A stretch of DNA of 64,000 bases from Paraphysomonas bandaiensis. Lineage: Eukaryota > Protista > Chrysophyceae. The stretch spans positions 62,001 through 126,000 of the forward strand of contig CBFFRP010000379.1 in NCBI GenBank assembly GCA_965644295.1, in the 5' to 3' direction. The position numbers were made by a program, and so were the translations under genes. How positions within the stretch are numbered: position 1 is the first letter of the stretch; every line of letters begins with the position of its first letter. Below the pieces are notes generated by a model. The model was not told the origin of the DNA, did no database searches, and saw nothing but the letters and a program-made list of their open reading frames with translations. Shown here piece by piece: positions 1 to 64,000 of this stretch.

Positions 1-1998
1 ACAGTGCGCTTGTGCAATGGGTTCGACATGAGATCAACTGAACTCACACGTTGATTCGTATCTGAATAGCGCAAAGAGCTACTTTTCATTTCAACCTCAA
101 TAGATTCACCTTTCTGAGGCTGTTCTGTTTTTACATAGAATCGATCTATACTCTCATTTTCACCGAGTTCAGTTTGTAGGTTCAAGATGACACTATCTGT
201 CCGATCCTTACGTTTGTATCTTCCATCCCGAGCGAGTAACAGATTAAATGCAAAGAAGTCCAGAGCTTCATTTCGCTCAGCGATGGAGTAGGTTTCGGGT
301 AACGTGATCGCATTAGCATAAAAACCAAATAACCATACCAGTACTGTTACAACAAAAGGAACAACTACACTCATATTTCCCTGTGCCACTCCAGCAGTGT
401 TAATAAGGACGGACTGGAACTTGCTACGACATTCGAGATAGTCTTGTTCCAGGATCCTCGGTGGATTGGTGGCTGCGTTTACCATAGCACTCTCACTAAG
501 AGACAAGGTGTTGTTGCAGCTGCCGTAATTAACCTGGTAGTAATATGTGCTCACAGAATGTAGAGAGCTGTCTGCCACATATGCAGAGAGAATTGAGCAC
601 GATGTGCCATCAGAGAGTCGACAGAATTCATATGCCTTTTCTCTCCATACATCATTTCCTCGTGTACTGCTCAAATAATTCGCAACATCAAATGAGGCGT
701 TGTACGAATTTCTATTGATATCATACATACTCTGTTGAGAGGCAAGCTCTGCCAGTTTTGCGATAGATTCATTCCTGTTGCTCCCGAAATCATAAAAGAG
801 TAGTCCCACCATGAGGTTGAAACTGTTGCACGCTGAACTAGTCCCTATTGGGGTATCGCAAAAACAATATTCTGGTGTTGTGGATGATGCACCAGCGTGA
901 TTAAAAGTAGGAAGCATTAGTATATCCCCTACCAACATACCACACATAGAACTGACGTTGCCATCAACGGAAGAAATCGTAGAACAGAGAATAGGCTGCA
1001 TCCCTACTTGCAATTAAGTGCGATGCCGAGCATATATAGCACAAAAACAACATACCTGCATAGATGGAAAAGTAATAAGAATTAGAAACAACTGTAATAT
1101 TTCCATTCACTAGGGTTGACTCAGTGCCTGCCACAATATCGAGATATGCAAGAGGAGTTACATTCAGATTAACTGACAATGCTATCACCAGCGATCGTAC
1201 ATCTAGAGAAAGGGAGAAAATATCACCATCAAAAATAGCATCATAGCCTGCGTGAAAAGGGTTCAAAATGTCCATGCAAGCTGGTGTTGATGTAAAGAGA
1301 GCATTATCGTATTTCATCATCAAGAGAGACAAACTTTTATCGAAGGATGTTGTTGCATTGAGGGGACAATATTCTTGTTCATTCCCAATTGCCGCTATGA
1401 CCTTTCGGTCGAATATAACACTGGGATTTCCAGTTAACTTGACTGTATTATAACTACCACCTGATTCCTGTCCCTCTGCCCAAGCCATCCAATAGAGGAG
1501 ATTGTAACTTAAACTCTCATTTCTTCCGGCTTCTCCAATAGACGATAAACTCAAAAGATAATTCCTCATAGATTCCTCGAACTCAGAATTAGTGGTTAGA
1601 AAATTATTGAAGTCAAAGGAATATACTGCCGCTGAGTACGTGAATCCTATCGCACCCTCCCATGTCCCAGTATCATCTAGCAGATACTCACCATCTAACG
1701 ACCTTGAGACCTTCGTACAGTCCCCCGCATCCTTAGAGAGAGCGAGATACCTCTCCGACTGAGCATCTAAAAAACTAAGTATAAAGACAAGAATAAAGAG
1801 TCCCAATACGATCAGATAGAGTGCGGAGCCGACTGCACCCGCATATTGAGAGGGAAGATTCTGGATATACTCTGAGGGGATGTTGGCATAAAACAACTCT
1901 TTCCAGCTCTCTTTAGTACCCGCTATACCGCACCAGATAATCTGCTTAAATTTCTTTATGTTCCATTTGATTCGGTGCCATATACCCTCCACCTTCAT
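1..1998 (-). CDS. Uncharacterised membrane protein (N-terminal TM, large Cys-containing loop, C-terminal TM); 3' end runs off the window
   Basis: 344-aa ORF 1998-964. A 52-bp GT-AG intron (1055-1004) restores frame (YAG|MQPILC...LPTFNHAG...YCFC...CNSFNLMVGLLFYD), and the frame appears to stay open to base 1. Hydrophobic segments SALYLIVLGLFILVFILSFL and VVVPFVVTVLVWLFGF. Confidence 0.75.
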
Positions 1999-2419
1999 TG
2001 CAAGAGACGGAGATATGCATGGGAACCGTTAAGATAAACGCTGTATATGCTGCTGTTGTGTACAGTATGATGGAAAAACCTCCATATATGAAGATATAAA
2101 CGTAAAAACTATGCGTTTTATATAAATATTAGTGTTTTTATTCATATATACATATTTTTATGGGTTTTGCGTGCAATATAACAACATACACAGCAGGTTA
2201 GGTAGGAATTCCTACTGTAAGTATGTATCCGAATGTATATATATATATATATACATATATCTGCATATATCCGACAGGTAGATGACTTTAACATCAGCAG
2301 GCCATCACTGCAATCACATCACTATCAGACAGCCCCTATAGCCTCATATGGTTACTACAACTACAATCTAAGTATGCAATCAGCCCACTAACAAACGTAA
2401 GATATACATACATATCCAT

Positions 2420-5035
2420 ATGTCGTGCTGCAGCATCTGCACGGAGTCGTCTATAGATTCCTTTGATCTCTCATGCGGAGACACTGTATGCACCTCCTGT
2501 GCAAAGGTGATGTTTACCCATCTGTCTCATAGAGCTGTGCTGGATGTGTTGTGTCCTCTATGCGCCACACCCGTCACTGAGGACCTCTCCAGGCTGCAGA
2601 TACACTCCGATGCACCGGCGGATCAGTGTCAGAATTGTGAAAAGCAAAATGGTGTTATTAAATGTGAAAATTGTGATATTTTATTTTGTGAGGATTGTGA
2701 TGGAACTATTCATAGTAGCAGAGCCATGCAGAAGCACACGCGACATCGTGTTATTGTTGATCGTGGCGAAGACTCGGTAGATGCTCCTGTAGTTGGGTAT
2801 AAACCGCTTTCATGTGAGGAGCACGTCGATTGCGTCGTTGATACTCACTGCAATGACTGTCATGTCTCAGTGTGCGAATGGTGTATTGCGAATTCCCATT
2901 CGTCCCATACTCTCACTCCTATCGTTAAAATGGTTTCGTCTCTTCGTCTACAGCTTCAAGAAGGTGTCGATAAAGCAACATGTGAGCTGGACACGTTACA
3001 GACGTATATTCAGAAGTACCCTGAAGAATTGTCACTTTATGGTAGCCCCGAAGACGATATATCTTCCCCCACCCATGTCGGACGTGCCGTGAAGTGTGTT
3101 CACGAGGAGTTCGATATGTTGGAGATACATCTTAGCGAAAGAAAAGATATATTACTGTGTGAAGCGGAACAAGTGGCAAACTCCTGTGTGGCATCTTTGA
3201 AAAAGCACAAAGATTCACTACAGAAGGTGCTGGCTAACTGTATGCACACACTTACAAAGGGGAAGGCCGCTCTGTCAGAGCCCAACAGAGCAGATGTGGA
3301 TGGAGTTAAAACAGCGCGTGACGAGATAGAAAAGAGCTTAACTGGGCATGATGTTGGCGATCTACATTCACTGGACACTGTTGGCGGTGACCTGGAATTC
3401 ACTTGGTCAACGTATTTATCGCAGGCGATTCTCACACATGGAGTAGTGCCACATTTGTCAACGAGTGTTCATCTGTCACATACTGGCGACGAGAGGGCCG
3501 CACTGCTGACGGTTATGGGGCGCGCAAATTCAGCTGTTAACCAAACCAATGCTTTAGATCGTCGTTTAAGTGTTTTGATGCGAAGTATTGGTGGCACCCA
3601 GTCGTCGGAGAGTAGTACTGTCAGTGCTCTGCAACAGGTCCGTGAAGATGTAACAGATCACTTTCAATTCAATCGGGCGCTCTTGCTGAGAAGGAGGGAT
3701 GATATGGTTGACGAAGTTCGACTGGCCGCCAGTGTCGCCATCCAGCAAATGACCGAGCGGGCCAAATGGGCCAAATCAACTTACATGTCGCTTTACTCTA
3801 ATATAATAAATGTATTGAGGGTTCTGCTAAAGAACGATAATGTTCTCTATGACTTGCATGTGACTGGCAGTTGTCCTAATATTTCTGAGATGCGTACTGT
3901 CCCTCCTCTACCACCTGCCGCCTGTTCCACTCAGGGAATGGGAGTATCATTCCCTGTAGATATTGTTGGGGTGATATCTGACCATGGAAGTGTATGGGGC
4001 CCGCCACCTCCGGCCGACCTTAGAGTGAAATTTGACCACCACGGGGAGGGAAGCAAAGCTGTACTGTCATGGGTTCATCCTACAGCCACGCGTTCCGGAA
4101 GCTTTCAGAGTTCGCTGGTTTCTCAATATGTGGTTCAACAATCTATTCTTATTTGTGAGCAGGAGTCTCTTTCTACAGAGATTCCATTTACTCACGTAAC
4201 CGAATGTTCTGGAGAGGTGAACACATGTAGTGTTGACCTCGCAGCATACCCTAGGCGTCTCGTGCTACTTCGAGTAAAATCAGTGGGTAAAGATGGTGGT
4301 GGTTGCTGGTCAGATGTCGTTAAGATTACAACCCCAAATGAGTTCAATAGAGTTTTCGAGTTTTCGGAGCCCTTTGATACTAATGGTATTCTGTATTATC
4401 TGGGTTGTAAAGGTTTGTCTGCTACATACGAGAATCCGCATCTAATAAATGAGGTCCACGTCTCGACGAGTACCTCTATGGGATCCGCTCATATCTTTGT
4501 CAACCACTCTGTGGACAGCAGCTTTTGTATGACACACAATAGACCTCATTCATGGCTGACTGTCGACATTGGTGAAGGGAGATTTCTGCGTCCCTCGCAC
4601 TATTGCCTACGATCTGCAAAAGGCGAGGCATGGAAGCTGAGGAACTGGGACTTGCAGGCAAAAGTAGCCAAAGATGACAAGTGGACCGTAATTAGGCGTC
4701 ATAGGAATGATACATCATTAACAGAGACTTCTCATAGCCACGCCTTCTGGACTATTGGTATAAAGTCAAGTCAACAATCCATCGAAACATCAAACAAGAA
4801 AAATAAGAACGCTACCTCCACGACGCGCCGAAAGCCGATATCACCTCAGAAATCTATTGAGTCTTGTGAATCTGATAAGACCATAAGTGAACCCTCCTCT
4901 GAGGATCTCCAGGTGAAGGCCTATAGGTATTTCAGAATTATTCAAACTGGTCTCAACAGTACTGGAGATCATTTTTTGGTATGCAATGGAATTGAACTAT
5001 ACGGGGTCATGTATAGCTCACCTATGGATGTTTGA
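2420..5035 (+). CDS. TRIM-like protein: RING, two B-boxes, coiled coils, FN3 and a C-terminal discoidin/galactose-binding-like domain
   Basis: Intronless 871-aa ORF. RING-like CSIC..SCGDTVCTSC..CPLC; B-box1 CQNC..CENC..FCEDCD..IH..H; B-box2 CEEH..HCNDC..VCEWC..H..H; FN3 PPPPADL..LSW..YVVQ..LRVKSV..WS; C-terminal FDTNGILYYLG..WLTVDIG..HYCLRS..LRNWDLQ..YRYFRI..GIELYG. Confidence 0.85.
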   Translation: MSCCSICTESSIDSFDLSCGDTVCTSCAKVMFTHLSHRAVLDVLCPLCATPVTEDLSRLQIHSDAPADQCQNCEKQNGVIKCENCDILFCEDCDGTIHSSRAMQKHTRHRVIVDRGEDSVDAPVVGYKPLSCEEHVDCVVDTHCNDCHVSVCEWCIANSHSSHTLTPIVKMVSSLRLQLQEGVDKATCELDTLQTYIQKYPEELSLYGSPEDDISSPTHVGRAVKCVHEEFDMLEIHLSERKDILLCEAEQVANSCVASLKKHKDSLQKVLANCMHTLTKGKAALSEPNRADVDGVKTARDEIEKSLTGHDVGDLHSLDTVGGDLEFTWSTYLSQAILTHGVVPHLSTSVHLSHTGDERAALLTVMGRANSAVNQTNALDRRLSVLMRSIGGTQSSESSTVSALQQVREDVTDHFQFNRALLLRRRDDMVDEVRLAASVAIQQMTERAKWAKSTYMSLYSNIINVLRVLLKNDNVLYDLHVTGSCPNISEMRTVPPLPPAACSTQGMGVSFPVDIVGVISDHGSVWGPPPPADLRVKFDHHGEGSKAVLSWVHPTATRSGSFQSSLVSQYVVQQSILICEQESLSTEIPFTHVTECSGEVNTCSVDLAAYPRRLVLLRVKSVGKDGGGCWSDVVKITTPNEFNRVFEFSEPFDTNGILYYLGCKGLSATYENPHLINEVHVSTSTSMGSAHIFVNHSVDSSFCMTHNRPHSWLTVDIGEGRFLRPSHYCLRSAKGEAWKLRNWDLQAKVAKDDKWTVIRRHRNDTSLTETSHSHAFWTIGIKSSQQSIETSNKKNKNATSTTRRKPISPQKSIESCESDKTISEPSSEDLQVKAYRYFRIIQTGLNSTGDHFLVCNGIELYGVMYSSPMDV

Positions 5036-5384
5036 GTGAAAGATGTCGCTCAATCTGATTGAAATTGCTGTTCAAATCAGTTTATCGGCTGTCTTAATCG
5101 TTTCACTATGCTCGTTTCAATTTTAATATAGTACACTTGTTGCCTATGTCACCACTGGCAGTAGAAGTCTTGGTTGAGTTATTTTTAATTATAAGGGTAC
5201 ATTTATATTTTATATGTAATCTGTATATACTAGTCATTTCCTGTGTAAAAAGTCGAGCGCAAAATACCCATTCATGTCTGGGATATGGTATCAACTACAA
5301 CAACAAACACCAATTTGTATTGAGTAGTATCAACGATAATGTGATGTTTAGCTTATGCTTATAGGGTTATGCATTACTTAAATA

Positions 5385-5822
5385 CTGTATTACATGAGGT
5401 ATGAGGTATAATTGAAATTGAGACAGCAAGTAATAATTGCAATTATAATGGATTACATCCTGCGTCAATTAATTGATACGCAGCTCTGCGATCTTATATA
5501 GACACTATCTCAAACAAGGCAGCGAAGCGAGCACGTCTTAACAAGAAAACACGATTCCGCAGCATGAAGCACATGCATCCTACAACCAATAAGGTTAAAA
5601 GATTATTTAGTGGGTCGGGCTAAGATTGCTTCGGCATTTAGAGCAACGCTTTTTACGCATTACTCATCGCCTCCGAAAGGAAATTACAGTTGAGCAACTA
5701 CGGTTAATGTATAGCTACTTGAGCACGTAGTTTGGTATCCATTAATTTCAATTTAATTAATAGGGACAGCAAGTATATTAATAGCAATTATAATTGACTA
5801 CAATCTGCGTAATTTAATCGAC
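5385..5822 (+). mobile_element. Degenerate hAT-family DNA transposon right-end fragments
   Basis: Terminal motif caattaattgatacgcagctctg ends at 5488, followed by a decayed transposase C-terminus (acaaccaataaggtt..gattatttagt..gctaagattg..cgcctc) homologous to 42270-42450 and 56320-56470. Confidence 0.7.
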
Positions 5823-7451
5823 AATATTCAAATACCTTAAAATGCAGCTTTAAATAGCTTACAAATAAGCAAAACTCAACCCCCCACACCATACAACTCA
5901 ACTTCATCCAGCCCAATCTGCATCAGTGAATATAAGCACATCGAAAGTGAATCCACTGAATGTGATGCCCTCGGCCCGCCTGTACACCACATATAACAAC
6001 GATTGTTTGCCTATTGCACGCACTCGTATATTTCTGCACACCACGGTTGCCTGTCATCGCGGTTGTCTGCGTAGAACTTGAACAGATTCTGCGAGAACCA
6101 CTCTATCGCCACCACGCAGACACATATATGTACACAAGTAGGCCTAGCAAGGCATGGCCTTCGCCCCCCCCTTTCAGCCAGTATAGGCGATGAATAGACA
6201 ATGTATAGAGCCACAAAAGTATAGGCGGTCCCCGTTTTCCATATGCCCAGATTTTACTAAAGCTCTATGCATTGCTTTGCTTGACACAACCCCTACACTA
6301 AGACACTCTCTTGGAATGAGACAGATGCCGTGTGTGTCGAATCAGAGTTTTTTCACAAACAATGTAACCACATTAGAAAAATGCAATATCGAAGATTTAA
6401 GAATCGAATAGTTACCTGGGATGAGCTCACAAAATAAGCGTCTGGGCACACAGTTCCTTAAGAATGAAAAATGGAAAAGCAAAGTGTGTGTGAGACCCAA
6501 AGAACTGGAGTGTCATTCCCAGGTAGAGCTCCTGGTGGAGCAGCTTTTACTCTTAGATACTGCCGATACTGCAGATATCGTTCGACTCGATAGGGATATA
6601 AGTATGCTACAGTTATTACAGATCTCGCTACAATAGACTTCTGGGAGTACCACTGGAAGCGTTAAGGCGTTAAGTGTCACTAGAGACTAGACTGAGAACT
6701 AACTACAAACTCCCCATCAAATACACCACCGTGTTTAAGACTACAGGAGCAGTGGGCATAGGGTTGATAGTGTGTATATATCTTGTGGTCTGCAGGGTGT
6801 TGTGACCACTCTGACTACTGGAATATGATGAGAAGAGGGACTGACTAGAGGCTTGCTTCTACCATGTATCTTCGGTCACAACAAGTGTCTCCAGACTATA
6901 AAATGACAGCCTTCAACTGCTGTTTACTCTGTTACACTACGAACAGCTATGTGTATACTGCGGATATGAAATGAAGGTGTGTAGATGTGCTGAACATTCC
7001 CAGATGCCGATAATGGGCACAACAGGCTCATCGCCACACCGGAAGCCTCTGCATCAGTTCCGTTCCTCACTTTTTTCCTCACGCCAAAAAGTGAGGAAAA
7101 GTTGGAAAACTGCACATTTTTCGCTGTATTTCCAGCAAATTCTTGTATTTGAAAATTTACTTTTTTGGTGTGTATTCTCTGTATTTATGGATCAATAGGA
7201 GAAGGAGAATGAAAAGTGATTGGTTATTAGAGCCCATACTCTTTACCATCCGTTTGGATACGTGGTGATGATGATGGTCATAAAAAACATCTTTGTAGTG
7301 GGTGAAGAGTGTGCGTATGTCTGTATATGTTGGCGTACTGTATAAAACTGTAGGTAGATTGTATGGCACAGTGCGTAGAGAGAGTAGCCTACACTGATCC
7401 ACATCCAGTCCGATCATCTCCATATATTATCACCTCCATATCATAAATAGG

Positions 7452-8372
7452 ATGACATCTAAACCTTCCACTAAGGGTAGTTCGAATATGTCTGTGGACA
7501 AGTTGACCGGAAAAGAGGTCGGGCCGAAAGACTCGATGTTTACATCGGCTCTTTTAAAGCCTATTTATCTCACTGTAGCCTATTTATTTCTACTCAGAAT
7601 GATGGCTCAAGCCCTCTATAATGCCGCGGACACAACCCCTTATTCTGATCCCTTTAAGGAGGTCTGGTGGTCGGGTCCTATATTCTTTACCTTTGCGTAT
7701 TTGGCTATGGTATATTTCGGTGTCAAGTACATGAAAGACAAGGAAGAGTTCCAGATCAAGCCTTATATTTTCACATACAATCTATACCAGTGTGTGCTAA
7801 ATGTATGGTGTGTTGCTGCGGTCATTCATGAAGTATACACTAACCCAATGTTTACTGGCATCTGGGGAAACTATCCGGAAAACACTCCGCGTGCCTTCCG
7901 TATCTCGTTCCTTGTTTGGGTGCACTACAACAACAAATACGTCGAACTCCTGGACACTTTGTTCATGATCCTGAGAAAGAAGAATAATCAGATTTCTTTT
8001 CTTCATTGTTACCACCACGTTATGCTCATCTGGGCATGGTTTCTCGTCTGTAAGGTCGAGGCTAGTGGCGACAGTTTCTTTGGTGCAACAGTGAACAGCT
8101 TTATTCATGTGCTTATGTATGGCTACTATACTCTCGCTTTGTTGGGCGTTCCTTGCCCCTGGAAGAAGTGGATCACTAATTGTCAAATGTTACAGTTCTG
8201 TGTTTGCTTTGCCCACTCCGTATATGCACTTTGGAAAGGCAATGCGCCACCCATCCTCCCCCTCGCCCAGGCCTTCGTCATGATAAATATGCTCGTACTC
8301 TTCGGAAACTTTTATCGTAAGGCCTACCTTAAGGGGGGCAAGGACAAAACCAAAGAAAAGAAGGAGAATTAA
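7452..8372 (+). CDS. ELO/GNS1-family fatty acid elongase (possibly a PUFA elongase)
   Basis: 306-aa multi-TM ORF with KYVELLDT, FLHCYHH, NSFIHVLMYGYY and TNCQMLQF motifs and a C-terminal di-lysine ER signal (KKEN). Confidence 0.95.
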   Translation: MTSKPSTKGSSNMSVDKLTGKEVGPKDSMFTSALLKPIYLTVAYLFLLRMMAQALYNAADTTPYSDPFKEVWWSGPIFFTFAYLAMVYFGVKYMKDKEEFQIKPYIFTYNLYQCVLNVWCVAAVIHEVYTNPMFTGIWGNYPENTPRAFRISFLVWVHYNNKYVELLDTLFMILRKKNNQISFLHCYHHVMLIWAWFLVCKVEASGDSFFGATVNSFIHVLMYGYYTLALLGVPCPWKKWITNCQMLQFCVCFAHSVYALWKGNAPPILPLAQAFVMINMLVLFGNFYRKAYLKGGKDKTKEKKEN

Positions 8373-8719
8373 TTGCGGTAGACATACCGAAAGTTAGATG
8401 GAATGTTTTGAGTGTGGATTACAAGCTGTTCCCTGTTTCCCGCGCTTGTGTTGGCTTAATTAATTAATTAACATGAGGTGATTAAAACCTGATACTAGTC
8501 TGATAAACACACTACTGAACCGACTGAAAAGCTTTAGTTTTATGAAGTGCTATGAAATGGCACTATATCTTGACTGCGTATGATTGTATATATAATATGT
8601 GATCATATTCAATCGAATGAGAGATGTTGATCACAATATTAATATGTTTCAAGTGTGTGTTGTTTGTGTTTAGTACATACGACAAATTCTGTTATCCTAC
8701 ATTTTACACTAGTCCAGTA

Positions 8720-8836
8720 AAATGCAATATGTTGTAATTGTATTGATGGGCCTGTTTAAAATCTCCACCAATTGTATTGATGGAACGCTCTCTAACAATA
8801 GTATTGCATATTGCAATATATTGTTTCCTAGCCCTG
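8720..8836. mobile_element. Solo hAT-like terminus (second TIR variant)
   Basis: Ends in tttcctagccctg with repeated caata/tattg subterminal motifs. A complementary terminus cagggctggagaataaagtattg occurs at 50763. Confidence 0.4.
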
Positions 8837-9044
8837 GTCCAGAAAATGTGATGCGAAGTAAGCTAGTGTGTAAAGTGTAAATTAGTATTCGAAAGTATGA
8901 AGTATGAAGTAGTAGCTATATGTAGCTATCAAGATTCGACATAATTTGATGGAACGTAATACACACTAAATGCTTTAACTATAAATTATGATCAATCTCA
9001 TTTAAAATTCATTGTTATTCCTCTAATTCGTGTTTTCACAACAT

Positions 9045-9227
9045 GTTCAGACCCAAGGTGACAACATATATTTGTGTCCCTTGTATCTCACAAGCATTAC
9101 GCGATGAATGGGCAGAACTATATCTGCTGACGACTTTCGATATATCACGCTAGTTTCCCGGAGAAGTAGCTCCGGTACTTTTCCCCCAGAACACCACGAC
9201 ATGGTGCGAATCCGACTTTGTTGAGGG
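9045..9227 (-). mobile_element. Diverged 5' fragment of the ribozyme-headed retroposon (head copy 3)
   Basis: Reverse complement ccctcaacaaagtcggattcgcaccatgtcgtggtgttctgggggaaaagtaccggagctacttctccgggaaactagcgtga aligns with 22446 onward. Confidence 0.85.
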
Positions 9228-9757
9228 TTCCATTAATCACTGCAGCATCCTTTATGTAACGTTCATAGTTTAAATTTATTAGAACTACACCTGTTAATTG
9301 CTCCCAAACAACAAAACTCAACAGTAGCAGGTTATATCTAACTTTAATGTTTATGGAGTTCTATAGTTTTTGATGGTTACTAAATCCATGTAGAAAACTT
9401 GTTCTTGATACATTAGCTAGTTGCTCATAGGACTCGTAATGACTATCAAGTTATAGAAGAGTTAAAAATATTAAAACTGCTTACTTAGCTTATACTACTC
9501 TACGTTTTGTCCACGGAATGTCACTGTACACAAGACACTCGCACAAAGATTCGCGTATCAGTTGACATTGCTACTCTGTGAACAGGTTGTGGAAAAGTTG
9601 TCTTGTTATGAACAATACTTTAGAAAAAGTATATACGAACGCTATATTACCCCAATTAGGAATCCACAAGTATATTGACTTCAATCTGCCCAAAAGGAAG
9701 CAATAACTTCTTCCTTATAAAATATACACAATTGGGTTGAATTTCACGCCATCATTG

Positions 9758-10662
9758 TCACGACTTTTTCTTCTTTCCTTTGCCAGTTAGTTCTGCTACA
9801 CTCTTCTGTATCATCATGACATACCAAATAACATGAAGAATTTGCAATACGCCAAGTAAAACAAGAAATATCATTCTCTCGTAGACGCACTCTTCCCAAG
9901 TACAATTCCCTGGGACGCAAGCGCTTTCGAAGTGTAAACTCTTACTTTCCACCGCGATGGTATATAATACAACGAACGGAAAATACCACAGCCTACGTAA
10001 AGCATGAGTAAAGAGTTACAAACACAGGTACCGATTATATACATTCAACCAACTGCTACATACCTCCAGTACGCCCAGGTTCCTAGAGTCACCAACATGG
10101 ACGCGATCTGCATACCTTTCCACTTGAAAAGTCCAAAGATGCGCACCAGGTCAAGGGGTATGTCACTGACATCATGTAATACCATTACTAATGAACCGAT
10201 ACGTGTATAACTTGACAGCCAAGATGCCCAGCACAACACAGCTGAAGCAATGTGATGCGCTATCATCTTAGTGTCACGCTTCGAGTCCGAAGAATCCTTC
10301 GACGACATCAGAGTTGCACACATGAAGATCATATCCTCCGTGTGCGTAGCTACTTTAGTCAAGTAAAACAAATGAAATTCTTTGGATGGCAATATTGGTC
10401 GTGACCAAACAAGGATTTGATAAATCAGCCATGAAGAGCCGGGCTGTTGCTGCTCAGGTAGTATTAAAGTGGTATAATATCCCCATATAGAAAAAAAAAC
10501 ATGTTCCAGAAGAAAAAACACTCTGTCTCTATGTTCCGGTGTGGGAAATGGCAATAAACTGAATAGCTTTCTGTAAATCGCCTTGAGAATAATGAGCCCG
10601 ATCACTGATGCAAAGGGATACGCTGTTAAGGTCAAAACGACCTCATCTAATGGTAAAAGCAT
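9758..10662 (-). CDS. TLC-domain ceramide synthase (Lag1/LASS-like), 2 exons
   Basis: Lag1-motif residues RD..MIAHH and TRIGSLVMVLHDVSDIPL. A GT-AG intron (10063-9993) joins WAYWR to LWYFPF..LQILHVIW; Lys-rich C-terminus. Confidence 0.9.
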
Positions 10663-11200
10663 GAATGAGGGGTGGGTAGGAAGGTAATAACAATGAGAAA
10701 TGGTATGAATTCAATGTGGTTAAGTAATTTGATGATATATAACCACAATGATGACAATGCATCTGGATATTCATGTATATACTCCTGCTGGACAGCTACT
10801 GCACTGTATGTCTACCTATCAAATGTATAAAAATACTCTATTTTGTGCTATTTTCAAACTATAAATCATTTTATAAATAATATTGCCACTTTTCTGTACA
10901 AAATGCCTAATAAATCTCGAAATCCCTCCTCAACACAAACTCCTCTGCATTACCATCGATAATACTATCCAATGATAATAAATTGATTGGTTATAAATTA
11001 GTAATAGATTATTCTTAATGGTGTTTTTTGAGTGGATGGTGGTGCAGAGATCTCATGTAGCCATGCAGATAGTTCCATACTCAACTCCTCATGCAGTGAC
11101 CTTATAGACCATCTCATACATTCTACTTGATTGGCTCACTTATCAACCCACTCATAGCATCATCATATTCACATATTGAATCCTTCATTATAAATAAAGT

Positions 11201-12101
11201 ATGGCAATCAGAGCACAATTTGAAAACAGTAATGAGATTGGAGTGTTCTCCACTCTAACAAACTCTTATGCGCTCTGTGCGATTGGAGGCAGTGAAAACT
11301 TTTATAGTGTTTTTGAACAGGTTGAAAACTTATTTTTGTATTGAAAATGAATATAATATTTGCATATATATATACAGGAGTTAGCTGATCATATACCAGT
11401 AGTACACACATCTATTGCAGGCTGTAGATTTATTGGAAGAGTTACTGTTGGTATGTGTGGTGGGTGAGCTCTGGTCAATGTTGATTTATGTTGTAGGCAA
11501 TCGACGCGGTCTTCTGCTTCCTAGTACATGCACAGATGGGGAACTGATGCATTTAAGAAATGCGCTCCCTGATAGCGTGGTTGTTCAGCGTGTAGAGGAA
11601 CGTCTCTCAGCACTTGGAAACTGCATCGTCTGTAACGACCACGTGGCGCTGGTGCACACGGACATAGACAGAGAGACGGAAGATATAATAGCCGACACTC
11701 TTGGAGTGGAGGTATTCAGACAAACGATAGCTGGTAATGCACTTGTCGGAAGCTACTGTAAGATATCTAATCAGGGAGGGCTGGTGAGTGAGAGTGCTAC
11801 TGTGGTAAACATCCTGGTCTAATATATATGTCATTTATTTCAGGTTCACCCAAGAACCACTGTTGAAGACCTCGAGGAGCTTTCCTCTTTACTGCAAGTT
11901 CCCCTTGTTGCTGGAACAGTCAATAGGGGCAGTGATGTAATTGGTGCAGGACTGGTGGTCAATGACTGGTCTGCTTTTTGTGGAGTGGATACCACATCCA
12001 CAGAGATATCTGTCGTAGAGGGAATTTTCAAGTTGCAGGATGCCTCGGCGTCTAGAGTCATGCAGGACATGAAGTCGTCACTCATTGAGTCCCTCACATA
12101 A
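11201..12101 (+). CDS. EIF6: Translation initiation factor 6, 4 exons
   Basis: [48 protein letters not shown] and [21 protein letters not shown]. Introns 11321-11377, 11451-11496 and ~11783-11843. Confidence 0.97.
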
Positions 12102-12497
12102 ACGACGCAGTGGTAAATATTCAGGGTAGTTGCTATTTGTTACTCGGCTTCCGGTTACACTTTATCGAGGTGCTAACACCATTGTGTTCCAGGAATCCCT
12201 ATCATATGCTTAGGATTTGCGCTAGCATGCATAGCAATAAATTCTGGACGTTATTCGCTGTATCAAATAATAATACATGTTTTGATATGAAGTCATCTGT
12301 AGAATTGTATGAGATATTTTTCTTGACAAGTAAATCTCATAGCACTAGCTTCTGGTTAATAAATGATGTCCCTTATAAACACATTCAAGAAGCCATTATT
12401 CATAAGAACTCCATACTTGGTAGAGTCCAGAGTTTCTAACTTCTCAAGATAGATTAAATAATATGATATAACTTTGCTAGTACACTCGTACGGCTTT

Positions 12498-12890
12498 ATT
12501 GATAAGTCTTCTTTGTTGATCTTATTAGCAATTACTATATAACGCTACGAAAGCTCCTTGTGCGTCGCCACGAGCATCAAGGTGCGACCACTTCCGTTCG
12601 TGTATGTAAGGGAGAAGCTCTCTATGGACGTGAGTCCTTGGAGTGCAAATGGGGTTAGTCAAGGTGGCGTAACTTGTCCCTTGGGGAAGGGCTCTGCAGG
12701 ACTTTTGGGAGGCACAGGATTCTAAATTAGTGAGTCGAGTGCTCCTAGCCTGAGAAACACAAGCGAGGAGGTGGAGTGGGGCTCCTGCATGTCCGGAGAT
12801 GGTGCGCGCCGCGAGTTGGGCCTGGGGCAAAGGAAGAGATGGAATACGTACGCTATCGTACTTCCACTTGTGCAGAGGTATACACATGGG
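12498..12890 (-). mobile_element. 5'-truncated LINE-like remnant ending in structured tail copy A1 (core 12548-12596)
   Basis: Tail core cggaagtggtcgcaccttgatgctcgtggcgacgcacaaggagctttcg. Upstream decayed peptide AQLAARTISG..ARSTRLTNL resembles the post-RT region of I/ingi-group LINEs (weak). Confidence 0.6.
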
Positions 12891-13017
12891 AGAAAAGACA
12901 TGGTGCAGGTCATCTCGTTACACGCAGTTACCGAAGAACCAGTGGTTCCGTCAAAAAACCTGAAGTCAGCAGATGCCAGGTACATCAACATTTCTGCTTG
13001 CTCACGGAGTAATAGAA

Positions 13018-13222
13018 CAAAGGTGGTTGCACCTTAGTGATTGCGGTGACGCACAAGCAGGTTTTGCAGCGTTAAATATAGTAGGATATTAATAGATTTT
13101 GTACTATTAGTTAGTTCAAGTTGAGGTAGACATCTATCTAGCTTGTGACTAGTTTTCATCTAGCTACTAAAAGCTGGTGCTAATTGTCAACGCCTATTGC
13201 AAAAATAATAAGACATTCAAGA
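13018..13222 (+). mobile_element. Retroposon 3' tail copy A2 (core 13018-13066)
   Basis: caaaggtggttgcaccttagtgattgcggtgacgcacaagcaggttttg..cgttaaatatagtaggata..catctagctact..aacgcctattgc..aataagacattcaa; homologous to 22742-22932. Confidence 0.85.
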
Positions 13223-13335
13223 TCAAATGTACCCCTATTATGAATCTTATACAATCTACGTGCTGTAGTGTATTATACACTATACACTAAATAAAATAGT
13301 GGTACCATTCACATTAGAATCTTCGGGGTAATTTT

Positions 13336-13459
13336 CAGGGCTGCACAACAATTAATTTCAATTTAATAGCAACCTTCCTGCGAGCAATTAAATGGCAATT
13401 ATTACGTATATTCCACGCAATTTATTTGCAATTTAATTATTATTTGTTGCGCAGCCCTC
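13336..13459. mobile_element. hAT-family MITE (~124 bp)
   Basis: TIRs cagggctgcacaacaa / ttgttgcgcagccct; AT-rich interior with caattaa motifs; no clear TSD. Confidence 0.7.
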
Positions 13460-13598
13460 AGTGGTTATATTATTAGTATGTCTACAATCACGATCTAAGA
13501 AGTATTAAATTTATACCAAACAAAAGTAAAATGTAACCCCGCCATACTGCGCTCAAGTATCTCACGTTAATGGCTAATAACTAACTCAATTTCTCACG

Positions 13599-14270
13599 AT
13601 ATTGAAAGTCTTCTTATATTTAGCAATAGGCGTTAAAAATCTGCACCAATGTAGTGGCCAGTTGAATGCTAGACAACCTATATTTAGACCTCTACCCATA
13701 ACTAATCAGTACACACTTTTTTATCTTACTATTTAGCGCTACAGAAGCTGCTTGTGCGTCGCCGCAAGCACCAAGGTGCGACCACTTCCATTCTTAATGT
13801 TGATTGTGAGGTTCGCCGTGATGGTGTGTCCTAGGACTCACTGGCGGATGTGATCAGGGGGTCTCCCCTTGGGATGAGATTCCACCGGGCTGTGTGGAGG
13901 TACAGGGTTCTGTAGTAAGGTTCTGAGTGTACCTAGTGTTAGGCGTGTGGTCTGAGAGGTGGGTGGAGGGGTGGAATGTGGCGCTGTGACGGGTAAGTAA
14001 TCAGTGAGCAAAGCAAGTAGTGGAGCGGTCATTTTTGGAGATTTGGTTTGTCTAGTCCCCGTACATTTTTGCGGTCCGCACCACTATCGGAGGAAAATTC
14101 CTTCCCTTATTGAATGTATGAGGGGTGGTTGCAGGATTGTGTCCTTTGAACTCCCCTGAACCTATATGGTGATTCCTTGTGGAGACGAATGCTTACAAGT
14201 GTAGGAATTATTTCTAGCAGTGGATGAAGCTTTTGCTGTCTTAGCCAGTGGCAGAGAACACATGCCAATT
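13599..14270 (-). mobile_element. 5'-truncated LINE-like remnant ending in tail copy A3 (core 13742-13790)
   Basis: Full tail homologous to 22742-22932, preceded by GC-richer decayed coding-like DNA (..PKGRPPD..) similar to the DNA upstream of A6. Left boundary of the upstream part is approximate. Confidence 0.7.
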
Positions 14271-14624
14271 TCTCACGAACACATTTAATCTAATACACAA
14301 TTCAAGGTTGAGATGGTGCTTATTAACTTATAGTTTTATGTATTCTTGCCTTTTCTTTAAATTTCTTCTGTGTTTTATGTACATATAGTCAAGACATGGT
14401 TCAAGTTATATACTATAGATACATACTAGGCGACACAACTGCATGAAAACACAATAGTACAGCCTCATTCTAAGTATATAATGCTTATTTCTTAATATTA
14501 CGAGTGTGATTGAAATAAGAATAATTTCTCGGCCGTAACATATATATTTTGTGCCTTAATGACTGCGTAACATAATGCAATAAAATATTAATAATAATAT
14601 GTATCATTAATCGCAACTGTGTGT

Positions 14625-17600
14625 TTATTTTGTGCAAACCAAGGAGCCTTTCTTTCTCTCTGTACTAGCTCTTTTTCCCATTTCTGTTTGTAGAAGTGTA
14701 CCGTACAACTCAATACCGCTGCAGGGGATAGTTTTTGACAGTGGCCCACAACAATCCAACTGAAGCAATCTGAAATAACGAAAAGGCTCACAGATGTCTT
14801 TCAGATGCCAAGAGGCAACAGCTAAAGATCCATCACTTTTAGATACTTCAGTATCGTTCATATGTCGCTTGATTGTTACCCAATTCTCACTACTGCTTCT
14901 TCTACCTTGAAGTTCCCAACTCACCAATATATTCTTCATTTTATCGTAGCCACGAAGGCAGTAGAAATTCGGAACCAGAAGCCTTTCTGCACCAAGGTCT
15001 AGAGATATCCAGGAGCACGGGTAATTAGTATCCAGTTCAATATTTTGAGGGGGACGGTGCTCCACGTACACTGCTGCGTCAGCACAATACCACTTGCAAC
15101 TCATTTTTACACCAACGTTCCCATTAGTATGGGGGTTGGAGTATTCTCTTTCGCCGCCCTCTGTGCCAATCCAATACAAAACTCCATTCTCATCAAACGG
15201 TTCGATACACTGAAAATCTCTTTGCAGAGTAGGTACAAATATAGAAGGCGTACATATGCTGGTCACAGAAGACCACGCACTTCGTGCACCATTTATAACT
15301 GCGCGAACTCTGAAGTATATCATACATGATGGCAAGTCCTTGACGGATATCAGGAAGCAAAGGGAGCGCGAAGTACCGATGTCAATAAAGTCTTCATCAG
15401 TTAATTCACATAACTCTTTTTCTTGGTCGTGGCTAACATAACGCTGTACCTATAAATATGTAACGTGCAAGTACCTATATGTAGAAGATGTCACCTCAAA
15501 ATAGGTCATATCTGACATGTTGTTGGGATGCTTATTCTGCTTGTCTGTTGGGCTCATGGTCCATGATACAATAAGACTACTCCAAGCCTTTCCAGTGTTG
15601 TTTTCAGAGTATACTTCTTTGCATGTTAAATCTACAGGAGCGCATGGAACATAATTCGTTTGAGCAGTCTTAGATTTCCTTCCTCCAAAATAAGAAAACA
15701 CCTATTTTGCATACTATTACATACACGATAACGGCCAATAAACACAATGTACACCTTTTTTACGAAAGACTTCTTCTTTTTGAGCTTCAACTCAGGAACC
15801 TCTTTATTTTGTTGCGAAGGACCGCTCAGAGCAACTAACGGGGATATACTCAACCCTGTTGCTTCAGAGCTTATGGTAGATTGCTTCATAAACTTGGGTT
15901 TACTTTTAACCTCCGGGGTTTGAGCGACGCTTGTTTTTGAAGTACACCGTACTAAAGTGTCTGATGTTTTTATTGACATTATTTCAGTGCGTGAGCCTGA
16001 CGACGACAGCGAATAATCTGACCTCACAGAAGGACAAGATATTAAGCTCAAGCCAAGCGATACCGCTTGGCTACGGTCATCATATGGAGAGCAGGAACGG
16101 TCTGAGAGAGAATCCCTAACAACAGTATCCCCTTCATCTGCAAAGTCTAGCTCTTGCACAATAGTGCTACCACAATCACCATCGTCGTCCTCTTTGACTA
16201 CCGTAGATTCATCCTCAGAATATAGATAGCTGTCATCACTGTACACAATGGATGCATAAGTTGAAAGTCGACGCAACTCCGAATTAAAGTGTTTGACCTC
16301 AGTACAAGCAGAACTTCCTACTGAGCTCCGTTCATTGATGTCTCCTGAAACAGAACTTTTTACAGATGTAATCGCTGCAGATGAAGTTGAACTCTCCCTC
16401 AGGCGGCTGCTTAGTGAACTTGACACACTGAACCGGACTCCCTCTTCTGAATCTCCTGATGGCTGTGTCACTGTACCTTTAATGAAACTAAGTTCAAACT
16501 CCAACTCTGATATACGTTGTGTAGCAGCTGCTAGCTCTGCCTCAAGGTCAGTTATGCGCCTGGAGTCGATGGACCGTTGAAGCTGTGCCTCCTCCAACTC
16601 TATTTGCAGCCGGCTCCTTAATTGAGTCTCATCCTCTAGGTTGTCAGTGAGAGCGTCACGAGCAAACTGCAACGCTTGTATCTACATTATAATAAAAAGT
16701 CAACACTGCATCATATTATAAGTAAAATTTACCTCCACAGCCATGGCATTGTTTTCTTGTTTCGTTTGTTCAAGAGTGGCAAGAAGAACTTTGGTGTGAC
16801 TAAACCTTCCTTCAGCAGCTTCGCGTGACACCTCCAGTTCATACTCACACTTCTCCAAAGTATCTTGTGTTATTTGGAGGTTTTTACTTTGCTCTTCTAA
16901 TTCGGCTTCTTTTGCTGCCAAGGCATCTTCTAGCTCGCGATTGATTTGCATTAATAACGTATTGTCTTCAATAAGCTTTTCGAATTGACCTTTCGTACAT
17001 GGAGTCATGGGAGGTTCAGGTGTATTTCCCGGACTATTCTCTTTGTCACAAATACTACTTCTTCTTGGAGGTGTACGTGACATTCTTGATTTTCTAGATT
17101 TTGGAGAATTGAATTTATCAGATATTGGCCTTAGAACGTCTCCTGTATTAGCAGGATCTCCTTTAATAAGTGCTCTATTGGCAGACAAGCGGCGTCTACC
17201 AGAGGCTGAAAGTCGTGTTGGAGATCGCGCCCTAGAAAGCACCTCTACTTGGGCTCTCAGTGAAGTTATTTCGGCTTGTAATGATTCTAATGACCCTACT
17301 GTTGAAGAATTAACAGTCGCAATGTTGCATACTCCCCTGGATCGCTGTGCGAAGTAAAGAGTAGAGAGGGTCTCGTTATAACATGACTCCGCAGGAGAGA
17401 CAGTTGCTATTAATGTCGTCTAGTGTTATGTGGCAGAAATATACGTGTCAATGAAACATACCACATAAAAATATAATCATACCTTTGAGTTGCCGCCTAG
17501 GGAATCTCTCAACAAAAATGTGAGTTTACTATCTCTGTAGTTTATATGTCGTTTACGCTTCGCACGAGTTGTAGGAGAGGTTGATATAAGCTCATTTATA

Positions 17601-18532
17601 ACTCGACCAAGACAAGTTAAGGATTTGTTGATTACACTTGCTTCCTTAAGTCTACTGCCAGTAGCTTGGGTATCTTTCTGTCGCTCACTTCCTGCGAGGT
17701 CAACCATTGAGAATCTGGCCGTCACTACACGACTCGCACCAGTACGCTTATCGGTGTATCGACTCTCTATCGTGAGCTGAAAAACAGCGTGGGACCGACT
17801 GGAGAGTCGATTCATAGCAGTTTCACTGACATGTCTATTTTTATATCCCTCAGCAAGAACTGCGGTGGCATCACTGAGACTCTCCACACGCTGTTCCTTA
17901 CACCCCTCGACATACACACCAAGGTTGGCATCTTCACGAACAGCTAACCCTCCTATATTGTGACTCGAAGAGTCTAACAGGTCAAATATTTTCTCTTGGT
18001 AAATCTCATAAAATGAGCATCTAAAAGAGTGGTTCTCCTTGCTTCCAATTGTTGCCCATAAGTACTCAAGCACACGTGGTACTATCCCCCGATGAGAAAG
18101 TTGCTCAGAACCGCTCAGTGAACTCCCTAGCTGTGGTCCAAATATAGTGTAGGTTTTCCCTATGGAACAAAACACTATTCAAAACTACACGGTTTAGTGC
18201 GATCCTTACATACCACTGCCTGTTTGGCCATAGCACAATATGGTCCCATTGTACCCTTCCAGACATCGTTTAGTGACAGGTAATCCAACTCGTTCAAATA
18301 TAGATTCTTGAGATACTGTTTCACCCGCTGAATAGTCGTAGTGGAAAGCTTTCGAATCTCCTTTTGTTTCGAGTATAATTGTTGCTTCATTGCCATCAAC
18401 ACTTACGCACTTTTGCATTGATATTCCTCGCATCTCGCGTTTGTTTGGAGGACGTACACGGCAAACAACTTGAATGTGGCCATCATCAACCAAACTACTC
18501 CTCATACTTTGCATGGTGAGTATGGTTGTCAA
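14625..18532 (-). CDS. Kinesin (kinesin-12/KIF15-like motor) with coiled coil and C-terminal FN3 plus discoidin-like module, 6 exons
   Basis: Motor motifs IQVVCRVRP, YGQTGSGKT, SFYEIYQE, MNRLSSRSH, VDLAGSE and YRDSKLTFLL. In-frame GT-AG introns 18213-18160, 17482-17420, 16732-16682, 15754-15702 and 15494-15450 link all ORFs through to FDENGVLYWIG..FRYFRL..GIELYG. Confidence 0.88.
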
Positions 18533-19012
18533 GTATGTGGTTATCTATTGTCCCATTAACCTGATGGCATATAGATGCCAGAGCCTGATAATCATAACAT
18601 CAAATCTCAACGGTCGAACCTGTCAGTATACAGTGGAATACGTACACTACATGGACACTGTGATTGCTAGTTGTTGGAATTCTTACTGTACGTAGTTTCA
18701 TGTCAAATACGGTTGTTATACACTCACATCAGAGTCGTCATCGTCAGTGAAAATCATGAGGTTGTACTAGTATGAGAATACACTGTGGACATCCCTTCAC
18801 CTACAATACGCTCATGATATTGAAATATTCCATACAAAATCTCTCGTTGATGCATCTTTTGGTGAAACACACGCATACCTCATACTGTTATTAGCCAGTC
18901 ATGTACATATGAAACGTACCATATACTGAAGTGAGAAATTAACGAAGTATGTGTTACTTCTTATTACCCAATCAAAGGCTTTAATACTCCAATTGAGTGA
19001 CGTGAAAGTTCA

Positions 19013-21736
19013 ATGAAGTCAGAGACTGCATCCAATCACAGCGATGAGAAGTATAAGAATAAAACATGCCCCTTTACTATAAGTAAAATAAATTTATTTC
19101 GTATATTAACGAGCTCCATTCTATCGATCGTTATAGCGATAGGCGGCTATGGTTCGTACTATGTATTAAGAAATATTGAAAACGATACAATCTATCGACA
19201 ATTTGATTCATATTCAGGGCAAATACAAAATGAAGTACAGAAGTATTTAGTTCGTAATGTGTTGGCTTCGAATGCAATTTCTAAAATATATGCTGATAAG
19301 TGTCCACGTGATTCAGACTGGCCGAATTGTTTATTAGAGCTCGATTTCTTGGAAGCTGTTGCTATTGATATATTTGAACTTGCTGCATTGGATGGTTTTG
19401 CATACAGTGCGGTGATAACGACTGATCAACAACAGGATTTTGAGGATTTTATATATGAACAGTATGGTCAGTATGGAGTCGGACAGTCTTCATTTGGTAA
19501 AGGTATATACGGCCTCAGTATTGATAAAGGGGGACCTGATTACAGGTATAAGGTTGTTAATGGGTCATTCGGACAACCGTATCTAGCCCCTTTGGTTCAG
19601 TTGACTGATTTTAGAAATCTGGCCCCTGCTATTGTACTGTATGATGAATACTCGGAGTATATACGGTACCTTGCCCTCAATGAGATGCGAGCATGTGTGG
19701 AGGCGAAGGAATCCAAAACTACCCACTGTTCGATCCTCTCAGAAATCATCACCTTCCCAGCATCGCTTACGCAGCCAGCCTCAGACATACCCCCGAAGTC
19801 TCTATTATTCACCTCTGTCCAGCCCAAGATTTCAAATAGCTCGGTAGCAACTGGGGCTATTATAACTGGAGTAGAGTGGTCAGCTGTTATAAGTGGCATT
19901 ATCCCTCATGACATAAATGGTATCGAGTGTATCATAGCGGTTAATGGTTTGGAATACATATTCGAGATTAAGAATGGTGATGGAGCTTTCAAGAAACAAC
20001 GGGAATCTCGGAGGGTATGGGGTACTATTGACTGCAAACATTGCATTCCATTGCAATATTTTGATGGGACATCTGTGTACTACTTGTATATTAAACGCAC
20101 GGACGTCTTCGACAGGCAGTACCGAAGCTGGGGACCAGTGATTGCATCTGTTATATTTGTGGTCATGATCGTTATTTTGAGTGTGATATTTTTCGCGTAT
20201 GACGCTTTTGTGAATAAGGAAATCTTTCAGAAGGAGATTATTCTTAATACGAAACAGCTCTTTGTGCGCTATATATCGCACGAGATCCGAACACCCATCA
20301 ATACTATTCATGTGGGAATCAGCTTGCTCTTTAGCGAGATGCGCTCTGCGCTTCAGGATACCACTTTACAAACTGATGTATCGCAGAAGATTAAATATTG
20401 GTTAGATATGATTTTCGACATAGAGACATCCTCTGCATCTGCCATACAGGTACTGAATGATCTGCTGGATTATGAACAAATCCAAATCAGCAAGCTGAAT
20501 ATGGACGTCTCTATGATATCAGTCTGGTCGATATGTGAAAACGTATTTTGGTCTTTCCGTTATAATTTGGAGACCAAACGAATCAAGTATGCTCTGCATA
20601 TGCAAATTATGGACGAGGACGAAAGTAAGGACAGTAGCGTGCGAGTATTCAGCAGTCACCGTGCAGACTCTGTGGATATCGAAGAAGGTGAGGCACAGAT
20701 GGTGGACAGGAAGGAATTCATGAAAAAGCTTGTGGTTATGGGAGATCTAAAGAAGATAGAGCAAGTGATGCGAAATCTGATTAGTAATGCAATTAAATTT
20801 ACTCCTTCTGGGGGGCAGCTGATGGTAGATGTATCATGGGTCCCTGGAGATGATGACCGGTCTGCATCACCTATGAGTATACCTTTGAACTCTATGTTGC
20901 GCAAAAATTTGACCACGAGTAATGGTGTAATTAAAGTGAGTGTATCTGACACAGGCGAAGGTATGACCCCAGAGCAGCAAGAGAGGGTTTTCAATGAGGG
21001 TGTGCAATTCGATGCCAATCGGCTTCAGGATGGAAAGGGGAGTGGCTTAGGCCTGTGGATATCAAAAGGTATCATAGAGGAGCATAAGGGTCATATATAC
21101 GTGGAATCGAAGGGCATTGGACATGGAACGACGTTCACTTTTGAACTTCCATGCTATTATGATGAAACTTTCTCCTTTGTTCCCTACAACAAAGCACATA
21201 CAGTTAATGATGCCAACACCCGTGTGACTAAACAAAAAGATATTAAACACGTTCTTGTAGTTGACGATTCGGTTCCCAATGTTAAAGTGGTTAAGCGGCT
21301 GCTGGCTAATGCAGGATACACGTGTCAATATGCATATAATGGAATGGAATGCCTTGAAAAGCTCGAAAGGGATGATTACCATACGATATGTGATTTGGTC
21401 ATCATAGATAATCACATGCCACTTATGGACGGTCCAGCTGCAGTAAAGGAAATTCGCAAGAGGAAGTATGATGTAGCGGTAATTGGCCTGACAGGTTCTA
21501 TAACTCCAGATGAACTTGAGCACTTCATGTCCTTTGGATGCGATGATGTACTCAGTAAGCCATTGAATATACAGAAGTTGAACGAAACAATTGACGCTCT
21601 TGATAAGTCTGTCCCGCCAGTGGTCTCTGATTTGAATGGCGAGGCTATTATTTCTAATGGCGAAACTGAAACTGACAGCGAAGTTGTTGCAGGTGAAGAC
21701 ATAGCTGTCCCCAGCTACAGAGTCGTGAGAGTTTAG
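19013..21736 (+). CDS. Membrane hybrid sensor histidine kinase (TM, CHASE-like sensor, TM, HisKA, HATPase, receiver)
   Basis: H-box ISHEIRTP, N-box NLISNAIKFT, G1 DTGEG, G2 GSGLGL, receiver LVVDD..IIDNHMP..KP; two TM helices flank the sensor region. Confidence 0.95.
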   Translation: MKSETASNHSDEKYKNKTCPFTISKINLFRILTSSILSIVIAIGGYGSYYVLRNIENDTIYRQFDSYSGQIQNEVQKYLVRNVLASNAISKIYADKCPRDSDWPNCLLELDFLEAVAIDIFELAALDGFAYSAVITTDQQQDFEDFIYEQYGQYGVGQSSFGKGIYGLSIDKGGPDYRYKVVNGSFGQPYLAPLVQLTDFRNLAPAIVLYDEYSEYIRYLALNEMRACVEAKESKTTHCSILSEIITFPASLTQPASDIPPKSLLFTSVQPKISNSSVATGAIITGVEWSAVISGIIPHDINGIECIIAVNGLEYIFEIKNGDGAFKKQRESRRVWGTIDCKHCIPLQYFDGTSVYYLYIKRTDVFDRQYRSWGPVIASVIFVVMIVILSVIFFAYDAFVNKEIFQKEIILNTKQLFVRYISHEIRTPINTIHVGISLLFSEMRSALQDTTLQTDVSQKIKYWLDMIFDIETSSASAIQVLNDLLDYEQIQISKLNMDVSMISVWSICENVFWSFRYNLETKRIKYALHMQIMDEDESKDSSVRVFSSHRADSVDIEEGEAQMVDRKEFMKKLVVMGDLKKIEQVMRNLISNAIKFTPSGGQLMVDVSWVPGDDDRSASPMSIPLNSMLRKNLTTSNGVIKVSVSDTGEGMTPEQQERVFNEGVQFDANRLQDGKGSGLGLWISKGIIEEHKGHIYVESKGIGHGTTFTFELPCYYDETFSFVPYNKAHTVNDANTRVTKQKDIKHVLVVDDSVPNVKVVKRLLANAGYTCQYAYNGMECLEKLERDDYHTICDLVIIDNHMPLMDGPAAVKEIRKRKYDVAVIGLTGSITPDELEHFMSFGCDDVLSKPLNIQKLNETIDALDKSVPPVVSDLNGEAIISNGETETDSEVVAGEDIAVPSYRVVRV

Positions 21737-22445
21737 TATTGTGGAGGAATAGTGTCCTCAGGTGGAGTTCCAGTGGTCTTTACATGATCTATTTCTATAA
21801 TATTAATGTCGAGAGGCATGGATACGTCGATGAACAATATACACACGATAGTACTATTTTACTGTTTCACCCCAAATCTCATGTGTTTGTAGTAGCTAGG
21901 GTATTAATACTTTTTTATATCTGTTAGCAGAAAAAATTATGAAAAGCTTCTTGTGGCTCGAAATAACTTGACTGCTAGTGAAACCTGTAATGAATAAAGC
22001 TTAATTATGTTAATATATAATTATAATTTAGATCACTTTAAGTATTAAGCAAATATCCTGATTCCTGATTGTAGTATTTTGTAGGACAATAGCTGCGTTC
22101 GGAAGTAGATAAAATATCAACAATGGTGACACATTTTGATATAAACACACAGAAATGAAACTATCCGATTCGCTCTATTTGCAAATTTGAGTGGAACGAT
22201 ACAACGATACTTCCTATCCCGAGTTAATATAGTACATTATCCTCAAGATGTTGAAAACCTAACTTCAAGAATGTATAGCTATTAGTAACTTGCTTGCTGT
22301 TGAAGGAAATAGGTGTTCCCTGATTAGCATTATGAAAGCAAAAATGAAAAATCAATGTATAGCTTCAAATCAATAGTATCTACGCAATAAAATGTCAACT
22401 GTACTAGATTAAATACGTTGTTCTGTACTATGATGCGATATAGAT

Positions 22446-22533
22446 CCCTCAACAAAGTCGGACTCGCACCTTTTCGTGGTGTTCTGGGGGATAAGTACCG
22501 GAGAGATTCTCTCTGGGAAACTAACGTGAGCCG
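22446..22533 (+). ncRNA. Putative HDV-like self-cleaving ribozyme (Pr77/L1Tc type)
   Basis: P1 CCCUC-AAC/GUU(CU)GGGGG; P2 CGG(A)CUCG/UGAGCCG; P3 ACC/GGU with loop UUUUCGU; AGUAC; P4 CCGGAGAG/CUCUCUGG; J4/2 GAAACUAA with candidate catalytic C22521. Confidence 0.75.
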
Positions 22534-22932
22534 CAAGCATAGTCAGCAGATAATGTTCTTCCCACTCATAGCCGAATGCTTGTGTGGTACAAGGGACACC
22601 AATAGGTGTCACTTGTGTAGACGTCTTTGGGCCCTGACGAATAAACAGGCATTCGGGACAGGGCCCACCTGCAGGGTAATCGGGGTATTGGGCTGCCTGC
22701 TGAAGTCAAGCATCCGGGATGTTCACCTTAAGGACACAGAACGGAAGTGGTTGCACCTTGGTGCTTGCGGCGACGCACAAGCATCTTCCGTAGCGTTAAA
22801 TAGTAGGATAAAAAAGTGTGTACTGATTAGTTACAGGTAAAGGTCTAGCTAGTTTTTGTCTAGCATTCATCTAGCTACTAAGTTGCTGCAGGTTTTTAAC
22901 GCCTATTGCTAAATAAAAGACTTTTTCAATAT
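22446..22932 (+). mobile_element. Short non-autonomous retroposon (RIME/NARTc-like): ribozyme head, body and LINE-shared 3' tail A4
   Basis: Head 22446-22533 is identical to the minus-strand copy at 55919-56006. Body runs to ~22730. Tail 22742-22932 is shared with five other loci and has an aataaa near its end. No convincing ORF; no TSD identified. Confidence 0.8.
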
Positions 22933-22993
22933 AATATGTTAATATACCTGACATCTGCTGACTTCAGAATTTTTGAGTCCCTAATGTGAACAT

Positions 22994-23053
22994 GTGAACA
23001 GCCCGGATACTTAGCTTCAGCAAGTAGCCCAATACTCCGGATGCTATTGAGGT
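22994..23053 (-). repeat. Inverted diverged fragment of the retroposon body
   Basis: gtgaacagcccggatacttagcttcagcaagtagcccaatac is the reverse complement of ~22686-22727 and matches 55720-55797. Confidence 0.7.
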
Positions 23054-23467
23054 GACCCCATTGTCTATTAAGTCACTTAGAAATTACTCCCAACGTCATC
23101 ATTAAGATAGAAGATAAAAAGCGAGGAGAGAGCTAACCAGGAATTGGAATTTAATGTCTATATTTCCCGGCCCAATTCTGGTAAAAAAAGAATTTTTGAG
23201 ACAAAATGGGGATACTTACACACACGCAACGACACGAAATAATTTTACTGCCAATATTATGTTTCTTATTTACTGTTGTATGTTACATGCTATCCACATC
23301 ACATTACTTGCGGCGCCATGTGAGTATACAGAACGCATTCTTATCAAAATATGCGAATAACAACTAACGTGAGGGTGTAGACAATTCTTATCCAAGCTTC
23401 GTGTTTGTCCCAGTTACAAATTGGCAATACCACTGACGTGTGACATAAAACTGACAATGGACAAAGC

Positions 23468-25070
23468 TCAGTAAAACCTATTGTCAGTAGTTCTACCATT
23501 ACTAAAGGAGGAGTTGGGTGGAGGATAGGTGTTGTTACTTTCGCTCATTCTAGAAAACCGGGCCAATTCCGTTTCTCTGTCGGGAGGTGCATAAGAAGCC
23601 ATATATCTATTTGCATCAAATTCACCGTCCCCTGATGTGCTGACAGCTGAATACCTAGGGCCTGAAAACGTGGAGGCGAGTGCGTTCTTGAAGTTCCTTT
23701 TCGAAGTTAAAATTAGTTCATATAAAACAGTAACACATAGATATATACGTATATACGCATACACCCAAAACAGCTGACATATACAACATTTAAATAGACA
23801 TACATACAATAACAAGGCAAACATACTTGTAAAAGTAGGCACAGGTACCGCCAACTACCATTACGAGAACAAAAGAGTAGAACATGTACGTGCTGCTCTC
23901 TATGGTCCCACTTCCTCTGTTACTGGAATTCAACAGGACTGTCGTGGGTGAAGAGGAAGGTCTTGATGTTTCAAAGGGAATAGGGTCAGCAAGGGTGGGA
24001 ATCGGTGTAGGAAAGCAAGTAGGCGATGGCGTTGGGGCAGCAGTATCCACAAAAACAGGAACAGGAGTCGGAATTTTCGTCGGAGAGTAGGTGGCGTACT
24101 CCACAGACGGATGCGGGGTGGGGATGCGTTTGGGAGCGGGCGTTGTTGGTGCAACAAAATCGGTTGTTGGAACGGGTGTAGGATAAGCGGTTCTTTTCTT
24201 AGTGGGTGTGGGAGTGGGGGGGTAATCTGTAGGTATTTCTATAAAAAAATCAGTGGTAGGAACTGCAGTAGGTGGGTCTGTGGACTTCTTTGGAACTGGT
24301 GTGGTTGGAGCAACGAAATCAGTGGTAGGAACTGCAGTAGGTGGGTCTGTGGACTTCTTTGGAACCGGGGTAGTTGGAGCAACGAAATCAGTGGTAGGAG
24401 CTGCAGTAGGTGGGTCTGTGGACTTCTTTGGGGCTGGTGTGGTTGGAGCAACGAAATCAGTGGTAGGAACTGCAGTAGGTGGGTCTGTGGACTTCTTTGG
24501 AACTGGTGTGGTTGGAGCAACGAAATCAGTGGTAGGAACTGCAGTAGGTGGGTCTGTGGACTTCTTTGGAACCGGGGTAGTTGGAGCAACGAAATCAGTG
24601 GTAGGAACTGCAGTAGGTGGGTCTGTGGACTTCTTTGGAACCGGGGTAGTTGGAGCAACGAAATCAGTGGTAGGAACTGCAGTAGGTGGGTCTGTGGACT
24701 TCTTTGGAACCGGGGTAGTTGGAGCAACGAAATCAGTGGTAGGAACTGCAGTAGGTGGGTCTGTGGACTTCTTTGGAACCGGGGTAGTTGGAGCAACGAA
24801 ATCAGTGGTAGGAACTGCAGTAGGTGGGTCTGTGGACTTCTTTGGAACTGGTGTGGTTGGAGCAACGAAATCAGTGGTAGGTAGAGGGGTAGGTGGATGA
24901 TTAGCGGGTATATTAATGAAAAATCCTGTTGTCGGTGCAGCAGTTTGATCCTCTTGAGATACTAATCGTTGTGTTTGAGGATATGGTGTAGATGGCATCT
25001 GCTCTATAGATGAAGATGAGGAGAAGTCGAACCATATACATGTATATATAAATATTAACACTGATTTCAT
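23468..25070 (-). CDS. Mucin-like Pro/Thr-rich type I membrane protein, 2 exons
   Basis: Signal peptide MKSVLIFIYTCIWF; nine 23-aa PTTDFVAPTTPVPKKSTDPPTAV repeats; TM YMFYSFVLVMVVGGTCAYFY; intron 23826-23697 joins a cytoplasmic tail ending at 23468. Confidence 0.85.
24248..24881. repeat. 69-bp coding minisatellite, ~9 copies
   Basis: Unit aatcagtggtaggaactgcagtaggtgggtctgtggacttctttggaaccggggtagttggagcaacga. Confidence 0.97.
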
Positions 25071-25789
25071 AATTAATTTCTATGAGAAGTAAAACACTTC
25101 AATAGATATGCTTCCTGTTAATGAAACCTCTATCAGATAGAGGTATATGAGGACTGTAGATGGATTGTTTAATACACTATGACGACAATGAGAATGATGG
25201 AGTTGGATTGGAGATACATGCATATGGAACTGAAGGAGTTTTGAGGTGAGTTGGGAGAGAATCATCCATTCTAGGAATATAAATCTTGAAAACTGGTGTT
25301 TTGTTACTCAAAAGTGGTATATTTCTCTTCTATATCTGTGGTTTTATATATACAGGTGTTGCAAATGCCGTGGTTTTTATATGTACTGTCGATCATTTTC
25401 ACAGCACTCTTGTATTTATATGCAGTGTAGGACCTAATTTTTTTAGAGAGAATCCAGAAAATGCGGCTGAAAATCTAGAAGTTTGAGTACTGCACAATAT
25501 GTACACTTCTACAGCAGTACTATACGATAGCTGTGTGCAAGTACGCTAGGTGTACTTTACAATAGTACAAGTTGATGGGTATGATGTACTGCTGTATGAT
25601 ACGCAGATTGCCCTATTAAAGATCTCACAGTCACACAGTCGTAGATAGTCTATAGTCTATTAGCCAGTAACTATCAATCCTCTTCTTATCATCGAATAGT
25701 TCATAGTTCATCTTGATGACATACACATCCCTATCACTACAGTGCAGAGGATTCATATCTCACTGTCATCGTCCAATACCGTCTGCTTA

Positions 25790-25935
25790 TATAGCAATAG
25801 GCATGGAAGTATTAAACTAATAGAAATTCAAACGAAACAGAGATCTGACTAGCACTTTATACTGATATCCTACAAATTTATCGCTACGGAGGCTGCTTGT
25901 ATGTCGCCGCAAGCATCAAAGTGCGACCACCTCCG
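25790..25935 (-). mobile_element. Retroposon 3' tail copy A5 (core 25887-25935)
   Basis: Reverse complement cggaggtggtcgcactttgatgcttgcggcgacatacaagcagcctccgtagcgataaat..gcctattgcta. Confidence 0.8.
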
Positions 25936-26208
25936 CTTGATTTCATCATATAGATATAATTAACATAACAAACCAATCCTCATATAAGAGGAGCTTGAAT
26001 TCATTTTCTTATTCACACAACCCGTCAATGGAATACTTCCAAACATTGCGGAACTCTAAACTGGAATGAATAATATAATTTGAAAGATCAACGCACGGTT
26101 CAAGGCACATTGGGCTTCATTTCAGTCGTCCGTCTTCTCGAATATGTCTCTCCTGGCATCTGTTTGTTTTATGAAAAACTTATTAAGTACACTGATATAT
26201 ATATTGAG

Positions 26209-26380
26209 CACGGCTGCGTATCAATTACATATAATTGGATATTTTTTATATAATCTTTAAGATGTGTCTAATATATTCGTGAGTGCGTAGTATCCATTAA
26301 TTGATCAGCAATTGATTCGTCACCTAATAATAATTGCACTGGTTATTGATTGCAACCTGGTTAATTGTTACGCAGCCCTG
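26209..26380. mobile_element. hAT-family MITE (~172 bp)
   Basis: TIRs cacggctgcgtatcaatta / taattgttacgcagccctg; flanks atattgag and ccattggg may be a decayed 8-bp TSD (5/8 match). Confidence 0.7.
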
Positions 26381-26914
26381 CCATTGGGGTTCATTTGGCA
26401 GTTGAGAATTGAGAAGCAATATAGTAGATTTGATCCCATATATAATTAGTAGATGCAATGATCCCCGAAGAGTAGTAATATGTTGTAGAAATTATCGAAC
26501 AATCTGAAAATATAGAAAGCATAATACTTTTCCCCCATAATGCCCATGATTCATCTCATATATGATTTTTGTAATTATCAGCGCATATATTAGAAAAGAT
26601 GAATTTTATTACACACGAGGCACATGTGCCCGATGACATGTCGTGCAACAAATCTTATCCACAACGTTACTTAAATTCTAATGTCCCTGTATATGGTCTA
26701 CATATTTACGTCACTAAGTCGATAAAAAAGTACGGATGAGAAATGAGAGTGAGAGAAACTATGTCTTCCTATTTTTCCATTCAATGACTACAATATAGAA
26801 CTATCTTAGGTGTACCTATATCTTCAGCTCTTCTTCCAACGGAACCATTCCCGCCCAGCGCGCTGACCCGTGCCTGTACAAGTATCAGCATTCGTCTCAT
26901 GAAACAAAGGCATA

Positions 26915-29900
26915 TCACCTTCTCTTATAAAATAGCACATAGGCTTTTGGCGATACTGCATCCTCTGCACAAATCTCTTCGACACTACTGTCATTGAATC
27001 TATACCTGCAGTCGGCATTAGACGAAAGAATCAGGCATGTATATACGAGCTCTGTCACATACCACTTCTGATTAATAGGATTCTGTGCGACAGCAGTGTA
27101 ATGACCACCGCCCATACCTCCAATATGTTCGGACACCCCGTACAGGTCATACACGGGTGGTGCATCGTCGTTACATCTCGTTGAACTTTTGACATAGTCT
27201 CGCAGGTCGAGCCCTAAATAAAAATGGCCGGTTAGCAACACAAACGCAGCTACTTTAGAACTTCACTTCAATTGGTTCATATCTGATAACAAAAAGTGTG
27301 TACCTGTAATGGGAAAGTCTACCAATTGTCCAAGTTTATCTCTCTGTACAAAATATGTCCCTGATACGTACTGGAACCTCTTAAGATGAATGATGAGAAT
27401 GTCCGGGGTAGTCCAAAGATCAAACTTTTTAACCGGGGCAAGATGTTGCTTGCACTTCGGGCAGTACCAGGTTTCTTCAGCAGGCATTTGTTCTCTCTCC
27501 ACAAACTTGTTGAGACAGTCTGTGATGTTAATGGTGGACTTCTTACGGGCCATGGGCCGAGTTTCCTCGCCTCCTTCCCGAACTATATTCGAAGACTGAG
27601 AGTGAGACTCTAATTCTCCATCACCCAAATGGAGCCTCGACACCGCATTCTCATCAAAATGGTCCGGCTCACGGGCATCTTCTTTCCACACACACATCAG
27701 CGCCTCGTACTGACTGAAAACGAAATTTTTTTCCATTTCCCCAGTGAACTTCCCTTTGGATGTATATCCATAAGAGTTAGTGATGTGGACTTCATATGGT
27801 GCTCCAGATTGGCCTCGCTCAGGATTGTAGTCATAATACGTTGAGTCCTCATGCACGTACTCTTTCATGACATCCCACAAGATCTTGTAGATATCACGGA
27901 CAGTCGTATGGCCTTTGTGATATGAAATTCTATGAGAGGGACCTATCAAATCGAACGACAAGTAACTGGAAGTACTCCTATTCTTCTGAATAGCGCCCAT
28001 CATTACATCACAGTAGCCATACTGGACATCTGGTGCAAGCCGGGAGCTACCATAATACGAAGTCGTAGTAGGCGCACTGCAAGGTGCGGGGTGCTCTAGC
28101 TCATAGGCTACCAACATGTCATACGTAGTCTTGGCCAGTTCTTTGGCAGAGGTGCGATCGTCAAAAGTTTTGTTGATTTTTGACCCGCTCTTTCCGGCAG
28201 TGCATATGTGCAAGAAACCGCCAGCCGTCTGCGAATCTGCTGGAGGAGACTTGCGTGTCTGCTTTGGAGTTGAAACCATAACAGCATCTCCGGACCCTTC
28301 TTCAGCCACCTCTATCTCATCGTCAGTGGAATCAGCCGTGTCCACATGTACACCGCTGCTACTACAGCTACCTGTTCCTTCGTCTTCGGTGCTACCCCCA
28401 CACCCCATGCTCCTGTTGTGATCCACCATCACAAACTCACCGCTCTCTGTAGACAGAGAGTTGCTATGCTGTCGACGGCGCTTCACGTCGGGAGTGACAG
28501 AGAGCTTAGTAGCAATTATCTTCTTGGCATCTGCTACAGTGTGGGTAACATCCATTTCAAAAACAAGCCTAATGGGCGTAGATCCATATGGGAGAGGGTA
28601 AACCACGACTACAACTTCAACAGTGTTCTTTATAGGAAGTGGTAGACTTAATGAACTATATTCGTCAAAAGTTACGCTCTGATATCCACAGCTCGCACAG
28701 GTGACGTGAGACCTCAGCTGACCAAAACAGCAATCCACAAGCTCACTATCATTCCTGAGGAGGAACCGTCGCCATGATTCTCTCGCAATAAGCTCATCAT
28801 CTCTTCCACCACTGTCAATTTTTTCCACGTAGGGTTTCTTAATAATTCGATTCATGTCTTCGTGCAGCCCGTCCAGCAAAAAAAGCATGAATTCCTGCGA
28901 GTCCTGTTGCTGATAGCCCGAGAATTGAGGCTGAAACTCTCCAATGGTTCGCTTAAAATCTTCCGGCGCAACCACGGTATACTGCCCACACCACATATCT
29001 TTGACTAACTTAGCATATGATGAGGCTACTTTGCCCCCATGCCCCAGGGCGTTCGTTTTGTTCAACTGAGAAGCGTAACGATCAGAAGTAAACACATCCG
29101 TCAATCTTTTCGTATTACTGAGGCACTGAAGCATGCTGTTCATAAAGCACGTGTTACCCAAGTTCATGAGCCCTACCACACCTTTCTCCACAGGAGTGCC
29201 TATGTGGTTAGACGACCGAGTGCCCCAAGAGTTGTACTTACTAGTTCCGTATGTACTGGTAGCATTGTAGTTGTTGTAACTCGAGTAAGCAGAGTTGTTG
29301 TTTGACCCCACTTGATAAGAAAGTGGAGTGTCAGAAAAATCTGCGCAACTATTCTTGACATGGGTGCCGGCCCTGGTGATACTCTCTCCATAGAGATTCA
29401 GCCAATCGCCAGAAGAACGTACTACATTGCAATCATCTCTATATTTTAGCTTAAGCTGTCCAGTCGTTCGGTTCAATGCTACCACATGTGCCGGTTGCCA
29501 CTTACTTCCAGCGTTGAGGTCTACGTACGGAGCGAAGTCAACCCGGTCCTTCTCTTCTAAGGCATCACGCCAATTCTCGGTCATTGTGTAAAGTGGGGCT
29601 ATAAAGCTGCCGAATTCGGACCTTGGAATATCCCTGTCGAATTTCCGGTTCCATCCCTTAAAGTGAACATTGATACCATCATCCCCCACGCGCTGTACAA
29701 CTGCCTCGTACCAGACGTCCACCTCATCTTTAGCATCTACATAGGAGTCACAACATACCGGTGGCATATACGGGAGATGTACCTATCAGATCGCCCCTCC
29801 TCAAGTGATACTTCCATTTGTTCAATGCCTCGTCTACGCAAAAACAGTTATATACTCGCACTAGCCGAGAGTTTAACCCACCTTTCGGCCAGTACCATTC

Positions 29901-30889
29901 CCCAGAATCATTCTTAGCTTTCAGCTCTACCATAATGTCGATAGTCGTGAAATTTATCTCCGACAGTTGTATACCTGACACACTCCTCAGGAATCTCCAT
30001 CCATCTACAGTATCCGTCAGATCAGCGGTCATCTTTCTCCCGTTGGTTCCACTGTCGGGCATCCCATCGTTGCCAACCCGAGCCCAATACCTACATGCAG
30101 TGCCATCCAACTTGAGGCTTTTACGTATGTCGCTAAGTGCGTCCTTGATATCCATGCGCCGCGAGAGCATAAGAGTTTTACTTGGAGACAAGGTGCTTAG
30201 ATCAGACACACCGCTTATTTCACTATCCAGGAATACCCGTACGCGAATGGGATAGAGTTCAACCTGGAGCTGACGAGAGTGCGCGGATTCTATGGACACG
30301 ACCTGAACATACTGTCAGGCCTACACATGACTATGACAAAACCAGCACACCTTCCTCACAATGCTTGGTCCGCCACCGTATATTCCCTCAAGTTCTTGAT
30401 AGGCTTCACTCGGAAGCAATACGTAATCGACGCCTTCGAATAAATTGCGCTTTAGCTCCCCTTCATTGTCACCCACTATATCAGTGTTGTCAATTGGACC
30501 TGGGTGATATGATTCGATCTCCTGATACACAAAATACATAAGTACATACAACACAACAGCAACTGTAGTACTTCAACAATACATATAATCACAGTATATA
30601 TAAACGATTAGATCTATACATATACATATCTACGCATACACACATACATATATATGTAATACAACACTCACCTCACTGCTCCTCGTATCATACAAAGGGT
30701 CATTCAATCCAACGTATTTCTTCAATCGATTAAACCATTCAACAGACACAACATTCCTTATATATTCTAGTTATCATCTTGATAATACTGTCATAGAAAC
30801 ACATACCACTTTGAGTGATCCTGAAGGCTACTGCGAACCTGAGATTGAATCAGGTGCTTCTGCTCGGATCTATCAAGCTGATGTGCCAT
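26915..30889 (-). CDS. Ubiquitin-specific protease, USP4/11/15-like (DUSP, UBL, Tudor/Agenet-like repeats, split USP domain), multi-exon
   Basis: DUSP PGPIDNTDI..GVDYVLLP..YGGGP; Cys box GLMNLGNTCFMNSMLQCL; QQQDSQEF; WYCPKCK; IIHLKRF; His box EHIGGMGGGHYTA; FNDSSV..AYVLFY. Start inferred at 30889. Confidence 0.92.
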
Positions 30890-31020
30890 TATTCTTACTC
30901 AAGTTCACTGTGTGTTATGTCAGGCTAATCAATGGCATTATTGTGATACTTTAAACATACAGTTCCATACACACCAGAATAATACACACACCCATCCAGA
31001 ACAATACCACGAAAATACCT

Positions 31021-31795
31021 ACACACATACATACATACATACATACATACATACATACATACATACATACATACATACATACATACATACATACATACAT
31101 ACATACATACATACATACATACATACATACATACATACATACATACATACATACATACATACATACATACATACATACATACATACATACATACATACAT
31201 ACATACATACATACATACATACATACATACATACATACATACATACATACATACATACATACATACATACATACATACATACATACATACATACATACAT
31301 ACATACATACATACATACATACATACATACATACATACATACATACATACATACATACATACATACATACATACATACATACATACATACATACATACAT
31401 ACATACATACATACATACATACATACATACATACATACATACATACATACATACATACATACATACATACATACATACATACATACATACATACATACAT
31501 ACATACATACATACATACATACATACATACATACATACATACATGATACATACATACATACATACATACATACATACATACATACATACATACATACATA
31601 CATACATACATACATACATACATACATACATACATACATACATACATACATACATACATACATACATACATACATACATACATACATACATACATACATA
31701 CATACATACATACATACATACATACATACATACATACATACATACATACATACATACATACATACATACATACATACATACATACATACATACAT
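31021..31795. repeat. (ATAC)n microsatellite, ~775 bp
   Basis: Nearly perfect array with one interruption near 31545. Confidence 0.99.
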
Positions 31796-31937
31796 GTGCA
31801 TCATGTTCATAGATTGCGTCATCCGCACAAGTGTTTATATACACATCTATCTCCAGTCCTTCTCTCTGCTATTTCCTGCTATCTCAGATGTCACAACACT
31901 TGTCTACATATAAACCATCTCTCACATCTGCTCAGTA

Positions 31938-34900
31938 ATGCCTTCACGAGCTGCTGTATGGTTCCTGTATCTACATCTCTATCTCTTACCACTCTACAGA
32001 TGTATACCCTCTCAACAATACACAGCCCTTCATGCTCTATACATCTCTACTTCAGGTGATGAATGGGATGAATATTGTAATATAAATTGGAATTTTACGG
32101 ATGGAAGTGATCCGTGTATTGATCAGTGGGGTGGAGTGGACTGTGGATATGATGCAGTGACTTGTCAATCGATTAATTGCACTGTGACATCATTAAGATT
32201 ATCGAATTGTAATCTTACTGGTTATCTGCCTGATGATATCGGCGATATTGATACACTTTCTGGGTTGTATATTGATAGCAATGAAATCACAGGCACCATT
32301 CCATCTTCACTTACTAAACTGACGCAGTTATATATTTTGGACTTCTCATCTACATTGTTATCTGGTTATATTCCACCACTGCCATCATCATTATTTTCTG
32401 TTAACCTTCAAAAGAATTACCTCAGTGGTCCTATACCGTCATACCTTTTAGATATTAGTTTTCTTGTTACACTAGATTTACGGTACAACATGTTAACTGG
32501 AACTATTCCCTCCAGCTTTTCCTTTCTGCCCAACATCGTCAGTCTAACACTAAATTCCAACTGTCTTACTGGTCCTGTTCTATCTCCTCTACCTCAGCAA
32601 TTGCAGGTTATCGATGTATCAGATAATATGCTCAGCGGACTTTTGCCAACCCATTGGTGCAGCGGTGAATGTCAGGTTTACAGTATTGGGGTGGGAGGTA
32701 ACTATATTCATGGTGATATCCCCTCATCTCTTGGTGATTTATCAAAGCTAAGCACATTGAATATATCTCGGAATAGTCTCTCAAGTAGTATACCTTCCAC
32801 AATTAGTGCCTACACCAGGCTACGTGATGTGGATTTTAGTAGTAACTATTTGACAGGAGTTCTGGATACCATTGTTGGAATGTCATCACTGAGCCAGCTG
32901 AGTCTCTCAAATAATTTGCTATCTGGGCCAGTTAGATATTTATGTATCAGTTCAACGCTGGCCCACCTGACATTGAATGATAACTATTTGACTGGGTCTC
33001 TGTCATTTAATTGCTCTCCTCCTGCCAAACGACTCTTCGTTCTTGATGTTTCGAATAACTTGCTATCTGGATCTCTGCCAACAGTTTATTCTGGTACTCC
33101 GAATATAATGCAACTTCATCTGAAAAGTAACTTCTTTACGTCCACTATACCTCCGGGGTTATGCAATCTACCGTACTTGCTACTTCTCGATCTTGGTACC
33201 AACGAAATCACTGGGTCTCTACCGGCTTCGCTATTTGAGGGCAACATGCAATACCTGTACATTCACGACAACGATATTGTGGGACCAATACCATCTAACA
33301 TAGGAGATGCACAATATCTTCAGCAGCTATCGGCTTTTAACAATGATTTGACTGGACCGCTTCCCCTTTCTCTCCGAAACTGCTCCTATTTGCAGACAAT
33401 ATTAGTGAAGAATAATAGACTAACTGGCCATTTGAACGACGTTTTCACGAGCAGTGGTGATTCCGTATTTACCCTTCTTCAGGCGATAGATATATCTCAG
33501 AATCGATTTTCTGGCGCTTTCCCGGATGCTGTTTTTAGCTTAGTGAATATTCGGTATATCGCTGCTACTGGTGGATGTTTTCATGGTTCTATTCCATCAT
33601 CGGTATGCGAATCCAGTACTTTGGAAACTCTCGTTTTGGAAGGATTACACTCAGGTAGAGAGTGTCGCAGACCTATTTGGAACCCTTTCGCTTTAAAACC
33701 GGCTTACATATCATCCTCCAAGGGTAGTACGATCCCGACGTGTATATGGGAACTTCCTAATTTAAAGACCCTTCACTTAACAGGAAATTTATTAGAAGGT
33801 ACCATACCTGACCCTCCTAACATCTTTTCCTTAAGCGACCTCAGCCTCGCATATAACACTCTGGAAGGTAGTATACCCCTTTCGCTTCGCAAATCCCCTT
33901 TGCGTAAGCTTGACCTAAGCCATAACCGTTTGTCTGGCACGTGCGATGACTTGAATGCTGAGGGCTATATTTCTGCACAGCAATCTCAGCAGTCCGTGAA
34001 ATTGTCCTTAAGTGTAAATCGTCTGTCTGGTCACGTGCCAAAAAATGTGAAGAGGATTTCTCATATCAATCTTCTTGCTGGTAATATGTTTGATTGCCGG
34101 GACACTAACCAACTTCCTAGCAGAGACCCTCAATCGTCGACATACTCATGTGGGTCCGACCGTGTCGACTATTCACTCCTCCTTTTCATAAGTCTATGTG
34201 TTGTTGTATGCACTACTTTTGGAATAATTCTCGCCTTCCGAGGAAATCAAATCTTTCGTGTCATTATCCAGCTCATTTCAGATCTCAGGAAATGGCATAA
34301 TGTTGCTAGCAATGTGAACCCGTCAATTAATCCCGAGCTAAGTAACTTCTTGCGAAGTCTACGTGAAATGCGCGTTCTCGTGATCAATATGTCTGTGATG
34401 ATAGTTATTACTTTTATGATAGTGTATATCATTCTTAAAACTGCTTTAGGTGCGGGTACACACACTTATCAGTATCGATATCTATTCTCAGCAGCTTTTC
34501 TAGTTGGATCCACCAGTGCATATGTATTGCTCTGTCTGGTGGTCTTCTCAATGGTAGTGCTCCTGGGCTTCGTCATGCACTCAGATACAAAATACTGTGA
34601 TTCTAACAAGGAAATATCACAAGGTGAGGAAGATATTGCAACGACTTCAGCATCGAATGGAAAAGCGAGCTCATATCTTCGTTCGTACATATATATAATT
34701 GCGGTAGCTTCCATTAATTGTGTCGTAGTCTTGGGTGTGAAAGGGTCCTATGTGTATATTTTGATATGGGAAGATGTATCGCAAGTGGCTGCGGGGTTCA
34801 TGCAGGTGGCCCTATCTCTATTTGATATCGTTTTCAATTCAATGGTGCTCACAAAGGGAATTAGTCTGTTTCCCCGTTTATTGCGGTCCAAGGTGCGCAT

Positions 34901-36087
34901 TCGACTACACTTGATACTGATGATGTTCAACAGTATCGTGGCTCCTATCTTGGCAAGCGCGATGACAGATCAGAGCTGCTTCGTGGACTTGTTTACTGGC
35001 ACTGCGGATATAAGCACTGGTGGTACTTATGAACTATGCAATACGATTAATAACGACCTAAAGTGTGTCAGTTACTACTCTGTGAGCCTTTCCACCTCAT
35101 TTACACCTCCGTACACATACTCTTACCAGTGCTCATCAGCTGTACTAAGAAATTTTATTCCGGTGTTTATTTTGACATACACCTTGATTGCCTTTCTTCA
35201 GCCTGTGCTAGCTGCGCTGATTATACAATTCACGAATATTCAGAAATGGAACGTGACAATTACACTCATACCAAGTATCTTATGGCCAAATCGCCAGCAC
35301 AAGCACGAATACCGAAAAGTCCTTGGGGCGGGTGTGATAATGTCGAATATTCTCCATCATTGCTCTGTATTAATGACCTACGGTATTGCGAGTCCTTTAT
35401 GTTGTATTGTTATAGCTAATTCTGTATGTGTAACAACCCACATGTGGCATATAATTATCGGCCGGTATTTACACTTGCGTTCTAAGAGAAGTAGGAGCGA
35501 GGCTGCTAAGGACACCGTGTGTATGTTTGATTCTAGTGGAGTCGTGCCCTGTGGGCTTCCCTACACGGGGGCCACAGAATATGGCAAAGTCTTGGAGTCC
35601 GCCTGCCATGGGGTGTGCCGCGGCCCCATGAAAGCAGTGTGGTCTACGGTAAGTCATATAGTTGATGTCTAAAGTATTGAATTGGTTTATTTATATTGGT
35701 TTCAATATTTTATGGTTTGTGTTCTATATTCACTTCGATATATTGCATCATGTGGTGCAGCTGATGGAGTGAGGTATATAGGTGGATCTCATGGCGGCAT
35801 TTTTTGCTCTACTCTTTGCAGACATTGCTGGCGATCAGGTGGGTGGAGCACGCGCTCTGCTTAGAGCTTCATTGCCCATGGTATGTGTTCCACTCCTCTT
35901 GCGCGTCGTATTCCGGAGTACTCGTGGGAAGCTATTTATAATAGAGATATTCCGGAGGTGGGAAAACTCTAAATGGTTGAAATCAGTGGAAGGTAGATTA
36001 GCTTCCAGTGCAGATAGATGGAGTCGACACTGGACAATGAACCCTATTAATACCAATACAGACGGTACTGAAAGTTCCGTTTTATAG
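31938..36087 (+). CDS. Secreted-type LRR ectodomain fused to a multi-pass TM C-terminus, 2 exons
   Basis: Signal peptide; N-cap ALY.ST.G..W..W..DPC..W.GV.C; about 20 LxxLxLxxNxLtGxIP repeats; at least 8 hydrophobic segments; in-frame intron 35649-35781. Confidence 0.9.
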
Positions 36088-36615
36088 AATCGTGTTGCGG
36101 AGAGAAGGTGAAATCGCGATATATTAATTGCATGTACTTCTACACAGCTATATTACTTTTTGTGGATATATTTTAAAGATAGACAAGAATCAATTAAACT
36201 AAAGTAGTACTATTGTTATATGAAACAAAGGAGTGATTCCACTTTCACTACTGATGGATGGTAATATTTCAGCTTGTGATATACAATATACATTATAGTA
36301 CAGCGTATTTTTTTCAATTGTAACGTTAGTAGTTATAGTGCACTATATATATTTACTAAAATATTGAAGCGGTCAGAACCGGAAATACTGTGTTAGTTAT
36401 CCTTTGAAGTAAGATTGAGGACAACACTCAATTAAAAATTGTGATTAGTTTTTATCACCATTCAATGAAAAATACTACATTGCATAGCTTCACTTCAGCC
36501 ATTACTTGTTCCCTCTAAAGCATGCTGAAAACATTATATAAAGTCGAAGCTGTTCGTTCAAGTAAACCTAAGATATTAAATAATATACCTAATCTGCATT
36601 GTTACGGGATGCTAC

Positions 36616-36730
36616 TAGGGCTGCGTATCAATAAATTGTCAATTATTGAAATTGCAAGTATTGAAGTTGGGACATCAAATCATAATATCAATATAATTGA
36701 CTCCAGCTAGCTTCAATTAATTGATCATAA
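36616..36730 (+). mobile_element. hAT-family left-end fragment
   Basis: tagggctgcgtatcaataaattgtcaattattgaaattgcaa matches the terminus at 55657. Confidence 0.7.
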
Positions 36731-36858
36731 AAATACAACATTTTTAGAATGGCAAGTTGATAGTAAACGGCATTTTTTATTTCGAAAATCCAATTTTTAT
36801 AATAAAAATCGAAGCTTGATAAAAGACTATAATACCCATAGGGGATAATCTCACATAA

Positions 36859-36886
36859 TTAGGGTTAGGGTTAGGGTTAGCCCTAA
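36859..36886. repeat. Interstitial telomere-like repeat (TTAGGG)3 TTAG followed by CCCTAA
   Basis: ttagggttagggttagggttagccctaa read directly. Confidence 0.85.
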
Positions 36887-36959
36887 GCCATTTACATAAT
36901 TGACGATAAGAATAATAAACTGATACCAGAAGTCAATGCACGAGTGTTCTTTGCGAGAG

Positions 36960-39735
36960 GTTACAATGCTTCCAATTAACATAATATGTAACGACTCAAA
37001 TAAAGCTCAGAAAAGGACTAATCGCAGCGTACCGTGGTCTAGTGGACAACAGCGGTGACACTACACGCCTCATCCAGCTCGACGACCCCAATCACGCTGC
37101 AAACGTCGAAAAGTACACTGAAGAATACATAGAACTCAAAGCAGTTGGTCTCAAACGTAGACCCCGATACAGTTAATGGATCTCCAGCGCCAGCCGCTAC
37201 TTCCAGGGGGAGTGGCGTGAACCTAAGACATCATGATGCCGCGCAGGAGAGAATCAGCAGCCATCGGGATGAACCTACCCACTCCGATGCAAAGATAGCG
37301 AAGACTCGCCCTTCGAAACAATTCAATGGGAATCTAGTGCCGAATCCGCACCACACAGTCGGATCGTGTGTGTCAGCGTGTGGCCAAACGCTGTTACAAG
37401 CCTGCTGATTCATCGGGAAATTGGGGAAATCAGGGTACACCTGAAGGGTCAAGTATTGTCCATGCTACAGCAAAGCACAAAATTTCAGCTGGTAAAAAGA
37501 GTGTTCTCCGAAGCAAGAGAATGGCCAGGAAACGAGTAATAGTAAATGTACACAAACTAGGTGATGGTGTATATACATGTGATGTAAATGCTAAACATGT
37601 AGTAAATCATATGACACATGATACACAATGTATATACAATATTGATATTGTTATGCATGCTATCAGTAATTGCGATGACATTGACGAGCTAACCGATACA
37701 CCAAAGAGTATTCAAGATGCTATTTCAGCTAAATATAAACAGTAGTGAATCGATGCTATCAACAGAGAAATATCCACTCTTCTCAGAGGAAAGGATGCTG
37801 GAGATACACTGCGTTACCACCTGGAGCAAGAGTCATAAAAAAGGGGAAACTCATATTCAAAATAAAAAGAAAACAGAATGATATCAAATTCAAGGCTCGA
37901 CTGGTCGCACAGGGTTTTACTCAAATCCAAGGCATCGATTATAATGATACATACAGCCCAGTCGCGAAGGCTACATCACTACTACGTACAATTATTGCCC
38001 ATTCGACCATTATGAGACTCAGATTGCACCAAATCGATTTCACAACTGCGTACATCAATGCTGACCTCGAAGAGGACATATACATGCATCCCCCTCCTGG
38101 CACGGACGTCCCTGACGGAAAAGTCCTCAAACTGATGAAAAGCATCTATGGTCTAAAGCAAGCAGGTCTTAAGTGGTATAAGTGCTGTACAAATTAATAT
38201 CTAATATCTGACCCGTGTATATTCAAAAAGCAGATTAATGGCAGGATTATGCTAATAGCCATGTATGTGGATGATATTATTATAGCATCTACATCATCCC
38301 ACACTGATATCCAACAATTCAAAGACCATTTATCCAAAAAGTTCGAAATTACGGATCTCGGACTCTTAGATTATTACTTGGGCATTTCCATCCATCAAGA
38401 CTACTTTTTGATAAGAATATCACGACTCTCAGTCAGGAGCAGTATGTCAACAAACTACTGGACAAATTCAATATGTCCAACTGTAAAAACCCATGTCAAC
38501 ACCTATTTTACTTTCCTTCAACTATGATTTACATGAATACAATCATCTTTCAGAGTCAAATCAAAGTTATGTTCAGAATTTCCCCTACAAGGAGCTCATA
38601 GGCTGATGTATCTAGCTGTATGCACTCGACCGGATATCGCCTACGCAGTCAATACTCTCGCCAGATTTTCTGATATGCCTAATCTAACTACCTTTAATGC
38701 TGCGTTACATGTTCTTAGGTATCTCAAAGGCACTGCTAAGCAAGGATTGATATATTCTGGATCCCACATAACATTGTCAGGATACTGCGATAGCGATTGG
38801 GCACGATGTCACCTCACTCGACGGTCCACCACAGCTTTTACATTCTTCATAAGTAATTGTCTTATATCATGGCAATCTCGATTACAGACAACTGTGGCAT
38901 TGTCATCTACTGAAACTGAGTATATGGCTTTATCGTCAGCAGCTCAGGAAGCATTATGACTACGCTCTTTATTATCAGAAATTGGTTTCAAACTTCCATT
39001 CTCAACAACTATTTGGTGCGATAATAAAGGTGCAGTCCAATTATGTTACAATCCTACTCATCATCGACGTGAACACATTGCGGAGAACATTTTGACTGTG
39101 GATCATATATCCACAAAGTCAATGTTAGCCGACCTCCTTACGAAACCACTAGGAGCAAATAACTTCCGCACATTGCGAACTACATTGATGGGGGGAGCTG
39201 GGTTCGACATCCCATCCAGCAGCAACAGAAAGCGATCAACAACCTCAGAGACACCTAAATCACAATTACCAAGCCACAAGCGACCTAGGTGGCTAGTTTG
39301 AGTTACACGGAGTTTTTACCATTTTTTTTTACTTTTATTTCAATACATGATGCTGGACTAGAAGGATGGTCTCACAATATGGCATCTCTGCAGTTCGCTT
39401 ATTATTGACTAGTGACTGCTCCTCTGGTTTTTACTCTCAGTGTGTATAAGTTCATATTCTCTCTATTATCTACGGTTCACTGATTATTTCATTGAGGGGG
39501 CGTATTAGGATTCAGCTTAATACATGATTGTATCTGTGAGTTATAATGTTCAATGAAATATACCATGAACTGAATTAGAGAGAGTATCTGTCGAAGATAC
39601 GTGATCGTCATCATAACGTCGTCATTATCAGTTACACTTCTAACTATTCCGTTGTGCATGATAGCTACGTTCTATATTGTTATTCATAATTTTCACTCTA
39701 TCGTGTTCATTACTTACACTATAATAATCACAACA
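36960..39735 (+). mobile_element. Decayed 5'-truncated Ty1/Copia LTR retrotransposon (RT, RNase H, PPT, putative 3' LTR 39503-39735)
   Basis: FKARLVAQGFTQIQGIDYNDTYSPV, QIDFTTAYINA, KSIYGLKQAG, MYVDD, TRPDIAYAV, GYCDSDWA..RRSTT, QTTVALSSTETEY and ADLLTKPL, broken by stops and frameshifts. PPT ttgagggggcg at 39492-39502 is followed by tatta..caaca. 5' boundary approximate. Confidence 0.93.
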
Positions 39736-41415
39736 TTGTTTTACTATTATAAAGATCAATTCTTTATTATGGCTAAATAGACAATATCGATAATTATATA
39801 TCTATACATAGTGTGGTACCACCTTAATTATACTAATTAGTTACAAAAAGAGTATGTTGAGTTCTGCTATTTTAGAGCAATTGAAAGCTGTAGTTCAAAG
39901 ATATTTGACATACGGCTGTTAATGGAAGAATACAGAACTAATGTCATAATAGCAATCATAGTAGTGAAAGTTATAAGATCTTGATATCTGATATTGTATG
40001 GAAATGATTGGTAGTTGAGACAACATGAATTTGGCGATTGCTAAGTGTATTGCTCATAAGTTTATTATATGTTACTTTATGTTTCTAACTTACAATTTTA
40101 TCTCATATACGATCAATATGTCAATATATACATATTCGTTAGATCTTGAACAGAAAAACTTCCAGTTATGATCCGTGTTAGGTAGAGGAGTTGAAATACC
40201 ACCAGATAATATCCAGAAGACATATATAGGCAACAATGACAAAATTGGATGGTATTATCAGACATCGAGGAACTAGATACAAGCGAGCTACTACTAATTA
40301 AACAAAAGGGGGGGTATCTGCTCTCTATATCTCCATATGAAAGAGCTGAAAGCCGTTCGTAGATTAATTCAGCTACTTCCTATAAGCTTCTAGTAATAAT
40401 GCTGCTTTACTTAATATATTTTTTTATATCTACTTCTCAAGTATGTACATAAGTATACAAGTATGAGATACATGCATATCAGGTGGAAGATATGATGACT
40501 TTAATACAAACAATACATCAGAAACAAGCCATAGATTTAATTAAACTTCCTGGAGCGAGATGATTCCCATCTATGTATGTATGTATATGATGCACATGGA
40601 GCTCATCAGATCAGTTGGAGAGTATGAAGCATTATACAGTGTAGTTATAGGAGCATTCAGAGCATGAGATGGTAGACGTACATGTATGTACTGCTGTATA
40701 GGTATGAGCTCCTCTCTACTCTCTCTCTATATATATGTACACGTATATAGTGTATACATATATATGTATATACGTGTGTGTACGTTTACTAGTAACGGCC
40801 TCCTGTCAGTGTAAGTGCTACATAACCAGTCACTTATATTAAAGAATTGATATCTAGCTGCGATAATGATGCAATGTAATAGCTGGATGAACACTGTGTT
40901 GTCTCCTATCTACTGTACAGGTGAGTGATACTGTCTATGGACCATGCTAACATAATGATAGCTGCGAGCCAAGATACGCATATATGTACAGGATAAAAAC
41001 ACCATATTTTTTTATGAAATACCTTGTTTTTTATGAAGTGCGCTTCTGAAATACCTTGTTTTTTTATGAAGTGCGCTTCTGAAATAGCATATTTTTTATG
41101 TTAAATCTTACATTAAAACCCCGGTTTTAGGGCATATACTCCATCTTAATACCTTTTCTTTCTTTTGGTTTATGAATGGACAGGACACTTCATATATAAA
41201 AATTCCAAAAATTTAATGATAAAAACCTATAAATTCTATATTTTTAGGTAAAAATATGGGTATTTTAATATTAGACTCACTGCAGTAGATGGTACAGTGA
41301 TGTCCATGATATCACAGTCATATGAGTGGATGTTAACTGTTAATACCTCATATATTAGTCCTTCTACACCCCCCTTTATATCCGTCTAGCTAACAAACTG
41401 GATCAACAAACTAAA

Positions 41416-41790
41416 ATGAAACGAAGAGATCGAGTTCGTGAGATAAATATGCGTAATACTATCGCCCAGCATCACTCATCTAATCAACCACAGCACACTG
41501 CTATAACAGAAGCGTTTACACCTCCCGATGACTCAGAGTCTTTATTGGGATATCCCGTATCAATGTCAGATATGAACAGACATAATCCTACACAAAAGAT
41601 GATGCGTAAGGCACGTGTTAGACAACTGATGGCTGATACGGTGTTACAGAGCGATACATCAGGGCACGTGTCTACCACTCCGTTTCAACATTTTATGCAA
41701 AGATCGTTTACAAAAGTTTTGTTTCCTATTCTGAGTTTACTTTCTTTTATATGTGTGGTAGTGTGGATTATCGATGTTGTTTTCCCATAA
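41416..41790 (+). CDS. Small hypothetical tail-anchored protein
   Basis: 124-aa ATG ORF after an A-rich context with one C-terminal TM (VLFPILSLLSFICVVVWII); no recognised domain. Confidence 0.55.
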   Translation: MKRRDRVREINMRNTIAQHHSSNQPQHTAITEAFTPPDDSESLLGYPVSMSDMNRHNPTQKMMRKARVRQLMADTVLQSDTSGHVSTTPFQHFMQRSFTKVLFPILSLLSFICVVVWIIDVVFP

Positions 41791-42049
41791 GATTGTTCTT
41801 CTATGTATGTTCTCTTATATATACACGGACTGTGTGTGTTATATGTTGAAGTATGTACTTTACATGGTAAGAATTTCAGGATGCGAATAAGTCAATGATA
41901 GTATTTTTTATTTACCTACATGAATGCAGTTGGAGTTGAGAAGCCTCGAGCTAAAATCTGCAATACACCAATTTTATAGCGCATAGCCAAATTGCACTGT
42001 GTACATCATAGCCACCAACGAATAGATACTAGGAATTAAAATGAATTGA

Positions 42050-42566
42050 AGTAGACAATTTTGTAAGCGCTAGTTGAATCGTGTTGAGAAGTTGCGACAA
42101 AATACTATTATGTTCAGCATCGATAGCTAAATAACGCCAAGAGCAGTGAAAACCTATTCTATTATTTGGGACAGCAAGTAGTAATTGCAATTCTGCTAGT
42201 TGACTACAACCTACGTCAATTAATTGATACTCAGTCTTGAGTGAAATACAAAGTAGCATGAAACACTTGCATGCCACAACCAATAAGGTTCTTGAAAGGT
42301 TATTCAGTAGAGCTAAGATTGTTATGACGGATTTGCGCAAGAGTATGACTCCTCGGCATTTGGAGTTACTGATGTTTTTACGCATGAACCGTCGCCTCTG
42401 GAATGAAAAGACAGTTGAGGTAGCTATATTGGCAGCTAATGTAGTTTAGTATGAAATAATTGCAATTAAGTGCAATAGTTGAAATTGAAACAGCAAGTAA
42501 TAATTGCAATTATAATTGACTACAACCTGCGTCAATTAATTGACAATTAATTGATACGCAGCCCTG
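42050..42566 (+). mobile_element. hAT transposon 3' remnant with transposase dimerisation-domain fragment and right TIR
   Basis: TTNKVLERLFSRAKIVMTDLRKSMTPRHLELLMFLRMNRRLW (hAT C-terminal ERxFS motif); terminus caattaattgatacgcagccctg at 42566. Confidence 0.85.
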
Positions 42567-42836
42567 CAAAGTACAATACACAGGCTTCAACAAAACGATC
42601 AATACTTCTACAAGTTCCTGGTTTCCAATTTCCAAAGAACGAACGCACATGTCCTCGTAATATAATAATGACGCATAACTCACATCGCATATACAATTAT
42701 TAGTAATTAGTATCAGTCAGGATGTCATCAAGAAAAGAAAATACTATTTAACTCACATTGTCAAATACAAGTTACATATATGTGAAGCTTCAATATAGAA
42801 AATATATGTCGAATTGCCAAGTTACAAGAAATAATT

Positions 42837-45581
42837 TTAGATTCTAGTCTGGACTTTACTTCCTGATACAGCTTCACGCCGTTCAGAAGACTTCCTAGAA
42901 GACTTTCGGGATGCAGCCGTTTTGGACGCAGTAGGTTTCCCTCGTGATATGTACTGCGTGTTGGCAGTGTCACACTCATAACACACACTAAGAAGACATA
43001 TTAACCCATCCACATATTCCTTATATAATGGCCCGCCGGGCGATTTTGATTGCATAGATTCATTGTCAGTCCCTTGTGAACAGAGTACAGCAACACTCTC
43101 CACTCCTTCAACACATTCTTCTAGCATCTGTAAGATATCATCCCTGTACAAGCGATTGTTTTCCTCCACACCGAGCCATAGTGTGCCAACAAGCACTCGT
43201 TGCAGGTACGTAGTGATGGAGATTAGGGTTCGCATCAGGAGTTCCTGCGGGGCAATCGGGTGTGTGTGAGAATACAGAAAGAGGCATATCTCATCATACG
43301 ACGTATCCATCTTATTGTGCGCAAGCAACAGAAACTCAACCAGAGCATTTATAGTCGGCCAAGATACATCTTCATAGAAGCGGCATTCAGGTCCCGCGTT
43401 TTCTATCCTAAGTGCCTGCATATGCGCGTATAAACTCACGAGAGCACAATATCCATCGACATTCCAGTCACTCGCACGAGGAAGGAAGACCACACCCTTA
43501 GTGCTCTGAATGGCAGGTAAAATACCAGTGTGAAGTGAACGCAACCCATCAAGCGACAATTGCATATTCTCATCACCACGTACACAATCACTAATACGTT
43601 TCATTTGAAGCGATTGCAAACTTAATAGCGACGCAATCACCCCATACAATGCAGCCATCACTGTACGCATCCCACTCGACATGTCCAAGGGTAACAAGGA
43701 TTTCAACGATTCCATAAAACTCAACGCCATGTTTAGGGTGTTCGAGAGTACTGTACACCTATCAAATGTACTGGTGCTATCATGAGCCTCCACTGAGCAA
43801 TGACGACAAAACGAACCTTCTACACTACTATCGGAGGAACTAGAAACCTCATTATGCCGAATACACAGCATGGCAACAATACAAAACACACGCATGGGGG
43901 CTATTAGTTCCACTACACACGACTCGACGCTATGATTATCATTATTCAGACCGGAAAGTTGAAAGTTCAGTCCACTAGCTAGGGAATGGATGGGACATAC
44001 AGAAAGTGAGGTGTCGTTGAAAATATCGGCTGAACTTTCTGTTAATCTACACCTTCCGCAACAGATACAAGTATCATCATCGAGAACTTTGTTGAATGAA
44101 ATCATACCCACTATAGCGGTGGGTTCCAAGTGGCAGCACAGAACCAACGTGTCACATGCAGCCTCAACATGCTTCACATCAGCTACAGCTGTGTTTCCGC
44201 TGTCCGCATCAGAACGGTGGGAGCAAACATGGATCAGTTCTCTAAGCAGACGATGACTCTGTTGCGAAAAAATCTCACCCCATTCAGCTTGAGATACAGC
44301 TGGAACAGGTTTCTCAAGGATATCAACAAGTGTGGTTCTTAAGGTTTCAATATCAGATATTGAGTGAAGATATTGTAGCCCATTAAAGACTGTCGGCATC
44401 GTTCGATCTGACGCTGCCAGCGTAGTCGGAATCCGTCCCTCAGACGTCCGTGGGCGCGTAGAACTCTCAGGATAGGAGTGGCGGCCCTTGCGCGGTTTCG
44501 AAACAATATTTGTGTTGTTTTTACCGCCTTTCTGGCTTACTCTAGACAACAATTTGTCCGGATACGATAGCCTTAAAGTTGATATTGCGCCAGTAAATTG
44601 TGAGACCAAGTCTTCTGAGGACTCATCCACGCACTCATCCTGACTGTACTTCATGACAATATTTTCCCTCACAGGCTTACATTCACTTTCAGGGAAACTC
44701 CCGGTACGTAGATCTTTTTGAGTTTGTAATGGCACCTTCTCTTTCTTATTGACAGAAGAACCCTGAGTTGTTGCGATCAAATACATCGAGATAATATGTC
44801 CAGATGCATCTTCTACAACTGTTAAAACACCTGGTGAAGGGTCAGGAACAGACCATGTTGCTGGTCCGAGATTTTCGCCTTCAACCCTGCAAAAATAGGG
44901 GACAGCAGATGCTGGATTGGTATCGAACACAGGAATCTCTTCTGGCCACCAGTATACATCGTCCGGTACTGAATGGTTCCGTCGATCCGATTGATTGTGG
45001 GCAGTGGTCGGGCGGCGAGCGTAGCATATAAGCCATCGATCAACAGTTGGTGAGATATTCTTTGAGTTGTTAGGGTATGTAAAAGGGAATGGTACAAGTC
45101 CTCTATCCACTAGCGATTGAGACAACACAGTTTTACGACTACTGGCATGAAAAAAGGCTGGAACTATAGTGTTATCTTGTTCATTCGAGTTGATACGCTG
45201 TGATGTCCATATATTGTTTCCACTCTCTAGTATATGATAACAAGGTACCCAAAGAGGGTTCATAGTATCCAAATCACTATCTAATAATTGTGTATGTGGC
45301 ATTAACTTTGTATCATATGTGGATTTATTCCATGACTTTCTTCTTCTTTGTGTAGTTTGTTTACTTTTTTTCTCATTCTCAGATATTTTTTCTTTATTTC
45401 TATTAATACAAAAATTAATTCCATTTGGTCGTATTGTCCATTCCGTTAATTGAGATGATTCCGAGATAGTTTCATCTAATTGACGTCGTCTTGAATCGCC
45501 GATAGGATATGATACACGTTTTGTATTCGCAATTTGTATGGGATTACCTCTATCCCACTGTTTTCTATGTTTTTTAGGCAT
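42837..45581 (-). CDS. Hypothetical 914-aa protein (basic N-terminus, helical C-terminal half)
   Basis: Long uninterrupted ORF divergent from the cullin gene; no motif recognised; 3' end may be spliced differently. Confidence 0.7.
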   Translation of the reverse strand: MPKKHRKQWDRGNPIQIANTKRVSYPIGDSRRRQLDETISESSQLTEWTIRPNGINFCINRNKEKISENEKKSKQTTQRRRKSWNKSTYDTKLMPHTQLLDSDLDTMNPLWVPCYHILESGNNIWTSQRINSNEQDNTIVPAFFHASSRKTVLSQSLVDRGLVPFPFTYPNNSKNISPTVDRWLICYARRPTTAHNQSDRRNHSVPDDVYWWPEEIPVFDTNPASAVPYFCRVEGENLGPATWSVPDPSPGVLTVVEDASGHIISMYLIATTQGSSVNKKEKVPLQTQKDLRTGSFPESECKPVRENIVMKYSQDECVDESSEDLVSQFTGAISTLRLSYPDKLLSRVSQKGGKNNTNIVSKPRKGRHSYPESSTRPRTSEGRIPTTLAASDRTMPTVFNGLQYLHSISDIETLRTTLVDILEKPVPAVSQAEWGEIFSQQSHRLLRELIHVCSHRSDADSGNTAVADVKHVEAACDTLVLCCHLEPTAIVGMISFNKVLDDDTCICCGRCRLTESSADIFNDTSLSVCPIHSLASGLNFQLSGLNNDNHSVESCVVELIAPMRVFCIVAMLCIRHNEVSSSSDSSVEGSFCRHCSVEAHDSTSTFDRCTVLSNTLNMALSFMESLKSLLPLDMSSGMRTVMAALYGVIASLLSLQSLQMKRISDCVRGDENMQLSLDGLRSLHTGILPAIQSTKGVVFLPRASDWNVDGYCALVSLYAHMQALRIENAGPECRFYEDVSWPTINALVEFLLLAHNKMDTSYDEICLFLYSHTHPIAPQELLMRTLISITTYLQRVLVGTLWLGVEENNRLYRDDILQMLEECVEGVESVAVLCSQGTDNESMQSKSPGGPLYKEYVDGLICLLSVCYECDTANTQYISRGKPTASKTAASRKSSRKSSERREAVSGSKVQTRI

Positions 45582-46208
45582 TTAATTGAATATATTTATC
45601 ATTTAATGAATTCTAGATATAGATTTTATTAAAGTATGAATGTAGACGTTGATTGATATTTGTAGTAACACTCTATAGGTGTTGGTAGAGATGAGAATAT
45701 AGATAACAGGTATAAAAATCGCCACTTTTTATATCATAAACTACTATAATTCTAAGATCTTACACTTCTGACATCCTGAAAAACGTCAGATTTTTACATA
45801 ACAGTATTCTTGTCATTGAAAATCCATTGTTTTCTCACTCTACACTATAACTCCTTGTTTTCTCCATAACATAAGCTCGAAAACTAGACTTTTCCACACT
45901 TTGACCTTATTCCAAAAATGTTTTGATAGAATATTTTTTCGTTCTTTTACGGTCATTTTCCTCGAAAGAATTTCCTATAGGCAACACTTTTTTTTTGATG
46001 GGATACATACATACATACACGCTTCTACACATACAGGTACATACACAGGAAGAGTATGCTGGATGTGCCTATATATATATACCTACAGATGACTGTATGT
46101 ATGTGTATATTACTATAAGAGTATATATAACACACATATATATACATACATATACATACTAACCTCACTATTAATATATAAAACTACAAGATATTTATTA
46201 GATAAATA

Positions 46209-49200
46209 ATGAGTGATATCGGTGTCATTATCGACCTTGAGGTCGGATGGAATGAAGAGATTATGCGTAAAGCTATTGAACCTCTTAAAGTAAAGTGACT
46301 CTACTTATATATGTATGTATGTATTTATATGGTACACAGGCGATACTTGATGAAGGAATTAAACGTAGTCCGTTTACTTATAAGGAATATACAGCAACAT
46401 ATACGTGAGTGGTCATATATAATTGAAGTACATTGACTGTTACTGTATACACTGTATGCATGTATGTATGTATCATCTAATGCCTTTCTTTAGTATTTGC
46501 TACAATATGTGTACCCAGAGATCCCCTTTTAATTGGTCCGAGCAACTATATGAAAGACATGGAGAGGTATATTATGCAGTTGATAATACTTTTGTGTTCA
46601 AGTTATTTGATTTTCATATACCACTCATTTTATGGTTTGGCTTGCAGACGATTGCCAAATATTTGAATGACACTGTCCTTCCAGCACTTCGGAATCGACA
46701 CGATATATTTTTACTGCAGGAGCTTGTGCGACGATGGCAAAATCACAAAATTATGAATAAGTGGATGCAAAAGTTTTTTATGTATCTGGTAGGACCATGC
46801 ATCCCACAGACGTGGACTATATATATATACGAAGCATGAATAGAAACGTATTTGAAATTAGATAGTTAATGTTTTTTTGTAGGACCGATATCATGTTAAG
46901 TACAACTCGTTACCTCCGTTGAAAGAAGCAGGACTGCATCATTTCAAAACGGTGGTTTATGAAGCAGTGAAAAAAGACGTCGCCAGTGGCATCCTGGCAA
47001 TGATAAACGAGGTCGGTTTTGTATAATGTTTACTTTTCTTTGGGAATGTATTTTACAATCGATGCACATAACTAATAGTACTGTGCATAATTGTAGGAGA
47101 GAGAGAATGTGGTCGTCGACAGGGATCTTATCCGCTCTTGCGTTGACCTGTTCGAAAGCATGGGAATGGGAAGCATAGATGTTTATGAGAACGATTTGGA
47201 GAAGTACCTCTTAGAGTCATCAAAGTAATCCACAACATTCGTGTGCCATATATTGCAACACTTTTCACATAATAATATATATACATTTATGAATTGCATG
47301 TGCGTACTCTACGCTAATTGATGTGTGCAGAGAATACTACGCACGAAAGGCGGAGTTGTGGATGGAAACAGACTCGACACCTATTTACCTCGTTAAGGCC
47401 GAAAAGGCTTTAGAGAGTGAACGAGAGCGTGTGGTTAACTATCTTAACGTACTATCAGAGCCCAAGCTGTTAGGTGTAATAGAGACTGAGCTATTGGAGA
47501 AGAAGGAAAGAATGTTGCTCGAGAAAGAGGGCTCGGGTATGAGAGCTCTCTTAATAAACGACAAGGTTCGTAACATATGTGGTGGAGGTATTTATGGTGT
47601 TGAAGTATATTCTGTGCATGAAGGAATACTTAAGAACGTGTTCTGAATACACTATATGTAATGCTATTCTACTGTACCTAGTTGTATTGTCATCCCTGTG
47701 ATCTATTTTAACCGATGTATTTGCTCCTAAATGCAGGATGAAGATCTCACCCGCATGTTCCGATTATTCAGTCGCGTCAGGGATGGAGGTCTGAACCCAA
47801 TGGCTGAAATATTCCGTGATCATATCGTAAGTCTTGGCATGGAGTGTGTTAATGCGCGGCGAGCTCGAATTGACAGTCTGAAAGAAAGAGAGAAGGAGTC
47901 CAGTAACGATCCGCAATTCATAAAAGACTTATTGGCCCTGCATGATAAGTATCTGGGAATGGTGGATAATCAGTTTAAAGGTCATGCATTGTTCCAGAAA
48001 GCTCTTAAAGATGCCTTTGCCGAGGCAGTCAATAAAGATGTAGGAAAACACAAGAATGCGGACTTACTATCGTCTTTCTGCGACCAGCTATTGAAAACTG
48101 GTGGAGAAAAGTTAGGGGAAGACGAAGTCGAATCGTATCTGGAGAAAGTGGTTCAGTTATTCTCTTATCTTGGAGATAAAGACATGTATGCAGAAATATA
48201 TAGGTACGAAGTCTTGCCTTTTGTTAAACTGAGAGAAAACATTTAGACTGGCGTAGTAGCTACGGCAATACCTGCTTGGACGATGTTGTATGACATGCTT
48301 TTGTCGCTATACAGGTCTCAGTTAGCTCGCCGCTTATTAAATCAAAGGTCAGCATCGGACGACATGGAGCGACTTATGATAAGTAAACTAAAGCTCCGCT
48401 GTGGAAGTCAGTTCACGGGGAAAATGGAAGGCATGTTGACAGATCTGTCCATTGGGGCTGACCATCAGGTATGCCCAAAGACAGCGAGAACACATGTATC
48501 TAGTCGATGTATTATATGTTTTTTTCTTGTGCGCGATGCAGATAACGTTACTGTTGCATATGTACAGCAATCTTTTGATTCATACTGCCGAGATGGTAGT
48601 CGCCTTGCTTTCGCCGGACCAATGGAGTTCAGTGCTCAAGTATTAACGATTTCCTATTGGCCGAGTTATAAAACCTACGACGTTGTTTTGCCCAATATAA
48701 TGGCAAAGTGCTGTCAGGTCAGTAGATTTCGCATGGGCACATATATTTGCAAAGAATACGTTGTATAATGCGTGCGTATACCATTGCGTGTTAAACTCTT
48801 TGCATGCAGGTTTTCACCGAATTTTACGAGGTGGAGACTTCAAAGCGACGCCTTCAGTGGGTGCACAGCCTGGGTGATGCCATTGTGAAAGGTATCTACA
48901 AGACTAGATCATACGACTTTCAGATATCCACCCTGCAAGCGGCCGCTCTACTTGCGTTTTCTTCGACTGACGGGGAAAGTATAACGCTATCGTACACTGA
49001 TTTAGGTACTTCTATGCGTAGCTTATATATTACACTATATTTTCAATGCGGTGCTGTTTTCATATACTGTGAGAATACGTGGTTGTAGTACGGAACGTGT
49101 GTCTAAATGAGTCTTGACGCAGCGAATATGCTACACTTGCCTGATGAGGCTCTCAAGCGTGTCTTGCACTCCCTGTCGTGTGGAAAGTACAAGATTCTGA

Positions 49201-49844
49201 AAAAAGATGGTCCACCAAGTGCAATTCGCTCTACCGACACATTCACAACTAATAACACTTTTAGGTATACAACGTCATTATATTATTACATTTTGCCTAT
49301 ATAAGGCGTGTACTGGGATATATGTTGATATTATATTTTGGAAGCGGATATATGTGATTGCGTATATATATCTACATGTGCAATGAATATTTGTGTGCAC
49401 AAGTGTATTATGCGTGGTAACTAAATTCCCTGTTTTAGCTCAAAGAGCCTTCGATTTCGTGTACCCATTGCTGCGCTGGAGGAATCACATAACCCCAAAA
49501 GGCTAGAAGATGATAGGGGACACACGATTGAGGCTGCTATAGTGCGTATTATGAAGGCACGCAAGACTCTCTCACATCAGCAGCTTATTGCCGAAGTACT
49601 GACCCAGCTCTCGTTTTTCAGACCCGATGTTAAGGTGCGCACACCTTATTGTATAGTGTTCTAATGCAGTATGTATGAATATTTGCTTTGTTCTGTTCCG
49701 TGGTGTTTGTTCCAAAAATACTTTTATATGAACTTATATGTCAATGTGATACAGAAAGTGCGCCGTCACATTGAAGCGTTAATTGAAAGGGAATATTTGG
49801 AGAGAGATCAAGATAATAGGGACATTTACAAATACCTCGCATAG
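46209..49844 (+). CDS. CUL1: Cullin-1-like SCF scaffold, multi-exon
   Basis: [69 protein letters not shown], neddylation motif [13 protein letters not shown] and [14 protein letters not shown]. Confidence 0.95.
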
Positions 49845-50164
49845 CGTTAGTACCTGTGGGCGTGGGCGGGAGAAGTTATTACGAAGAGCATATTAGTGGT
49901 GTACCGTCCTGTCTGTAGCAAGAGAATAACTACCTGTGATAGTTAGCTGACTCTACCCTGACAAAGAGATGAGTTTTAGGTTCTTGCGACATTGAGGAAC
50001 ATAGATAGCATAATGAGATAAGGCAATTACAGTAATGCAATATAGTTGTTAGTGGAATAGTAGTCCAAATGCTAATATATTCACGTGCCACTTGCTCTGA
50101 TGAAAAGCGGCTATCACGAATTCATGTATCTAGTCTTTAGTCTTTATCAGCAACGTATTGCCAG

Positions 50165-50707
50165 CAAGGCTGCATAATAAGTAATTGACGCAGGTTGTAG
50201 AAAAATAAAATTGCAAATTATTATTTGCTTTCTCAAGTAATTGCATTGCAATTAATTTGATGTTAAATGAATAACGTGAGGTAAAATCAATGGTTCTAGT
50301 TTCTTCTGGTTTTCCATTATAAATATCGAATTTTCAAAGCAAAAGGCTATTTCTAACAACATACAATGACTGCAGTCTGCAGCCATCATTAACTTTTTTT
50401 GGAATACTGCATTTGCACTAAAACAATTTCGATGCTGTAAGAAAGAAGATAATTCAGTTAATTGTATGAGTAATTTAGATCTAAATAATTTATTAATCTT
50501 AATAGAGCCGCTTCTGCAGTTGTTCGGTGAATAGTATAATTTGTCTAGAATGAACACATGTTGAGAGTCTAATAGCAAGTTTGAACCTTTAACTAGCTAC
50601 GTGAATTTAGTGCAGCTTATACGAACGCAACTGATGGAATTGAAACATCATGTAGCAACTCACTTTCAATTACTACAATAGTTGACAATTCATGTTACGC
50701 AGCCCTC
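50165..50707. mobile_element. Internally deleted hAT-family element
   Basis: Termini caaggctgcataataag / catgttacgcagccctc; subterminal aattgacgcaggttgtag is the reverse complement of 42520-42537. Confidence 0.65.
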
Positions 50708-51342
50708 TTCCACAATCATACTTCACTGTGCATTCATGATATGAATACAGTACTCTGTATGTCAGGGCTGGAGAATAAAGTATTGATTTGTCAATTGGTT
50801 TGAACTTGAACGAAATACACGACTTATGTCGACTGTCCCTGTCGCTCCATCAGTCTACTGTGTGTGTGTATGTATGTATATGATGGATTACTAAGAGTGA
50901 TATGGTCTCTCGGGATGATTATAATGATATTGATAATGAGAAAGTGGTCTGGATATACCCCCTTAACATGTAGAGCTTATACATATGCATGTATACATGT
51001 GTATATACATGGATACGTGTGTGTATACACATATATATAGAGAGAGAGGATGGTGTAGTGTGGATCTACAGTAGAGTTATACAGTACAGAGAAGTCAAGT
51101 ACAGTCGATATTACACATGGTCTATAGGCTAAGTACTGGATACGCATACTATGATATGGTGATATTAAGTGTGGACTGGTATCATATCTCAGTATCATAG
51201 CACACTTCCTCATAATAAAATTAATGTCTAATACCCCCACTTTATTGACCTGAAAACCTGTTTTCTACCATTTTTCGAATTTTGGAGATGAAAACAGGAA
51301 ATAAAATAAACTTTATACAAAATCATGTATAATATGTACATA

Positions 51343-51434
51343 CAGCCCACTCGCGATATAACGCGATTAGGGTTGGCGAAAGAAAATAATCGCGATATAT
51401 AATACAGGAATCGCGTTATATCGCGAGTGGGCTG
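51343..51434. mobile_element. 92-bp Tc1/mariner-pogo-type MITE
   Basis: Perfect 26-bp TIRs cagcccactcgcgatataacgcgatt / aatcgcgttatatcgcgagtgggctg, flanked by TA on both sides. Confidence 0.88.
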
Positions 51435-51854
51435 TACACACACATTAGTAATTTCATAAACTGAATACCTTTTAAAGATTCTCTTCCACATATTCCAACC
51501 ATTTCTTGAAATGTGACATGAATTCTCCATATGAACATCTTCTCTATATGTATGTATATACTGACTGGTGCTTATGTATAGAAATAGACGTACATCTGAT
51601 CCCATAATTCCAAACCAGTCATATAGAACTCTACTATACTATAAAGAAGGTATAGAAGAGAACAACATATCAGTTCATTAGATTGAGTTGATTAAACGTA
51701 TTTAAACGTATTGTTATCACTTCGTTGCATCTTTATATGCAACATTGTATCCATAACAAAATCAATCAATCAACATACAATTTCATAAGAAAAAGTCGTA
51801 TAAGAAGACGACTTTATATTAAAAATCAATTAATTTATATAAAAGAAAGTTAAT

Positions 51855-54768
51855 ATGATTAATATTGCCGGTACAACACCTGTAGATGATCCCTCATATA
51901 GGTATAAGATGCCACGGATCATACCTAAAGTAGAAGGTAGAGGGAATGGTATTAAGACCGTGTTAGTTAATGTATCTGATATTGCAACTGCGCTGAATCG
52001 GGATGCATCAGAAATTACAAAGTTTTTTGGATGTGAATTAGGTGCACAAACGACAATGAGTGTGGATGATGACAGATATATAGTCAATGGTGCTCACAGT
52101 ACGGGTGATCTTCAGAACTTTATGCATCGTTATATAGAGTCTTTTGTCCTGTGCAAAAACTGTCGTTTGCCTGAGACTCATTACAAGATCAAGAATGGGA
52201 TCATCTGTCAAAAGTGTATGGCTTGTGGCTCTAAGGACCCCTGTGATATGACTCATAAGCTTACCACGTTTATTCTAAAGCAACACAAAAAGGCAAAAGA
52301 GTCAAAAGACAAGGAGTCAAAGAAAGACAAGAAGAAGAGCAAAAAGTCGAAGTCAAAGGATGAAGGGGAAGCGAAGGAGGAAGAAGAAGAAGACAGCAAA
52401 CCAGCTGCATCCAAGGTGAAGAAAGAGAAGAAAGTGAAGAAGAAATCGAAGTCGAAAGAGGAAGTTGCAGAGGAAGAAGATGAGGACGTTGAGATGGATA
52501 CAGAGAGCGAGGCCACAGGTACACATTGATTCATGACAGAAATTTACATGTATAGTTGTATGGTATAGTAGTGAGGAATGGTAATGGTGAGAGTTTCTGT
52601 TTGTTCTGGGAAATTGAACCCTCCTAGAAGCACAGTCACTTATGGACCACAACCTGAACAGATATCTGAACTATACCGTACTGTTGTTATGTGATATATA
52701 TGTAGTTGTATGGTATAGTAGTGAGGAATGGTAATGGTGAGAGTTTCTGTTTGTTCTGGGAAATTGAACCCTCCTGGAAGCACAGTCACCTATGGACCAC
52801 AACCTGAACAGATATCTGAACTATACCGTACTGTTGTTATGTGATATATATGTAGTTACATGGTATAGTAGTGAGGAATGGTAATGGTGAGAGTTTCTGT
52901 TTGTTCTGGGAAATTGAACCCTCCTAGAAGCACAGTCACTTATGGACCACAACCTGAACAGATATCTGAACTATACCGTACTGTTGTTATGTGATATATA
53001 TGTGGTTGTATGGTATAGTAGTGAGGAATGGTAATGGTGAGAGTTTCTGTTTGTTCTGGGAAATTGAACCCTCCTGGAAGCACAGTCACTTATGGACCAC
53101 AACCTGAACAGATATCTGAACTATACTGTACTGTTGTTATGTGATATATATGTAGTTGTATGGTATAGTAGTGAGGAATGGTAATGGTGAGAGTTTCTGT
53201 TTGTTCTGGGAAATTGAACCCTCCTAGAAGCACAGTCACTTATGGACCACAACCTGAACAGATATCTGAACTATACCGTACTGTTGTTATGTGATATATA
53301 TGTAGTTGTATGGTATAGTAGTGAGGAATGGTAATGGTGAGAGTTTCTGTTTGTTCTGGGAAATTGAACCCTCCTAGAAGCACAGTCACTTATGGACCAC
53401 AACCTGAACAGATATCTGAACTATACCGTACTGTTGTTATGTGATATATATGTAGTTGTATGGTATAGTAGTGAGGAATGGTAATGGTGAGAGTTTCTGT
53501 TTGTTCTGGGAAATTGAACCCTCCTAGAAGCACAGTCACTTATGGACCACAACCTGAACAGATATCTGAACTATACCGTACTGTTGTTATGTGATATATA
53601 TGTAGTTGTATGGTATAGTAGTGAGGAATGGTAATGGTGAGAGTTTCTGTTTGTTCTGGGAAATTGAACCCTCCTAGAAGCACAGTCACTTATGGACCAC
53701 AACCTGAACAGATATCTGAACTATACCGTACTGTTGTTATGTGATATATATGTAGTTGTATGGTATAGTAGTGAGGAATGGTAATGGTGAGAGTTTCTGT
53801 TTGTTCTGGGAAATTGAACCCTCCTAGAAGCACAGTCACTTATGGACCACAACCTGAACAGATATCTGAACTATACCGTACTGTTGTTATGTGATATATA
53901 TGTAGTTGTATGGTATAGTAGTGAGGAATGGTAATGGTGAGAGTTTCTGTTTGTTCTGGGAAATTGAACCCTCCTGGAAGCACAGTCACTTATGGACCAC
54001 AACCTGAACAGATATCTGAACTATACTGTACTGTTGTTATGTGATATAGTTTATATGCGTTCAAGATTTGTTGAATGTCTATTTTTCTAATCTATACTTA
54101 CTGTTTTAGATGCTGCGATTGAGCAATTCAAGCTCTGGCTGAATAATAATATATCCCCATCTCCGGCTACTGGTGTTCTTCTGCCGAAGCAGCAACATCT
54201 TGCAGCTGTCGTTGAGGAACTGCGGTCGATTCAGACGCTGTCGTCGTTGCGTCCTTCTGATAGGGCTATAATTTACATCGGTGCAACATTTTCCCCTACG
54301 TCCATAGCAGACAATGATGTTAAGAAGCACAAGGATGTGCTTGGTATGCTTGCACCCAAGGATAATGAGATTCAGCAACGTCATCTTATTGCGGTATGTC
54401 TTAAATAAGCATTCTTGCACTCACGCTGTTGTATATGCTACGCCAATTCAATCGTATCTTTTGTAATTTATCTTGAGCAGGCTGCGGAATGGTTCTGCGG
54501 TACTCGCTATCCCGATTTGCTTCGTATGTTTCCTGTGCTGTTGAAGCAATTGTATGATGAAGATTTGGTAGAAGAAGAGGCTTTCTACGCCTGGCATACG
54601 GATCTTACCCGTAATGAGTTTACTGCCGAGCAGAGCATGATAACTCTGGAAACGTTGGAGCAACTCAAAGAAGCTGCCCAACTCTTTGTTGTCTGGCTGC
54701 AAGAGGCAGATGAAGAAGGGGATAGTGAGGACGAGTCGGGGGAAGATGATGACGAGGAAGATGCCTGA
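51855..54768 (+). CDS. EIF5: Translation initiation factor 5, 3 exons
   Basis: DDPSYRYKMP..KVEGRGNGIKT, TKFFGCELGAQ, zinc finger CKNC..CMACG, Lys-rich linker and W2 domain LYDEDLVEEE..W..WLQEA. Introns 52519-54109 and 54394-54480. Confidence 0.96.
52551..54048. repeat. 150-bp tandem satellite, 10 copies, inside eIF5 intron 1
   Basis: Exact 150-bp period visible in the sequence; units differ by only a few substitutions. Confidence 0.99.
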
Positions 54769-55656
54769 CGACCTTGGGTTATTTATGAAATACTAGCTAT
54801 CTGCTTGGATTGTGGGGTATGGCTGATACATTATTTCTCATTTAGTACGGGGAGCCGGCCTTCGGCCAACAATGAATTGTATATGCATAAGATGATGATA
54901 TTATGTTCTCATATGTGATATATTTAATGAATCATCTCTACGCACCTTGTGTGTGACACATTTGCAACAATTTAGCACGTATGACACTTCTTTACTCGAC
55001 ATTGTGTTAGCTAAAACTCTATAGTTAAGACGTACAATATTACTTTCACCGAAAACAACAATAATTTACACATATTATTTAGAGCTCCACCAAATTGGAG
55101 CCGATCCGGCTTATCTGTTGCTATTGACTATAGACCATTTTCAGACAATGAAGTTCGTTTTAAGAGAAGTTAAGTTAGTCAAACTAGATAGATTATTATA
55201 ATATAATAATAATAAGATTATTATGTAAACGTTATATATTATATATACAGTAACTTCGTCAGAGAAAACGACTAAAAAACAGCAATGGGAAATTGTGACA
55301 GAACCTACAACCGAATTGGTGGATCAAGGCGCTCTCTCATCTGAGAATGTTGTGACCGGTAAACGTCGACGTAGTAGTGGGGTATCGTACAAAGAATAGC
55401 TCTATATTATGCTTGACGGAATACTTGAACTGTATAATAATATATATATATATATATGTGACTTTATTGCTGTAAAACTGATGTGATATGTAATATGCAA
55501 GAAAGTAGTAAAAAATATTATAAAAAATATTCTTCACACAATTAATATTTAGTTATAAAAAATATTCTTCATAGTTAGTTATTGTGCAATTGAAACCATA
55601 TCAAATATTTCACCAGGTTTTATACATTTCACCAGGTTTTGGTATTACCTCGACTT

Positions 55657-56563
55657 CAGGGCTGCGTATCAATTAATTGAAATTAACTGTCAATTATTGA
55701 AATTTCAATAATTGAAATAGGGATGCTTGACTTCAGCAGGCAGCCCAATACCCCGGTTACCCTTCAGGTGGGCCCTGCCCCGGATGCCCTTGAGGTCGGA
55801 TGCCTGTTTATTCATCAGGACCCAAAGACGTCTACACAAGTGACACTTATTGGTGTCCCTTGTACCACACAAGCATTCGGCTATGAGTGGGCAGAACATT
55901 ATCTGCTGCCTATGTTTGCGGCTCACGTTAGTTTCCCAGAGAGAATCTCTCCGGTACTTATCCCCCAGAACACCACGAAAAGGTGCGAGTCCGACTTTGT
56001 TGAGGGTGATAATGGATGATCTTCCCTTTTCTTTCGTGGAAAAAACATTGACACGACAGAACACCAGGTTGAGTAATATTATAAGATCAATATTAATGAG
56101 GTATATGTAGAAGTCTTGAACTTAGAGGTCGAATGCAAGATCAAAGAAATGCTTCCAATGCATTTCGGTTTGATTGTTGATGGATGGAAGCAAGGAACGT
56201 GATGGATGATGGCTAGTTCAGAATGACGACGGAGTGCAACATTAGATTGATGGTAGCAAGCAGCGGAATCGAGCACATCTGAATCAGCAAACTCGTTGCC
56301 ACAGTATGAAGTACTTGCATGCCACAACAACCAACAAGGTTGAAAGATTGTTCAGTAGAGCTAAGATTGTTGTGACTGATTTGCATTTAGAATTACTTAT
56401 GTTATTACGCATGAACCGTCGCCTCTGGAATGAAATGACAGTTGAGGTAGCTATATTGGCAAGTAATGTAGTTCAGTACTAATTGCAACAATTGAAATTT
56501 AGACAGCAAGTACTAATTGCAATATTAATGACTAGAACCGCAATTAATTGATACGCAGCCCTG
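55657..56563 (+). mobile_element. Non-autonomous hAT element with both TIRs and a nested retroposon
   Basis: TIRs cagggctgcgtatcaattaattg / caattaattgatacgcagccctg (23-bp perfect); transposase C-terminal remnant at 56310-56470; no matching TSD. Confidence 0.85.
55720..56006 (-). mobile_element. Ribozyme-headed retroposon copy 2 (head 55919-56006), lacking the 3' tail
   Basis: Reverse complement aligns with 22446-22720. Confidence 0.9.
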
Positions 56564-56875
56564 ATACCCACTATACTTGTTTAGGTAAGAAAGTATTTAT
56601 GGGTGCATATTAAAAGAAACATATATCTATAAATTTATACTATTATGTACTATAATTACACATAAGGTTGTGAGATATCTTCTGCAAGTGTGGATCTACT
56701 GATGTCCCTGTTGGATATGGTCATATTGATAGATAATGACATAACGGAACAAGATTTTCACTCTATGCGGATATCTTATAAATCTCGCATCAATCACCAA
56801 TTTCATGTTAATTCTACTACCACACATTTTTCGTAAGATCTTCGTCACTGCCTCGTCAATATATTTCAATACCCT

Positions 56876-59800
56876 TTACGACGCATCAATACGAAGTATT
56901 CTTTCCACTATACGAGTAATTAGAATTTCCTTCTTACACACATTCTCGTCACTTGGGTTTTTAACTTTCACTACCAACACTGACTCAATCTCAGCCCTTA
57001 ACTTTCGTATCAGTGCCGCATGTAGCTCGGATATCCGCAGATGAATCCACCCATTCACAATCACTTTGCTGCGCTCAGAGGACTTGGACAATTCACTAAA
57101 GCTCTCACCAAATAAGAGGGTCGCTATAGGAGAAATATGTGTACAGTCGTATATTTGGTGAGCTGGTGAAGCCACCTGCAAATGAAATGATTATCATATA
57201 TCGTGTGTGCATTTCGCTACCATACACGACATTTAAGTAATTGTGTAATAAGTTGTGACCTGACGTTTTATAGTATGTATACTTCACACCATGGTGCATA
57301 ATTACGCGGTTAATATTATGCATGCATATGATGTGTGCGAGGTATATCGCTACGTGGTACAGAAAAGGGTGAATGGAAGAGGTGTATCGTGTGATGTGGT
57401 AACTGTAATAATAGAAAAAGAAAATGAGTAATCACACGCAAGTCACCTTCATAAAGTATGCCAGATACATATCTCTTCGTCTTTCCTGTTCAATTCCATC
57501 TCCAAGCAAATTTCCAGTGTGTCTGATACCATATATAAGTCACAAATTCATACCTTACACGTCATACAAACACCACAACTTCTATATTCACATCTTGTCT
57601 GATGAAACATAATTTATAAAATTCATTAAGAAAATTACCGTTTAAGAATACTTGTTGGATGTATTGATATCTCTTCCTCTTCACTACCCAGAATTTTCTG
57701 TACTAGTCTGTTGGTGGTATTTCCTCTAGTGGATGAAGTCTTCACCATTTTCTGCACCATACAAACTCTGGCCAAACGCGGGAACAATCCTGCGAGAATA
57801 TACATGAAGCCCAAGCGCACCATTATCAAGGCGTATACGACATGATAGTTAGCTACATATAAAAAGGAGCAGAGTAGACACACTGGCAGTATATATATTG
57901 TGAGCAGTAAATGTTGTAGAATAGCTCAAACTATTCGCCAGGGTACACTAATATGACCCAAATAAGTTGCTGACATTCGTTCTTACCTGCACAGATTACA
58001 CAACGAACAATATCTTCTGACCCAGAAAATTCATTCTCTGATACTAAAATACTGCTACTATTTTGAACATTGCCCTCCTCTCGGCTAACGCTATTGATGT
58101 TGTCATTCAAAGGGGTAATCAGTTGTGCATCGCTTAAGTATCGCCTAAATTGCTCGCGAAGACCTTTGATATCTTGTAGGGCAGAGGCAGAAAGATAATT
58201 TTCTTTGGCAAAATTATAGGCTGCCCCAGATCCTTTAGTCTCGTAAACTTCATTCCAGGCATTGTACATATTCACGATGGCGATGTGATCTGAAATTGGA
58301 TAATACGAGGATGATAGTGGAATACAGGACTTTTCATTAGTGCAAAATGAAGTGTGTATCCTGGTCGCATCTTCACGCTTGTCTATTGGACTGACAAGAG
58401 GGCTCTTTCCTCCTAGGCTTGCTGCTATGGTAAGAACAGGGTCTAGACAATGAAACATACATCCATAAATCAGCATTTTACCCAGTCGTACATCAACGGG
58501 TAGGTGACTAAGATGTAACCCAAGTGGGGTGACGGAATAAGAATATGGTTGGGTGATAGCATCACACATCGCAGCCTGAGAGGATTCCTTTGATATTGTA
58601 ATGGCACCTATATCACGAAGTACTACTAGTGCCTCTCTAATTTGAGAGCGGTCGGGAGGGTCCAGGCATGAAGAGAGAAACTCAAAGGGATTACCAAGTT
58701 TAAGTATGAGAATCTGATAAACCAAATCAGCCACATATGACTACAAGGTACATAGTATGGCACACCTCTACATGTATACATGAACGGTTTCGGATGTGAC
58801 AATTAGTAAACACAATGCATACTATATCAGTAGCAACTATGGTCACACATAATACCTGTAGGCAAACGTCTTCCAATGGAGCTCGCTTTATTTCAGGTAA
58901 GGAGTAGTCTTCACACCGACTGCTATCCATCCATTCCTCAGAGAACAAACGCCAACACGTACCGGCCCTAACTCGACCTGTGTAATATGCAACTAGATCA
59001 TATATAGATAGATAAATGTGGTACATTTCATAGCGTGCACTGACAACACACATGAGGTTGCTCTGCAATGATAGACTAAATCTATATCACTTCACATTGC
59101 GCACCTGCTCTACCAGCCCTTTGCTGCAGTGAAGCTCGAGATGCTTTAGTAGTCAATAGAGTGGAAAGTTTACTTGACGGGTCAAATCGCATCTCACGTA
59201 CCAAACCTATATGCAACATCAATTCGGCTCACAGCATTATGAGATCGAACTATATAAAATAAAATAAAACGACAACTATGGATGAGACGATAGATGGTAT
59301 TAAAACATACAGTAATATGAAAACGCCCCACATACGGTAGTAAACAAATCAAGCATGCCCTCTACGCACCACAGTCTACAACATGCGTTACGTCATCCAC
59401 TGTAACAGAAGATTCAGCAATGTTAGTGGATAAGACCACTTTCCATTCGCCTAACTTCGTTCTACAAAAAACCCGCCGCTGTTGGTCTGGAGGCAAGGAA
59501 CTATGCAACATATACACCTGTGGACATTGAACCATGCATATTACTACCACAGCAACACACCAATCCATTCGAATGCATATGTGCACACACAGTAGAACAT
59601 ACCTTGGCATTCATTGTACTCAGCACACGCCGTGACCTAAGTATCTTACTGATTTTATCTATTGCCTGTATCCCAGGTAGAAAGACTAGTATAGCATTGC
59701 CCCTATCAGAACTTGTATTTCCACAAGACGTTTGATTCCGATTACGACTACGGTTCGTTTCTGTTTGTATTAGTCGTATAATGAATTCTGCGATCAACTC

Positions 59801-61926
59801 TTCATTACATATCGGGGGGGCGGAGAGATCCCCTCGCCCAGCAGCTATTCTTCTTCCTGTATTTCCTCTGCCACGCCCACCTCTTCCTTTCATCGAGGAT
59901 CCTATAGACAATACGTCTTCTTCAACCACTCCGGAGCTATTCTGACTGCGTTGACCAGAGGTCACAACTGCACGGATATCCGACATATACTTCAGTGTCA
60001 CCGGGAAGCAGCGCCCAGGAACACGCAATACCGGACAAGAAAAGTACTCACACAGAGAATCACCATGAAGAGTAGCACTCATAAGTATCTGAAAAAGAGT
60101 CTCAGTGAAACAGGAAATAATAATGAAACATAATTCACGACAACAAACGCAAGAGAGTCACGTTACTACGTTGTAGCATGTATGTACACTGCTATACCAG
60201 CTTCAAGTTGTTTCTTAACTGAACTTCCTTTCGAAGAATCGCCATTAGAAAATCAGTCTCAATTTGACGTTCATGCACCTCGTCCTTCATTCACATAATT
60301 AGTCATACATACCAAAAGATTCCATAAATAATTCGGGTGTGGTATATAACACGTCCATCACAACAATACACGAGCTCGTACCATTATCACATGTGATACG
60401 CTGTTCAAAAAGTTTGGTTGCTTTAGTTTTCTGAGAAGAATACCAGTGGTGCAGTAAAGTATTCTCGTATTCTGAGATCGAGCGGATTTCAGCCTAATTT
60501 GATAACCCACAGTGTCACCCACGGTCGACTCCAGTCGCTCATTTGCCACTCTCTCAGCAACAGACATGGCAGCTATGCGACGAGGTTGCGTACAGATAAT
60601 AAAACACTCGGATCCACGATTAGAATGTATCATATCATCTAGAATAATCTGGGGAACCTGAGTAGTTTTACTGCACACAAACAATATCAGAAATAGATTA
60701 TGGGATCTCCAAACTAGTATGTATAATGTACAATGTGCCTATAATACATATTATACTATTTGGATTTGTATGATGCCAAGGCAAGACACGACACTACTTG
60801 GTACTAAAAACCACTACCTATACAGCGTATCAATTCATATAGGGTACAATACCACACAGATATATTCTTCGGTCATTCCATACCCGCATCCAGTTTCACC
60901 AATCAAAGTCAGCACATTGGATTCCTGCAGCGCAGTCAGCAAACTATCCTTCGCTTCGTACATTGGTAGCACAGCTCTTGAGTTATCACGCATCAAAGCA
61001 TATTCCGGTTTGGCTTCTAGCTCTTGCTGAGCTTGCAGCATCGCAGCACTGACATCCAGATTAGGAGTAAGAGACACCGCCTCCTCGGGAGGCTCGTCGA
61101 CAGGATCATTCGCGCATGGGTCGCAGTCCGAATCCGACTGATCACTGTGATCCGATTCATCCTGGCAGTCATCATTCACACTATGTGGTGCAGGTTCATC
61201 AACTCTTTCCTCAGATTGAGTCACTTGTGGAGAATTTTGCTGGAGCATAGCTCGTAGCATAATGTGGGTATCATTCGGCATACTCTCTAAGTCGCCATCA
61301 AGAAGAGGTTTGTTTTCGGGAAGGACATGTAAGAACTTGAGCTTTTTACTTGTCTTCAATTTATTTTGCACTGTCTTGCACAGCTCTGCAATGTCCATTG
61401 TACGTGGTATAACAATACGTTTAGTTACAGAGCTTTTCTCTGCAGATATTTGCAAACTCAGCGGTCCACTCAGATCCTTCTGAATTGAATTGGCTTCTGG
61501 TTGTTGAGATTGATACGCTTCTACTTTTAATTTCTTTTGTTCAGATTTTAAGATTGATTTCCGTTCTTTTGCATCTTTTAATTGTTTCCGATCATCACGA
61601 AGAATTTTCTTAATAATTTTTCTTTTCATTCCATCAGTTAAACTCTCTGTATATGTATGTCTATCATCATCATCATCATGATTACCATCATCATCATCAT
61701 CTGCAGTAGCAGCAACAGAAGTAGCATCTGTCGTATCATTAGCATTCAATTTTTTCTTATTCTTTTTATTAATTTGATTAATTTTATAAAGTAATTGAAG
61801 TATTTCATTCTCATCACGATGACTTAGTGAGATATGTGTGATAGTGCCTGCTCGAATCTGTACTTTATAGTTCTTATTGGATTGTTTATTAGGGATAGTA
61901 TGAGAGGATTTAGAAGATTTCTTCAT
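56876..61926 (-). CDS. DEAH/RHA RNA helicase (DHX29/36/57-like), multi-exon
   Basis: GETGCGKTTQ, CTQPRRIAA, TTGILLR, DEVHER, MSAT, LVFLPG, STNIAESSVT, QRAGRAGR and HA2 TPLGLHLSHLPVDVRLGKML, assembled across GT-AG introns. Start inferred at 61926. Confidence 0.93.
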
Positions 61927-62258
61927 GATTGATAAGGGTGAGGGAGGATAGTGAGATATGTGATTGAAGTCTTTAAGTTTGATTGTAGAGGTGGTTGATA
62001 TGATGGATGTATGTATGTATGTACATGCATGTATGTGTGTGTATATGTATGTATGTATGGCATAATAATATTCTTGAGGGCTGAAATATACTTGCAAGAA
62101 TTTTACTACCATATCATCCTGTTTGTCCCATCTACACATACAGAAGTAGTGCTGTACTTCGTACCTACTACGACACAGGCGTACTGCTGTACTGTACTTA
62201 CGTACCTACCTATATACCTGCATGCCTACATACTACGTCCGTACGTCCGTACGTGCAT

Positions 62259-62396
62259 GCATACATACATACATACATATATACATACATACATACATAC
62301 ATACATACATACATACATACATACATACATACATACATACATACATACATACATACATACATACATACATACCTACATACATACATACATACATAC
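62259..62396. repeat. (ATAC)n microsatellite
   Basis: Read directly. Confidence 0.98.
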
Positions 62397-62634
62397 CTTT
62401 GTCCAATCCATTCTGACTCCCGTATCCTACAGAGATACTGATAGTTGTAAACTGAAATATGTATAGTTGAATAAGCCAACTGACTTCTACACTTCGGTCC
62501 TGTGTGTTCCAGCATGTTCTTGGGTCGTATTCGAATTCCTTGTTGGATTGGATGATCTTCAATTGCTATCAACATACACAGCAATGGACTGGAATAATGA
62601 ACTATAGTGTTCTATTATTCTAGAATTACATAAC

Positions 62635-62920
62635 ATGGACGTTGAAACAAGAGGAGATCAGTAAAGCAATCGTTCCTGTGATTCTAGAATTGAAAGCAGC
62701 GTGGAAGACCGTCTGAGCAGCGTGGAAATACAGGGCCGCACTACGAGTGTGAAGATGGCTAATGCTGCCATAAGAAGACACCAGGCACTAATGGTTTTGC
62801 CTTTCGCTGATGGAACCATCCCACAAGTTGAGATTCATCCAAGCACCACACATTGGCTTGTAGCAGGGAAGAAGCTTCTTCCTAATGGCCAGCGGAACAA
62901 CTGGAATAAAAAGAAAAGTT
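62635..62920 (+). pseudogene. Fragment of a small coiled-coil protein gene, truncated by a fold-back
   Basis: VEDRLSSVEIQGRTTSVKMANAAIRRHQALMVLPFADGTIPQVEI..LLPNGQRNNWNKKKS reads as protein-like; the sequence then inverts. Confidence 0.45.
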
Positions 62921-63257
62921 GTGTGTGCTTTTCTCTTGTTCCAGTTATTCCGCTGGCCGTTTGGAAGAAGCTTGCTCCCTGCTTCAATCTAATGTGCTAT
63001 GGTTGGAGGAATCTCAACTTGTGGTAGTTGTGCCTTTGGCTGATTGAACCATCCCACAAGTTGAGATTCCTCCAACCACTACTCATTTGCTTGTAGCAGG
63101 GAAGAAGCTTCTTCCTAATGGCCAGCGGAACAACTGGAATAAAAAGAAAAGTTGTGTGTGCTTTTCTCTTGTTCCAGTTATTCCGCTGGCCATTTGGAAG
63201 TAGCTTGCTCCCTGCTTCAATCTAATGTGCTATGGTTGGAGGAATCTCAACTTGTGG
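62821..63257. repeat. Two tandem 204-nt imperfect fold-back hairpins (62821-63024 and 63054-63257; period 233 bp)
   Basis: ccacaagttgagattc..gaatctcaacttgtgg with ~97-nt arms and a short tgtgtgt loop, present twice. Confidence 0.95.
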
Positions 63258-63557
63258 TATTATTGCAGTGATAAGATGAACGTATTGAAATACCAGGTTA
63301 TTCAACCCTGGTCAAAGGAATGACTTACATGCATATTCTAAACAAATATAGTATATAGTATATAAGAGAAGATATATTGAGTATTTCTTTGTAGTTAATA
63401 AAAAACGTATTTGTTTGTTGATGATATATTCACGAGGTGAAAGTTGTTAATAGTAAGATAGTAAGTACCCCCATTCATTTGATTAAAGTAAGCAATGCAT
63501 ACTAATTCCAGTATTCTGATAGCAGCAACGCCAATACCTCAATAAAATAACAGTTTA

Positions 63558-64000
63558 TACTGAAAGTCTTATTAAGGTTTAGCAATAGGCGTTAAGAATC
63601 TGCACCAGCTTAGTAGCTAGATGGACAAACTAGTCAAGCTAGATAAGCATCTACCATTTACTGACTAGAGTAAACTCTTGTATCCTACTATTTATCGCTA
63701 CGAGAACTGCTTGTGCGTCTCCGCAAGCACCAAGGTGCGACCATTCTTGCTATATGATAGATGTGTATGTAGGGACGTTGTACAAGTGAAAGCAGTGATC
63801 TAAGTCAACTACTACCACACTGGAACGCTTAAGACTACATTTTATGCAGTTTGCATCTGGGACTGCCTTATGTGCCTCACGGCAACCAGGGGAAGCAGCA
63901 ATATACAATATACCCTTCGGAGTTTGGCAGTCTGGTGGCCTTCCCTTAGGCATTGTGCCAGGTGGCTCGGAGGTATGCGGATGAAGGTCTTACAAAAGGT
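63558..64000 (-). mobile_element. LINE-like remnant ending in tail copy A6 (core 63701-63749); continues beyond the window
   Basis: Full tail homologous to A2-A4; upstream GC-richer DNA reads PKGRPPD, as upstream of A3. Confidence 0.75.

Follow-up and report, generated by a model that had tools for sequence, protein, structure and literature searches.

The question raised by this locus is whether a self-cleaving RNA of the type that heads trypanosomatid retroposons also stands at the 5' end of a dispersed repeat in a protist of another lineage. In the window (i.e., the whole stretch of 64,000 nucleotides analysed here), the candidate, a putative HDV-like ribozyme of the Pr77/L1Tc class, occupies positions 22446-22533 (+), with the predicted cut between 22445 and C22446. 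A preliminary description of this DNA had placed the same 88-nt head at three sites (22446+, 56006- and 9227-), with homology starting each time at the first C. All three heads were found: 56006-55919 (-) is identical to 22446-22533 (+) over 88 nt, and the 9227 (-) head, damaged (U26 to A) and diverged at the 3' end of P2, retains 88% identity over ~83 nt. The former opens a second retroposon copy, 3'-truncated, at 55721-56006 (-), which adjoins hAT-type remnants; the latter opens a third, older one, also 3'-truncated, at 9069-9227 (-). The common start at the first C holds in this trio and reaches well beyond it. Indeed, of the 29 other best full-length matches in the genome, 27 align from this nucleotide onwards and the remaining two differ at the second base. 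In other samples, moreover, many assembled contigs have a loose end at 22445/22446 (223 in X5 and 110 in X12). The 22446 insertion itself is apparently present in sample X5. Two open reading frames overlap retroposon copies (22418-22840 and 55705-56064); as both start outside the element, they were taken as spurious.

The preliminary description spoke of a non-trypanosomatid protist, and the host is indeed not a kinetoplastid. The elongase gene of the window is 70% identical to its Chlorochromonas danica homologue, the named homologues of the eIF5 gene are Florenciella and Rhizochromulina-like entries (ochrophytes), and the host is probably a chrysophyte-like stramenopile, judging from such gene sequences. 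The window DNA occurs in marine metatranscriptomes. Upstream of the element, a hybrid histidine kinase (HisKA, HATPase and receiver domains; 19013-21736 (+)) ends 710 nt before the head, and its transcript contig stops at 22019, short of the element. Elsewhere in the window, hAT-type transposase C-terminal remnants with shared terminal repeats are found at 42190-42560, 56250-56560 and probably 5400-5830, the 56006 copy of the retroposon sitting among them. The neighbourhood also contains ten tandem 150-bp units of 97-98% identity inside the eIF5 gene (52545-54044), broken copia-like reverse transcriptase/RNase H fragments (37368-38959 (+)) and an ORF resembling a mucin-type surface protein (23790-25070 (-)), in which a Pro/Thr-rich tandem repeat of 69 bp (23 aa) is combined with a hydrophobic segment at the C-terminus.

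The head is followed by a middle body (22534-22737 (+)), non-coding and without an Rfam match, and by a LINE-derived 3' tail of ~190 nt with a short TA-rich end (22738-22932 (+)), for a total of ~485 nt. Directly after this copy stands an antisense fragment of an older, longer subfamily (22934-23039 (-)). A search of the element's own genome (62.6 Mb, 669 contigs) recovered 40 full-length copies, the window's included, of ~480 nt and 91-95% identity. That the repeat is dispersed, as the preliminary description had proposed, is evident from at least 610 genomic matches to the strict head pattern CCCT..CACC..CGTGGTG, versus 5 for the reversed control; the strict tail pattern gave at least 472 matches (control, 0) and at least 156 copies match exactly throughout the first 54 nt, all three figures being lower bounds. 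TSDs of 10-16 bp, mostly 12-14 and with one mismatch allowed, which end exactly at the first C and recur after the tail, abut C1 in 22 of 29 full copies versus 0.27 in shuffled pairs; the window copy at 22446 has no TSD. [quoted passage not shown] Private mutation rates are similar in the head (2.5%) and in the body (2.9%), so that individual copies look neutral. Dispersed, devoid of coding capacity and bounded by variable TSDs and a common 3' end, the element is SINE-like: a retroposon whose 5' end is exact, whose tail derives from a LINE and whose head belongs to the Pr77 class.

Regarding the tail, the last ~190 nt (from 22738) are also found, in the window and at other loci, behind different sequence that ends in a stop codon. 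At 13599-14083 (-), a 5'-truncated LINE end comprises the last 81 codons of an ORF (13841-14083), the stop, a 43-nt spacer and the tail of the retroposon. These 81 codons have matches at the ends of four open frames (2,795, 2,017, 1,782 and 1,605 aa), and the same four frames hold reverse-transcriptase matches 2.1-2.4 kb upstream. Standing behind the ORF stop of frames that bear a reverse transcriptase (RT), the tail therefore represents the 3' UTR of a LINE that resides in this genome and measures roughly 8.5-9 kb. Beyond the RT, scans with PF14529 and PF00075 detected no other domain of this donor LINE, and a search with its C-terminus returned fragments only. Of note, the tail is common to several LINE subfamilies, and two LINE/SINE tail fragments, one with a diverged LINE ORF end, lie back to back on opposite strands at 12533-13217. 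Besides the tail donor, the RT matches of the genome include several non-LTR families that are young and have open frames of 2,000-3,700 aa, as well as many near-identical LTR elements.

A retroposon ending like a LINE could be a classic internal-deletion derivative, of the RIME/NARTc type, of an Ingi-clade LINE with the same head. Its layout, size and TSD length are those of RIME, NARTc and SIDER, and bipartite non-autonomous elements of Ingi are known (PMC5786205), but the searches for a headed donor point elsewhere. The exact head is absent from C143, the contig of the longest LINE frame (2,795 aa), in a list of exact heads that covers this contig; the head pattern in canonical register has six matches genome-wide, five of which are clearly mutated SINE copies and one of which is without the G-rich P1 strand; and a model search of the genome gave no markedly better head, none of the canonical-register ones topping it. 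Exact-head and pattern searches hence found no 5' end common to the retroposon and its tail donor, a LINE known by its coordinates and frame lengths, and we hold an origin by internal deletion, from a parent now lost or with a diverged head, to be unlikely. A tail whose donor LINE yielded no matching head in these searches argues instead for a chimera comparable to the R2/R1 SIDEs.

The head itself was drawn in the preliminary description as a nested double pseudoknot, and every drawn pair can indeed form; what had been missed is that the 3' strand of P1 is 3 nt longer than in the trypanosomatid heads compared below. The 5' strand of P1 (22446-22453 (+)) pairs with a 3' strand of 10 nt (22481-22490 (+); the class norm is 7), in which C22484-U22485 are bulged in the 8-bp drawing. 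P2 joins 22459-22467 (+), with A22462 bulged, to 22526-22533 (+), and P3 (ACC/GGU) encloses a 7-nt L3 (22468-22480 (+)) that begins with U and ends with CGU (C22475-G22476-U22477), U22471 and G22476 standing at the positions of HDV U20 and G25. The single P1.1 pair is made by U22472 and by G22495 of the J1.1/4 segment (22491-22497 (+), class consensus NNNAGUA); it is U-G here, as in 3 of 11 class members, the other 8 having C-G. Within the head, differences between subfamilies are limited to the P4 hairpin (22498-22516 (+), -11.7 kcal/mol), whose pairing they preserve. Finally, J4/2 (22517-22525 (+)) brings C22521 to the catalytic position, followed by A22523 and A22524 in the expected N-A-A arrangement, and leaves C22525 unpaired, a register also seen in the metagenome loci L114, L065 and L082. 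A C in place of G after J4/2 had been considered as a defect and was dropped, three other loci having the same change.

Altogether, P1 can form five pairs, a 2-nt bulge and three further pairs, P2 eight pairs with one bulged A, P3 three and P4 eight, so that with P1.1 all pairs of the nested double pseudoknot are formable. In shuffle tests, pairing was significant for P2 (p=0.009), P4 (p=0.0003) and P1 and P2 together (p=0.0005), P1 alone being not significant (p=0.08). Among 40 sampled heads, 28 satisfy a lenient test for the helices and key bases, and 39 retain C22521, i.e., C76 of the head. The subfamily changes shared among the 29 best copies fall, within the head, in P4 only and preserve its pairing, and the lineage-specific P2 and P4 are fully paired.

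The trypanosomatid ribozymes provide the reference for this fold. Head sequences of L1Tc, L1Tco, TvSIDER1 and LmSIDER2A are available from primers (PMC3185411), text (PMC4748587) and supplement (PMC4035085), and against these sources the L1Tc landmarks given in the preliminary description are correct. Aligned to such heads, the window head has the landmarks in the same order and register: the core and the J4/2 motif agree, as do P4 and the distance that separates AGTAC from the end of P1. In vitro, cleavage at C1 has been observed for trypanosomatid members of the class (PMC3185411, PMC4035085), while several trypanosome Pr77 copies are catalytically dead (PMC4035085). In the four heads active in vitro, P1 is a clean 7-bp helix; in the window head, with its 10-nt 3' strand, no uninterrupted 7-bp P1 stands directly after P3. 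Two alternatives of similar energy are available for P1, namely 5 bp, a 2-nt bulge and 3 bp, or 6 bp and a 4-nt linker, and in the minimum-energy nested fold a competing hairpin forms between the P1 insert and the 5' strand of P2. Both this hairpin and the longer P1 would probably slow down cutting or make it depend on the flanks. The reading of the head as a Pr77/L1Tc-type HDV-like ribozyme is thus upheld by the landmarks and by the predicted cut site, which is the 5' end defined by the TSDs, and it falls short in the 7-bp P1.

This irregularity bears on whether the head still cuts. [quoted passage not shown] Promoter activity of Pr77, with initiation at +1, is established (PMC4748587), dead Pr77 ribozymes exist as mentioned above, and the P3/L3 segment contains a DPE-like CGTG at +30 to +33, near the usual position of this motif (+25 to +28). 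However, the CGTG doubles as L3/P3 of the ribozyme and is therefore not independent evidence for a promoter. Moreover, P2, P4, J4/2 and C76 are intact within lineage-specific sequence, which a promoter acting at the DNA level does not need, and the P1 change affects both strands and adds one pair. We consequently consider the loss of cutting to be unlikely and favour a head that has kept its ribozyme function.

Whether such a head is an isolated case in eukaryotes was addressed in metagenomes. A scan with the core pattern only, the 5' strand of P1, P2, P4 and J4/2 being outside the search pattern, gave 120 loci, most of which are eukaryote-like repeats. Most loci also carry a complementary 7-nt upstream strand of P1, P2, a P4 of 8 to >120 nt and a J4/2 with C at the catalytic position. 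About one fifth of the matches are chance occurrences in GC-rich bacterial genes, without P1 and J4/2, and were excluded from the alignment, as were the poorly aligned or incomplete L112, L069, L101, L104, L144, L081, L105, L177 and the long-P4 family; in viral contigs, the single match is a chance one inside a phage gene. In the alignment of 11 members from unrelated loci, several of which are related to each other so that the cells are not independent events, 95% of cells are paired and 42 double-sided changes are seen, with strong covariation in P1 and P2 (0/500 shuffles; slid controls, 34-46%). A 3' strand of P1 longer than 7 nt is the exception, all but one or two metagenome families being without the extra 3 nt.

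The class members differ widely in what they head. The closest relative of the window head, L166:876-956 (+), has the same segment after P1 and the same bulged A in P2 with a regular 7-bp P1, and is followed by short tandem repeats. L062, L150 and about 40 other loci form an independent, non-coding dispersed repeat of 0.7-1 kb on AT-rich eukaryote-like contigs; it begins exactly at P1 of a regular Pr77-class head, has unrelated flanks and represents a second ribozyme-headed SINE-like family. At L114:4372-4453 (-), a Pr77-class head lies between two tandem copies of an APE-RT LINE, R1-like by appearance, whose 1,133-aa ORF contains PF14529 and PF00078; the class is hence not confined to Ingi. 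L065, L082 and about 20 related loci have an AT-rich P4 of >120 nt, within a longer repeat whose homology extends upstream of P1. In L072, L076, L098 and related loci, a conserved hairpin precedes the head, which makes the ribozyme internal to a larger conserved unit. As many unrelated repeats share the core and its covariation, the class is widespread rather than specific to trypanosomes, and its occurrence outside trypanosomatids, an R1-like APE-RT LINE included, is less surprising.

The metagenome members also served to search with HDV-like models. With models to which the source genome contributed no sequence, the three heads obtain the highest scores in the window (41, 41 and 29 bits; next, 10); the covariance models are partly circular, since the core pattern was derived from the window head. 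With Rfam, no ribozyme, tRNA or other credible match was found in the window or in the element, and the head matches none of RF00094, RF00622 and RF02682. Two class members match HDV-F-prausnitzii weakly over the predicted ribozyme span (E 0.31 and 0.73), and since even these regular members reach only E 0.3-0.7, the Rfam models barely cover the class. Taken by itself, the silence of Rfam would fit a chance resemblance, with the head unrelated to HDV-like ribozymes. Such a coincidence is extremely improbable in view of the >25 class-conserved positions that are in register, the pairing of P2, P3 and P4, and the scores of 40-41 bits versus a background of at most 10.

The reading that we favour, with a probability of about two in three, is that of a three-part SINE-like retroposon whose ribozyme head would, in source copies, cut before C1 and whose RNA would be copied by a LINE protein through the borrowed tail. 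Transcripts may arise at host promoters and read through the element, start at an internal Pol II promoter of the head, or both; promoter and ribozyme functions may coexist, as in L1Tc. The head would then fold into its nested double pseudoknot and cut just 5' of C1, using C76 (C22521) and Mg2+, which is predicted to leave a uniform RNA with a 5'-OH. The LINE protein would bind the borrowed tail and insert the copy by target-primed reverse transcription, with a TSD of 12-14 bp. Two probably-RNA runs contain the element, and some contigs cross its 5' boundary (15 in X8), so that uncut RNA, or DNA, exists; as contigs show neither ends nor strand, they speak neither for nor against cleavage.

Ribozyme-headed non-autonomous elements, in which the ribozyme frees the element from co-transcripts, are an established strategy, and a ribozyme head that frees a retroposon being already well known, the surprise is limited. 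For ribozyme-headed SINEs in stramenopiles, we found no published report within a limited coverage of the literature. Known so far from work on trypanosomatids, the L1Tc/Pr77 class is extended by the present locus to a probable stramenopile and by the metagenome loci to many eukaryotic repeats; in the retroposon described here, the head moves about independently of the LINE that would mobilise the element. If this head cuts, the accepted 7-bp P1 rule is too strict for HDV-like searches, and hundreds of intact copies represent potential cleavage sites in host RNA. A bolder proposal, which we advance tentatively and at well below even odds, is that a chimeric SINE of high copy number has no other head than an active HDV-like ribozyme with a lengthened, bulged P1, and so represents a SINE type that depends neither on Pol III genes nor on a cognate LINE head; its hundreds of competent copies could cut host read-through transcripts, and the metagenome hits suggest that the Pr77 fold is portable and in use in unrelated repeats across eukaryotes.

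It is instructive to compare this retroposon with three known systems. SINEs headed by tRNA, 5S or 7SL sequences consist of a Pol III gene head, a body and a LINE-derived tail. The retroposon shares with them the succession of head, body and LINE-derived tail, the non-coding nature and the TSDs, and differs in having a ribozyme-type RNA head and no Rfam match to tRNA, 5S or 7SL. With the L1TcRz/Pr77 ribozymes of L1Tc, NARTc, ingi, RIME and SIDER, it has in common the C1 start as element boundary, the CACC-N4-CGTGGTG core, the GGG-N3-AGTAC spacing, the single-pair P1.1, P4, the GGAARCYAA J4/2, a TSD of ~12 bp and a short non-coding carrier. The window head departs from them in the 3' strand of P1, which has 10 nt and forms 8 bp with a 2-nt bulge where theirs has 7 nt, and in a C then G after J4/2 where theirs have a G then a bulge; moreover, the element resides in a probable stramenopile, and its tail was donated by a LINE for which the searches gave no such head. 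As the R2/R1 hybrid SIDEs of Drosophila (PMC3414825) do, finally, it joins a head of the HDV-like ribozyme type to the 3' UTR of a different LINE and would be moved by the machinery of the tail donor, with the TSD of the latter; it is distinguished from them by its Pr77-class head, its middle body of ~200 nt and its hundreds to thousands of dispersed copies, the SIDEs being confined to rDNA. The element would thus work like L1TcRz in NARTc and SIDER, and it is built like the R2/R1 hybrid SIDEs.
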